A DNA stretch of 64,000 nt from Adineta vaga (lineage: Eukaryota; Animalia; Rotifera), in the NCBI GenBank assembly GCA_021613535.1, contig CP075496.1:11532001-11596000 (forward strand), read 5' to 3'. Every line of letters starts with the position of its first letter. Position 1 is the stretch's first letter. The notes beneath the pieces were generated by a model that saw only the letters and a list, made by a program, of their open reading frames with translations, had not been told where the DNA came from and made no database searches. A program made the translations under genes and the position numbers. Of the stretch, positions 1 through 64,000 are shown in pieces.

Positions 1-154
1 AATTTATATGAAAGAATACGAAATATGTCGTTTGCAATGCAACAACGAAATGAATATCGAAAAAGCATAAGTTAAGAAGGACGCACAAAGTTAGAGAATA
101 GAGAAGAAAAAGTTTATAGCAACATTTGTTGTTGTTCTTCTCTTCGAAAAGAAC

Positions 155-3100
155 TTACAGTGGTGTTAAAGGTGGTGGTAAGCCTCCTGGTTGAGGACTT
201 ACTCTACCGTATTGATTCATTGATGATCTGGAAAGAAATTGAAAGAAGCGTTGGAAAAGAAAGTCATGCATTTTTAGCGAAGAAATCAATTCATGTCCTA
301 AGATATTATTTAATTTGTCAGTGTTATTCATTCATCTAAACCTACGACGATATTGCTAAACCATTCTGATATGTAAATGTATGAAAAGGATCTAATTCAT
401 CAAATAAATTAGATGCTGATTGCACTACGAACTGAGTTTGCCTACAAGAATATATATATATATATATATTAATACAGAATAGTACTTTCATGTCAAATGA
501 AGCATTAACAAGAACTTTCCTTGTCACATGAATTAGCGTCAATATTCTTCACTCACATAACTTTACTCGACACTTTTTCATTTACTTTCGAAAACATATG
601 TGATTGAGATTTACGTGTTGATATAAATCTACTAGCAAGATTTGATAGATATTCAATCAAATGTTTACATACTGAGGCATCATAGGTGTAGGTAAAGCTT
701 GATTGCCACCCATAGCATTTGGTCGGATTGGTGGTTGAGGTGGTTCCCGTGCAGAAAATGACATTGGAGTTGGATTCATTGGTGCCGGCTGTTTCCGTTG
801 TGGATTTGGACTAACCGGACGATTTCTAATTAGAAAAAGTAATCAATTAAAAATAAAAGTAAAAGATTTTTCACATGTTCTTTACCCTCCAAATGGTTGT
901 TGTTGTTGAAAATATGATGTTGAGTCAAAAGAATTATTTGGTATATTTGATGCTGGTGCAAAATTATTATTCATTGAATTGTTCATTGATGCACTCGACA
1001 CTCCAGCAGCTAGGACTGATGCAGGCATGACTGATCCAGCAACTTTTCGTGCATTAATATGGAAATTTTCAATAATAGTCAAAGCCTAGAAAAGGAATTT
1101 TATATAAGAACTAAGCAATGCTACTTATACAGATAAAACATACACTTTTAACAGCTTCATATTCTGCAATTTTCGTTTCCCGACGTTGTCGTTCTTCTTC
1201 TGATTCTTGTAGTAAAGCTTTCTAAAAATTTAAATCATCATCAATATCATTTTTCTGCATAAAAGAATGTTCTTACTGGATCAGGAAGAGCATAGAGATG
1301 CGCCAATAATTCTTTTGATACAAATTTTTGCACCTAAATCAAATAAAATTCAATAAAAAAATCTTTCAATCAGATAAACAGTTTCCATTCACATTTTGAA
1401 CAATATTGAACATAATTGCTTTTGGAATGTAATCACGTGTCATTTTAGCTACAATTTGCATATATGATGATACTAATTTGTTAATTGTTTCAACTTGTCG
1501 TTCCATATGTGGATCAATTGGACCAACTTCAGCTGTAATCTATGAATTGACAACGTAATAAAGGTATACAAATGTTTTTTTTTATTCCCTTACTGTTGTA
1601 TCTTCCGTATGTAGCTCACGTTCAAGATAAATGCCAGCACGTAAGAAAGATGCTTTCCATGTATCTAATTCTTCAGTATTATCAACTGATAATTCAAGTA
1701 CTTTATGTTCTTTATAAACATTTCTAAAAATTAATGATTTTTATTTTTGTAAGTCAATATCATAATGATAAATATCAATGATTACTTACTTTCCTTCAGT
1801 ATGAAAGATTGCAAATTGAGGTCGTTTAGCCATGAAACCACCTTCAACATCTCGAATTTTAAGATTTTCTAATGGTAACATATATTTCTTATCTTTTTCC
1901 TTAAAAAACAAACATTATTCATTTATCAATGTATTTTGGAAATATTTGCAACATACATCTGAATCAGTGAACCATGATAAATTATCTGTTGATAAAACGA
2001 AGAAGAAATCTTTTGCTTGAAATAGTTTAACACCCGTATGAACACGAAGAAAACCTTTACGAATAACCTAAAATTGTACATACATATATATTCTTTTCTC
2101 GTTACAAAAACGAATAATAAAATGTGCACTGAATACGTTTTGACAATATTAGCAGTGATAGGCAAAATCAGGTTGCTTTTTTAGTATGGTGAACATTATA
2201 TACAAGCAAAACAACAATAACAATACAAAAGGTTTCTACTAAAAAGATTTATTTCGAATATCAACATACTTGTCCCTACAAGAACAAAAGCGAGAGATAT
2301 GTTTTGTTTTTTTCGATATATAAATTATGAGTTTTATCAGTCATAAGTGTAGACGTCGTGATGAAAAAAAGATCTTTGCAATTTATTTACCTGATTTGTG
2401 ACATGGCGTTTGGTTTCACCGACACTGACGGATTTTTCGGCACTAAAAAAATGGGAAAAAAGATAAGTAAGTCAAAAACTTCCTCTGTAAATTCTCATTG
2501 CTAGAACTGTCACTGAAAGAAACATAGAAGTTCAAATGTCTATGATTAATCTTCTTTTTGTTTTCATTTGACAACCTTGAAGACATGTCACGAAAATCCG
2601 TTCGATTATGGAAATCTTTTACTAGACAATCTTCGTATTTCTTTTCTTTTTCTATTTCAGATGAGAATGAACTACACTAACCTTGCAAATCCAATAAAAT
2701 CTTCATTATTTGTATTTATGTATGCTAATTGTGTTTGAACGTAAGCTGCACATGCTTGTTTTGTCGCAATTTCTCGTTCTCTAAGATATTGAGTAAGTAA
2801 TTCTTCAGTGGATTGCCGTAATAAAGGATATCGTTTCATCTAGATTGATTCATAGAAAAATCCATTGTCTTGCCAATGAACTAGTCAACTTACTTTACTT
2901 GTTGCTTCATGAATAACAGACATTAATTCTGATAGAACCATATCAACACATTTCATGATTGGTTCTTCAAATTTACTGATTTGCATTTGAACGATATATT
3001 CAAATGCTTCATCCGGCGTAAAAAGACCTGATCTATAATATGCAAAAGAAAAACAATCGAATTAGTTGATTCAATAATCAAAATCAAATTTACCGAAAAC

Positions 3101-4994
3101 CACGTATATTTTTAATTGCTACAATTGTCAAATTGCGCATGTCTTTATCTTGTAATTCAACCTAGATAATAATAATGAATATTTCTTTGATACAAAGCAA
3201 ATTGTTATGGTTAGTACTTTGATTAGTTCAAATGGAAAGCGTTCACGAAAGATATTTGCAATTCGTGCACCGCCTGTTAGTGTTTTTAAATCAGCTTCTT
3301 TTAAATTACTACCTTGTAAAGCTTTATCAAAATCTTCGCGTAATTCATGAGTTAAACTGAAAAAAAATGTAATTTAATTTCTTTTATGAATTGATTCTAT
3401 CTTTGAATTATTTTACCCAACAAGTGCTTTTGTATCTGAAGTTGATGAAGTTTCAAACATTGCTGTTGCACGATATTCAGCAACTTCTTTTGATAGATCA
3501 CGATAACGTGATTGTAAATCTCGTTTTAAATCTGGTAAACATTTGAGGATATGTTCAGTTAATTGAAGACTAAGTGTACGTTGAAGATATGGAACACCTA
3601 ATCTATCAGCGATATCACTGTAAAAGAGAATGACAAAGATGAAAATAAGATTTCTCCTTTTTCTAAAAATATTTCTTACCGATAAGCTGGATCATTCATA
3701 AAAAATTGACGCTCGTGTTCGAGTGCGCCTGGAATATCTAATTCTTTGGATGCTCGACCGTATTCATCAACACGTTGACCACGAAGTACAACACCAATGA
3801 AACCTAAATTAATGATTTTTGAAACACACTACCTTCTTCTTTTCATAATAATTACCTCGTTCAAGTACGAAAACTTTGTTTAAAAGGACCTCACGAGCAT
3901 TATGTCCTTTACCCATCATATCCAATTTTGTTAAGACACCAATAGTACGTTTACCTAATGGATCTCGACTACGAGCCATAACCAAAGCGTCTGATGTCAC
4001 AATATCAATATTAGCTGGTGTTACAGCTAGGATAAGGCAATTTTCATTGCTGATATATTCAATGATAATATCATCGATCTTCTTCACTATATCCGCTGGT
4101 TGACCTTGTGATGGAACCTTAACCATACCAGGTAAATCAACTAACGTAAGGTTAACCACTATAGAAACGAATACGAAAAACATTTAAAGAATCAGGTATA
4201 ACTATGTTTTCAGATGAAATTCATGAACTCATTTGAAATACGAGAATAGAATACAAATATTTTGAAGTACAAACAAGAGAAAAAAACATATCATATACTC
4301 TGGTTGCTGTATTTGTCTCCTGAGACAAAACAAATCTTAATTTAAATCGGCCTCCAAGGATTTGCGAATGAAATCAAGTAAACTAGTCATTATATTTCTT
4401 ACCATGGGGTGAGAAAATTGTTAAATTGATCGGCATATTCGAAACACCCATATCATCACGCACAACTGCCTTTGTATCATTCTCAATTTCAGCTCTAATT
4501 TCAGCATAATTAATAAATCTTTGTTGAGGTTTATGTCCAAAGACAGCATATTCTATAACAAAGGAATAAAAATTATATTTGCATACTAATCTACTTCATT
4601 TTTATTTGCGAATATATATATATACCTTGACCTTGCGATGTAATCAATTGAAGAACAAGTGGTCGTTTAGTAACCATACTTCCACCACGAGGAAGAAAGT
4701 CTCTAGAAAAGAAAAGCAAATAACTGAGTTTTTTTATTTATCATATCGATAAATATTCATACCGGCCGACGATATTTTCCAATACTGAACTTTTGCCCGC
4801 TGATTGGGCACCGACTACTGCAATTTGTGGTAATGTTAATGTTAATTTTGCATTTGCAGTAGTAAATATATGTTGAAGTTGATTGATCATTGGAATTAAT
4901 AATTCCATATCTAAATAAATCAAAATTGATTTATTTCTATTTTCAAATCATCGAAAAATCATGACTTACTTGGGTTGCCTGCTTGAGTTGCCAT
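155..4994 (-). CDS. DNM: Dynamin (classical: GTPase, middle, PH, GED, proline-rich domains), multi-exon with alternative last exons
   Basis: Spliced N-terminus [21 protein letters not shown]; G1 [29 protein letters not shown] and TKLD motifs; PH start VIRKGFL; GED and Pro-rich tail. Stops at 342-344 or 155-157 depending on the last exon. Confidence 0.95.
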
Positions 4995-5562
4995 GGCTGA
5001 ATCTAAAAGTAAAATGATTACGTTTAACCTGTATATGAATGTGAGTAATATATCTTTGCTCGGTTAAATATAAATGTCGTTCTTTGTTTTTCTTTTCTTA
5101 TTTATATATCTCTTTTGTTTATCATAAGAATACATTAATTGACTCAAGTCATATTTCATCTCATCATACATCACTATTTTATTCCATAATTGGCACGAGA
5201 CTGCTTTAACTGTTATTTGTTTGTTTATTATTTATTTCTCTCAACACCAATAGAACAAGAAAAACACGTCATCTAGATGGCGCTTGTCACAATTCACGAT
5301 ACAATAGATAAAGGAAATACTTCTGATTAAATATGTAAATTCAATAGCATGTTATGTAAAATAGTAGAAGAAAAGGCAAAACTGAATCAACTTAAATCTA
5401 TTTATTCGTCGTAAAACAAGACCAAAAAAAAACAATGTTGTTAGATAACATTTATTTAAAATCTTATTTTCATTTATAAGACTATCTATTTATTTTAATA
5501 CTCATAAAAAAGAAAATAAAAAGAACGAGATAAATATGTTATGAAATGTTTTTCAAGATATT

Positions 5563-6871
5563 CTACTGATGACCAACAATACGATGTGGTTGATATAGTT
5601 CTTCTAAATTCTTAATTTCTTCATCCGAAAGTTTTATTTGTGTCGCTGCAACAGCTTCTTCTAATTGATACATTTTTGTTGCACCAACAACAGGTGCACA
5701 AACACCAGATTTTGATAAAATCCATGCTAAAGCTAACTGTGCCGGTTTAACTTGTTTTTTTTCTGCAACAATTTTTAATCGTTCTACAATTTCAAAATCA
5801 CTATCTGCATAATATAAATTATGACCAATAGCATCAGTTTCTGCTCGTTTAGTTGCGGAAGTTTTTTCTCTATTTTCTTTATTGATATCCGATTTACTTC
5901 GATTTCCTGTGAGAAAACCTCGAGCAAGTGGTGACCATGGAATAAGACCAACCCCTTGATCAAGACATAATGGATTCATTTCACGTTCTTCTTCACGATA
6001 AACAAGCTAAAAGGAAAGAAACGATTACTATTGAAGAATATTTTTTTCTTCTTTCGAGATTAACTTACATTATAATGATTTTGCATGGAAATAAATTTTG
6101 TCCAACCATTTTTCTCAGCTATATGTTGAGCTTTTGCAAATTGCCAAGCATACATTGATGATGCACCAATATAACGAACCTAATTATTATATTATCATGA
6201 TTAGAAGAAATCGAAGTATTTATCTGAATACTTACTTTACCCGATCGAACTAAATCATTTAATGCTTCCATGGTTTCTTCTAGAATATACAAATACAAGT
6301 ATTGAATACTGACTTTTGATTTTTGATTTTTGATTTTTGTTTACCAATAGGTGTTTCTTTATCGAAACGATGAATTTGATAAAGATCAATATAATCCATA
6401 TTTAATCGTTTTAAACTGGCATTACATGCATCGAAAATATGTTTTCGACTCAAACCTTTTTGATTTGGACCATCAGCAACTTGATGAAATACTTTCGTTG
6501 CTACAATAATTTCTTCTCGAATAGCCATATCATTCAATGCTCGACCAGTGATTTCTTCACTTACACCAAGTGAATACTAAAAAAATATGAAATCTTATTT
6601 GATTAGTTTCATGTTTGTTTTTCAATGATAAATTTCAAACCATATCTGCAGTATCGAAAAAATTAATACCAAGTTCTAATGCTCTTTTAACAAATGGACG
6701 TGCTTGTTCTTCTTCAATAACCCATTCACGCCATTTTGTTGATCCATACGACATCATACCCAAACAAATTCGAGACACTTGTAAACCACTATTACCCAAG
6801 CGAACATAAGGCATGCCACTTTTTTTTATTCCTTCAACTACAGAAATCTTTTGACTATCACTGGAACTCAT
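5563..6871 (-). CDS. Aldo-keto reductase, bacterial YajO-like, with 4 coding introns
   Basis: [64 protein letters not shown] and APVVGAT motifs; collinear with E. coli YajO as recalled. Confidence 0.9.
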
Positions 6872-7680
6872 GTTTCTACAGTAAAACTATCAAAGAAAAA
6901 AAAAATAAATGTATATATCAAGTACAAATTTTAGCTATGTCATTCTTATAAAGCTTACTGTTCGTTGTAAGCAGAATGTTTTTTTCTATATCGTATTTGT
7001 CGCTCTCTGGTTTTTCGTTCTTCATCGAAAAGAAAAATAAGAAATGAAAAAGAGATAAATATAAACTTTTAGTGTAACCTTTAAACACGTTTATACATCA
7101 TTATATTGCTCGAACAAATTCTATTTTGATCGGGTAGAGTTTAAACAAACTACTTTCTATCAGATACAACTGAGCGATATCTATTGTTTATAATATTCTT
7201 TTCTACCGATTGATTTTACTTTTATTTTATGTTCTGCATAATACTCGATATATCAAAATAAGTTTAACATATGATTACGAAGAATGATCGTATGAATCAT
7301 AATCAAATATTAAAGTACATTGGTTATGTTCTCGATGTATCTAAACGTAATGAATGATCTTTTGATTAAGATACGTTCCAGAAATGATATATGCGTTCTT
7401 CTGTTCCATAAAGATTTATCTGATTATCTGCTGAATGAAACAACTATCTTCTTGTCTAGACTATGTTTGGATTGAAAAAGAACCTAATAAAATAGGTATG
7501 AGAACAAAATATGTCTAATTATGTTGATATCTGTATAACATAGTTTGAAATTTTTGATTCTGAATAAAATACCAGTATCATTTCTGACTTTGAATGACTA
7601 TTTCGATTAAAATAAATGTATATGAACACATAAAAAATACACACAATGAGAGATTTTGTCTTCGTTGAAATAAAGAAAAT

Positions 7681-8486
7681 TTAACTGTCAGATAAGAGAT
7701 TAAACACAAAATCTTTGAGAATGTCCAGACTAATTTCATCTCGAATTTCAAGTACTCGATGACCAAATTCTTCGGCAATTAAAATATTATGTACGTCATC
7801 ATCAAGTAAAAGAATTTCATTAGGTTTAATTGTTTTATGTCGTCGAGTTGATAATTCCGTAACTACAGATGATAAATGATATTCTTTACCAAGAAAATCA
7901 TCATTCATATGTGCAACAAATTCTGGAGTATTACATCGAATGATAATTCGATCTGTTTTACTAAATAGAAACTAAAATAGAAAGAATAAGTTCAAATTAA
8001 CATTACAACTTACGAAGTTTTAAAAGCTAATTGAAGTAATTTACGTATTAATTGTTCTTGTGATGAAAAGGATACAATGCAAACATGAAGTGCATGACCA
8101 AATGCTGATGAATCCAAAAGTTCTTGAATAAGATAATAGAATGTCGAACGAATATGTTCTAATAAACTATCCACTGTTCCTTGATAGTAACCACCGGTAT
8201 GTATTGATAGAAATGTATTATCAAAATCGATAGCAACTAATTTAATATTTTTCTGTTGGATACCTAAGACAATATCACGAGCTTTACCACGTTGTTCAGA
8301 ATTATATTTTGAAGTACTAATACGTGGAGATGAATTTCTATCAGATAGACTTGCATTCGATCGACGAGGTTGATTTTTTAATCTCATTAATGATATGAGT
8401 GATGTGGATGACTGAGATCTTTTATTCGGTATAATAGGAGGTGACGATGTTTGACTTGACAAAGAAATTTTTGTTAAACGAGACAT
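7681..8486 (-). CDS. HAD-superfamily hydrolase-like protein with Ser-rich N-terminus (2 exons)
   Basis: Motif I IKLVAIDFDNT, motif II VSFS, motif III GK and motif IV LLDDD..NI; intron at about 7961-8013. Confidence 0.75.
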
Positions 8487-11333
8487 ATCTAAAATTAAAA
8501 GATATTCGTTAATCCATTGTCGTAAGACATAAGTAAACGATAGAGATACAAATATGCATACTATCGAAGAAGAAAAGAAAAAGAAGAGACAATAGATCAA
8601 ACATTGCTTACATTGTTGTATACATATTAGTCTATCTAAATGAAGGTAATTGCATACGCGATATTTAGGTATAGTATACTTACTACTTTTTTTCCTCTTT
8701 ATCGACAATAAATATGTAAAGGTATAGAAGATATATATATATATGTACGTACAGTAATCTAAAGCTCATATACAATCATTAGGCTATATTATTTTCTCTT
8801 CGGCGAATAACTTCTATGATTTAAGAGACGTACAAGGTTGTATTGGTCATAACAAAATACCTTCATCAATACAAAACATGTCCTTGTTCTTCATGGTGAA
8901 AATTAAACAAATATACATGTATCTTTTTTGTTGCTACAAAGGCAATATATAAGGTCAGAAAGTAATCGAATCAATTATGTTCTTTCTAATGACCTATAGA
9001 AATATAACAACGATATGTTTTTCATATATACTGAAAAACATCTAAACTCAAGAGAGTTTAAGTATATACTTCATTTATATAGATGAAATAACTTTATTAA
9101 TGAGAAAGAAATAAACTCTACACAAATCTTTTTGTCTCTTTTATATATCTATAATAAGTTTCTACGATAGACTTGATCAACTGGGTAGATAATTTACGAT
9201 GAAGGTTATCGATAATTTAGAATAAATGACAAGGAAATATAAAGATTAATTCAAACCTTTCTTTCCTTATATTGATTATTCCAAAAACAAATGACGATTG
9301 TCGTTGATCTTATAAGCATTCTAAAATACGAAAAAATAACAATTGTAAGAAAGGTATATCAACAAACGATTAAAAGCAATAAAAATCTCTTCTGTGCGAA
9401 TCTTTCTAATTTATATATCTGTGTTCTTCTGTGACACAAAGTCAGTCGGTTTTACTTATCACTCATTCAGAAGCGTCGAACATCCGGCATAATTTCCTTT
9501 TCAATTAACAGTCGACATACAAGGTCTTAATTGCAAAGAAGAACTCGTTCTCGTCTTCTGCATATCTCAACACATACATCAAAATAAACAAATGAATCAT
9601 TTATTCGATTAGCACACTATAGATTCATGCACATCAAATATGAATTAAGCTCTATGTAGGCTAAATCGATTTTATGATTGATCTGTTACATCAATGTTAC
9701 GAAAGAAAGAAAAAAAGAAAGAAAATCACGTTTTATTGATTACTTTTTAAAAACATATAACATTTATTTATTTCGCATTTGATTTTATTTACGAAACATC
9801 GAATCAATGACTACTCGTTTTGTTCGATCGATCTATAACGAAATCAATAGATTGTATATGTAGAAAAACATATTCAATTAAATTGAAACTATATAGGTTC
9901 TTAAAAGTCGTTTCGTTTGCTAATTTCTGAATGTTATTTAAAGTTAGAAATAAGATCTTACTTTTTAATCTAAAAATTAACCAACTGAACTGAAAGATGT
10001 CTCGCAAAGAGAATGGAGAAATTTATATAGATATTGAAGATAATCGAATCGGATGTATTTATTATATGATGTGACTTTTACGTTTCACAACCAACGAGAA
10101 TAAAATTCGTTTGGAAGATGTCGCCCAGTTTTACCTGTTATAAAAACTCGAAAACGAAATACACAATTAGATGATCATTAAAAATCAGGTACATCCAGTT
10201 CAAATCTTTCCAAATTTTAAATGTCTTTCATCTAAAGTGAATTTCAAAGAAAAATAGACACTACAGTGTTTCTCGCCGGTAAAAGTTTATGAATTCAACT
10301 CAAATTGTGCACATTAACCGTTGACAAGAATTATTCTCTATTAAATAAATTCTCATGAGAATGATACATTATTTTCATCAAGAAAGATTGTCTTTTATTC
10401 GATGTATGTATGTTTGTTCAAGTAAATGGTAGATGAATTCCTTAAGGAAAATGCAAAAATTCTATTGTGTATTTTCATTTTCTTGAGTGTTTATTAGTTA
10501 TTTATTGACACATAATAATCAACATATATATAGAACTTTGTCGATAGGGAAGTTAACTGAGTAAATATTATTGTTTATGAAAAAAATATTAATATTCGGT
10601 AGATTGACTAGATGCAATGATATAGTCATATATAGAAAGGTATTAAAAGAAAGGTTTCATGTGAATCTTATATGTTACACTTTATGTCGTAAAGAAAATA
10701 TCTACTGGATAATTTGCTTCATAAACATGACAGATGTGAGTTAGAATTGATGATTCTTTTTTTCTGATGAGCAGGAAGAATGGCACTACGCAGGACATAG
10801 TCTTCGCTTTCAATAAATGTGCAAAAACACCTAAGATAATGAGGTTTCTTCCTTTTTTTTTTCAAATATCACAAAAATTATGAAGTCATTATTCAAATGT
10901 ATTCTAATGCTTTTCCCCGTTTTTTCAGTCAAATAAAAATTAATTCTCCGGTCATAGTTATTTCGGTGTAGACTGAATATTATTTGAGTAGGTACTTTAA
11001 CGACTTCAATCATTACCAATATGTGATGAGAGTGTTGGATAGTAATCAGAGAATTTCTTCGACATTCGTTTGTCTCTTATAAATAGTCGCTTTCTCTTAG
11101 AGATACTAATGAATAAAAAGCGAAGAAGAAAAGAAGAAAAAAAAGTATTCCTCTAGACATTCTTGTGTTAACAAGCCGCTGTAAACGATATGTAAGTGTT
11201 TGCATTCATAGAAAATTGCAAGTATCTCTTCATACAAGTGACTACTATTGCTATCTTCTTTGCTCGATTAGTTTTATATTCTAGATTTTCTTCTATTGAT
11301 TCATGTAAAACATCTTTGAACAAATTAGAAATT

Positions 11334-12473
11334 ATGCATCACGAAAAAATCGAAAAGGTTAGATAGAATAATTAGATATTGCAAATATGAAAAATGTTTT
11401 TTCATTAAATTAGACTGGTGGAGTAGATTATGATTCATTGTTTACAGCTACACAAAAAATTTTCATAAGTATTCGCAAAACATCAACAACTAATGATACA
11501 ATTGAAATCTCAACAATAGGAAATGCTGAAGAAAGTAAGTTATATTATTTTATAGAACATTTGATGAAAATAGAAGTCAATTTATCTTGAAAGTAGTTTT
11601 TTTATTATTAAGGATCATTCTTTTTCTTTGTCTACTTAGAAAGAATAGTTTCAAAAGACACGAGGTCGGAAAAAGAACATTTACTATATTAAAAAACTGA
11701 AAAGAATAAGAAAACTAATACAGTAAAGTAAATGCTATTTCTATCTAATAATGTTGTTTTTTTCCGCGAATATTCTATTGTTTTCAATGTCAAAATGAAA
11801 AAACAATCTGTTCAGTTAAATAAGAACCTCATCTTTCTTTTTGTTCCTAGCTGATGAAGTTGATCCATTGCGAATTCATGAAATCATCATTGTTATCTGT
11901 GTTCTATTGTTATGGTGTACTTCAATTTATGTCTTTATTCGTCATTCACATATTTTACGAATTCGTCATCGTGATATACCCTATCGTTCTGATTCAAAGG
12001 GACCCGTAAATTTGAATCATATTATGATTACTACTCGTACTAGTGATGCGGTTCTGCATCGTAAATCTTGTATTTCATCAACATGTGGTATGACACCACC
12101 CGGAGAGAAACGTTTTGTAAATGAATCTAAAGTCTTTGGAACCATTGAAACTATCTCCTTATCAGTTTCACCATCATCTCGAAAACGACGATTTACACCT
12201 CTACTTGATAGACATATATTATCCATTACCAAACATTCTCTGGATAAACATGATGATAAGAAACAATTACTTGATCCACGTCACATTTCAATGGAAGTGA
12301 AAGAAAATTTTGTTAGTTTACACCACAAAAGTGTAGAAAATTTATCAACAATTAAACATTCAACATTTCATTCAGTAAATGCATGCGATTTCATCAACAA
12401 AATAACGCTCAACATTTACATGGTAAAAAACGACGTATACAAGAGTCACCTGTATAAATGTCCTTTTCAGTGA
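11334..12473 (+). CDS. Single-pass membrane protein, TM segment resembling FNDC4/5 C-terminal (DUF4808-like)
   Basis: Exons 11334-11357, 11414-11534 and 11851-12473 splice in frame; TM HEIIIVICVLLLWCTSIYVFIRH. Confidence 0.55.
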
Positions 12474-13094
12474 AAAAATTTAATCATTTGAAAGTTTTTA
12501 TTGATGTAAAATATATATATATATATATAACTTTATTCTACTATATAAAAATATCCGATCTGAAAATGTTGGCAACGTTTATAAACAATGAAGAATACCT
12601 TCAACAAGTTAAATTAGATCGCTAGTTCGTTTCATATTTCTCTTCATTAAAAAAACATTGATAAAAAGAAATGTAAGTCTGCACATATAAACATTACAAG
12701 TCACAACATCTATGATGTAAAAAAAGAAGTACTAGAGAAGCAAGAATTAGATTTCTTGAAAGGATTTAACTAGTATTAGACTATCACGAGATTCCTAACT
12801 TATATTTCAAATTAATATGTTTCTTGTTAACGAGAGAACCACAGCGAGGACAGTACTGTGTATAAGCTATAACTGCACATTTTATCAGAGAAAATCAAAC
12901 TTGATAGATGTCGCAATGTTGTTATACTTGAATTATAATCAATGGTTGTTTTTGATCTACCATTCAGAACGAACCGAATGCACTCACTGACTATGACTAA
13001 CTGATTATCTCATGCTCATCTCATCTAGTGCAACGACATACGTATAGTATAGTACCTTGATAATGTTTGATTAAATTCTCACCAAGATCATGCA

Positions 13095-14267
13095 ATGGTT
13101 GCCAGTCTTCTCAATTCTGAAACTATCGACTCCACATCATCGTCAATACCAAAGACAATTGTCGATGATACATTTGATCCACATACAACAAAATGGTCTG
13201 ATGTAAATCTATTCAAATTTGGAGCTTTAATTGCTATTTCAACAACTGCTGAAAATGCCGTTTTCTATCCGTATGTGTATATATATATATATTTATTATT
13301 TAACTATTTCCTTTGATTTTGTAACATATTTTGAATAGATTGTATGTTTTGAAAACGCGTGAGCAAAGTGATCGACGTAATTTAACACTTTTACAATCAT
13401 TTCGCTATCATCTTCGTAGTAGTTTCTCGAAAACAACTACAGCAGGTAGTATTTCGTCATTATATCGAGGTTTTTGGTTTTCAAGTATTGCTGGTTTACC
13501 AGCTTATGGACTTTATCTCGGTGTTTATATCTCTACAAAAGATCGACTTAATGCTACTAATAGTACTTCAGCACGATTTTATGCACCATTTATTGCTGGT
13601 GCACTCGGTAATAAAGAATTTTTTCGTAGAATAATATCCTATATTTTCTTTCTGTTGAAATTATTTAGCTGATGCTGTTAGTGTGCTTTTTTATGTTCCT
13701 AGTGATGTTATTGTTCAACGTCTTCAAGTATCTGATAGTCCATATAAATCATCTTTCGATGCTATACGTAAAATTTACGTAAACGAAGGTATCAAAGGTT
13801 ATTATCGAGGACTTGGTGCAACATTCATGGTCAGCGCACTTGCTTCATCAATATGGTGGACAGCTTATGAAAACGTCAAATATCTTCTCTATCATCCATC
13901 AATATTACCTTATTTCACAGGAAGAAAACAATCAAATGATCAAACACATAGTGTAAATCGTCTTCCACAATTTACTGCTGGTTTCGTTGCTGGAACAATT
14001 ACATCAGCTTGTGTTAATCCACTTGATGTCGTCAAAACACGTATACAAACTCAACATATCTATACATCAAGCAAAACATCATCATCACCAGTAATGTACA
14101 AAAATACATTTCATGGTTTAGCATGTTTATGGCGTGAAGAAGGTGTACATGGATTATTTCGAGGTATATTACCCAAATTAATGTCTCGAGGACCATTATC
14201 AGCAGTTAGCGCAATTGTATTTGAACTGGTTCTTTATTATTCAAGAGATGATTTAACTAGGTTTTAG
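13095..14267 (+). CDS. Mitochondrial carrier, SLC25A44-like (3 exons)
   Basis: Three Px[D/E]xx[K/R]xR-type repeats (YPLYVLKTREQ, VPSDVIVQRLQ, NPLDVVKTRIQ) and [Y/F]RG motifs; N-terminal WSDVNLFKF resembles SLC25A44. Confidence 0.85.
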
Positions 14268-14661
14268 TTTAATTTTTTTGTGTTTTTTTTGTTACTATTC
14301 GTACAATTATCATAGAGAACAGAAATAAAGGTAAACTTTAGTTTTGTAATTTATTCAAAGATCTATATGATCTGACAAAAACAATCTCAATAAGATTCTC
14401 CTAATATCACGAAATTATATTAAAGATTAGTATCAATCAAGATGTCTTATCTAATCATGATCAACTCTCATTGATAAGCAGAATTCATTTCGTAGTTTTT
14501 GATTATTTATTTAGAAAAAAAAGCAAACATTTGTTCAATCTTATCTTACTTTTCATTAAAAGTACAACAAATATAGTAATGAAAAAATAACTTTAGGAAT
14601 TTAAATAATATTTTTGATTTGAAACTTGATTATAAACTAACAAAATATATCCAAACATGAT

Positions 14662-16400
14662 TCAAATTGGTTGAATTCGTCGAGATTTATTTCTTGTCGT
14701 TGCTGGTAAAAGAATTGTTTCTGTTCCCACTGGTACTCGAATTGGCATATGGTCAGGTATTAAAATAGGTTTACATTCAGTGATACGATTATCACTTTCA
14801 TCTGGAATATTTTTAGTTACTACATATAAGAAACAATTTAAAATTAATGGAATAAATCCAAGACCAGCGGCTAAAAGTATTGTAAAATTTCTTGAATAAC
14901 TAACTGTTATTGAATATAAATAATTAAATAATGAATTACCAAATACATTTAAAATAGTATTGATTTCAGTAACGAATGTATAAGCATTATTGATTTCACT
15001 CGGTTCTAACCATTTAGATATTATCGAATATGTTAATGAGCCTTGATATGATGTAAATGGTGATATTAGTAAACCTGCATACAATTGCCAATTATAATAT
15101 GCATGTGATGTCCATAGTGCGGAGATTATAAAAAATATATGAGATATACAACAGATCGCAGCATCACTATAACGTGTGTAAGTAAACAATTTCATACCAA
15201 TAATACTACCAATACACCAAATAATCGATGATACTGTATTATAATAACCAATTTCTTTAGCTATAAAATAAAATATATTGAAATTAAATTCATACCATGT
15301 TTAAATGAATGTATTTTATAAATTTACCTGACCAACAAAATGGATAGTTGAGTTGAAACCATAGAAATGGTACACCAAATGCTAATGATGCGAGAATATG
15401 AAAAATAAATGCCAGAAGTGTAATAATTAAACTTAATGATCGTTTTCTTGAACGGTATGTATGACGTGGAGAAAAAACTGTACATATTTCCACTAGTTTG
15501 TTACATTTACTATCTGTCTTCTTATTATAATTATGTACATTTTCTGATGCAATAGGTGTGAATGTTTGTGATTTCATATGACGATAAACAATAATTATTG
15601 TCAATAATTGAAGAAATAATGCTGTCCAATAGAGATCAAGAAAACCACGATATTCAATCCAAAATCCAATGAGAAGCGAAGCTAAAGCACCGACTGCTGT
15701 ACATATAGCACCAATATGAAGAAATTTTGATGTTCTTTCTGATTCTTCAGTACTATCTGTAATAATTAAATTGAGAATAAAACCTGACACATTACCACCG
15801 CCAACTAAACTAGATACGAATGCAGCAATAAGCCACCAATAATCAGGTAGCTATTGAATAAAAGTAATATGAACCAATTCGATATGATTTTCTTTTCAAA
15901 ACTTACTCGATAATATATAATAAACAACCAAATAGCATATTGAAAAACATTTCCAAACATAGTAAGAATAAGCACAAATTTTCGACCTAATTGATGTGTA
16001 TATAATCCTAAGATATAAGTCATGACAATCGTTGGAATACTTGCTGCAACTGTTTGATAAAAAAATAGATTTGAAGATTGTTGTTGAGCCCATTGTTGAG
16101 CTGGTACTGAACTGGATTGATGTTTACATTGACCGAATTCATTGTTCGATGAAAATAATGTGGCAGTTGTACTCACCAATGATGATGTTTCAGTTGAACT
16201 ATATGTAGTCAAATAATAATTATAAATATATTGACCAATTGATGAAGCTAAATAATAATATAGTGTCTAAACAAAAAAGAAATTTATTACTATTCAATTG
16301 TAACAAAAATTGAAGGTAATATTACTTGTAGAGATAGAATAATTTCAATTAAATGTGAATGTAATAAACGGTGCAATGAGAAACGAAATGAAAAGCGCAT
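14662..16400 (-). CDS. MFS transporter, SLC46 (PCFT/thymic stromal cotransporter)-like, multi-exon
   Basis: LGRKFVL motif A variant, Cys-containing first loop, PFCWS and YSIISKWLEPSE; about 12 TM segments across exons. Confidence 0.8.
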
Positions 16401-16891
16401 AGTGATTTCGTTTTTATTCACTAATGGATAATATGAAATTGCTCGATGATTTCATAATACTATCACTCTAATTGTCGAAAATATCTATATATCACTTTCG
16501 TTCTCAATTAGAAACAAGTTGTATATCACAAAAAACGCTTCATATTTGCATGGACGGTATACACTGTATCAATTGATCACACAACTCTATCCTATACGCT
16601 GTCGCGTCACTCTCTCTGAAAGTAGTAAGGTAAAATAGGTATTGAATGAATATAGTTACATCATATTGATGCATCGAATCGTAATGCAGCAGTGGAAAAC
16701 TTGATAGATGGCGTACACATGTGTTTTAAAAAAATGTGGTTTTTATCAAAAATATAAACATACTTTATATATAAACTCAAATAAAGCATATCTATATGGA
16801 TTAGAATCAACGATCATTTATTCATCAAAACGAAAAAAAAGACACAACTACATTCTGAAACTCGATTGAAAAACTAAAACGACGGTGTTAT

Positions 16892-17695
16892 TTATTTCTT
16901 TCGTACAAATGTTGTACCATCTCCTAAACGTAATTGACAAACATCTACTGTTTGATCTAGTTTAATTTTATCATTCAATTGACGAATAGTAACTGTATTG
17001 ATATCATTTTTCGTTGGGTCTGCAACGAAACCAGTATAAATTGTATTGTCAATGGCCATTAAACCATTTGGACGTAATAAACGAAGACATAAATCATAAT
17101 AGTTAACATAATTGGGCTAGAAAAAATAAATGACATCATAAATGAGTTTTCATTCAATAGAAATTCATCAAACTGAACAAACCTTATCGCCATCAATGAA
17201 AATAAAATCGAAACTATTTTCTCCATATTTTTCTAATAAATCATTCAATGAATCAATGGCTGGTTTAATACGTAAATCTAATTTCTTGGCAACACCAGCT
17301 TTTTCCCATATATCACGTCGAACATATTTATCATCAATATCTAATGTAACTACAAGTCCATCATCAGGAACAGCTAATGCCATACTCATAGATGTATAAC
17401 CAGAAAGTGTACCAACCTCAATACAACGTTTGTAATGGCCAATTCGAATCAACATTTGAAAGAATTGTGCTGCATCAGCTGAACCGATCATCAGTGCGAA
17501 TTTTTCTAGAATAAGAAAATTCATTCAAGGGAAATAATTTTTCATTGAATGTAGATATAAAATCTTACCTGGTAATGATCTTGTATACTCAATTAATTCA
17601 TTCTGTGCAGTTGTTGGTCGAAAAGTATGATCCATAATATAATGATCAATTGGATCATGGGATAATTGAGCTTTAATATCTATTAAATTTGTCAT
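16892..17695 (-). CDS. Class I SAM-dependent O-methyltransferase (Methyltransf_3; COMTD1/CCoAOMT/MysB family), occupying the MysB position of the mycosporine cluster
   Basis: 3 exons (17695-17569, 17506-17183, 17116-16892, approximate). Motifs IEVGTLSGYT, FDFIFIDGDKPNY, LLRPNGLMAIDNT and LGDGTTFVRKK. Confidence 0.9.
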
Positions 17696-18004
17696 TCTGT
17701 ATATTACTCTTTTTTTCTTATCTAGAAGATTATAAACAAAGAGATTTGAATATGATTTTACTTTCGCTTTTTTATTACTGAAAAGAAAGAAAAAAGTATT
17801 TATCAGATAGAACCACTAAAAGAACACAAAAAGCAATAATAATAACTAAGCATGAATAACGAATTCAATCGTTTTTCTTTTGAACAAAGGAAAGAAAAAT
17901 TCTCATTTCGGAAGTATAAAAAAATGCAAAGAAAAAACATCGAACCTGTCGTATTTAACATGATGTCTTTAGTGTTTATTCCATTGCCATGAGAATATAA
18001 GCAT

Positions 18005-19429
18005 TTACATCACTGCTGAACAATAAGTTTTGTCTGCTGCATTTAAATTCATTCCGATTGAAGAAGCTAATGTTGATGAAACGGCATCAACAAGTAATTC
18101 ACCATTTAATGCTTTTGTTAATACTACATCATCACCATCTGTTGTTTCCATATAATCACTTTGATCAACATATGCATCAACACCATCACCAGCACGTGGA
18201 TAACTTTTAACAAGTTGCTTATGTTCTTTTAAAATTTGTTCAAGTTCTTCATATGTTAAATCATTTACGAATATACAATTGCCAATTGGTTTAGGCATAG
18301 CTGCACGTTGATGACCATCACGTGTTAACATAATTGATTTAGTTGCTTTCCAAATTAATTCAATTGTGAACAATTCATGATCAAGTGTAAGACCAACACG
18401 TGACATTAAACCAAGAATACGATCACGTTCTTCCATTGTTATCAATCCACGTTTCCATGCTATTGTTGTAGAAAATGCCATATCAATGTTAATAGCATGA
18501 CCATGACGAAGTGGAATTGGTGGTGTAAGTTCAAGTGTTGGTGACCATGTATGTCCAAAAGCAATCACACGATCGAGCATAATTTCATGAAGATTTGGTA
18601 CTCTATTCGAGAAGAAAGAAATCAATTAAATTTTGAATAATTTATTGAATAAATATAAATCTTACTCGAGTTCAAGCATTTTCTTAATACCAATATAATT
18701 GATTTGTTTGGCAGCATTTCGAACTTCTTCAGGTGCACCATCTAAGTAACCGAAATGAGTTGAAATCAATTGTTCACCATATTTATCAAGTAGATCAAAA
18801 ACGGTCTTTTCTGCTACTGTTGAAATTTTCACTAGTTCAGCAAAACCATTGCGAATATGTCCTTGTGATAAAGTTTTCAAAAATGAAAAATCAAGAAACG
18901 TCATTAATGGAGCATGGTAAGCACCGAGTCGATTTTTAAGTTTGCCATGATTAAGACCAACTTTAATTGAAACACTTGCATCAATTAAACCAATTAATGT
19001 CGTTGGTATACGAATGAAATTTGATGTACGTCGATACGATGCACATGCATAACCGGCAACATCTGTTAAAACACCACCACCAATGACTAAAACAGGTTCT
19101 TTACGAACAAGACCATATTCAGCAAATGTATCCAAAATTTCCATTTTTGTCTTCATTGTTTTACGTAATTCACCACTTCGAATAACTTTTGTCGTACACT
19201 TGATATTATGTTCAGCAAAATATTTTTCCATTACTTGTCCATATACTTTATGAACATTATCATCAATAATAACTAAACATCGACCCCAGGCATGATAACA
19301 TTCAGCTAAATCAGGATGTTTTGGATCGAAGATATTATCAACAAAACGAAAATCATAGGTAATTCTCTCATAACCTTCAATGTGAAATCCATTTGTTGTT
19401 GGTGTTACGATTGCTGACATATCCGACAT
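18005..19429 (-). CDS. mysA: Demethyl-4-deoxygadusol synthase (sedoheptulose 7-phosphate cyclase, DHQS-like), about 453 aa
   Basis: Exons 19429-18666 and 18602-18005. [51 protein letters not shown]-type MLELEVPNLHE (EEVS enzymes have MLEELxPNL), [16 protein letters not shown] and [13 protein letters not shown]. Confidence 0.95.
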
Positions 19430-20616
19430 GATGTTTGAAGAATATAATAAGATCTTGAAATAGAAAAAAAGATTTAAATTCAAAAGAAACTAAAGCATTA
19501 TATACATACTGAATATAATAGAAAAGAATCGTTGATTAATGTAATTACTTTACTAAAATGCACTGAGTTAGACTTTTTTTTATAGTGATTTACTTTGATG
19601 AAATCGTGATTCTTATATACCATCAGAATAGACTGTTTCTATGGATAAATTTCTCTACTTATTGCCCTTCTTTCGTATGCTATCCAGGGTAATCTCACAA
19701 GAGAGAGACTATGGTGTTATATAATATAAAAAAACAACAGACACTACGATATTCTTACATAGTAATAAAAAAAAATAGTTAAACGAATCATACACGTGAC
19801 AGACAAATATTAAATACTTGAAGAACATTTCTTTCCCTTCTTCTCGCTTCTCATCTGTTTGATTAAAAGAACAAAAATGTAAAGGGTTTATGAGTAAATG
19901 ATATTTTTAGTGTACATATCATCATGTAACATGAAAAGTAATAAAGTCTATTACACCCATATTAAAAGATGCTTTCAGATCAGTTTTTTCAATCAAATAT
20001 TCAAAATTTCATAGTCATCCGTTCTCATATTGATTTTGGTAATTCGTACTATCTCCCCTGTCTTATATAATCGAATATTTGTACGTGTCACGTGACGTCT
20101 GTAGATCAGATAATCAAATAAAACACGCACACATGGTTTCTTTCTTTCTACGGCCGACCACGAAACACACTTAGAAAAATCTATTTAAAAGGTAAAAAAC
20201 ACAAACTGTCTTCGGTTTATTCAGTATGAAATGTGTTTCTCTTCTTTTATTCTTCGTAGTTAAATTAACACGAAAATCTTTGCAAGCTGCGAAAAATTTG
20301 TTAAAATACGTGCTGTGAAAGGAATAACCTGGGCGTTTAAGTAGAAATATATTGCACAATACATTTTATGATGCGTTAGATAATAAGCGAACTGATTGAA
20401 ACCAAGGTCAGTATTTAGAAACTACGCCGTTTCTTTTTTTGAAATGTGTACTGAGAGTACGATTTTGATGCTTATTTTAGAAAAATTATTTTTGGAATGT
20501 CAATTTTCAGAAAAAGAAAACAGAAAAATGTTGAATCAGTCCATGAAGGTACTAATTTCGTATATCTTTATATTCCATAACGAAAACTAATATTGATAAT
20601 TGTTTCGATCATAGAG
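19430..20616. promoter_or_regulatory. Divergent intergenic/promoter region between mysA and mysC with two CACGTG E-boxes and 5' introns
   Basis: CACGTGAC at 19793-19800; palindrome GTCACGTGAC at 20087-20096 overlapping TGACGTC at 20093-20099; head-to-head gene orientation. Confidence 0.5.
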
Positions 20617-22170
20617 ATGCTGAACTTAAATCCAAAAGCTATTGAATCATTTGATGCAGCAAAACATCGACAACGATCTATAGATAGTTTTGAACAAACA
20701 TGGCCTTGGTATCGTCATTTAGTTAAATCAATTTCTCATACAATAAATATACCATCGGATACATTGAATAATTATGTGCGAACAATTGGTTTTCTTCTTT
20801 TACTTGGTTTTCTCTTTCCATTCAATTTATTAATTACAATAATAACATTATTTTCTTCAAAATTGAATCATCTTTTTAAACAAAATGACGCAGAATCAAA
20901 ATTTGAATCTAAATCTACACGTAAACGAATTCTTATTTCAGGTGGAATGATGACCAAAGCACTTGTATTATGTCGTGGATTTCATCAAGCTGGCCATCAG
21001 ATTATTCTTGTTGATGAAGCAACCAATTGGTTGACAGGTCATCGTTGGTCGAAATCTGTTGAACGATTCTATGTTGTTCCATCACCTGAAAAAGATCCCG
21101 AAGCATACATTCAATCACTTGTCGATATTGTTCAAAAAGAGAAAATTGATATGTTCGTACCAGTAACTGGTCCTTATCATGCTCATATCGATGCACAAGT
21201 AATTATATATATATATATATATTATTTGATAAGATTATGAAAATGATTTATTTTATTATAGGTAAAAGCTGTTTTACTTCAATATAATTGTTCGACATTT
21301 CATATGAATAGTGATGAAATTGCTCTTGTTGATAATAAGTATTCATTTACGAATAGAGCTCGTTCATTAGATTTACCTGTTCCAAAATCATTCTATATTA
21401 CATCACGACGTCAATTACTTGATTTTAATTTTGAACAAGAAACTCGTCCATATATTTGTAAAAGTATTATGTATGATTGGCTTGATCGAGGAGCAATGAT
21501 AACATTACCACGACCAACACAAGCCGAAATGATTGAATATGTTAATCGTTTACCTATCAATGAAGAATGTCCATATATTCTACAAGAATTTATTCAAGGT
21601 GATGAATATTGTACACATGGTACATGTTTAAATGGCGAATTAACATTATTTACTTGCTGCCATTCATCATCATGGCAATTAACTTATAAACATATCGATC
21701 ATCCATCAATTGAACAATGGTGTAGAAAATATGTTCGAGAAATGAAATTAACTGGTCATGCATCATTTGATTTTATTGTCAGTTCCGATGATGGTAAAGC
21801 ATATGGAATTGAATGTAATCCACGTGTTCATTCAGCGATTACAGCATTTTATAATCATCCAAATCTTGCTGATGCTTATTTACCATCTCTTCATTCTAGA
21901 ATTATGATTCCGTTATCAACAGCTCGTGAAACGTATTGGTTAACACATGAATTATGGCGAATCATACGACATATTCAATCAATGGATAAAGTTTGGGAAT
22001 CTCTACGACGAATATTTACTGGTAGAGAAGCAATATGGTCATTTGATGATCCATTACCATTTTTATTACATTATCATGTTCATATTGTTTATCTTTTGTT
22101 GGATAATCTTCGACCAAGTCGTATACGATTTTTTCATAAAATTGATTGTTGTCTCGGTGAACTCGCATAA
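20617..22170 (+). CDS. mysC: ATP-grasp C-N ligase, MysC (mycosporine-glycine synthetase) family, about 496 aa
   Basis: Exons 20617-21198 and 21262-22170. Hydrophobic N-segment then ILISGGMMTKAL, GFHQAGH, WLTGHRWSKSVERFYVVPSP, VPKSF, QEFIQGDEYCTH, LTGHASFDFI, IECNPRVHSAITAFY, TYWLTHELWR and DDPLPFL, collinear with cyanobacterial MysC. The exact N-terminus is uncertain. Confidence 0.93.
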
Positions 22171-22398
22171 TTTCAGTTATTTTTTTCTCTTCATTTTATG
22201 TTGTTATTACTATTGCTATTATTATTTTTGATATAAAAATAAAAATAACATTTCAGTATTAAGATATCAATTTCAAGAAGTAATCAGAAATAGGATACTA
22301 ATATCACAATAGGAAAATATTGACTCATGTCCTTGAATATTCAAATATAAAAAGCTTGATACAAAAATGTTGGATATGCGCTTTTTCTATTGACGAAT

Positions 22399-23329
22399 AT
22401 GAAGACATTTATTGCTACCGTTCTTGTTGTTTTAATTCAACAACATATCCAAATAGCTTTTGCAGGTATGAATTAAGAACATCTTCTTTCTGTTTTAGTT
22501 ATTTAGGACTTTTTTAGTTCAATGTGATGCAACAAATCCATGTAATCTAGTACCGGGTAGTTTCGATGAAAGAAATGGTTATTGTTGTTATGGTGTTCCA
22601 CCCAATTATAATGATGTCGTATGTACATGTCCAAATAATGCAGCTGTTCTCAATGGACCTTGTCGTAAGAATTGAACAATTGGAATTGAAAAACATCATA
22701 TTTTTCTTCATGTAATTTTATTGAATATAGGCACGGCTGTAACACCAAATCAGGGAGTTTGCAATCGAACATGCGTTAACGGTGGTGTCTGCAATGTTGT
22801 CAATGGTCAACAAGTTTGTTGGTGTACACTAGGTTATTCAGGTTCATACTGTGAACTTCAAGGTTTGTGATGATCAATCTTCGTTGTTCTATCATCTTTC
22901 TGTATGATATTTGTTAGGTATTGCAACTCGTTGTCATGCTGGATTATGTCAAGTTGGAACTTGTGTTGAACAAACCATAGGAGCAAGTGTACATGCTTAT
23001 TGTCATTGTAACCCTGGCTGGACAGGACAAACATGCAATCAATGTTCGTATTTTCTTAAGATATTTTCAACTTCCTACTTCATATTTTTATCATCTTTTT
23101 CAGGCTATTTTACATGCACACATGCAGGTGCATTTCCTGATACAGCTCATTGCGCCATTGGTCGATATTTCTATTGTGAAACTGCAACTAGTGGTAGGAT
23201 TATTTTCAATTGAAATTCTTCATAACTGATGATTTCATTGGTATTTTAGCACCTATCAGTGCCATGTGTCAAGATGGTCAAAGATTTAATCGTTTAACAA
23301 ACAGATGTGATGCATCAGCAACTTGCTAA
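22399..23329 (+). CDS. Secreted Cys-rich protein with EGF-like repeats and a C-terminal peritrophin-A (ChtBD2)-like domain
   Basis: Signal-like MKTFIATVLVVLIQ; EGF motifs CVNGGVC..CWCTLGYSGSYC and CHCNPGWTGQTC; terminal FTC...FPD..C..YFYC...C.DGQRFN....C. Confidence 0.75.
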
Positions 23330-23747
23330 TACATATAATAATCAAATACTCCAATAAAAGAACAACAATAATATTTGAATTTACTTTTTATTTCTTCCAT
23401 ACATATATCAAATAAAAGTTTTTCAAATAAATAATTCATTTTTTGCAAAAAATATTTGATAAAAATAGTATTACTCGAATATATATTTGCTTCTTTCTTT
23501 GTGAATAAGTCACCTTGATAAGAAAATATTTTCATATTATTACAATGAAATTTAAACCCTTGAACCGGCTGGTATTTATTTAAACTAAAACTAAATATTT
23601 ACGAAAACGAAAACATATACTGCTCAAATGTTTTAGCTGTACAGTAGGAAAACAAGAAAAAGAAAATGAAAAATATTACTTTAACACAATCAATTGGGTA
23701 CAATTAAACAAAGAAATATTACAAAAAAAGTCAACATCTATAATTAT

Positions 23748-26229
23748 TTATGCTACTACTTCTGTTTTTATCGCATTATTTTTCTGAAGAGTTCTCTTCT
23801 CTTTATGATTTATCCACATTAAAGCAAAATGCATCAATGCACTTGCTATAAAACTAATACCACCGATTAAAAATGAAACGTCGAAACTCGATGTTATATC
23901 ACGAATGAAACCCATGACCTAAGTTCACATACACACATATATTTATATGAGATAAAATAGAAATGAATTTACCGGTGGAGCAGTCAAAGATGTTATACCA
24001 CGAAACATTAAAGTTAAACCTAATGCACTACTGTATCGCTCCAAACCAACAATTTGACAGACAATAACTGGACTTAAAGAGACATGGAATGCTATAAAGA
24101 AAAGAGAGAAAATAGCAATCTATTAACTACATAAATTTGCATCTATCATAAAGATTAGAGCACAGTAGCAGAAGATAAATCCATATGAATTCCTGTCGCA
24201 ATCAATATTTTCTTACCAATGAAACCGCCCCATACAACACAATAGATAATTAACAGTGTATATGTGTAACAGTATGGTACAAGTAATGTTGCAATACCAG
24301 CAACTGTTAGACCAATATTATTGACTAATAATGGTGACATATATGGAATTTTTGTAATCCATCCAGAACCAAAACGACTAGCTGTGTTAGTGAAACCTAA
24401 AGAATAACATAGATTATAATCTCTAGCAGATATTGGGATTTAATTCACCAATTAATGATAATAGAAATACAGCACTTGTCTCTTGAATTTTTCTTTCTGT
24501 TGTTGCGTATTTCACAATAAATAGATAAGGTGTATAATATCCAATCATTGAACAAACATTAGCCTAGTGTTAAGAAAAATTGAATTTTCTCAATAAAACA
24601 TTTCGTTGTCTAATACTCTACCACACAAATGATAACCATTTTTTTATCATTTAAAAGATTAAAATTTGTCATCGAAAGAAATACATCCCAAAATGATTTC
24701 ATAGATGTTTTATCTTTTGTTTCTGGTACTTTAGTTGTTTCTTGAACATACGTGGGAATGTCTGGTTGTGATTGGTATTCAGGTAATTTGGTAACATCAC
24801 CTTGATAAAGTACATCCTCTTTATATAAACTAGTGAAAACAGAAATGACAAATGATACTGAAAAGAAAAATAACTTACGGACGAGCTGCATCGTCAGCTT
24901 TGATACTTTGTCTTGATTTTGCTGAAATAGCTGAACCAGCTCGTGCTCGTTTTGGTAATATTTCTTCTGTTGCTTCGTCATTTATACTAGGATTTGACTT
25001 ATGAATCGAGACTTGTTTTGTAAGAGGTTGGGGCTCAATTTTTTCATTAAGTAAAGGTGATGTTGTCTATGATAAATATAGCACAAATAAATAATACTAG
25101 AGGAATCATCGACTTACTGTCGCTGGGAAGACGTCATCATGTCTACATTGAGAAGACAGAACAAAAATAGATTAAAAAATCATCAAAAAGAAATGATAGA
25201 AAGTGTGTTGCTCTCGTAAAAATTACAATGTAGTAGAAAATGAATTGCATCGAAATATGACACTCGTCATCAGAATTTTAATCTCATTTTAATTAATATT
25301 ATCTAATAAAAAATATGACAAACTTACATTTCTGTTGATTGTATTATGCGTCGTTTACGTACTGGTTTCAATGGAATCATGAATGCACAACAAAAAGCAC
25401 ATAGAAGAAGAATGGCCGATAATATAACTAAACCATATTTCCAGCCAAGAGCATTGAATAAAAAACGAGATAATGGTCCAAAAGTAATTGAACCAATGCC
25501 TGTACCCGCCGTAACAATTCCTATAATTTAGAATTGTTAGTTTGAATTATTCGAAAAAAAGATCATATTTCATACCTGTGGCGATAGCACGTTTTTCTTC
25601 AAAGTAATATCCAACCATGACAATACTAGGTAAATACACAAGTCCCATACCAATTCCTCCAATAAAACCGAATAATAACCACATAATATAAATATTCGGT
25701 GAATATATTGATGAAGCAACAGCTAAAGATGCAATAATACTTCCAATTATACCAATTGGACGACAACCCCATTTATTACATAATGCTGAAGCGATCGGTG
25801 CTAAATTATTCAGAGAAAAGAAAAAGAACGTGAATCGTAAATATTATATTAGTGAAAATAAATCATTACCACTGAGTAAATAGAAACCACAAGCAAGAGA
25901 TATAACAAGTGACACAGATAATTCTGAACATTGAAAATTTTTCTTTAAATCTTCAGATATGGCACCAAATGCATATAGAAAACCATCGACAATTAGATTG
26001 ATAAACTACAACACAAGACAAATGATATTCTTTATGAGAGAAAAAAAGGAAAAACTTGTTTCAAACTACTTACAAAACATGCTATAAGAACAACCCAACC
26101 AAATCCACCGTCAGGAGGCGTAGTAATATAATCATACTCATCATCATCATCTAATTTCTGTAGGTTTTTCTTATTTGAATCTAATTCGATTTCTTTGTCT
26201 TGACGTTTTTCTTCTCCTTTTTTCATCAT
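23748..26229 (-). CDS. Monocarboxylate transporter (SLC16/MCT) family
   Basis: PPDGGFGWVV signature, YFEEKRAIATG, terminal exon VMGFIRDITSSFDVSF; multiple exons including a 25-nt exon near 25118-25142. Confidence 0.9.
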
Positions 26230-28430
26230 GAAAATGTGTTACGAATGAATAATACTGTTCTTTAAAATGTCTTCACCGTGAAATACTAAAGATAGAATAT
26301 TGAAGTTTTAGAATGTAAAGCGAAGTTAAAATAAAGAAAATGTTACTGATAACAGTATATGGTAAAAAGATAATCAAAATTGTGATTGTCAAAAACAGAG
26401 TTGAAACAGAACGAAGATAAATGTGAACATATAGGTAGATGTGAATAAGATTGTAATCTTCTCTAACAACTACTCACTTTCTTGCAAATTAAATGGTTCT
26501 TTTTCATTGTATTAAATGACGATAAGCTAAATTTTCACATAAAATTCTATTAACTAGACGTATCGTATGGAAGAAGAAATCTATTAGCATTCAAGGACAA
26601 GCAGCATAGTGTCATTTCTTTCTGGCCAATGTCGATGTTATCGGAGTTTCTTTTTTCTCTTATTGTAGGGCATAGAGAAGGAGAAAAAGAAGAAAAATCT
26701 GAGGAGACGAAGAGATTCATTTGTCCTTTATTGCAAGGCTAAACGAGCGCACCTTCTATAAGAATTAATATATAAAAATATTCTTTTTGGCGATACTTTT
26801 TCTTAATTCCCACGGAGACGACTTAATAACAGATTTTTTATTACCATGTCATCTTTTACAAAATATATATCAGTTGAAAACTTCGCCCATCAAGTTAAAT
26901 ACAGAAAAAAAAACGTAGCAAGCATTCACGATGACATTTTTGGTAAAAGACCATAAGAAAATGTGGTGACACACCTATTCACAATGAACGTATGAAAACG
27001 TAAATCAATCCTTCATATTTATGCCTATTTCGAATGTAATCATATCGCTACGATCATCTATATTACACAATATTTAGCTCTCGAATATATATATTTGATA
27101 CATACATTTAAACCTTCATAATTTATGATAATAAATGACCGATATAAGAAGAAGTTTTTTTTGACAAAAAAGTATGAACGTTTTTCTTTTATTAACGAAT
27201 CAGACTCACTCAATGAGGAAAAAAACGAAGGAAAGAATAGTTCTACACGCTATTCACTGGCTACGAAGATCTACACAAATTCCACTTCGATTACTATACC
27301 CATCTGCTTGTTAATCACACATACATACTATGGAAGCATGCCGGATTTAGTTTTTCCTCCCTTTTTCTTCTTTCTGACAACAATAGACACGCAAGACCTC
27401 CTACACTCAATCTCTTATACTCAACTCAATTAATACTTAGCATACAAGTCAGTACAAGATAATGAATAAAATCAAGTTTAAGCCTTCATTCTTTTCTTGA
27501 TATTCAATAGACAATACTGATCAAAACTGACAAAATCAAAATCGTATAAAAATTAATTTTTTCTCTTCTAGCGATAGAAAATAAGAATATAATCAAAATA
27601 GATTTATGTGTCATGTTCTTTTTTTCCAATGCACAAGACAGATGGTTTCAATTGAATAAATTACGACATGGCATCAGTTTGTCCATTGATATCAAACAGA
27701 GAATCTATGCAAATTCATTTTAAAATAGAAAACCAATATTAGCAAAATTGTCGATCGTCGAAAACCACAAAGAATAGATCGTTTTTGAAAACAAAAGCAA
27801 ATGCAAGATGAAGCTTCAGACTTGATTGCAATCACAAACAGACAAAAATCTTTTTCTTACAATTTACTTTCGATTAGTTGCCTGCATCAATATACCCATT
27901 TATCTTCAATATGTCACAAACACACTTTATTGCCAATGAGAATGCAAATATTGACCTGTGCTCTTTTTTCTTCTTTGTTTTTCATTACTCTTCGTTTTTC
28001 TTTGTTTCGAAAAAAGTCATATACATAAATCGACAACACTCAAATGCATTTGTTTAGTTAACAACGGAAATAAAATGGAGCAAAAAAAGAAGAATTAACT
28101 GATTCAGTATCGGCAAAGAAAAACTAAATGAAAGATTGTTCGAAACCCACACAACGAAGGAAAAAATAAAACGAACGGAAATGAGAAAATGTTTTTCAGA
28201 CATGCACCGGAATATACCTGTAAATACACTAATACACACACACACACCTGAGAACAAGTCCGAAAAATAAATAAATAGATAGTATACGAAGACAAAAAGA
28301 AAATTTGATGAGTATCGAATGAGATTCACGACATAAAATATTATTTTGTTCCCAATGAAATGAGAGAGAAAAAGAAAAAAAAAGTATGACTAGATAATAA
28401 AGAATAATAATAAAATCACGATAGATACAT

Positions 28431-31400
28431 TCACATACAAATACCACTAAATGGACATCGTTCTTTTTCTTGATCAGTCTTACATATGCAATAGATTTGT
28501 GGAACATGATGTGAATCCCAATTTCCTAAATAATGATCATAGTTCAAATAAGACTAAATTCAATAATTAGAACAAACCTGGACCAGCAAGCACCGATATA
28601 TCATGTAAGCAACAAGGGATACGTTGCAATAATCGAAATTTATACAATAAACTTCGAGCCTAATAATCAAAATCAATTCATTTTGTTATTGTTATTCTTC
28701 TTTTCATCTTACTTTTTTCAACACAATTGATCCACTCATATGCATGGCAAGACTATTAAAATGTAAAAGCATATCATCTGTACCTAGATTTTGTTGAACA
28801 ATATCATCTCCATATACTGCCATGATACTTATACATATAAATAAATGAAAATAATCCGTTTGATAATGTGACCAACATGCTTCCCACATTCGTAAGGCTT
28901 CTAAATAGACAAATCTTCGGGTTTTTTTTAGATTAATAACTAGAGGAATAAACAACATCTATATCCCAAGGATGACACTTGCAATTTTCTTATTAATTAT
29001 TTAAATTCATTCAAAGATAGATCGATTCAAGAAAAGCTAATTTTTAATATTTATATATATATATACATACGCACCTCGTTCAGGAAATTCACGTTTAAAA
29101 CATAATAATATCCATCGATGAGCAAATAATAGATCAAGTCCATCGGATAATTGTGCACAATGTTCATAAAAAGCAGGTAACATTAATAATAATAGTTCAC
29201 GAAGATATCTCTAGAATAGATTTCATTTCATCGATTCAATGTCTCTCATTTTTCTCTGTACATACTAATTGTTTTTCCATGACATCATCGGTAGGCGTCG
29301 ATATAAATATTGTTCGATTCATCAATCCAACAAAACACCAAAAGGCATCGGATTCATTTTGTATAATTGTTAATATTGGTGCTAAAAGATCCGACATTCC
29401 TTGAGTATAACCCATTGTTGGACAATATGCAGCATAGTTAAGAAGAATTTCTCTAATAAAAACACATTTATGATATTAGAATACAATAAATTCTCATTTA
29501 CCTCATTACTCTTAGATTTGGATTATCATCACCTTTAAAATACGGATGTGATCGATCGGTACGTACAACATCTTTTTCAATAATAGCTTCAACATCATGA
29601 AAAAATTGAGTTTGTTCAGGATCATCAATGGCAACTTCTCTAGTAATAAAAAAACGTATTCTATAAGTAAAATTTTTGAATAAAATAACGCATACCGTCG
29701 TGCTCGAATCTTTTGATAATGTAAATATTTATTATGTCGAATTTGTTCACGTTGATCAAAAGTAGAATCAAATGGATAGAGATGAAGTAAGAATGGCCAC
29801 ACTTCTTTTGCTATAGTTGGATCGATACCAGCAAAAAATATCGTCTAAATAACAAATAGAATTTTATCAAATTAAATATTTATTCGTTCAGTCTTCCCTG
29901 AAATTGTATACATAATGTAATTCAAGGTATGTGGTTTATTCTTCTAACGAGACAATTAGATATGCATGAAAGATGTCTCGGATAGTTACTTTATTTTTGT
30001 TATTCTTTATTCTTTGCACGATCAAATAATTGTTGAAATTTTTAAAAAGGAACATTATACAAATAGTCTTCTGTCAAGTTAATGATGTTTTAAAAATGGC
30101 TCGGAATAATAGCTTATTGTGTAGTGTTATTTAACTGAAAGTCCAATCGAAAAATTCGATTATTCATTCTCAGAGTAGTATCTAATAAAATTTGCATAGA
30201 AAACATCCATATGAGATGTATGTGTGACATATTGTAAAGATATATTCTGCATGACTAATTGAATCTGTAATAAAAAAGAAAATTTACTTTTCTTATTTGA
30301 TGATTATCTTCGATTTGTCCTGATGAATTCATGTATGTTCTCCAATTATCCATTGTTATTAGATGATAACAACCTTCTTCGGGATGTAAATCACTTGAAT
30401 CAATAATTGGACGAACAACATTGAATTGATGACAATTAGCAAAACCACGACGAGTTTTTTCATAAGCAAATAAGTTCCATTCATTTAATATTTCAATCAA
30501 ACGATCAAGTCCACCATTATGAAAATGTAAAACTTTATATTGAGATTCACATGATGCAATAACTAATTGTCCACTACAACTTGCTCCATTGGGTGTATCG
30601 TCACAATAGAATAAACGTAATGAACGCATTTTACCAAGATCAACAGAAAAGACACCACAAAATTGTTCAGTAACAGTTCTTATAGCTTCATCATCTTCTA
30701 TACTTGACGTATTTTGTTCACATATACCTGATGTATTTTTCCAAAGATTCGTTTCTTTCATAAATGGTAAACTATCATCAATAACACGATTTGCTGATGG
30801 ATCAGTTGTTTCACTACTATCGAATGGATCATCAATATCTTGTTCATCAAGAATTTCATCAGGTCCTTCAGTTAAATCTGATGTGATGGATTCTTGTCTC
30901 ATATAAGATTTGTCATCTAAGGCATCTTCATATTGTTCATCGGATGAATGACGACGATTCTCAATTGTTCCTTGTGCAATTGGTGATAATAATGGATTAT
31001 TTGAGTTCGGTCCATGGTATCCGCTATCAATTGTTCGAGATAATGAATGACGTGGAGTAGATGTTGGCGGTTGATTAGAATTCGTATTTATCGATGGTGA
31101 GGAAATTTCATCAGATGCTGGTGATGGTTGAGATGTACTGGAACGATTTTTCAATGTTGAATTTGGTATCCAGGTTAAAATTAATGTTGAACCAAATTGT
31201 GGACTATTTTGACATTTAATACAGAGATAACCTGGATGATGAAGTGTATATGAATGTAAACGTGATGGTGGATGAACACATATATTGTTTTTTGAAAAGA
31301 CAATTTCACCATCTAATGGAGGACATTTGTTCTTTATTAGAGATGTTGTTGATGCTGGTACAGAAAATGAAGTTGTACGATTAGTTAAAAGATTTGAAGC

Positions 31401-31505
31401 GCGACGAATAATTGATGTAACAGAATTTTTTGATGTCGAGAAAGATGTTTGATTATTTCGTGGTGTTGAAGGAACTGATGAGATTTTCTTATTTAAATTT
31501 GACAT
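28431..31505 (-). CDS. TBC1D16: TBC domain Rab-GAP, TBC1D16-like
   Basis: DGEIVFSKNNICVHP, VFSVDLGKMRSLRLF, FHNGGLDRL; TBC motifs KDVVRTDR, GYTQGMSDL and HRWILLCFKREF; C-terminus WDSHHVPQIYC. Confidence 0.88.
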
Positions 31506-32923
31506 AATAGACGAAGAGAAATGCTAAAAGAAAAGGCAAATGATGATAGCTTTTTTTTTCATGACAATTTTCTTTGAGATCTTCTGTCAAAGGAAAAGAA
31601 AAGATAATATCTTTTTGAAAAATAAATATAAAACTAGTGTCATCTTTAGGAGACAATACGAGAAAACCAGTAATGGTTTTGTACAAATATTTATCTCGAG
31701 AAAACTTCCAATGTCATTCTGCTTAGAGTAACAGTGATATAAACATTTAATAATTAGATAGAAAGAAATTTTTTCGTTAAAAAATCTATTGGCTATTTCA
31801 GTTATCCAATGAGACACTTGTAATGATGTATACAAACAACTCAACTATTGTGAACTATTGAAAATACTAATGCATTTAATTAAGTAATATTGAAATTTGT
31901 TTTTTCAAAAAAAAACAAATATTTATCTATATTGAATGAGAAATTTTATTTTTTTTTAAATGTATTTATCATTGTTCAAGTGATTTATTTATTTTTGGTA
32001 TTTGAAATATTCATATAAAGTGTACTTTAAATTGAACAAGTAAGTTATGATTTATTTTCAACACATTTTTCATCTTATTTCGAATAAAAATATATTTGTG
32101 TACTGCAACAAATCGATAATTATCTTTAAGTCTATCGAAATTCTTTTATAAACTCTCGATATTAGCGTTCTCTGAGTTTGTCATTCTAACATCATGAAGC
32201 GTCACCTATGATTATCATAGATTATTCACCACGTAATAAGTCGACTGAATACATATGTTAACGTTATGGTCGCATATAATAATAAATCGATATTATTTTC
32301 AAGATTTATACTTGTTGACCTGCTTGCTTATGGATCTTTTCTTTCTACGACGGAAAAGAAAAATTATACAACATAGGAGAGCACACAGAGAGAGAGAGAT
32401 AGAGGTTACTATTTAAAGTACGTTAGGTTATAGTCGATTTCATCGTGCTATTACTCATAGTTGAATATTTGACACGTGCATATATATTCAAAAAATCTGA
32501 TGAAATATACTTCTTTTAGTGAGAAATAGGTAATGTATCGGATGAATTTGATCTTGGGAATATTTTCTTAGCTTTAAAAATGACAAGATTTATCTGAAGA
32601 ATCATTATCAAACAGATTAAATATAGTCAATACTTCTATCCTTTCTTGTGGTCGATCGCTGCAATGATTAGAACTCCAATAAAGTTGATTACAAATTGCA
32701 TATTCTCACTACTAATTAGATGAAACAACAAAATCCAACGTTCTTATTTGACAATGGAAAAAATATTATCTCTTCTTATTCTAGTACTAGTCCTTTGAGA
32801 ATAAGCTATCGTGTGTAAAAGAAAAGTAACTTATTCTCTAAATGAAACAAATCGTTTTCACACTGTTGACTTGTAAATCAGCATCCTTCTCACGTTTTCT
32901 CTTTTCTAGAACGGCACCTCGTG

Positions 32924-35729
32924 ATGATTTCGACAGATTCCAACGATAATATCGATGATGTAGCTATCCTCGATATTACCACTCAAACCGATGATGATCA
33001 ACAACCATTATTAACTACTCCGACTGAACAAAATAATTCTGTTTTATTAACACCTAATGTTGATACAATTCTTGTTCCATCGACTTCTCGGTATCCCTTA
33101 ACGGTTATTCTTTATATCTTACTTTTCATTGAATTTCTTACAATGTTAATTATTTGGTTGATAGGTAATAATTCTTTTTAATTTAATATTATAAATATCG
33201 AAATTCTTCATACATAGGTTATTCAACACATTCCCTTATTGATGATATTATTCATTATCAATTAACAACGTCTATCTTTGATCTTGTTGCAATCTCTATT
33301 TTTAAACTAGTATCTTTAATTATTTTATTAACTGAATTAGAAAGATTCGTAATAAATCGTTTACGTCATCCAAACGCACGTATATTATTTACTTTTATAC
33401 GTTATTCCACAACGATTTTACTTCTTCTATTAGCTGCTTGTTCCTTAGCATTTGCTATTATTAAATTAATCTTTGTCTTACATGAATCTAAATTAAATAC
33501 ACTTTACCTGTCGACTGTGTATGCATTTCTAGTCTTTTCATCGATTGAATTAATTGGAGTGATTTTAATGATACCATATTTATCTCGAATAAAATTAGTT
33601 CCACAATCACAATCAACAGTAATGAAAAAAAAAGTTGATTTAAAACGATTATTTTCATTAGCGAAATCTGAACGATTTTTTATTTCGATTGGTACATTTT
33701 TCTTATTTGTATCAAGTGCAACACAAATTGCTCTACCATATTATTTTGGTAAAATTGTTGATGATGCCATAACATCTGCAACGATGCGTTCAGTTAATAC
33801 CAATGTGCTGATATTGTTAGGCATTAATTGTGTTGGTGCATTAGCTTCGTTTTTTCGTGCATGGGTGTTTGAATTAGCTGGACAGTAAGTTTTTGAAGAA
33901 TATTTTATTACTGAATATTCATGATTTTGATTTTTTCTAGACGGATCGTGTATCGTCTTCGTCAGAATATATTTGATTCAATTATGAAACAAGAGGTTGC
34001 TTTTTTTGACGATACTCGTACCGGTGAATTAACAAATCGATTATCAAGTGATACACAAGTACTACAGAATGCAGTGACGGTCAATATATCAATGCTTCTC
34101 CGTTTTATTCTACAAATTCTTGGTAGTCTTATAATTATGTTTTATTTGGAAGTCACATTGACACTTGTTCTAATGGTTGTTGTACCAGTTATTGTGCTTA
34201 TTGCAAAAATATATGGTTCAAGTGTACAAAAGTTACGAAAACAATTTCAAGATGAATTAGCTGGAGCAGGAACAACAGCAGAAGAGTCAATATCAAATAT
34301 TCGTAAGTAGTTTTTAACGAAATGAGAGATTTCCTTTTGAATGATTTCTTCTAGGAACTGTACGTATATTTGGCGCAGAAAAGAAAGTTAGCAGCCATTA
34401 TCATGAAAATCTATTGAAAACATATGAAATTGGAAAGAAATTAGCATTGAATAGTGGTATATTTATGGGTGTAATTGGTATATTAACAGCTGGTGGTATA
34501 TCAGTTGTATTATGGTAAGATATTAAATTTGATTTTACTAAAAAAGAAAACTATGTTCTTTTTTTTTAGGTATGGAGCAAAATTAGTACACGACAAGAAA
34601 TTATCTGCTGGCCTTCTTGCTTCTTTTCTCATGTATATGTTACAAGTAGCAATAGCATTTGGTTTACTTGCTTCATTATTTGGTGGTATGTGTCATATTT
34701 TGATATGAATACTTGCATATTTTGTTTCCTTTTTTTTGAAGATTTTATGCAAGCAGTTGGTGCTAGTGAACGAATCTTCGATTTACTTGATCGAAAACCT
34801 AAAATTCCTTCAACAAAAAATCCAATTTGTTCCACTATACCAAAAGATTTTAATGGCAATGTTCGTCTTGACAAAGTCTTTTTTACATATCCAACACGTT
34901 CAGATCAACAAATTCTTCGAGATATAACATTTGAAATCAAATCTGGACAAAAAGTCGCATTAGTTGGACCGTCTGGTGGTGGTAAAAGTACGATTGCATC
35001 ATTAATTGAACGATTTTATGATCCCGATTCAGGAACAATTGTTTTTGATTCACATCTATTAACATCTATTGATCCCGAATGGTTACGTAATAATGTTTCT
35101 TTTGTTAATCAAGAACCTTCATTATTTGCATGTTCAATCCGTGATAATATTACATTTGGTCTTGATAGAACCGATATATCATTAGATGAAATTCAAGCAG
35201 CTGCTAAACAAGCGAATGCACATGATTTTATTGAAGAATTTGAAAATAAATATGATACATTAGTTGGTGAACGTGGTGTTCGTTTATCTGGTGGACAACG
35301 ACAGCGTATAGCAAGTATGCAAATGATTTCATTTTATTTTTATAGATAAATAAATATATGATCGACTTTAGTTGCACGAGCTTTATTAATGAGTCCAAAA
35401 TTATTATTACTTGACGAAGCAACAAGTGCACTTGATGCTGAAAGTGAACATTTAGTTCAAGAAGCTATTGAACGAGCAATGATTAATCGAACAGTTCTTG
35501 TTATTGCACATCGGTTATCAACTGTACGAAATGCTGATTTAGTTATTGTTATTGATCATGGTACAATTGTCGAACAAGTAATTTGAAGAATGAATTTTAA
35601 AATGATTTACTCTTTTCATTTCACTAGGGTACACATGATTCTCTTTTGACAAAAGAAGATGGTATATATAAAAAATTGGTTCTTCGTCAGCTGATGGCAG
35701 GAAATGATTCTATAACGATGACCGAATGA
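32924..35729 (+). CDS. ABCB half transporter with extra N-terminal TM domain (ABCB9/TAPL/ABCB10-like)
   Basis: [18 protein letters not shown], Walker [10 protein letters not shown], signature LSGGQRQR, Walker [12 protein letters not shown] and IAHRLST. Confidence 0.92.
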
Positions 35730-35890
35730 AATTATTCTGGTGATTCAAATGACTGTCTTTCATTTACTTCAAAATCGGATTTGATCAACAATTACAATAT
35801 GTTTTTTTTGATAATAAATTTCCTCGTATTCACTTTTCTTCTATCTTTTTTTTCTCGAGCTCTTTCCATTCATCGTGTTTGTTTTTCTAG

Positions 35891-36563
35891 ATGGCAGGAT
35901 TGTTTGATGACTGTCTTCCGCTATCGTATTATTATGAAAAACTCAATTTAGATCGATTTGAAGTCAAAGAAAATCGAAATACAATTGCATCAATCGCTGC
36001 TGGCTCATTGGTATGGATAATCGATTAAATATGATGAATTTTAGTTCCTATTTATGGATTTTAGTTTGCAATTGGTTGGTGGTTGATCATCGATGTTTGT
36101 ATTCGATATCCAACAAATGATGAGTTTCATAAAGCTCTTCTTACAATTGGAATCATCGCATCATTGGCTTTACTTTTGTAAATTTTAGTGTCTTTTCTCA
36201 GATTTATTTTACATCTTGAAATATTATCTTTAGCGTCAATTCAATATCCAATTCACGTTTTCGTGGTGATTACTATCGTGATGGATGTGTAGGTGCAGTA
36301 TTTGCACGAGCTATTCTCTTCCTAGCATTTCTCTTCGTCTTCGGGAGTGTCATTGCGGGTGCTTGGATTATGATAGCATTATATATGATTCCAAATGCCA
36401 AAGATATATATCCAGGTGTGGCACTTTTTATTCAAACTTTACTCATTTTTAGCAGGTAACGTTTTCACTTCGTTTATTCATTCGAATTTCACATTGGAAA
36501 AATTTTGTTTCTTTTGATTCTAGTACACTGATACTCAAATTCGGTCGAACGGAAGATGAGTGA
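35891..36563 (+). CDS. TMEM50: TMEM50/Vps68 family membrane protein (4 exons; absent from the ORF track)
   Basis: MAGLFDDC...RNTIASIAAGSLFAIGWWLIID...NSISN...YPGVALFIQTLLIFSSTLILKFGRTEDE*. Confidence 0.88.
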
Positions 36564-37633
36564 ACATTTTTAATTGTTCTAACTTTGTAAATTGTATTCG
36601 TAGTTGATCTCATTCTTCACTATTTGTCTCGACACATTAATGTGCATTTTTTTATAATCAGTTTTCTCTTGTGATGCGATTTTAAAATACAAAATAAACC
36701 GAGGGAAAACTTTCAAAAGATTCAAATTAAAACCCTTTCGTCTTCCTTCTAAATACAAAATGACAGGTTTTTTTTTCTTCTTTCATAATGAAAAAATGAC
36801 ATAGTATTCTCTGTTTAAGGCGACTCATGTATTCCACTTGTTTAAATGAAACAGAACTGAATATGACAAAATCCAGCAAAGAGAGTATATGGCAAAAAAA
36901 TACCTGTCATTTCCATAAACGATGAAACTTTGATTGATTGAAAGAACGTTCTTGTGTTTTTATGCCAAAAATCTTATCTATAAAAAGACTGAAATATCAG
37001 ACGCTGATGAAAACTCTCAACGCTAGTTGCAATTTGTAATATATTCTTAGAGACGGACAAAAATGTTCTAAAAGATAATTTTAATCTCAGAACTTGCTCA
37101 ATACAAAAAGAATTGAGTTATGACTTTTCTATGATTATGCAATTATTGAAAGAAACCTTTTCAACACGATGCTTTGTTACGTCCGTAATACTTATTTCCA
37201 TGAAATTCTCTCTTTTTCTCTCTCTAAATTCAAATAGAAACACAAATCAACTATTTCTTCACATCACAACATCAATTTCCTATATTCAAGAACTAATGTA
37301 TATGCATCAATGTCATTTTCTCTGAAATGATTTTTAAATGAACTATATATATATATATATCTTTATTAAACAATAGTATGCTACACTCACACATGACGAC
37401 ATAGAAATCAGACTTTTTCTTTTCCTTTGCGTTCTTTTTTTCTGTCGTTTCCATCATGCTAGTCACTATTTCCGGTCATAGACATTTTTTTTTGTTCGTT
37501 CGTATAGTCTAGCATCTTTTCAACTGAAGGAAGGAAAAAGAAAAAAAGAGCTGATGCAGAAAAAACTCTAATGTCGAAGTAGTTTTCTTCTCCGTTTGAT
37601 TTTATTCAAGAAAATATTCAGAATATTTAAGCA

Positions 37634-39570
37634 ATGGATGAGAATTTCTTACGTCATTGCTATGTTATACGAAATTCTGAACATCAACAACAACATAATC
37701 ATCGATATACTCGTTTTGATGATCATCGTTCATTTACAGAACAACAATCACAACAACAATCAGCATTAACACCACCCATTGATCGATATCATGTTGTCTA
37801 TTTTGCATTATTCTGTTGTGGAATCGGATTTCTTCTACCTTATTCAATTTATATCACATGTGTAGATTATTTTCATTTACAATTTCCACAAACTTCAATT
37901 ATATTTCATTTAAATTTTATTTATATTATTGTTGCCTTTGGAACAGTTCTATTTAGTAATATTATTGCAAATATAATTTCCGTTAAACGTCGTGTGATAT
38001 TTGGTTATTGTCTAACATTAATTATCCTTATGTTCATTACAATTTTTTGTGTTGGTTTGGAAATTTTTCCTCGACAATTGTCCTATTCAATTTTTCTACT
38101 ATCCGTTGCTATTTTAGCAATTGGTTGTACACGTAAGATTTAATTTCTCTCAAAGAATAGTTCATTATGTGTATTTTGTTTTAGTACAACAATCAAGTTT
38201 CTATGGATTAACAAGTATGTTACCATATCGATATACACAAGCTGTGATGACAGGTGAAAGTATGTATTCTTGATTGTAAGAGAATCATCTGAAGAATAGT
38301 TATCAATGAATTTTTTTTCTAACAGGTTTCGCTGGTTTACTTGCATCTTGGTAAGAAAATTGTCGTTTTCATCGAGAATGTTTAAGACTTCCGATTCTAT
38401 GTTATATATATATACATATCTTCTTTTCTTTCTTCGATTTTCAGTGCTCGGATTAGTACTAATTTATTCATGCCAAATGATAGTCATTTGAGCACAATAT
38501 TATTCTTCTCAATTGGTCTTCTTTTTGTTCAATTTTGTTTTATTTTTTATCTTTTAATTCAACGTTCGACTTTTATTGAATACTATGTTCGTCAATGTGA
38601 AAATGCAAAACGAAATGAAGATGTTGAATTTCAAATTCGATGTCATGCAGCATCAATTAACTCTAAACAGGCGATTATTGATGAAACTGTTAGTCGTTTG
38701 TTTTTGTCTTCATTTTCTTTAGTTTTACATTGAACCTTCTCTTTCTCATTTATTCAAGGAAGAAACACTTGAAGCAAATACAACATCCATTCAAGAACCT
38801 CAATTTGGTATTTTAACCGTTGATACATTTGATGATCAACAACAACCAATTATTCCAACACATTATGAATATTCAATGAAACTATGGTTCCGAATCAAAC
38901 GTAAATTTGTATAGTTTTTTTTTACAAATAGATTTGACAGTCTATTTGTTCTCTCACAGGTGAATGGTATCGTCGAGTAGATTGTATACGAACAATATGG
39001 CCGTATATGATTTCTATTGCGTGTACATATTTAGTAACTTTATCTCTATTCCCTGGTGTCGAATCAGAAATGATCAATTGCCAATGGCGTGAATGGTTAC
39101 CAATTATTTTAATGGCTTTATTTAATATATTTGATGTTTTTGGTAAAATTATTGCACTTACTGCTCATCAAATGTTTTCACCAATAAAATTGGTTATCTG
39201 CAGTCTTCTTCGTTTGATCTATGTGCCATTAATGATTTTATGTATTTTACCGAAACATTCACCATTATTATCCAATACATTTTGGCAATTTTTTCTTTCA
39301 AGTACTCTTGGAATGACTAACGGATATTTTGGTAGTGTGCCAATGATTCGTGCACCATTAACAATGATTGAAGAACGAAAAGAATTAACCGGAAATTTAA
39401 TGATGTTTTCATATTCCGTCGGATTAACATTTGGTAGTTTACTGTCCTATTTATTAGATGGTATCATCGGTCAAAGTACTGGCGTTGATTGGTGTCAACC
39501 AATATCACTACTCAATCAAACAATATGGAATATCATTAATAATAGCACTAATAATGATAACAACTCTTGA
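37634..39570 (+). CDS. Equilibrative nucleoside transporter (SLC29A4/ENT4-like)
   Basis: PIDRYHVVYF..GIGFLLPY, QAVMTGESFAG, TLSLFPG, FNIFDVFGK and GMTNGYFGSVPMI. Confidence 0.9.
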
Positions 39571-39778
39571 TATTTCAACTAATCTATCATCATTTAATCG
39601 ATAACAACAACCAAAATACGCAATATGATACTTGATATATCGATATTACAGAGACCATAACTAGCAAAACCTTTTATCTCCAATAATTGTTTATATATAT
39701 ACGCACATCTATACCTTCCTTTTCACAAACATATCCTATCGTTTACGAATCTTCGATTAATACATATCTATCTAAATC

Positions 39779-40227
39779 ATGTTATTGAAATCTTTTTGGT
39801 TAGGTATAGAACATAGATACATATTTTGTAACGAAATATATGTATTAGTTGTTGTTCGATTTTAGTGCTTCTTGTTGTATTGATTATTTGTCAAGCAAAA
39901 CCATTCGCCGATGAAGATGATGACGATGATAATGAACTTGATTATGATAAATTATTGAATGAGTTACGATCACTTAATGTCGATGAATTAACGGATTTAA
40001 TTCAATTACTTTCATCTGAATATACGAGAGAAACAGCACGAGAACTTGCTAGCAATTTTCTACATCATTCAAGAAATACAGAACAATTTTCTAAACGTGA
40101 TGCATTATGGACAACAACAGAAGTTCTTGACTGTATTCGACGTTTAAAACATTATAATAACGGTTCAAAACTTGATCTTGTTACTGAAATGCTCAATTGT
40201 TATCGTCGTTTAAAACATAATGGTTAA
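39779..40227 (+). CDS. Small secreted prepropeptide (prohormone/neuropeptide- or AMP-like precursor)
   Basis: Exons 39779-39803 and 39866-40227 give a signal peptide, acidic pro-region, KR site, 2-Cys mature region and terminal Gly. Confidence 0.7.
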
Positions 40228-40378
40228 GAACATTTGAAGCATTGATAATAATTCATTTCATAAATAATTTTGAACAAAAATAAAGATAAAATCAGAAACA
40301 TATTTTTCGCGCTTTCAGTATTTTTATAAATAATTTCAAATGAATTCTTGTCTTGAATGTATGTGTAAATAATCATCA

Positions 40379-41067
40379 ATGATTCCATATCATTTTAAAA
40401 ATGCACAGAAATTCAATTACAATAAAAAACAACATGAATTTAACGAGCATGAAAATGATGATCATTTGTTATTAGATTCATCAATATTAACATCAACAAG
40501 AGTACCATTTACAAGAAGTGCTATGTTTAATAACCATCTATCTTCGATTAGTAGTTCTTATCTTCTTTAGATACAGGAACAGTCAATGATATTAACGAAA
40601 AAGCTCAAAAACTAACTGATTGGTTTGCAATACTTTCCATATTCTTTGCTGCTGTTATTTGTCTGATTGCTGTGATCATTTTATGTAAACAAAAAATGTA
40701 CGTGTGAAAGAACTATTAATCATTATCGAATGTTTTTCTATGGTTAGAGACCATCAACATCATACCTATTCACGTATGAAACAACGACACTCAACAAATC
40801 GAAATCAAAATCGAAATAATAATCAAACATCATTGAATATCGTTGATGTTGCTGAATGTATTGATAATGACATCGATTTTGTTGCAGGACTTCAAATCCT
40901 TTTAGCAAAAGGTAGTTTAATTCTCAGTAATAGTGATGCTGAAATAGTGAGTGATAACTGTTTGTTCAATTTCAATTCATATCTATTTTCATTACTACTA
41001 GCTCAATTCAATGACAACCTTTGATCGTCTTCAATATTTCCAAAAATTGGCAAGCTATATTAAATAA
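40379..41067 (+). CDS. Small single-pass membrane protein of unknown function (exon structure tentative)
   Basis: TM exon near 40570-40697 (WFAILSIFFAAVICLIAVIILCK) plus downstream GT-AG-bounded exons ending QKLASYIK*. Confidence 0.45.
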
Positions 41068-41394
41068 TAATAGAAGGTTCTCTGTTAATCGTAGTTGATA
41101 CAAGAATATAAATGATTATTGTTTAATATTATTTTTTTGACGTCACTCAATATTTGACGAAGAGATCAGAAGCCCACTGGTTGTGGGTGCTTTGACATTT
41201 AAACCATTTTGTAAAGGTAGCAGACTGATTGATTAACGAAAAAAAGCAAGATTAAAAAACAAGAAACGTTATTTTATAAAGGTCAGATCAACTGTTTAAA
41301 ATCTTAGCCAAACATATTGTTGATACTACAGATATAAAAGTAAAAGAAAAGACAATAGAGTTCGTTATTAAAGATCAGTCTTTTGATAGATACA

Positions 41395-42202
41395 ATGATG
41401 ATTGGTTTAATACTTATACTTACTATTATTTCATCTGTTGAATCAATAGCATTGAATGTGACAGGAAAAAGTAACTTATTTATTTTGAATCTTTATTTGT
41501 AGAAAAAAAAATTCATTTCTATTATATTTAGATCAACAAACGTGTTGTGGAACTTGCTTTGTATATGGGTGTCCAGCCGACCAGTGTTGTTCACAATATG
41601 GCTAGTAAGTGATTTTAAAAAGAGAAAGCTTTTCTTTTTCTATGAAACAGTTCATATATTTAGTTGTGGTGCTACCCCCGAACATTGTCAAGGAGCAATT
41701 ACGCAAGGTGATTGTCAAACAAAGGGCTGTCCCGATGGATTATGCTGTTCAAAATTTGGATTCTGTGGAAATACTCCAGAACATTGTGATAAAACACCGA
41801 TCACTAATGGCAATTGTAAAAGAGATGGATGTGCGCCTGGTCAGTGTTGTAGTGTACATGGATTGTAAGAAAGATTTAAAATACTACTATCGTAGACAAT
41901 TTTTGTATGTTCTAGTTGTGGAACCAGTCCTGAACATTGTGGTAATATTGATCTAACAGTCGGACAAGGAAATTGTCAGCAAACGGGATGTGCGCCAGGT
42001 CTCTGTTGTTCACGATTTGGCTTGTATGTCTATAGAATTGAATGAATAGGTATAGATACTGATTGGAACTTTTTTTTTCTCTTCTAGTTGTGGTCGATCA
42101 CCACAGCATTGTTTAGGAACAAATGGTGGTTCAGTAGGCTGTGGCAACTGTGTTGGTGGTATTAATACTAATTGTGGTATTGGTTGTGCTGGAAAAAAAT
42201 AA
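41395..42202 (+). CDS. Secreted protein with four tandem hevein-type (CBM18/Chitin_bind_1) domains
   Basis: Signal peptide followed by four C-x4-C-x4-CCS-x-[YFH]-G-[YF]-CG-x4-HC units across 5 exons. Confidence 0.88.
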
Positions 42203-42787
42203 ATCTATTCTTTGTATCCTTTGCCTAAATAAACAGTCTACAAAGAATATTTCTTCGCTGTTTGAAAGAAAACGCTACCAACTCTGCATCCACTTCTGCT
42301 ATTGTTAGTTACAAAAACTTTCTGATCATTAATCTCATAGATTTGATCATATCTTAAGAAAATTGGACTGCTTGAAAGTATTAATGTAATATTAGAATGG
42401 AATGTTAAAGTATATAAAAAGAATATAAAAATGTACTGATCATCTATTAATTTCATTATGAGAATTAAAAGATCCCGAAGATAATTGTTACAAGAAAACT
42501 GATAACACTAATCCGTTTTGAATTATACGAAACTGATTAACAGAACTTAGTAAACGTAATTTGCTCAGAAATATCACCATAATCATTCTGCACGCTCGAC
42601 AACGACTTCAATCCTCTATAAATGCTATTTGACGCACTTATATCATACACGCATACTAATGTCAATAAATAAGGTAAAAAATTTGCTCGTTTTCATTTCT
42701 ATATTTATCTTCAACAGAAAGTAGAGATTTAATTCCTACGTGTTTTTTATTTTATATTGTTTTGTTATACATACGTTGAGTAATAAC

Positions 42788-43333
42788 ATGAAATTTAAAT
42801 CTAATATTCCTGGCCTAGCAATCACTGGTTGTGTATTTTGTGGTCTAATTGCTGTTATCCATATCTATATATTTGTCTTAGAAGCCATACTATGGCGAAA
42901 ACGAGCAGCGAAAGTGTTTCGTTTACCTCAAGCAATTGTCGATGCTAATGCTGGTTTAGCTTCTAATCAAGGCTTTTATAATCTTCTTCTTGCTGTTGGT
43001 CTTATTTGGGCTCTTGCAGAATTAAATGGATCTATAATGCTATTCTTCTTAGCAGCTGTCTTTACTGCTGGTATATTTGGTGTGATAACTGCATCACCTC
43101 GTATTTTATTTGTTCAAGTTATTCCCTCATTCCTTGGTTTTATTTTTGTTGATTTTGGTTTTTTTCCAACACACGATTGGTCTTATTGGAGACATCCATT
43201 GTATCAATTACTTATTCTCATTGGTGCTGGTCTTATCACCGCTATATTGAGTTTATTTATCAAAAAACGTTTTTTAGAAACTAGTCCAAGTTCATCTTCG
43301 AAATTAGCACCCGAGGATGATGGTACATTATAA
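42788..43333 (+). CDS. DUF1304-family integral membrane protein, intronless CDS
   Basis: IHIYIFVLE..LW, ASNQGFYNLLLAVGL and FGVITASPRILFVQVIP are typical of bacterial/fungal DUF1304. Confidence 0.8.
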   Translation: MKFKSNIPGLAITGCVFCGLIAVIHIYIFVLEAILWRKRAAKVFRLPQAIVDANAGLASNQGFYNLLLAVGLIWALAELNGSIMLFFLAAVFTAGIFGVITASPRILFVQVIPSFLGFIFVDFGFFPTHDWSYWRHPLYQLLILIGAGLITAILSLFIKKRFLETSPSSSSKLAPEDDGTL

Positions 43334-43590
43334 GAAATAAATATTTGAAATAATGCCAATCATAAATAAAACTTTCTTTTCTTTTAAACTTTTATTTGAA
43401 TTTTTGTTCTAATTCAGATTCTTCAAAAAAAACAATGTTTATATGGATAATATACAAAAACAAAACAAAACGTAAACGTAAGTGAATACGTGATGAATGT
43501 GCAGTGCCTGATTAAATTACTTTCATCTTTGGAATAAAGATTAAATATACAGCATGCGTAATATGAAAAGCAAAGTATTTTCACATAGAT

Positions 43591-44021
43591 CTATTTCCCC
43601 AAATTTGTTCCATTTGTACCATGTCCACCTGTACCAATAGAATGACCACCGTGAGCATTTTCATGTCCTAATTGTCTACCACGTTCGGCAGGATCAGGAT
43701 TCATACCTGGATGTAATTCTTCTTGACTAAAGTGAGATGTATCTGATGCATGTTTTCCGCCGACAGGTTGATTACTGCCTATAACAATGTAGATATACAA
43801 GTTAAGAATCGATTTTTCGAAAGTTTTTAAAACTACATACCAGCACAACCGCTACCTGCTCCATGACCACCTGTTCCTACAGATTGTCCACCATGCGCAT
43901 TTTCATGGCCGAGTTGTTTACCTCGTTCAGTAGGATCAGGTGACATACCTGGATGAGTTGGATCTTCTGGTTGATTATCATTTGATTGTTTATCTCCAGC
44001 TTGTTGTGCTCCGTCTGACAT
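43591..44021 (-). CDS. Small Gly/His-rich hydrophilic two-repeat protein (hydrophilin/LEA-like candidate), about 122 aa
   Basis: Exons 44021-43841 and 43778-43591 splice in frame; each carries HPGMxPDPxERGxQLGHENAHGGxSxGTGGHG. TATAAATA-like box on the minus strand near 44111-44118. Confidence 0.8.
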
Positions 44022-45016
44022 AATAGTAATATTAAGAGTTTTGTATATAAAAGAGTGTAAGTTGTTGTGTTGAAATAGAACTGAATGACTATAGACAAGA
44101 CAAGCGCTGCTATTTATAGGAATATTTTCTTTCTTTCTTTGATAATTGTTCTAGAATGAATCGAATAAAAATAAAATTCTAGTGAGTGTACTCTTTCTCC
44201 TTTGCTTCTTTTTTTGGAAGTATGCTACGAGAAGAAAAAAGTTATATGATTCTTGTTTGTTTATTGGTCGGCTGAGAAAATGAAGCAAAGGTCATGTGAG
44301 AATGTAACATAATGGCGTATGTCCATTGTTGATGCAGTTGACGTTTTTCTTTTTTTACAGAATAAGAGCAACCAGACAGATTCTTCTCTTTCTTTTTCAT
44401 TTGCATTTACTATAGTAACGAACAAATGACTAGCAAGCATATCTACGCCGTTTTATTTTCTAAAAGATAATGTATGTAGAAAGAAAAATTTTTAAGAAGG
44501 TGTGTTCGTCGTGATAGTAACCGAGTCATTCAGTTGAAAGAAGAATTTCATTCTAAACGTACAAATATACTGTTAAATTCAAAGCCGACATTGACTATTA
44601 ATAAAATGAATGATTTATAAAATACAAAAAAGAAATATAACGTTTGATTTCTACTTATTATTACTATTCTGACTGAATAATCAGAGTTATATTTCATATA
44701 AAATCGCAATTATTAATACGTAAAGATCAGTTTACACTTTCATGTGACATAATTTTGCACGATAAATATACCCGACGCAAAAAATGTTCACCAATAGATA
44801 CAATTGTATTCCAAGATTCATTTGCTATTATCAAGTATAATTTAGTACTATTTAAAATTCAATTTAATATTATTAGAAAAAAAGCGCAAGATTTCATTTT
44901 TTTGATGTTGATGAAATTTTTTTCTTTAATCAATACTCGTTTCATTGATGTGGAATGTGGATTCTGTATTTGCTATCTATTCACTTATTTCGAATATTTC
45001 GATAAAACATCAAACA

Positions 45017-45247
45017 ATGTCAAATAATATTATTTCTTCTTATAATATGGTAATAATCATATTTTTTAGTTTGATTTGTTTAATAATTTTTCTATATATT
45101 ATAAAATTAACCATTCGACAATGTCAAAAATATTTCAAACAATCCGATTTATATTTGAAGAAAAAAACAATATCGAAATTGACTCGAATAGAAAAACAAA
45201 TCAGTCAAACATCAAGTGAAACGAATGCAAGTCAATTAAATACATGA
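45017..45247 (+). CDS. Possible small single-pass membrane protein
   Basis: 76-aa ORF with a hydrophobic stretch followed by basic residues; could be spurious in AT-rich DNA. Confidence 0.3.
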   Translation: MSNNIISSYNMVIIIFFSLICLIIFLYIIKLTIRQCQKYFKQSDLYLKKKTISKLTRIEKQISQTSSETNASQLNT

Positions 45248-45309
45248 ATTACGAGGAAATGTATGCTTTTTACTGTTTATATACTTGAAAATAAGTTATA
45301 GACATCAGA

Positions 45310-45382
45310 GTTCTGTTGGTGTAGCGGTTATCACATCTGCTTAACACGCAGAAGGTCGCAGGTTCGACACCTGCACAGAACA
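45310..45382 (+). tRNA. tRNA-Val (AAC)
   Basis: Acceptor stem GTTCTGT/ACAGAAC, anticodon arm TCTGC-TTAACAC-GCAGA, GGTTCGA T-loop and a downstream poly-T Pol III terminator. Confidence 0.95.
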
Positions 45383-47756
45383 CTCTCTTTTTTTTCCCGT
45401 TCTGTCAGTTGTTGTCAGCGTCACTGGTAATGCTAGAAGATTTTTTTGCAAAGACATTTTTTCTTCTTCTACCGACGCATATATTATTCTATAAAATACT
45501 ATTAAGACCTATATTTTCTTTAGTCAAAAAATCTCGATAATAGACCATCAAATATGAATAGACTCGGTTATATAGTTAGTCTTTTGATAAAAAAGAAGGA
45601 AATTTTTCATCAATATTTTATCTCAGTGATGGATATTGACAAACCAACCGGATGTGCTTATTCTTTTTTTTTTATTATTTCAACTTTACATTAATATAAT
45701 GCCTTCATGCTATCAAATATGTTTTCTCATTAAATCTTCTCAATTCTATCGAGTTTCTTGACAATTGATTGAAAAATTCAAAAAAATATTTGCTGACTGA
45801 AACAAACGTCAACGTTCAATATGTCAGTTCAGATAACTAGAGCGAGCGAGGAGAGAAAGTTTGGAAGGGATAGACAGTGCATTTTCATTTTCTCTATCGA
45901 AAGTATCTGTTGACACCTGTAGTTCGGTTAGTTTGTATTTGAAAAACGAGGAGTTACCGTGCATTGACACGTATGTTGATTACATAGATCTTTTTTGTTA
46001 CGCTTCTCGAATATTATATTCTATGCAATAATTACATTTTATTGATGTCGAGGTACATGCTTCATATTTGTGAATCACTCGATTAAAGTCAACAGTTTCT
46101 ATTTCCATAAGTTCCCGATAAGACTTGTTTTGGAAATAATATTAGTTCAAACATTTATTTTATTGACAGAACAATTCACATTCTGAATATATATGCATAT
46201 CATTGATAGGAAAGATCGAAGTTCATTTGATTAAGCATTCTAGTACTTCATAGTCGATTATTCGTTAGAAAAACTATATCATAGTTTTATCTCTAGAAGA
46301 TAATCTATATACTTTCTAATTTACATTAGCTGCTAGTGGTTTGTTTTCAAATCAAAAAGAAGCATGTAAATTAAGCATGGATTTCTTTATTCCTATTTGG
46401 TATAAAATAAATATGAGGATAATATTGGCTTATTCAAAAATTTATCAAGGCAAAAATTTAGCAAAAGAATGATGTTTCCGCATTTAGCATAACAAGCAGC
46501 AAAATTTCCGTTTGTTTTGTCGGTTCATTCACATCGACTTAATCTGTAATGTATATGTCAAATCAATTTTTCATATCATAGAGTAAGTAACGATGAAATT
46601 CTATTGATATATATATATATAGAGAGAGAGACACAATCCCAATTGTGAATGATTCAACTGTTCGAAAGACTTGCGAGTATCACGTCTGAGAACGTACATT
46701 CGATCCTTAGTTTTTAAATTATCTCTATGTCGTGAATAGAAAATAGGGAAAGCCCACTTCATCTTTTATGTTTCATGTAAGATTTCATGATTAATGATTA
46801 ATTAGCCTGAGGCTATAATTATGTTCTTTTTTTGCTACTAAATTAGAAGTTCTATGTATTTGTATTTAATTTGGAATACCTTGGCATAATTACGAACCAA
46901 AACGAAGGAAATTTTTCGGATAATACCATTGGATATGTAATTCATTTGCTTGTTTTTTTTTTCTTTATGATTTCGAAAATGACATTAGATGAGAGTAGTG
47001 AATAAAATCTTCTTGAAAAAGAAAAAAAAGTAGAGTTTAACGAGAAGAATGGAATGCATGACAAAGAAAAAGAGAGAGGATATTTCTATTTTTTTTAGTT
47101 TGCTCTTGTGTAAAAGCGTATTAGAATTTTCCCAACAGCTCTACTTATTTGCTAAATCATGAAAAGAAGAATGATAATAAGAGAGAAGAAGCTCTAGAAA
47201 ACGGTATTATTTTGTGTCATCAGATTACTGGTAACTGAAAAGAAATAGAATGTCTTGCTCAAAGGATCTGTCAACACCAATCTGTAGATGAGAAGACAAA
47301 GAAGAAAAATTTCATTTTTACACTCAAGAAAAACATCAGAATAATTTTAATATTGAATACTTCATCGGTAAATCTCTAGTTTAAAAAATATCACATGTGC
47401 TATTCCCAAAAGAATAAGAAATATTGACGTTAGTAATTCGTTCAATTATCATAGTTAAAAATATTGCTGTTTTGTCCTAACGGTGAGAGAGAGAGAGAGA
47501 TAGAGAAAGAGTAATGATGCGTCTTAAGAACTTTGAAAGTACATCTTAAATTTGTTCTTATCTTACATTTCCTAGCATAAACATCTTCTGCTAAGTTTAT
47601 CTACATGATGAGAGAGTGAAAATATATAATGATCTCTTTAGTTATAATCTTTTTTTGTCATGTTAAATGAGCTTTATAGGTCATATTATTCTTCTATTGT
47701 TTTTTCTAATATTGTAGTTAGTGAACAAATGATATAGTAAGCATGAAAGAGGCAAT

Positions 47757-47760
<4 letters not shown>

Positions 47761-47789
<29 letters not shown>
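47761..47789. repeat. (AG)n microsatellite upstream of the aminergic GPCR
   Basis: About 14 consecutive AG units; a shorter run lies near 47485-47500. Confidence 0.9.
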
Positions 47790-48157
47790 CGAGAAGAAAA
47801 AAAAAGCAGAAGAGGAAAATCGCTACTGATTTTTCTTGTCGTTCTATTCAATCACCCATTCTTGTCTTTATGTTCGAAGCTGATATTCTTTTGCGTGTCC
47901 AAGTGATTCAATTCGTTAGCTCCAATCACCTACTGAGATGACGATGATGAATAAGATATATTCTTTTTTTCTTTTCCCTGCTTCTTTCCACTTCATAGTC
48001 AAGAGTTAACTTCCCGAAAATCGTTGTAGAGTCTTACCATGCATTTATCTATTCATTTCAGATGTAATTCAATTCAAATATATCTCTATCTCATTGTATA
48101 CATACATAAACAATTCTCCTATATTCGATCGATTCGGTTTCTCTTGTGGTATTAATA

Positions 48158-50050
48158 ATGGTATCAGCTTCGTGGTTATCAATTGAAATTGTATCTTTTT
48201 ATTCATTTATTATTTTAATTATTCTCTTAACTGTTGGTGGAAATCTTGTTGTTCTTTTTGCTTTCTACAATGATCCTCATCTATTAACACCATCGAATAA
48301 TTTTCTCTTATCTATGGCAATTGCTGATTTACTTGTTGGCCTTATTGCTATGCCATTTTATTCGTAAGTTATTTGATAAAAATTCAAACTCTTTTAATTT
48401 ATTTTCTCATGAATATAAACTAGATTTGCTCAATTAAAAGGTTTTTGGCCATTTGGAGGGCTTTTCTGTAAAATATGGTTGACTATTGATGATGTCGCAA
48501 CCATGGCTAGTGTATTATCAATTGTTGCAATAACTATTGAACGTTATTGGAGTATTAATCATAGTGTTCATTATCGTCGTCATACAACAAAAACACGAAT
48601 TCGAATATTTTCTGTTCTCATTTGGCTTATTCCTTTGATTAATTTTGCACCAGGAATTTGGTTACTTGATCCTATTGATACAATTCCAACGACAAATATA
48701 ACAAAGAAAAGCAATCCTGAATGTATTGGTGCATATCATTCACATACAATTTATTTAATTGTTGCTCAAATCAATTTTTTTGCATGGCCATTAGTTGTTA
48801 TTCTTATACTTAATGCATTGATTGTCGGTAGTCTTTATCGACGATCTCATCGCTTTCCAACATTGAATAATTCTCTTGAACAACGTAAAGATAATGGATT
48901 ACAAGATATAAAACTAGACAAAAATGATGAACGACAAAACAGACATGAACATACAATTGAGAATGATGAAGGAACAATATCAAATAGTAATGATAATCAT
49001 TGTCAAACATACAAAAATGATGGCGAGGTAATTTAATTTTTTTCTGATCAGGAAATCTATTCAATATGATTTATCGAGTAGAAATAGAAGACAATAACAA
49101 AATTTCAATATTTAAAAGACTAGACATAAAATTTCTCATCTGATTATGAGTATCTATTAATTGAAAATTTATATCTTATTTTTGATGAAATTGATAAAGA
49201 GAATTACTCCCTTCATAGGAAGAAATTCTATGGCATGTTAATATGTAATCTCGATGATTGAGAATGAGGTAAAAAAATAACATAATAGAGCACAAATTTT
49301 ATCTTCAATTAATTACTTTTTGTTTTTTTTTATAAAAATAGAAATTAAGATTTAAATATAGGTGATTATTTTTATCAATAGGCACATAATCACGACCATT
49401 TCGGTACTATGATTCCACCAGTAATTAAAGAAGTTGAAGAACCTTTAGTTGAAGATGAAGTCATTGCTTCTCAACCATCACAATCAAATCATATATCATC
49501 ATCCAACGAAACAGAAACTCGACCATCAGCATCCAGATTTTATATTCGTATTAAAAAAGTTCTTTTGTCTTCATCAACACCTGATGAATGTCAATCATCA
49601 AAATCGACACAAACATTACATAGACAACAGCAAAGACAGAAACGAGAATCTCAATCGATATTTACATGGCGTTATAATTCATTTCGTTTATCTAAAAGAA
49701 ATATGACGTCAAATAGTGGTGAACAACGTACGGTTCGACGTTTAAGACGAGATAAACGTGCTGCCACATCACTTCTTATTCTTGTTCTTGTATTTATGAT
49801 TTTTTTATTACCTTATGTTGTTGTTGTTGTTGCTGGAAGTATTTTTTCATTAGAAATCTTAACCGATACAAATGGACAATTATATTCAGCTGCTTTTTGG
49901 CTTTTATGGCTCAATTCAACTGTCAATCCAATTCTCTATCCATTTATTCAGCCAAAATTCCGTGATGCATATAGAAGAATCTTTCTAAGAATAATAAGAC
50001 GACGACGACGGTTGGCATCTCTTATTGCTGACATGCAACGAAATAAATGA
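48158..50050 (+). CDS. Class A aminergic GPCR, histamine H3/H4- or muscarinic-like
   Basis: GN (TM1), SMAIADLLVG, WLTIDD (Asp3.32), ERY, long ICL3, and FWLLWLNSTVNPILYP. Confidence 0.88.
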
Positions 50051-50764
50051 TTTATTAGATTTATATATAAAATGTTAGATTACTAAATTATCTTAAAGAA
50101 ATACAAATCTTTTCTTTTTTTTTCAAAAAAAATGCATTCTAAACAAATGTTAATGTCGATTGTGAACCACTTTTTTTCTAACTAATTGAAAGATGATAGA
50201 GATATTTTTATGTATTCGAAAAGAATATATTTGTATATTTGTAGTAAAAAACAAATACATTTCAATTGTTTCTCAAGAGACAAAGACATGAATATTGATG
50301 GCATTATGTAACGCGATAGTATTTATTGAACCAATAAAATCAAAAGAATGATCATATTCAGTTCTTTTCGAGATTTTTTTCAAGTATCTATCTATACTTC
50401 AAGTAGATCAATAGACAAATATGAGTTACATTTTGGTTAATCATTCTAATGAAATGTTTTGTATTTATTTTTGATTTGACTTGAACAACAAATGTGAAAG
50501 AATATCATTCATTCCTACAAATCTTCTTTTCAAGATTAAATTTAAAATCATAAATATTTTCTTATGAACGGGCAAATATATTGTGAGAAAAGACACCAAA
50601 ACAAATTGTATACTATCTTTGTTAGTTATTAAACATGACATCTATACATGAAAATAAGAGTTATTAAACTAATCGGATTAACTGAAATGTTTTTGTAACA
50701 GATATTAAATAAAGTTTGACAAGAAATGAACGGATATTTGTATATATGTATATATATAATTTCT

Positions 50765-51178
50765 TCATTTGACTTCTTTAACTGTTTCTTGTTCTGGTTC
50801 TCGAAAACCCATACAATAGCAGAGAACTCCAAGAAGAAAAACAACCAGAAATATACCTAAAGTAAAATTATGTTTATTGTTTTATCTTGTAGTCGATAGG
50901 ATATTTACCTCCGAGTATTAATTGAATAACAGCCCAGACAGGAAAAAAGCCATTCATTAAAGAATCGGGTTCGACACGTCCAAAATTATCACGCGTCAAT
51001 GCAACTACTTCATCTTTTGGTATAGATGTACCATGAAGATCTGCACCATACACTACTAAAGTTTATGATATGAATAAATTTAGTCAGAATGTGAAATAGA
51101 TATGTATTACTAACCTGTCGTTAACATTATTAAATAAACTATTGAAAGTCCAAAAAGAGTTGCAACAAATGAATTCAT
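50765..51178 (-). CDS. Small type I membrane protein (3 exons, about 100 aa; not in the ORF track)
   Basis: MNSFVATLFGLSIVYLIMLTT (signal), then ADLHGTSIPKDEV.., TM FFPVWAVIQLILGGIFLVVFLLGVLCYC and tail MGFREPEQETVKEVK*; both GT-AG introns are in phase. Confidence 0.7.
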
Positions 51179-52242
51179 TGTATTACTAAATGATATAACT
51201 GAAAAGATTGTTCTAAAATAAATAATATATATATCATTGCTAAAGTTTATAACAACGGAGAAAATATCGTGACTATTTTTTTAATGATTTGTACGATCAT
51301 TTCTGACGTTAAAGGTAAGTAATCGATTGAAACAACTATTTGAGTATGGAGTGTAACTTGTTATAGCCAAAATGATCAATGTTTTTTTTTCTCTCTCTTT
51401 AGTTGATCAAGAAGAGAACGAGAAGAACGTATTGATGAGACATACGGTGTGCATTTGACCGTATCCAACATACCTTGTGGGGGCCAAAAACATATCTGTC
51501 TCTCTTTATAACCAAATAAATCAACAAATCAAATGTAAACTCTTATAAAGATGAGTGCATGCATAATACTCAATGTATAACAAAAATATATGTTTAAAAC
51601 AATGAACTGAAAAACAATTATTACGAAATGAAATATGTATCGATAGTGATCATCAATTAATCGTATAGGATAATTTCTCATAGATGGAGTACTACGGAGA
51701 CAGATGAAATGAAAAGCAGGAATGACATTGCTGTAATTTCTACGTTAGAATTTAAAAATTGTATTCGATTCTGTATGTTTGTTATTTTGGAAATTATCAT
51801 GGATTGAATTACAATCTTTTCCTTTTAGATCCATAACATTGAAATGCATGTGTATGTTAATCCATCAAAATATATGGTAAAAAAATGTTTTAATTAGATA
51901 ATTGTCAAACACCGGACAATAAAAAAAAAGTAAAATAAATGTCGTGAAAATGGAACTTTGAAAAAAGTTGTTTAGGTTAGAGAAATTATCTACAAATAGT
52001 TGTTCATTCGTTCTGTTTGTATCAATGAGCATTTTCTTCGTATAAAATTGAATAAGATCAACCTAGAAAACAAAACAGAACAAACATAAGTCAATCTTTG
52101 TTTTACAATAAAAAGATATCGATGTTAGTAATAAAGAAGATATTAACAAAGTTAGGTATTACATTAGTACACACGAACACAGACGTATATTACCGATAGC
52201 ATAAAAATATTCATTAAATAGAAATATTAAAAAAAGGATCAA

Positions 52243-55200
52243 CTAATAATATGGATCATCGGGATCCTTATCATAATTTGATGCAGGTCTTGGCAATGAT
52301 GGTGGACGACGCTATAAAGCAAAAATTAAAGCAATGAAATAAAGAATTGTTCATCCAATAGCAACAGAGATAAAACACAATCAATATTAGATAAGAAGAA
52401 GAACAGTTCAAATTGTTGACGATAGTAATAATACATCAAATGTCGATTTCAATACTTCGAACATATTCAATCGCATTTCATCTCAAGTACATACTTTACA
52501 ATATCATCTTGAAGTGAAAGAACATACAAATAAGCGTATAATTACAAAGAATTAATAGAAACCTCATGATCAATTGTTGTTCAACTCAAGTACTATTTAC
52601 TCTGATAGAATAAAGTGTTTGAAATACAAATACAGTCATACTTTCACTCACATCAATTTTCTTAGATACAGTTAAGCTAATAAGATAGTGATCTGTTGCA
52701 ATAGCAAAACATGCATAGAGTGTATGAGAAAAGAATGGAAAGACAAATCAATATAAATACAGTTTCATATACCTCCTCAACATTATCTTCTACTTTTTTC
52801 TATAGAGAAAAGACGATAGTGATCAGAGAAGAAGTAAAGATAGAAACAAATACCTCTTCGACGTCATCTTTGACTTTTTTCTGTAGAGAAAAGAGAACCG
52901 TGACAAAAGAAGAAGTAGATTAAAAAAAGAAATACCTCTTCAACTTCATTTTTTAATTTCTTCTGTAGAAATAAATAGTATATAATCAATAAAAATTAAT
53001 TCTAAAGGAAATTATACATACATAATCGTTGGTATCATCATCATCATCATAATGATCATCCCGTGGCGTTGGTTTGCTAACTGATGCAGCTTGTATAGAT
53101 CGTTGTGTAGTACCATAATCTTTACGTGTACGTTCCATATCACTTTTCCTATATTTAATAAAGAATAAATAGAAAATCGAAACAAAAGAAAGATCTTCTT
53201 ACATTCGAAAGTGTTCTTCTTGACAAAATTTCAAACATTCTTGTCGTGTTGCTGCGATTTTTTCATTCAGATTGAATACCTATATTCAACTTGTATTCTA
53301 ACAGATGATCGTTTTTTCATGTACTCTCTTACTTCTTGTGGCATTGTTTCTCGTAAACTCATAAGACGAACCATCTTTTGATCAACATCTCTTCGCCACA
53401 TATCAATATCCGTTTGTTTATCACGCATTTGATTGGTCATTTGTTGTTCAGTCTAGAAAAAAAGAAGAATTTCTTTCTTTTTATTTATAAAACACAAATC
53501 ATTTTCTACAATTAAAGCACATAGAATAAAATCAACAAACCTCAGGATTCCTTCTTCAGATATCACACATACTGTATTTTACTTACATTGTTTATACGCT
53601 GAGTCATTTGTTCTTCTAATAGATTCAAATCAACACGTAGACTGTTCACACGTTGTTCATGTTTCGTGAAGGTCTGTGATGTAATTTCATCATGTTGTTG
53701 AATAGTTTTTTGTAAATCATTACGAATCTGACAGATAACATAGATGCATAAGCAAAGCAGATAAAGAAGGAAAGAGCACAATGATACAAAAGCATACTTT
53801 TTCATTTAGATCACGTCGAACAGAAGCAAGATCTTCATTAGTAGGTAATGAAGAAACACGAGTTGTAAGATCACGAACCGCTTGAGCACCGCCTTTTATT
53901 TTATCTTCATTCTGTTGAATACGTGCATCTGTAGCTGAATGACGTGTTGCTATATCTCCTAAATTATTTGTTATAGCTTGAATATTTCCTTCAGCTTCTC
54001 GATGAGAATGTTCCATTGTATCAAGTCGTCGATTAATACTTATTATCTCTGGTTTATTACTCTATTATATATATAAATCTAAATCAGATAAATATGAAAT
54101 CAATTATTTCCTAACATACTAAATCACGAAGATCAGCGACACGTGCATTGATATTATTTATTGATGATTGAATAGTACCAAGTTGATGAGCAGATTTTTC
54201 TTCAGATTTTGTGACCATATCGGCTAATTCTTTATATTGTTGCTTTCTAAAATTGATATTTATTCTTATTTAGATTGAATTTTACTGACACTATCGACTT
54301 ACCGTGATTTAATTTCAGCATCAAGTACTTTTTCAATCTTTCGTCGATTTTCATCCGTTTGTTGTTCGATTAAAGTAATACCATCATTCAGTTTTCTTAA
54401 TGATTCTGCATTTTTTCTTGTTGTTTCCTATGAAGAAAAAAGGCGATAAAAATGAATTTCAGTACATAAGAATGTAAAAAATTTGATCAGTTTTATAGAT
54501 TAGTTCAAATAGATAAGAAAATAAAAAACAAATATGTTATTAAATCCATAATTATTTTGGTCAGTTACACAATGAAAATACCCTAATTTCATGATAAACT
54601 TTCGATTGTTCTTCATGTGTTGTATTTTTTAATAGATCCATTTGTTGTTCCATATCACTTTGAAATGATTGTAATTGTCGTTGACGTTGTTCATTTTCAA
54701 TTTGATGATTCTGTTTCAACAATTTTTAAGACTCATATTTTGTTTTTTTTGTAAGAAAAAGCGACGAAAACAAGTTATAAAAGCCTTTCTTCATTACCTT
54801 TTCAGCATCTTTTGCTCGATATTCAAATTCATCACGTAAACGTTCTAATTTATCTGTTGTTCGTTGTATAGTTTGACTATTGAGATCATTGGTTTCTTGT
54901 CGTAATCGTATTTGAACTTGTTCAATTTGACTTACACTTTCGCGACGCATATTTTCCATTGTTTTAACAATTTCCGTTTGAGTAGAACGAGTAGAATTAA
55001 TTGATGATTGAAGATCACTTAATCTAAATAACAAACATAAATCTATTTATCAAACAACTTGAAATGTGATTCAATACTTCGTAGATAATTGATTTTCAAC
55101 TAGACGACGATCTTCACGTTCAAAATCTAGACGAGTTCTTATTTCATTGAACAAATCTCGATATTCATTTATTCTTAAATGAAAAAGAAATGTTTTATTG

Positions 55201-56526
55201 ACTTAGAAAAAAAAGAAAAAATTCGACATACTTTTGATCAGTTGCTGCACGAAATGAATTGAAAAGAAGATCACCAGCATTGATAGTTTCTTGTTGCTTT
55301 CGTACAAGATCATTCTAAATCAAAAAGATATTTTAATCTATAAAAATAAATAATTTTTCAAATTAGAAAAATCTACTCAGGAACGATTCAAGCGTACTTA
55401 ACATTAATTACTATGGTAACTAATCCTTCAATACTCTAAATATTAATAAATATTTAGTAGTTCTTGAATGATGTCTCGTCTTTGTTAAATAAAATCTAGA
55501 AAACTTACTGTCAATCGTTGATCATCTTCTAGTTTTCTTGTCTTTTGTCTAACTTCATTGGTTAATAAATTTAAATTAGCTGTATCAAGTTCTAAACGAC
55601 TTCGAATAGCTCGTATTTCTTCTCCAATATTGAATTGTGTTTTTTCTAATTGTTCTCGTTGCATAGTATTTTCATCTAATTGTTTTCGAATACCATCCAC
55701 ACTGAAAGATGAAGAGTAAATTATGGATTAATTGTTCTCTTTATATGAGGAAAAAGAAAAGATTTTTCCAACCTCACTGATTGTGTATCACGTCGAAGAA
55801 AAGTATCTTTTTGTAAAGCAATTAATTGTTGTTCAAGACCTCGAACATTAGCAGTCGCAGTCAATGCTACTTGATGTTCATCACTAGATGTATATTCATT
55901 TCGTTTAATTCGTGCTGTTAGTTGAAGTATAACATCATTTTGTATGCGAATATTATTTTCAATTTGTTGACGTGATAGACGTTCCTCTTGAAGAACTGTT
56001 TGACTTTGACGTATCTGAAAAATTAAATATTTATAACTCATATGAATAATTAATGAAATCAAAGAAATTTACAGCATTAAATAATTCAGTTTGTAAACGA
56101 ATAACTTCTTCAAGTAAAGCACGATTTGAGATTTCAGTCATTTGTAAACGACTTTCTAATTGCTTTACTTTATAAAGAGATTGATTTAATGAATCATCAA
56201 ACCTGAAAAGAATGTTTTTTGATTTAGATAAAAGTTTTAAACAAGTAATAAGTTGTTACATTGGTGTTGAAATACCAGTTCGTAAAGGAAATAATGATGG
56301 ATTTGGAACTGATTGAGCATTTATTGGTGGTAAGGTTGGAGGTGGAAAACGGGCATCGACAGGTACAAGTTGAGATGATGTTGGGGATGGAATTATAGCT
56401 GGTTGAGGTCTATATTTAAGATAGAAGATGATGTTTTCAATCCTTTGAAAAAGATAATATCTCCTACGATCGAGGTAAGTCAGGTAAAATGGGACCAGTT
56501 CCAAGAAAGCGCCGTTGAGTATCCAT
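52243..56526 (-). CDS. Large multi-exon coiled-coil protein (tentatively CCDC154/FAM81-like)
   Basis: Pro-rich N-terminus, LESRLQMTEISNRALLEEVIRLQ, many heptad-rich exons, acidic tail and last exon RRPPSLPRPASNYDKDPDDPYY*. Confidence 0.7.
52773..52962 (-). repeat. Three tandem exon+intron units (about 81-82 bp period), each with a 27-nt microexon
   Basis: Exons 52936-52962 (KKLKNEVEE), 52854-52880 (KKVKDDVEE) and 52773-52799 (KKVEDNVEE), each flanked by AG/GT. Confidence 0.85.
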
Positions 56527-57717
56527 TTGTTTACCTACTAACTGAACAACAGAAGGAAAGTTACTGTCATTGAACAAATTGATAATATGTCATATATGAG
56601 ATCACTTACGCTCGAACCACTTAATAACTAAAAACTCTTAAGAATAACAATGATGTTGTTGAAAATCAGTTTTGATGTGACAAATTCATGCGGTGAATGG
56701 AAAGCGTTGCTGGGAGTCGACCTCTCTTTCTTCCTCTTGGTTACGTGATGATTTTTTTTCTCATCGGTGAATGAAGGTAAAGTAACTACACCTTGAACCA
56801 ATCAATCGTTTGCTGAATCATTAAAAGACAGATTTTGACAGAAGAGAAAAAATGTTATGACAACAATTCAAGTTTTATTTTAATAATTTATTAGTTGAAA
56901 AAGAACTGATAGTACTAATTAGAATAAACAACACATGTTTTTCTTACGATCAAATAAATTGTATTGTACAAATAAAATAGTTCTTTGACATTGATAAGGA
57001 TTCGGTGTAGATGAATTTACAATGCTACCTACCACACTCGTCAATATCGATTCTACCCGGAGATTGTTGAACTGTTCTCAATGCCTACATGTATGTATAC
57101 ATGATTGAATAGTAAGCTTTCATCATCTATTTCAACGAAATACTTGTCTCAAATTATGTCACAACCTATAACATCGATTAGTATTGAATAAACACAGTTA
57201 GTTGACATCAATTGATTGTTCAATTTAAGTTATGAGTAATTATACAATCAAAGAGAGTATTTATGTTTATTGAAACTCTCTTGAAAACAACTTACTGTTC
57301 CAAGGCTTCTTTACTCGTTTTTTAAAACGACATTTTATTCATGAATATACTATATGAATAACTATACACTTTACTCTCTTTCTCTGAAATATTAGTTCTC
57401 ACCTTATACATACAAAGTCGATAAATATTTACTGATTTAAAAAGAATATTTATTGTTGTCCACAAAACATAGAATAATGCACATTTATATTATTTATTTA
57501 CGCGAATACTGTACTACTTCAGTCTGAATGATTGCACATGAATCGAGCTAATATTTCAATAGACAACCTACACAAATGTGGACAAAATTATTTGTAGGTT
57601 CTCTGGAAAGCTATGTATTTTCGTTTATCAATATATATATATATATCATTTATCCGGTTGAAAAACACTGCTAATGTCAAACAGTTCGAATCACAACATA
57701 CACCGAGTATATAGTGA

Positions 57718-59361
57718 ATGAAGCCTGCATCTATGATAATAGAGTCGAACTTAGATCCGCGTCGTACAATTGTCAAAGAATTCAGTATGAATACATCAAC
57801 ACATGGTATTCCCGGTATTGTACGAAGCCAAAGTATACATAATCGACTATTTTGGTGTGTTTCATTCGTTGGATTCTTTGGAATCATGTGTTATTTTATC
57901 ACTCAAGCAGTTCTTGCTTATTTTGCATATCCAACGCAAACATCAGTAAGTTTTACAAATCAATGGCCACAACCTTTTCCGGCAGTAACTATTTGCAATT
58001 ACTCTCCGTATCTTTACGATCAATTTATTAGATCCTATTTGAACTATACAAATACTTTCAATCTAACAAATACAACTAATACAAGTAGAGATGCATTTAC
58101 TCCTCAACAAGCACTGTATATTAATGATTATCTTCAATATAAACTGAATGGAAATGAATCTATAGATGAGATTTATTTTCCACTTAGTTCAATGTTGATC
58201 AAATGTGTTTATAATGGTGCTAATTGTTCAACTGCTGACTTTGTTGAATTCAAATCTGCTACCTATGGCCTCTGTTATACATTCAATGCAGAAGCGTCTC
58301 ATATCAATAATGGTTCAATACATTATAACAATGAAAATGGATTTAGTGGTAAACTTCATTTGGATCTATATATACATCGCCATCAATATGTTCCATTTAT
58401 CTCTGACGGTAACAATAGTGACAAGAATCTATCATGTCATTTTCCAATTCGTCTTTTTTTCTCTGAATTTGTCTAATTAATTTAGCTGCTAGTATCGTAA
58501 CCATGATTCATGATAATACTCAATTACCTCTCGTTGATCGACTTGGTATTGAACTAGTACCCGGACGAAAGCATAAAATAAGCTATAGCACAAAGAATAA
58601 TGTTTTCTTACCTTCACCATATACAACATGTACTGAAAAAAGTAATCTCGGAATGCAAGCAATGTTTAATCAATTTTCCGGTGCGAATTATACATATGGA
58701 CAACAGATATGTTTTCAAGTTGCAAATCAAATATACACGTATGTATGATCAACATATTCAGAATATCTATGAAATCCATACATTCATTGTTTATAGATAT
58801 GAACAATGTGGTTGTGTTAGTCCTAGGCAGTGGACTACTCGTTATATTGTTCCTCTTGGTACTACAGATGTCATTTATGCAAGTATATGTAATATATCCG
58901 ATCCATGTTATTCTGCGGCAACCAATCGATTTCGGAATTCACCGTCTGTTACAAGTAAATATGCAGCAGACTGCGATTTAGAATGTTCGACAAATGAATT
59001 CGTTATTCAAGTATCATCCAGTTCTGCGCCACAACAATGGTATATGAATGATATAAAACAATTTGTTGAGAATTCATCTAATTCTTTACCTATGAATTGG
59101 TCAACAACTTGGTCAACTGAGATTCAATCGAATTATGTTGGTCTCGATGTTGTATGTGGATCAACTCAAGTGGAAAGTTATACTCAACAAGCAACGCTTC
59201 AAGCTGTTGATGTTATTTCAAATATCGGTGGTCAAACAGGTCTTTGGATTGGCATTAGTTTTCTTTCATTAATGGAATTTGCTGAAATGCTCTATCGACT
59301 TCTTCGATATCAGTTACATTATATGCAACGGAAAATTTGCAGAAAAATGACAGAGAATTAA
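57718..59361 (+). CDS. DEG/ENaC (ASIC-like) amiloride-sensitive channel subunit
   Basis: TSTHGIPGI, FPAVTICN, YGLCYTFN, Cys-rich domain and SNIGGQTGLWIGIS. Confidence 0.93.
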
Positions 59362-59860
59362 GTGAAATCTAGTTGACGGATGAATTATCATAAAACAGCA
59401 AACATCTCTTCTTTTCGTATTTAACATTAACATCTGTGAATTTCGATAGGGATTTAATATTTCCCAACTGCGATTATCGTGAATGTATTTGAAGTTATCA
59501 TGATCATACAATTTTATACTTAAAGAATATCTTTTAGTTCTTTCTACTTCATTTGTTTTGTTTTTTTCGAACAATTTTCACTTTTTATCAATCGGAATGG
59601 GAACAACTATCCTGAGTGTTGAAGCATAATTATATAAGACAAAAAGTCAAAAGAAATTTACTTTATCTAATTTAAATATAGTTAAATGTGAAATTTTATT
59701 GTATATGCAATTCTTAGATACAAGACAATTTCTTATCATAATATATATCTAAATTATCTTTGTTATACTTTCTCTACTCTGTAATTACTTTTGTATAGTG
59801 TTACAGCATGACGTCACCCTTCGTAGTTTCTGCAGCAGAACAGAATAGAAAAAAAGAATT

Positions 59861-59943
59861 TGCCAGGGATGGGGATCGAACCCATGCTCACTATTGTGAA
59901 TTGGATCTTAAGTCCAACGCCTTAACCACTCGGCCACCCTGGC
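59861..59943 (-). tRNA. tRNA-Leu (TAA)
   Basis: Reverse complement GCCAGGG..TTGGA-CTTAAGA-TCCAA, long variable arm, GGTTCGA..CCCTGGCA, followed by a T-run. Confidence 0.95.
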
Positions 59944-60435
59944 ACGTCCTTCTATACTCCAGACGATGGATACTATATTCTCTAAAAGAATTCTTCATCT
60001 TTGCAAATAATAATTTTTATACAGTTTTGATCTTTTATCGTTTTCAAAGGATGAAATATACTTAGTCATTAATCGGTGATAAAGCAAATAACAGAATAAG
60101 TTGAACAGACGAGCATATTCGAAAAACCATTTCATAATGAATATTTTACTATTTAATTATAACTGATGAGTTTTTTCTTTTATCGAGTATTTTGCAAAAA
60201 AGGACTTTTTTTGTCTCGAAAGATCGACTTGAACTACAATTAACTATTTTATCATGAAAATCGAGTTGATAACATGCCGTTCTTGAGGAAAAAAAAGAGA
60301 AGAATAAAAGCTTTTAAAGTAATTAAAAATATTTTAAACAAAAAATATTTCTCGTTTTCTTTTTTTTTCAAAGAAATAAAATATATGCTATAAAATAGAG
60401 TAGAAAATAACAATACACTCTATTTCTTCTCCAAA

Positions 60436-60807
60436 ATGACAAACATTGCGTGCTATCTATGCGTTGTGCTCTCTTGTTTAGTTCTCGGTATTTTCTCGGG
60501 CAACTATACTTATTATGATGGTAAGATAAATGATAATATAAATCCATTTTTTAAAATTAAATCTTCTTGATTTTCGATAGGATTTTCCTATAATACAAAT
60601 AATACAAGCAATCAAACAGTGCTCAATCAAACACTAAATACTTGCGTTTGTCAATGTTTATTAACAAATGGATGTGCAGCATTAACATACTACAATTCTA
60701 CTCGACAATGTTCCTTTATTTCGGATTTAAATATCACTGAAAGTGAAGTTAGTTTGACAAGTGGAGCAACTTTATTGTTGGTGAATGCAAAGCTCGTTTA
60801 TAATTAA
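60436..60807 (+). CDS. Small secreted PAN/apple-domain-like protein
   Basis: Signal peptide, one intron, C-x-C-x-C...C.ALTYYNSTRQC pattern and several N-glycosylation sequons. Confidence 0.65.
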
Positions 60808-61338
60808 GAACACCTGCCATAGAATGGATATTGATAAACATGAATTCTCTATTTCAGCTTTCTGTCATTGAAATAAAACTTCAGTTCTTATTGGTCTTTT
60901 CTATTTATAATACAACGTTTCTTTTCTTCTCTTTTTTCAAATAAGAAAAAGAATAATTGATAACTAATTTGCTTTGAATTTCAAGTACCTGTCAGTTGTT
61001 AATCTAAATGAAAAGACTTATTCTTTCGAACTAATCACATATTATTTTTCAATTCAGATCAACGAGTACCAATTTCAGATAATGAAGAGGAAAACAATCA
61101 CCTTAAAAATACGCATGTAATAATCACGTATTACAATTACATAGAAAGTTTGAAGTTTGTAATGGCAAGTGATAAATCGATTGAGAAAAGATGTTTACCA
61201 TTGTGTTTAATATTAAATGATCTGTACAAGAGGAAAAAACTGCGTCCTCTTTATTCGTTAGACGTTCGAAGTGTATGTACAGAAAAAAGAAGAAGAAGAA
61301 GAACGAAAACAAACAAATAAAACATGTCCTTTTTGTTT

Positions 61339-62993
61339 TCAATGAATTGTAAATGTTGGATAAAATTTAACAACAGTTGGTGTTGATCCATTCGTTAGTA
61401 ATTCGATTTTTAAAGGAGATTTTTTAAATGATGAATTCGATGCTAAATGATGTATTGCATGATGACTTGTGCCATTAGCAGCAGCATGAAATGTTGATAT
61501 TAATGGATTACCTTTAATTCCACTACTACTCACCGTACTACTATTTTCACGTTTTGAAAATTTTCGAAGATGTTCGGGACGATGTGAATGTTTATAATAT
61601 TGAACAACGGGATTTTCATCCATCGCAGCATGACCAGCAATAATTAGACCATTGGATAAATAACTATTTGTTTGTTTTATTCGTCCGAAATGTTTGATTA
61701 AATCCATAAGACATAAACGAAAATTTTTTCCACATAGAGAATAAAGAAAAAAATTTATCGCAAAATTCGTATAAAATAAATAAAATGTAAACATTTCAAT
61801 AATCGATTCAGTGGAAGATTTTTCATCATATGTATCATCATTAGAGAAGAAGAAATAATACACTTTTAAGAGATGCATAGGTGTATTAAGTAATAAAAAT
61901 GTTGTAGAAATAATAAGTAACATTTTCGTTATACGTCGATGATATTTTGAACGACGTAAACGATGTTCTAAAAGATTATGTAAAATATATGTTGATGGTT
62001 GAATATAATTACGTTCTAATAGACGATCATATTGACCAGATTTAAGAATAATTAACGAATTAAATGTAACAATAGTTAGAAAAGGAATGATAAATGTTAG
62101 AAAAAAATCGATTATATTCATTTGACGAGTAAAACGAAGCCAAGGACGTAAAGTAACACAACGTTTTTCATAGGATGGTACTGTTATTCGTTCGGAATTC
62201 GCTGTTTCAATACCTGATGTCCATAAAGCAGGAGAATAGAGAAATAACGCGAGAAATGTAAGTAATACAACAGCATAACGTGTCCGCGTTGCAGAATTAT
62301 ATTGAGATCGTTTTAAAGGATAAGCAACAACAACATAACGTTCGGTAGTAAATGCAACGGTAAACCTAAAACGAAAAGGTTTTATTTCTAAAACTATTCT
62401 CATTTCTATTTGTAAAACTCTCTGATTCTTTTTAAATTTTAATACGTTAATAATAAAGTTTAAGAATATCATACACGTTCGATACACGATTATTATACAT
62501 AATATTTATGAAATAATTAGATATTCTTTAGAATTTTCAAACAATGTACTTACCATACGGATAATGAACTGAAAACTGTTGTTAAATATACTGTTATTTG
62601 ACAAATTCCACTATTATGAAAGATAAAAACATGAATATTTTCAAGCCAAATCAATCCCAAACAAATCAAATATCCATTATCCGATATCGATAAAGCTGTT
62701 AGATATAAACTACAACTCAAACGTCTAAAATCAAAGAATCTTTTTCTTCTCAATTTCAAATCATTTTCATTTTATTGTTACCTAAGTTTACTTCGAACAA
62801 ATACATAACATGATATTGAATTACCAACAAAACCAAGAATAATAACAATTGCCATATAGATAACACCAAAACGTTTAAGTAAATGTTGAAAATATTTTAC
62901 TGAACTAATATTTGAATCTATATTTTGCATTCCTATCGTAACCACAGGTAGAATAGGTGGCTCCACATAAATAGTCGCATTTAATTTTAACAT
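61339..62993 (-). CDS. Class A neuropeptide-type GPCR (FMRFamide/TRH-receptor-like)
   Basis: GFVGNSIS, YLTALSISD, FTTERYVVVAYPL, LLNTPMH and NFAINFFLYSLCGKNFR across 3 coding exons. Confidence 0.88.
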
Positions 62994-64000
62994 GTTCTGT
63001 TTTTCTATCTACAAATGAAAAATCAAAATAAATCCGTTGGATTAATATCTTTATCTTTCGGTCTTACAATAGACGCAATTAATATAATTTGGAAATCTAG
63101 ATTGATAAAATTCTGATATCATGCAAAATAAACTAAGTCTTAATTCCAAATTTATCCGCTTATAATAAATAGTGTAGGCGAAGTGGAAATAATTACTAAT
63201 TACTATGAACACGGGATCTCGTTTCATCTTCTGTTTGTTCAGTAAGATACAAAGAAGAGATTTACCTATTCATAGTTATGATGTCACAAAGTTAGGCAGA
63301 AAAAATACACAGTAGGAAAGCAAAACAGCAAGATTCATAAACAAAGAATATATCATTAATTGTTCTCGTTAGTCAATCAGAAGTATACAAGAAAAACTAA
63401 TGAAATACAATGAAATTTCTCTTCAAACAAACCTTCGACTTGTCATCGAACTATTCATTTTCCTTATTTCGAATATTAATCTATATCGAATTATATTCAA
63501 GCTCTTATCAGTCTAGTCTAATATCAAATAAAGCAATCTATTCAACTTGTACTTCTTGTTGAATCAATTATATAAGAATCAAGAACAAAATTCTCAAATA
63601 TCTCTCGCCTACTCTCATTAGACTTGTTCCTTCTCATGATCACAATATTCTCTAGAGCCTTGTTACAAAGAATACGATATTATTTAATCGAGATTTTCTT
63701 TCTTCTCTCTCATTTGCTATCTTTCTCTCTCTCTCTCTCGCTCTCTTTCTGTTACGCTTATTTTTTTTCTCAAACAAGTTCGTCTACAAACATTATCAGA
63801 CACCTCAGATTGCGAATATGAATAGAGTTTCTAATGAAAAAAGAATCTGGTTGATTATTACGAAGTTAGAAGTACATACACACATACCTACAATGAAAAA
63901 CAAAGAAAATGATATGGTGCATATGTAATTTTTCAAATATTAATTAGTTAATTCATTATTATCATCTAGATATTCAATATCTTTGTTTTATTTATATCAA

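Follow-up and report, generated by a model that had tools for sequence, protein, structure and literature searches.

We describe here a locus of the bdelloid rotifer Adineta vaga which is integrated in the host genome, expressed, and probably dedicated to the synthesis of mycosporine-type compounds with UV-absorbing and antioxidant properties. Within the analysed stretch of 64,000 nucleotides (the window), three intact genes occupy positions 16892-22170, from the stop of an O-methyltransferase gene (16892) to the stop of a gene for a MysC-type ATP-grasp ligase (22170), with a gene for a MysA-like sugar-phosphate cyclase (DDGS) between them. An intact, intron-bearing trio of adjacent genes had been proposed from the letters of the DNA (the sequence-only reading), and it was recovered at exactly these coordinates: the domains were found exon by exon, the three reading frames are open throughout and free of frameshifts, and the four coding introns are GT-AG introns of host size (63-66 nt). 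The O-methyltransferase and DDGS genes lie on the same strand, 310 nt apart, and the ligase gene diverges from DDGS. The locus contains the following features (window coordinates).

16892-17695, minus strand: gene of a class I cation-dependent, CCoAOMT-like O-methyltransferase; exons 17695-17569, 17505-17183 and 17116-16892; 224 aa
17117-17182: intron of the O-methyltransferase gene, GT-AG, without counterpart in spliced contigs
17506-17568: intron of the O-methyltransferase gene, GT-AG, without counterpart in spliced contigs
17722-17723, minus strand: AG acceptor of the O-methyltransferase mRNA for trans-splicing with the spliced leader, located 26 nt 5' of the ATG
18005-19429, minus strand: DDGS gene; exons 19429-18666 and 18602-18005; 453 aa; 3' UTR to about 17810
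18603-18665: intron of the DDGS gene, GT-AG, without counterpart in spliced contigs
19430-20616, no strand assigned: intergenic region separating the divergent genes DDGS and MysC; contains 5' non-coding MysC exons with the introns between them
20549-20614, also 20190-20257 and 20405-20478 (one run only): introns in the 5' non-coding part of MysC
20617-22170, plus strand: gene of the MysC-type ATP-grasp ligase (type 1); exons 20617-21198 and 21262-22170; 496 aa
21199-21261: intron in the MysC coding part, GT-AG, without counterpart in spliced contigs

Expression was judged from contigs assembled from public runs, whose depth neither ranks expression nor shows induction. All three genes are transcribed and spliced, and the O-methyltransferase mRNA is also trans-spliced. 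Every predicted coding intron is missing from spliced contigs (four studies): contigs of X1 and X6 lack both O-methyltransferase introns and those of X12 lack one of them, while the DDGS intron is absent from contigs of X1, X5 and X12, the same runs that contain the spliced form of MysC. The introns in the 5' non-coding part of MysC show up as GT..AG joints in the X1 and X12 contigs. The O-methyltransferase contig of X6 carries nine extra 5' letters, which together with the AG correspond to the last 11 nt of the spliced leader (SL) exon. This exon was deduced from the SL RNA genes, in which a 15-mer (45 exact copies versus none in the control) is followed by a GT donor.

The cyclase can be assigned to the DDGS family. 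Its exons match the domains DHQ_synthase (PF01761, 7e-31) and DHQS_C (PF24621, 4e-10), and its best relative of solved structure is the DDGS of Anabaena (5TPR; 1.5e-86 and 9.8e-66 for the two exons). A cyclase of the EEVS (gadusol) type was rejected, because 5TPR scores far above the EEVS ValA (4e-48 and 4e-22); DHQS entries were matched at 1e-27 or weaker. The sequence around the exon junction fits, by eye, the motif by which fungal DDGS has been recognized (PMC10057719). The gene is present in a single copy, and a search of the A. vaga genome for a second DDGS found none.

The O-methyltransferase contains the Pfam domain Methyltransf_3 (PF01596; 2e-28 and 9e-12 with exons searched singly), and its best solved relatives are CCoAOMT-like enzymes, with human COMTD1 (2AVD) matched at 9e-18. 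It adjoins DDGS, as do its counterparts in A. ricciae and A. steineri (84-96% identity) and in a metagenome contig, and it is this linkage that suggests an activity on desmethyl-4-deoxygadusol.

The third protein appears to be a member of the MysC family, showing full-length homology (43-48% identity) to MysC of the mysABC(D) clusters of Chroococcidiopsis and Nostoc. Its exons match NCBIfam PRK06849 (6e-70 and 2e-32); searched singly they reach 112 and 236 bits, where the cut-off for the whole protein is 406. The protein has an N-terminal hydrophobic segment and retains 95 of the 112 near-invariant positions of bacterial MysC, including the ECNPRxH core. The remaining 17 conserved positions depart from the bacterial consensus, and no solved structure related to the protein by sequence was found, so that any substrate named for it is putative; an amino-acid specificity code is not known for ligases of this type. 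Glycine as the added amino acid, and hence mycosporine-glycine as the end product, would be a guess. The A. vaga genome encodes four MysC paralogues, including genes on the contigs C3 and C5.

A complete MAA pathway adds to mysABC a second ligase for the imine substituent, MysD or an NRPS-like MysE. In A. vaga this second ligase, a MysD, is encoded outside the window, and the pathway genes of A. vaga are divided over two chromosomes (the cluster on C4 and a MysC-MysD pair on C5).

C5:4322891-4323931: MysD, intact, 346 aa, head-to-head with a second MysC paralogue

This protein is 64-69% identical to MysD of the Nostocales; the match in Nostoc sp. S4 is located in a mysA-B-C-D cluster. The classical bdelloid D-Ala-D-Ala ligase gene (C3:13.76 Mb), which adjoins an ORF read by eye as alanine racemase, was also considered as MysD and was rejected as the pathway ligase because its product shares only 32% identity with the C5 protein. 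The prediction that the genes are kept clustered holds in A. ricciae and A. steineri: the layout of the A. vaga cluster recurs in the former, where it is syntenic, and also in the metagenome contig (530 kb), whereas A. steineri has a contiguous, co-directional group of MysD, MysC, DDGS and O-methyltransferase genes within 7.4 kb. No named orthologues from Rotaria or Didymodactylos appeared in our searches, which may mean that only the Adinetidae possess the trait.

A route of four steps can be proposed from these genes, in which every catalytic step, every substrate and the physiological role are inferred. DDGS would cyclise sedoheptulose 7-phosphate to desmethyl-4-deoxygadusol, and the O-methyltransferase, encoded directly downstream and possibly co-transcribed with DDGS, would convert this to 4-deoxygadusol. 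The divergently encoded MysC-type ligase would then add an amino acid at C3 (glycine being the default guess) to give a mono-substituted mycosporine with absorption near 310 nm, to which the MysD encoded on C5 could attach a second amino acid, yielding an imino-MAA with absorption near 330 nm. With its own transcribed and spliced trio and a fourth pathway gene, A. vaga may itself make UV-screening compounds of the kind that other animals mostly obtain with their diet.

It is rather unlikely that the pathway stops short of MAAs, i.e. that (i) the product is 4-deoxygadusol alone, or some other cyclitol that acts as antioxidant or signal, with MysC paralogues that ligate something else or are partly redundant, or (ii) the O-methyltransferase uses another substrate and desmethyl-4-deoxygadusol is the end product. 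The O-methyltransferase is indeed not of the MysB type (see below), the 17 substitutions in MysC affect conserved positions, and the nearest eukaryotic DDGS genes, those of the amoebozoan Planoprotostelium fungivorum and the early-diverging fungus Basidiobolus ranarum, are paired with an adjoining O-methyltransferase gene, as in the rotifer, while no ATP-grasp gene was seen beside these pairs. However, a MysC gene has been kept beside DDGS in A. vaga, A. ricciae and the metagenome contig, and a different MysC together with MysD stands beside DDGS in A. steineri. The MysC of the cluster has retained an intact catalytic core, and MysD is not known to have a role outside MAA synthesis.

Judged by trees and identities, the ancestry of the pathway genes is mixed. 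The sequence-only reading likened the locus to the core trio of cyanobacteria, actinobacteria and fungi, but the rotifer genes do not simply reproduce that trio, and their origin varies from gene to gene. In our quick trees (AU tests on subsets of 32-36 rows, with exons searched and aligned as separate rows), DDGS and MysC fall outside the sampled bacterial groups. Only MysD is nested within its cyanobacterial homologues, the rotifer clade (support 100) being sister to a cyanobacterial group (96). DDGS is most similar to genes of early fungi and Amoebozoa: the rotifer proteins share 66-73% identity with those of Basidiobolus and Planoprotostelium, the highest values outside rotifers, and 58-62% with Dikarya DDGS. 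In the tree they lie on the eukaryotic side, grouped with fungal genes that carry a DDGS or EEVS annotation. One common origin for both types of MysC is possible (AU test, p = 0.23).

The O-methyltransferase, which had been taken for MysB, proved not to be orthologous to it (30-33% identity) and instead belongs to a bdelloid CCoAOMT-like family. The bacterial MysB clade (support 100) excludes the rotifer protein, which is grouped at 96 with bdelloid CCoAOMT-like paralogues, one of them from Rotaria; for this placement the exons were aligned as separate rows, of 107 and 74 residues. In AU tests, forcing the protein to join MysB was rejected (p = 0.006), as was an exclusive sisterhood with the DDGS-linked O-methyltransferase of Planoprotostelium (p = 0.012).

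These data bear on another idea, to which we assign a low probability: a single donor, either cyanobacterial or else fungal or amoebozoan, would have supplied all three genes in one piece, and the mixed ancestry would be an artefact of the trees. The pairing of DDGS with an O-methyltransferase, which is shared by Planoprotostelium, Basidiobolus and bacteria, speaks for it, as do two AU tests: DDGS as sister of the bacterial clade was not rejected (p = 0.24), and descent of the bdelloid O-methyltransferase family as a whole from the same source as the Planoprotostelium enzyme was only marginally disfavoured (p = 0.044). Against a single donor stand the exclusion of the O-methyltransferase from MysB, the identity of DDGS to Basidiobolus and Planoprotostelium (67%, versus at most 58% among 581 bacterial matches), the identity of the rotifer MysC to one Dikarya ATP-grasp ligase (only 27-31%, versus 44-48% to bacterial MysC), and the nesting of MysD alone in cyanobacteria.

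A further reading, possible but less likely than not, is a complete four-step MAA pathway which was built in Adineta from genes of differing ancestries: a DDGS of fungal or amoebozoan type, a bdelloid CCoAOMT/COMTD1-like O-methyltransferase serving in place of MysB, a deep-branching MysC expanded to four copies, and a cyanobacterial MysD acquired later. In this possible scenario, selection would have gathered the genes more than once (O-methyltransferase-DDGS with divergent MysC1 in A. vaga and A. ricciae versus MysD-MysC2-DDGS-O-methyltransferase in A. steineri), and disubstituted MAAs would be made by the animal. If true, this would be a metabolic gene cluster formed within an animal.

The bdelloid host, which had been named as probable, is A. 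vaga, whose genome comprises 100.8 Mb in 6 contigs. The window begins at C4:11.53 Mb, deep inside a chromosome-scale contig, and the G+C content of the cluster (29-31%) is like that of the remaining window. The genes are chromosomally integrated. The flanking genes had been described as metazoan: the EGF-domain gene was confirmed, while the supposed SLC46 and SLC16 genes could be shown only to encode MFS-type transporters (a Pfam search with their single exons gave no match). Farther out lie a gene with a Rab-binding PH domain, the matching place of which in A. ricciae is occupied by a RabGAP-TBC gene, and a mitochondrial-carrier-like gene (read by eye), whose syntenic counterpart in A. ricciae is annotated Mito_carr. 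A collinear duplicated block is present on C1; relics of DDGS or O-methyltransferase were found neither on this block nor beside the MysC genes of C3 and C5 (E <= 1e-3). Contaminant DNA or a chimeric assembly can be dismissed with near certainty, since nothing speaks in its favour, while the position 11.5 Mb into C4, the base composition, the host-sized introns spliced out in RNA, the bdelloid spliced leader on the O-methyltransferase mRNA, the duplicated block, the synteny in two other Adineta species and the presence of the stretch in public runs from seven studies all stand against it.

The same four enzyme families constitute the cyanobacterial mysA-mysB-mysC(-mysD) clusters (Anabaena variabilis Ava_3858-3855, Nostoc, Cylindrospermum stagnale PCC 7417), to which the rotifer proteins are 55-58% (DDGS), 44-48% (MysC) and 64-69% (MysD) identical. 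The N-terminal hydrophobic segment and catalytic core of MysC and the adjacency of DDGS and O-methyltransferase are shared with these clusters, whereas the rotifer genes differ in having spliceosomal introns, SL trans-splicing, divergent DDGS and MysC, a non-MysB O-methyltransferase, a distribution over two chromosomes and four MysC paralogues. The fungal DDGS-OMT-ATPG cluster (Phaffia rhodozyma, Dikarya) directs the synthesis of mycosporine-glutaminol; in Phaffia these three enzymes are enough for a mycosporine, and the second ligase is reported missing in fungi (PMC10057719). Like the Adineta locus, it is a three-gene eukaryotic cluster with introns, in which DDGS is transcribed opposite to a partner gene; unlike fungi, Adineta has MysD, and its ATP-grasp ligase shares only 27-31% identity with the one Dikarya sequence compared. 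Among animals, cnidarians (Nematostella, Acropora) encode mycosporine genes thought to be of foreign origin; together with the gadusol pathway of vertebrates they form the known exceptions to a dietary or symbiont origin of animal MAAs. The vertebrate route employs EEVS and a bifunctional MT-Ox and yields gadusol, not MAAs (PMC4426668). It resembles the rotifer one as an animal-encoded path from sedoheptulose 7-phosphate to sunscreen cyclitols, with genes thought to be foreign, but the rotifer cyclase fits DDGS far better than EEVS.

MAAs in animals, rotifers included, are usually ascribed to diet or symbionts (PMC7073964). The sequence-only reading knew of no description of such a cluster in rotifers, and our literature search, which found no published account, agreed. 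Since this bdelloid can be cultured, the locus offers a direct test of whether a desiccation- and radiation-tolerant animal makes its own sunscreen or antioxidant, and its four paralogues of MysC might represent a natural collection of ligases that differ in specificity. To conclude, Adineta provides a case, rare among animals, of a metabolic cluster whose parts are of different ancestry and are arranged differently in sister species, which bears on the domestication of foreign genes and on cluster formation in eukaryotes.

The sequence-only reading had proposed an intact, intron-bearing cluster of three genes at 16892-22170, and the exon domain matches, the sequence and the spliced RNA contigs confirmed it with coordinates exact to the base. 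The genes encode an O-methyltransferase (OMT), a DDGS-type, MysA-like cyclase and a MysC-type ATP-grasp ligase. The models below were derived from the sequence and the spliced contigs.

Cluster genes (window coordinates)
17695-17569, 17505-17183, 17116-16892, minus strand: exons of the OMT gene; 224 aa; Methyltransf_3 match
19429-18666, 18602-18005, minus strand: exons of the DDGS-type cyclase gene; 453 aa; DHQ_synthase and DHQS_C matches
20617-21198, 21262-22170, plus strand: exons of the ATP-grasp ligase (MysC) gene; 496 aa; PRK06849-type ATP-grasp match

All coding introns are of the GT-AG type and 63-66 nt long, frameshifts and internal stops are absent from the three genes, and the 5' UTR of the MysC gene holds up to three short introns. 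Once one of these (20549-20614) is removed, a 9-codon uORF is seen within 20528-20625 (ATG at 20528), with a TGA stop that shares bases with the start codon of MysC (at 20617); this uORF may serve in the control of translation. The window is C4:11,532,001-11,596,000 in an A. vaga assembly of 100.8 Mb in 6 contigs, and its G+C content is 28-33% throughout. Among the flanking genes, previously read as SLC46, EGF and SLC16, the EGF-domain gene was upheld by a domain match, and the two transporters can be called only MFS-type. Further neighbours are a Rab-binding PH domain gene (RabGAP-TBC at the corresponding position in A. ricciae) and two ORFs that together resemble a mitochondrial carrier gene (annotated Mito_carr at the corresponding A. 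ricciae position).

All or part of the stretch is contained in 15 public runs from seven studies, ten of which hold at least half of the sampled words. Four runs, from four studies, were aligned to the stretch, with contig depth being no measure of expression rank or induction. The RNA contigs of these runs skip 17117-17182, 17506-17568 and 18603-18665, and jump from 21193 to 21262. Sequence reading places the MysC coding intron at 21199-21261, with a TA-rich simple repeat at 21200-21231; the exon end derived from the contigs (21193) misses the true donor (21198/21199) by 5 nt because simple-repeat letters were masked. Since intron-free contigs can come only from RNA, each of the three genes is transcribed, and its transcripts are spliced correctly.

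At its 5' end, one OMT mRNA contig carries nine additional letters; with the AG that stands in the genome at 17723-17722 added, they match the final 11 nt of the spliced leader (SL) of bdelloids. Trans-splicing of this leader is documented in bdelloids (PMC1925144). We recovered the SL sequence from the A. vaga genome, where a 15-mer of it occurs in 45 exact copies (0 for the control) with a GT donor following.

SL RNA genes (A. vaga contigs)
C5:9884358-9925967, C2:8684675-8691977 and other places: arrays of exact copies of the 15-mer, many of them paired head-to-head at a distance of about 158 bp

A contaminant or chimeric contig, an objection raised earlier, is excluded for practical purposes by the spliced RNA contigs and the SL-bearing OMT mRNA. 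The DDGS transcript ends near 17810, about 88 nt from the SL acceptor of OMT at 17722. This spacing resembles that of an operon-like unit and would fit the processing of a two-gene transcript.

The cyclase is closest to DDGS among the related sugar-phosphate cyclases: its two exons match the solved Anabaena DDGS (5TPR) at 1.5e-86 and 9.8e-66 and the EEVS ValA at 4e-48 and 4e-22, with DHQS entries weaker yet. The stretch across the exon junction agrees by eye with the motif by which DDGS genes were recognised in fungi (PMC10057719). The gene is present as a single copy in the A. vaga genome. In the gene trees, all of which were quick IQ-TREE trees with SH-aLRT support, prokaryotic MysA was split from the eukaryotic group at 100. 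Rotifer DDGS (clade 100) was placed with the eukaryotes and formed an unresolved fork there with the sequences of Basidiobolus, Planoprotostelium and Dikarya. Its identity to the Basidiobolus and Planoprotostelium proteins is 66-73%, depending on the exon, and the best of 581 bacterial matches reaches at most 58% (exon 1). A position of rotifer DDGS as sister of the bacterial clade was compatible with the AU test (p = 0.24).

The cluster MysC is 43-48% identical to MysC from canonical mysABC(D) clusters. In a set of 30 bacterial MysC proteins 112 positions are near-invariant; the cluster MysC retains 95 of them, including the ECNPRxH core, and is substituted at the other 17. A search of the A. 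vaga genome revealed four MysC paralogues. Besides the gene in the C4 cluster these are a copy with two exons on C1 (54% identical to the cluster MysC) and two intronless copies, on C3 (52%) and C5 (49%).

MysC copies on C1 and C3
C1:2836170-2837689: MysC inside block C1:2835035-2845016, collinear with the window in inverted orientation
C3:13724118-13725434 (L003:1048-2364 in the extracted locus): solitary intronless MysC, 438 aa, tail-to-tail with a LicD-family gene

In common with the window, the C1 block has MysC, the EGF gene and the genes found at window 8.0-12.5 kb; it lacks the 8 kb bearing the mitochondrial carrier, an MFS-type gene, OMT and DDGS. Its MysC retains 75 of the 112 conserved positions and has a degenerate core motif (ECHPYVN). 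The LicD-family gene beside the C3 copy (L003:2484-3212, Pfam 3e-16) may be of foreign origin. The MysC tree separates an intron-bearing type 1 (C4 and C1; support 100) from an intronless type 2 (C3, C5 and A. steineri; support 100). The two types join at 87-100 and branch apart from all bacterial MysC in the sample, at a long distance from the single Dikarya ligase included; separate origins of the two types were compatible with the AU test (p = 0.23).

A scan of the genome with the Dala_Dala_lig_C model yielded an intact ORF on C5 that lies next to the MysC copy of this contig. A decayed pair lies on C3.

Ligase gene pairs outside the window
C5:4320865-4323931: MysC (minus strand, 453 aa) and MysD (plus strand, 346 aa), head-to-head, about 0.7 kb apart, both intronless
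C3:13622045-13623665: decayed MysD followed by decayed MysC, same strand, with frameshifts and large deletions

The 346-aa protein is 64-69% identical to Nostocales proteins; among named cyanobacterial clusters at 90% identity, the closest contains the protein of Cylindrospermum stagnale PCC 7417. In Nostoc sp. S4 a protein of this kind is encoded in a mysA-B-C-D cluster, where its gene comes fourth. Judged by this identity and cluster position, the C5 gene is a MysD, the predicted second ligase of the pathway. The 18 rotifer rows of the MysD tree (100) nest within cyanobacterial MysD, as sister at 96 to a group with Aphanothece and Scytonema. The other strong match of the scan, a D-Ala-D-Ala ligase of 365 aa at C3:13762254-13763351, was rejected as a MysD; it is divergent from an alanine-racemase-like ORF and is a classical ligase outside the mycosporine-like amino acid (MAA) pathway. 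This ligase/racemase pair (C3:13.76 Mb) resembles the bacterial-type cell-wall gene pairs reported in bdelloids.

The OMT belongs to the class I cation-dependent enzymes. Contrary to the earlier assignment, this gene is no orthologue of MysB, the bacterial OMT of mysABC clusters: a MysB clade (100) excludes it, and it groups at 96 with bdelloid CCoAOMT-like genes, one of them from Rotaria, with Seison and tick sequences nearby at weaker support. In AU tests based on separate exon rows, 107 and 74 residues long, a clade with MysB was rejected (p = 0.006), as was an exclusive grouping with the DDGS-linked OMT of Planoprotostelium (p = 0.012); one origin for the entire bdelloid family and the Planoprotostelium gene was only marginally disfavoured (p = 0.044).

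Other CCoAOMT-like OMT genes of A. vaga
C4:6341717, C1:13307034-13459744, C1:14913503, C5:10317342-10318722: at least seven further copies, some in tandem

One of the CCoAOMT-like copies has an internal stop, and the closest ones lack the intron that separates exons 2 and 3 in the cluster gene. As judged from the gene trees and AU tests, the pathway is of mixed ancestry, at least between MysD and OMT, and probably also between DDGS and MysC.

As to the synteny check proposed earlier, the MysC|DDGS-OMT layout is the same in A. ricciae, flanks included, and recurs on a 530-kb metagenome contig. A. ricciae also has a MysC|MysD pair like that on C5. The genes are arranged differently in A. steineri, where one assembly has MysD, a type-2 MysC, DDGS and OMT co-directional within 7.4 kb; in another an eIF2B-like gene is followed by DDGS-OMT and then a different type-2 MysC, with 93.5% identity between the two DDGS-OMT segments. 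The NCBI annotation of A. steineri gives DDGS and OMT as a single 676-aa protein, which is probably a merged gene model. The decayed pair on C3 looks like a relic of an A. steineri-like MysD-MysC arrangement. For DDGS, MysC and MysD, named rotifer matches came only from Adineta, and those for the OMT paralogues included Rotaria; this is a faint hint that the pathway might be restricted to Adinetidae or lost in other lineages.

In the proposed pathway, DDGS would convert sedoheptulose 7-phosphate into desmethyl-4-deoxygadusol, which the linked OMT would methylate to 4-deoxygadusol. MysC would join an amino acid to this product, giving a mycosporine, and MysD, encoded elsewhere, would add a second amino acid to yield an imino-MAA. 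A review ascribes the MAAs of zooplankton to diet or symbionts (PMC7073964). Our full-text literature searches returned no paper tying bdelloids or rotifers to mycosporine biosynthesis genes; the Adineta proteins are already in public databases, as 'unnamed protein product' or 'hypothetical protein'.

To conclude, the A. vaga genome is predicted from its sequence to encode a standard MAA pathway, in an animal phylum new for it. The distinctive features of the pathway in Adineta are the non-orthologous OMT, the expanded MysC family and a clustering that varies by species.
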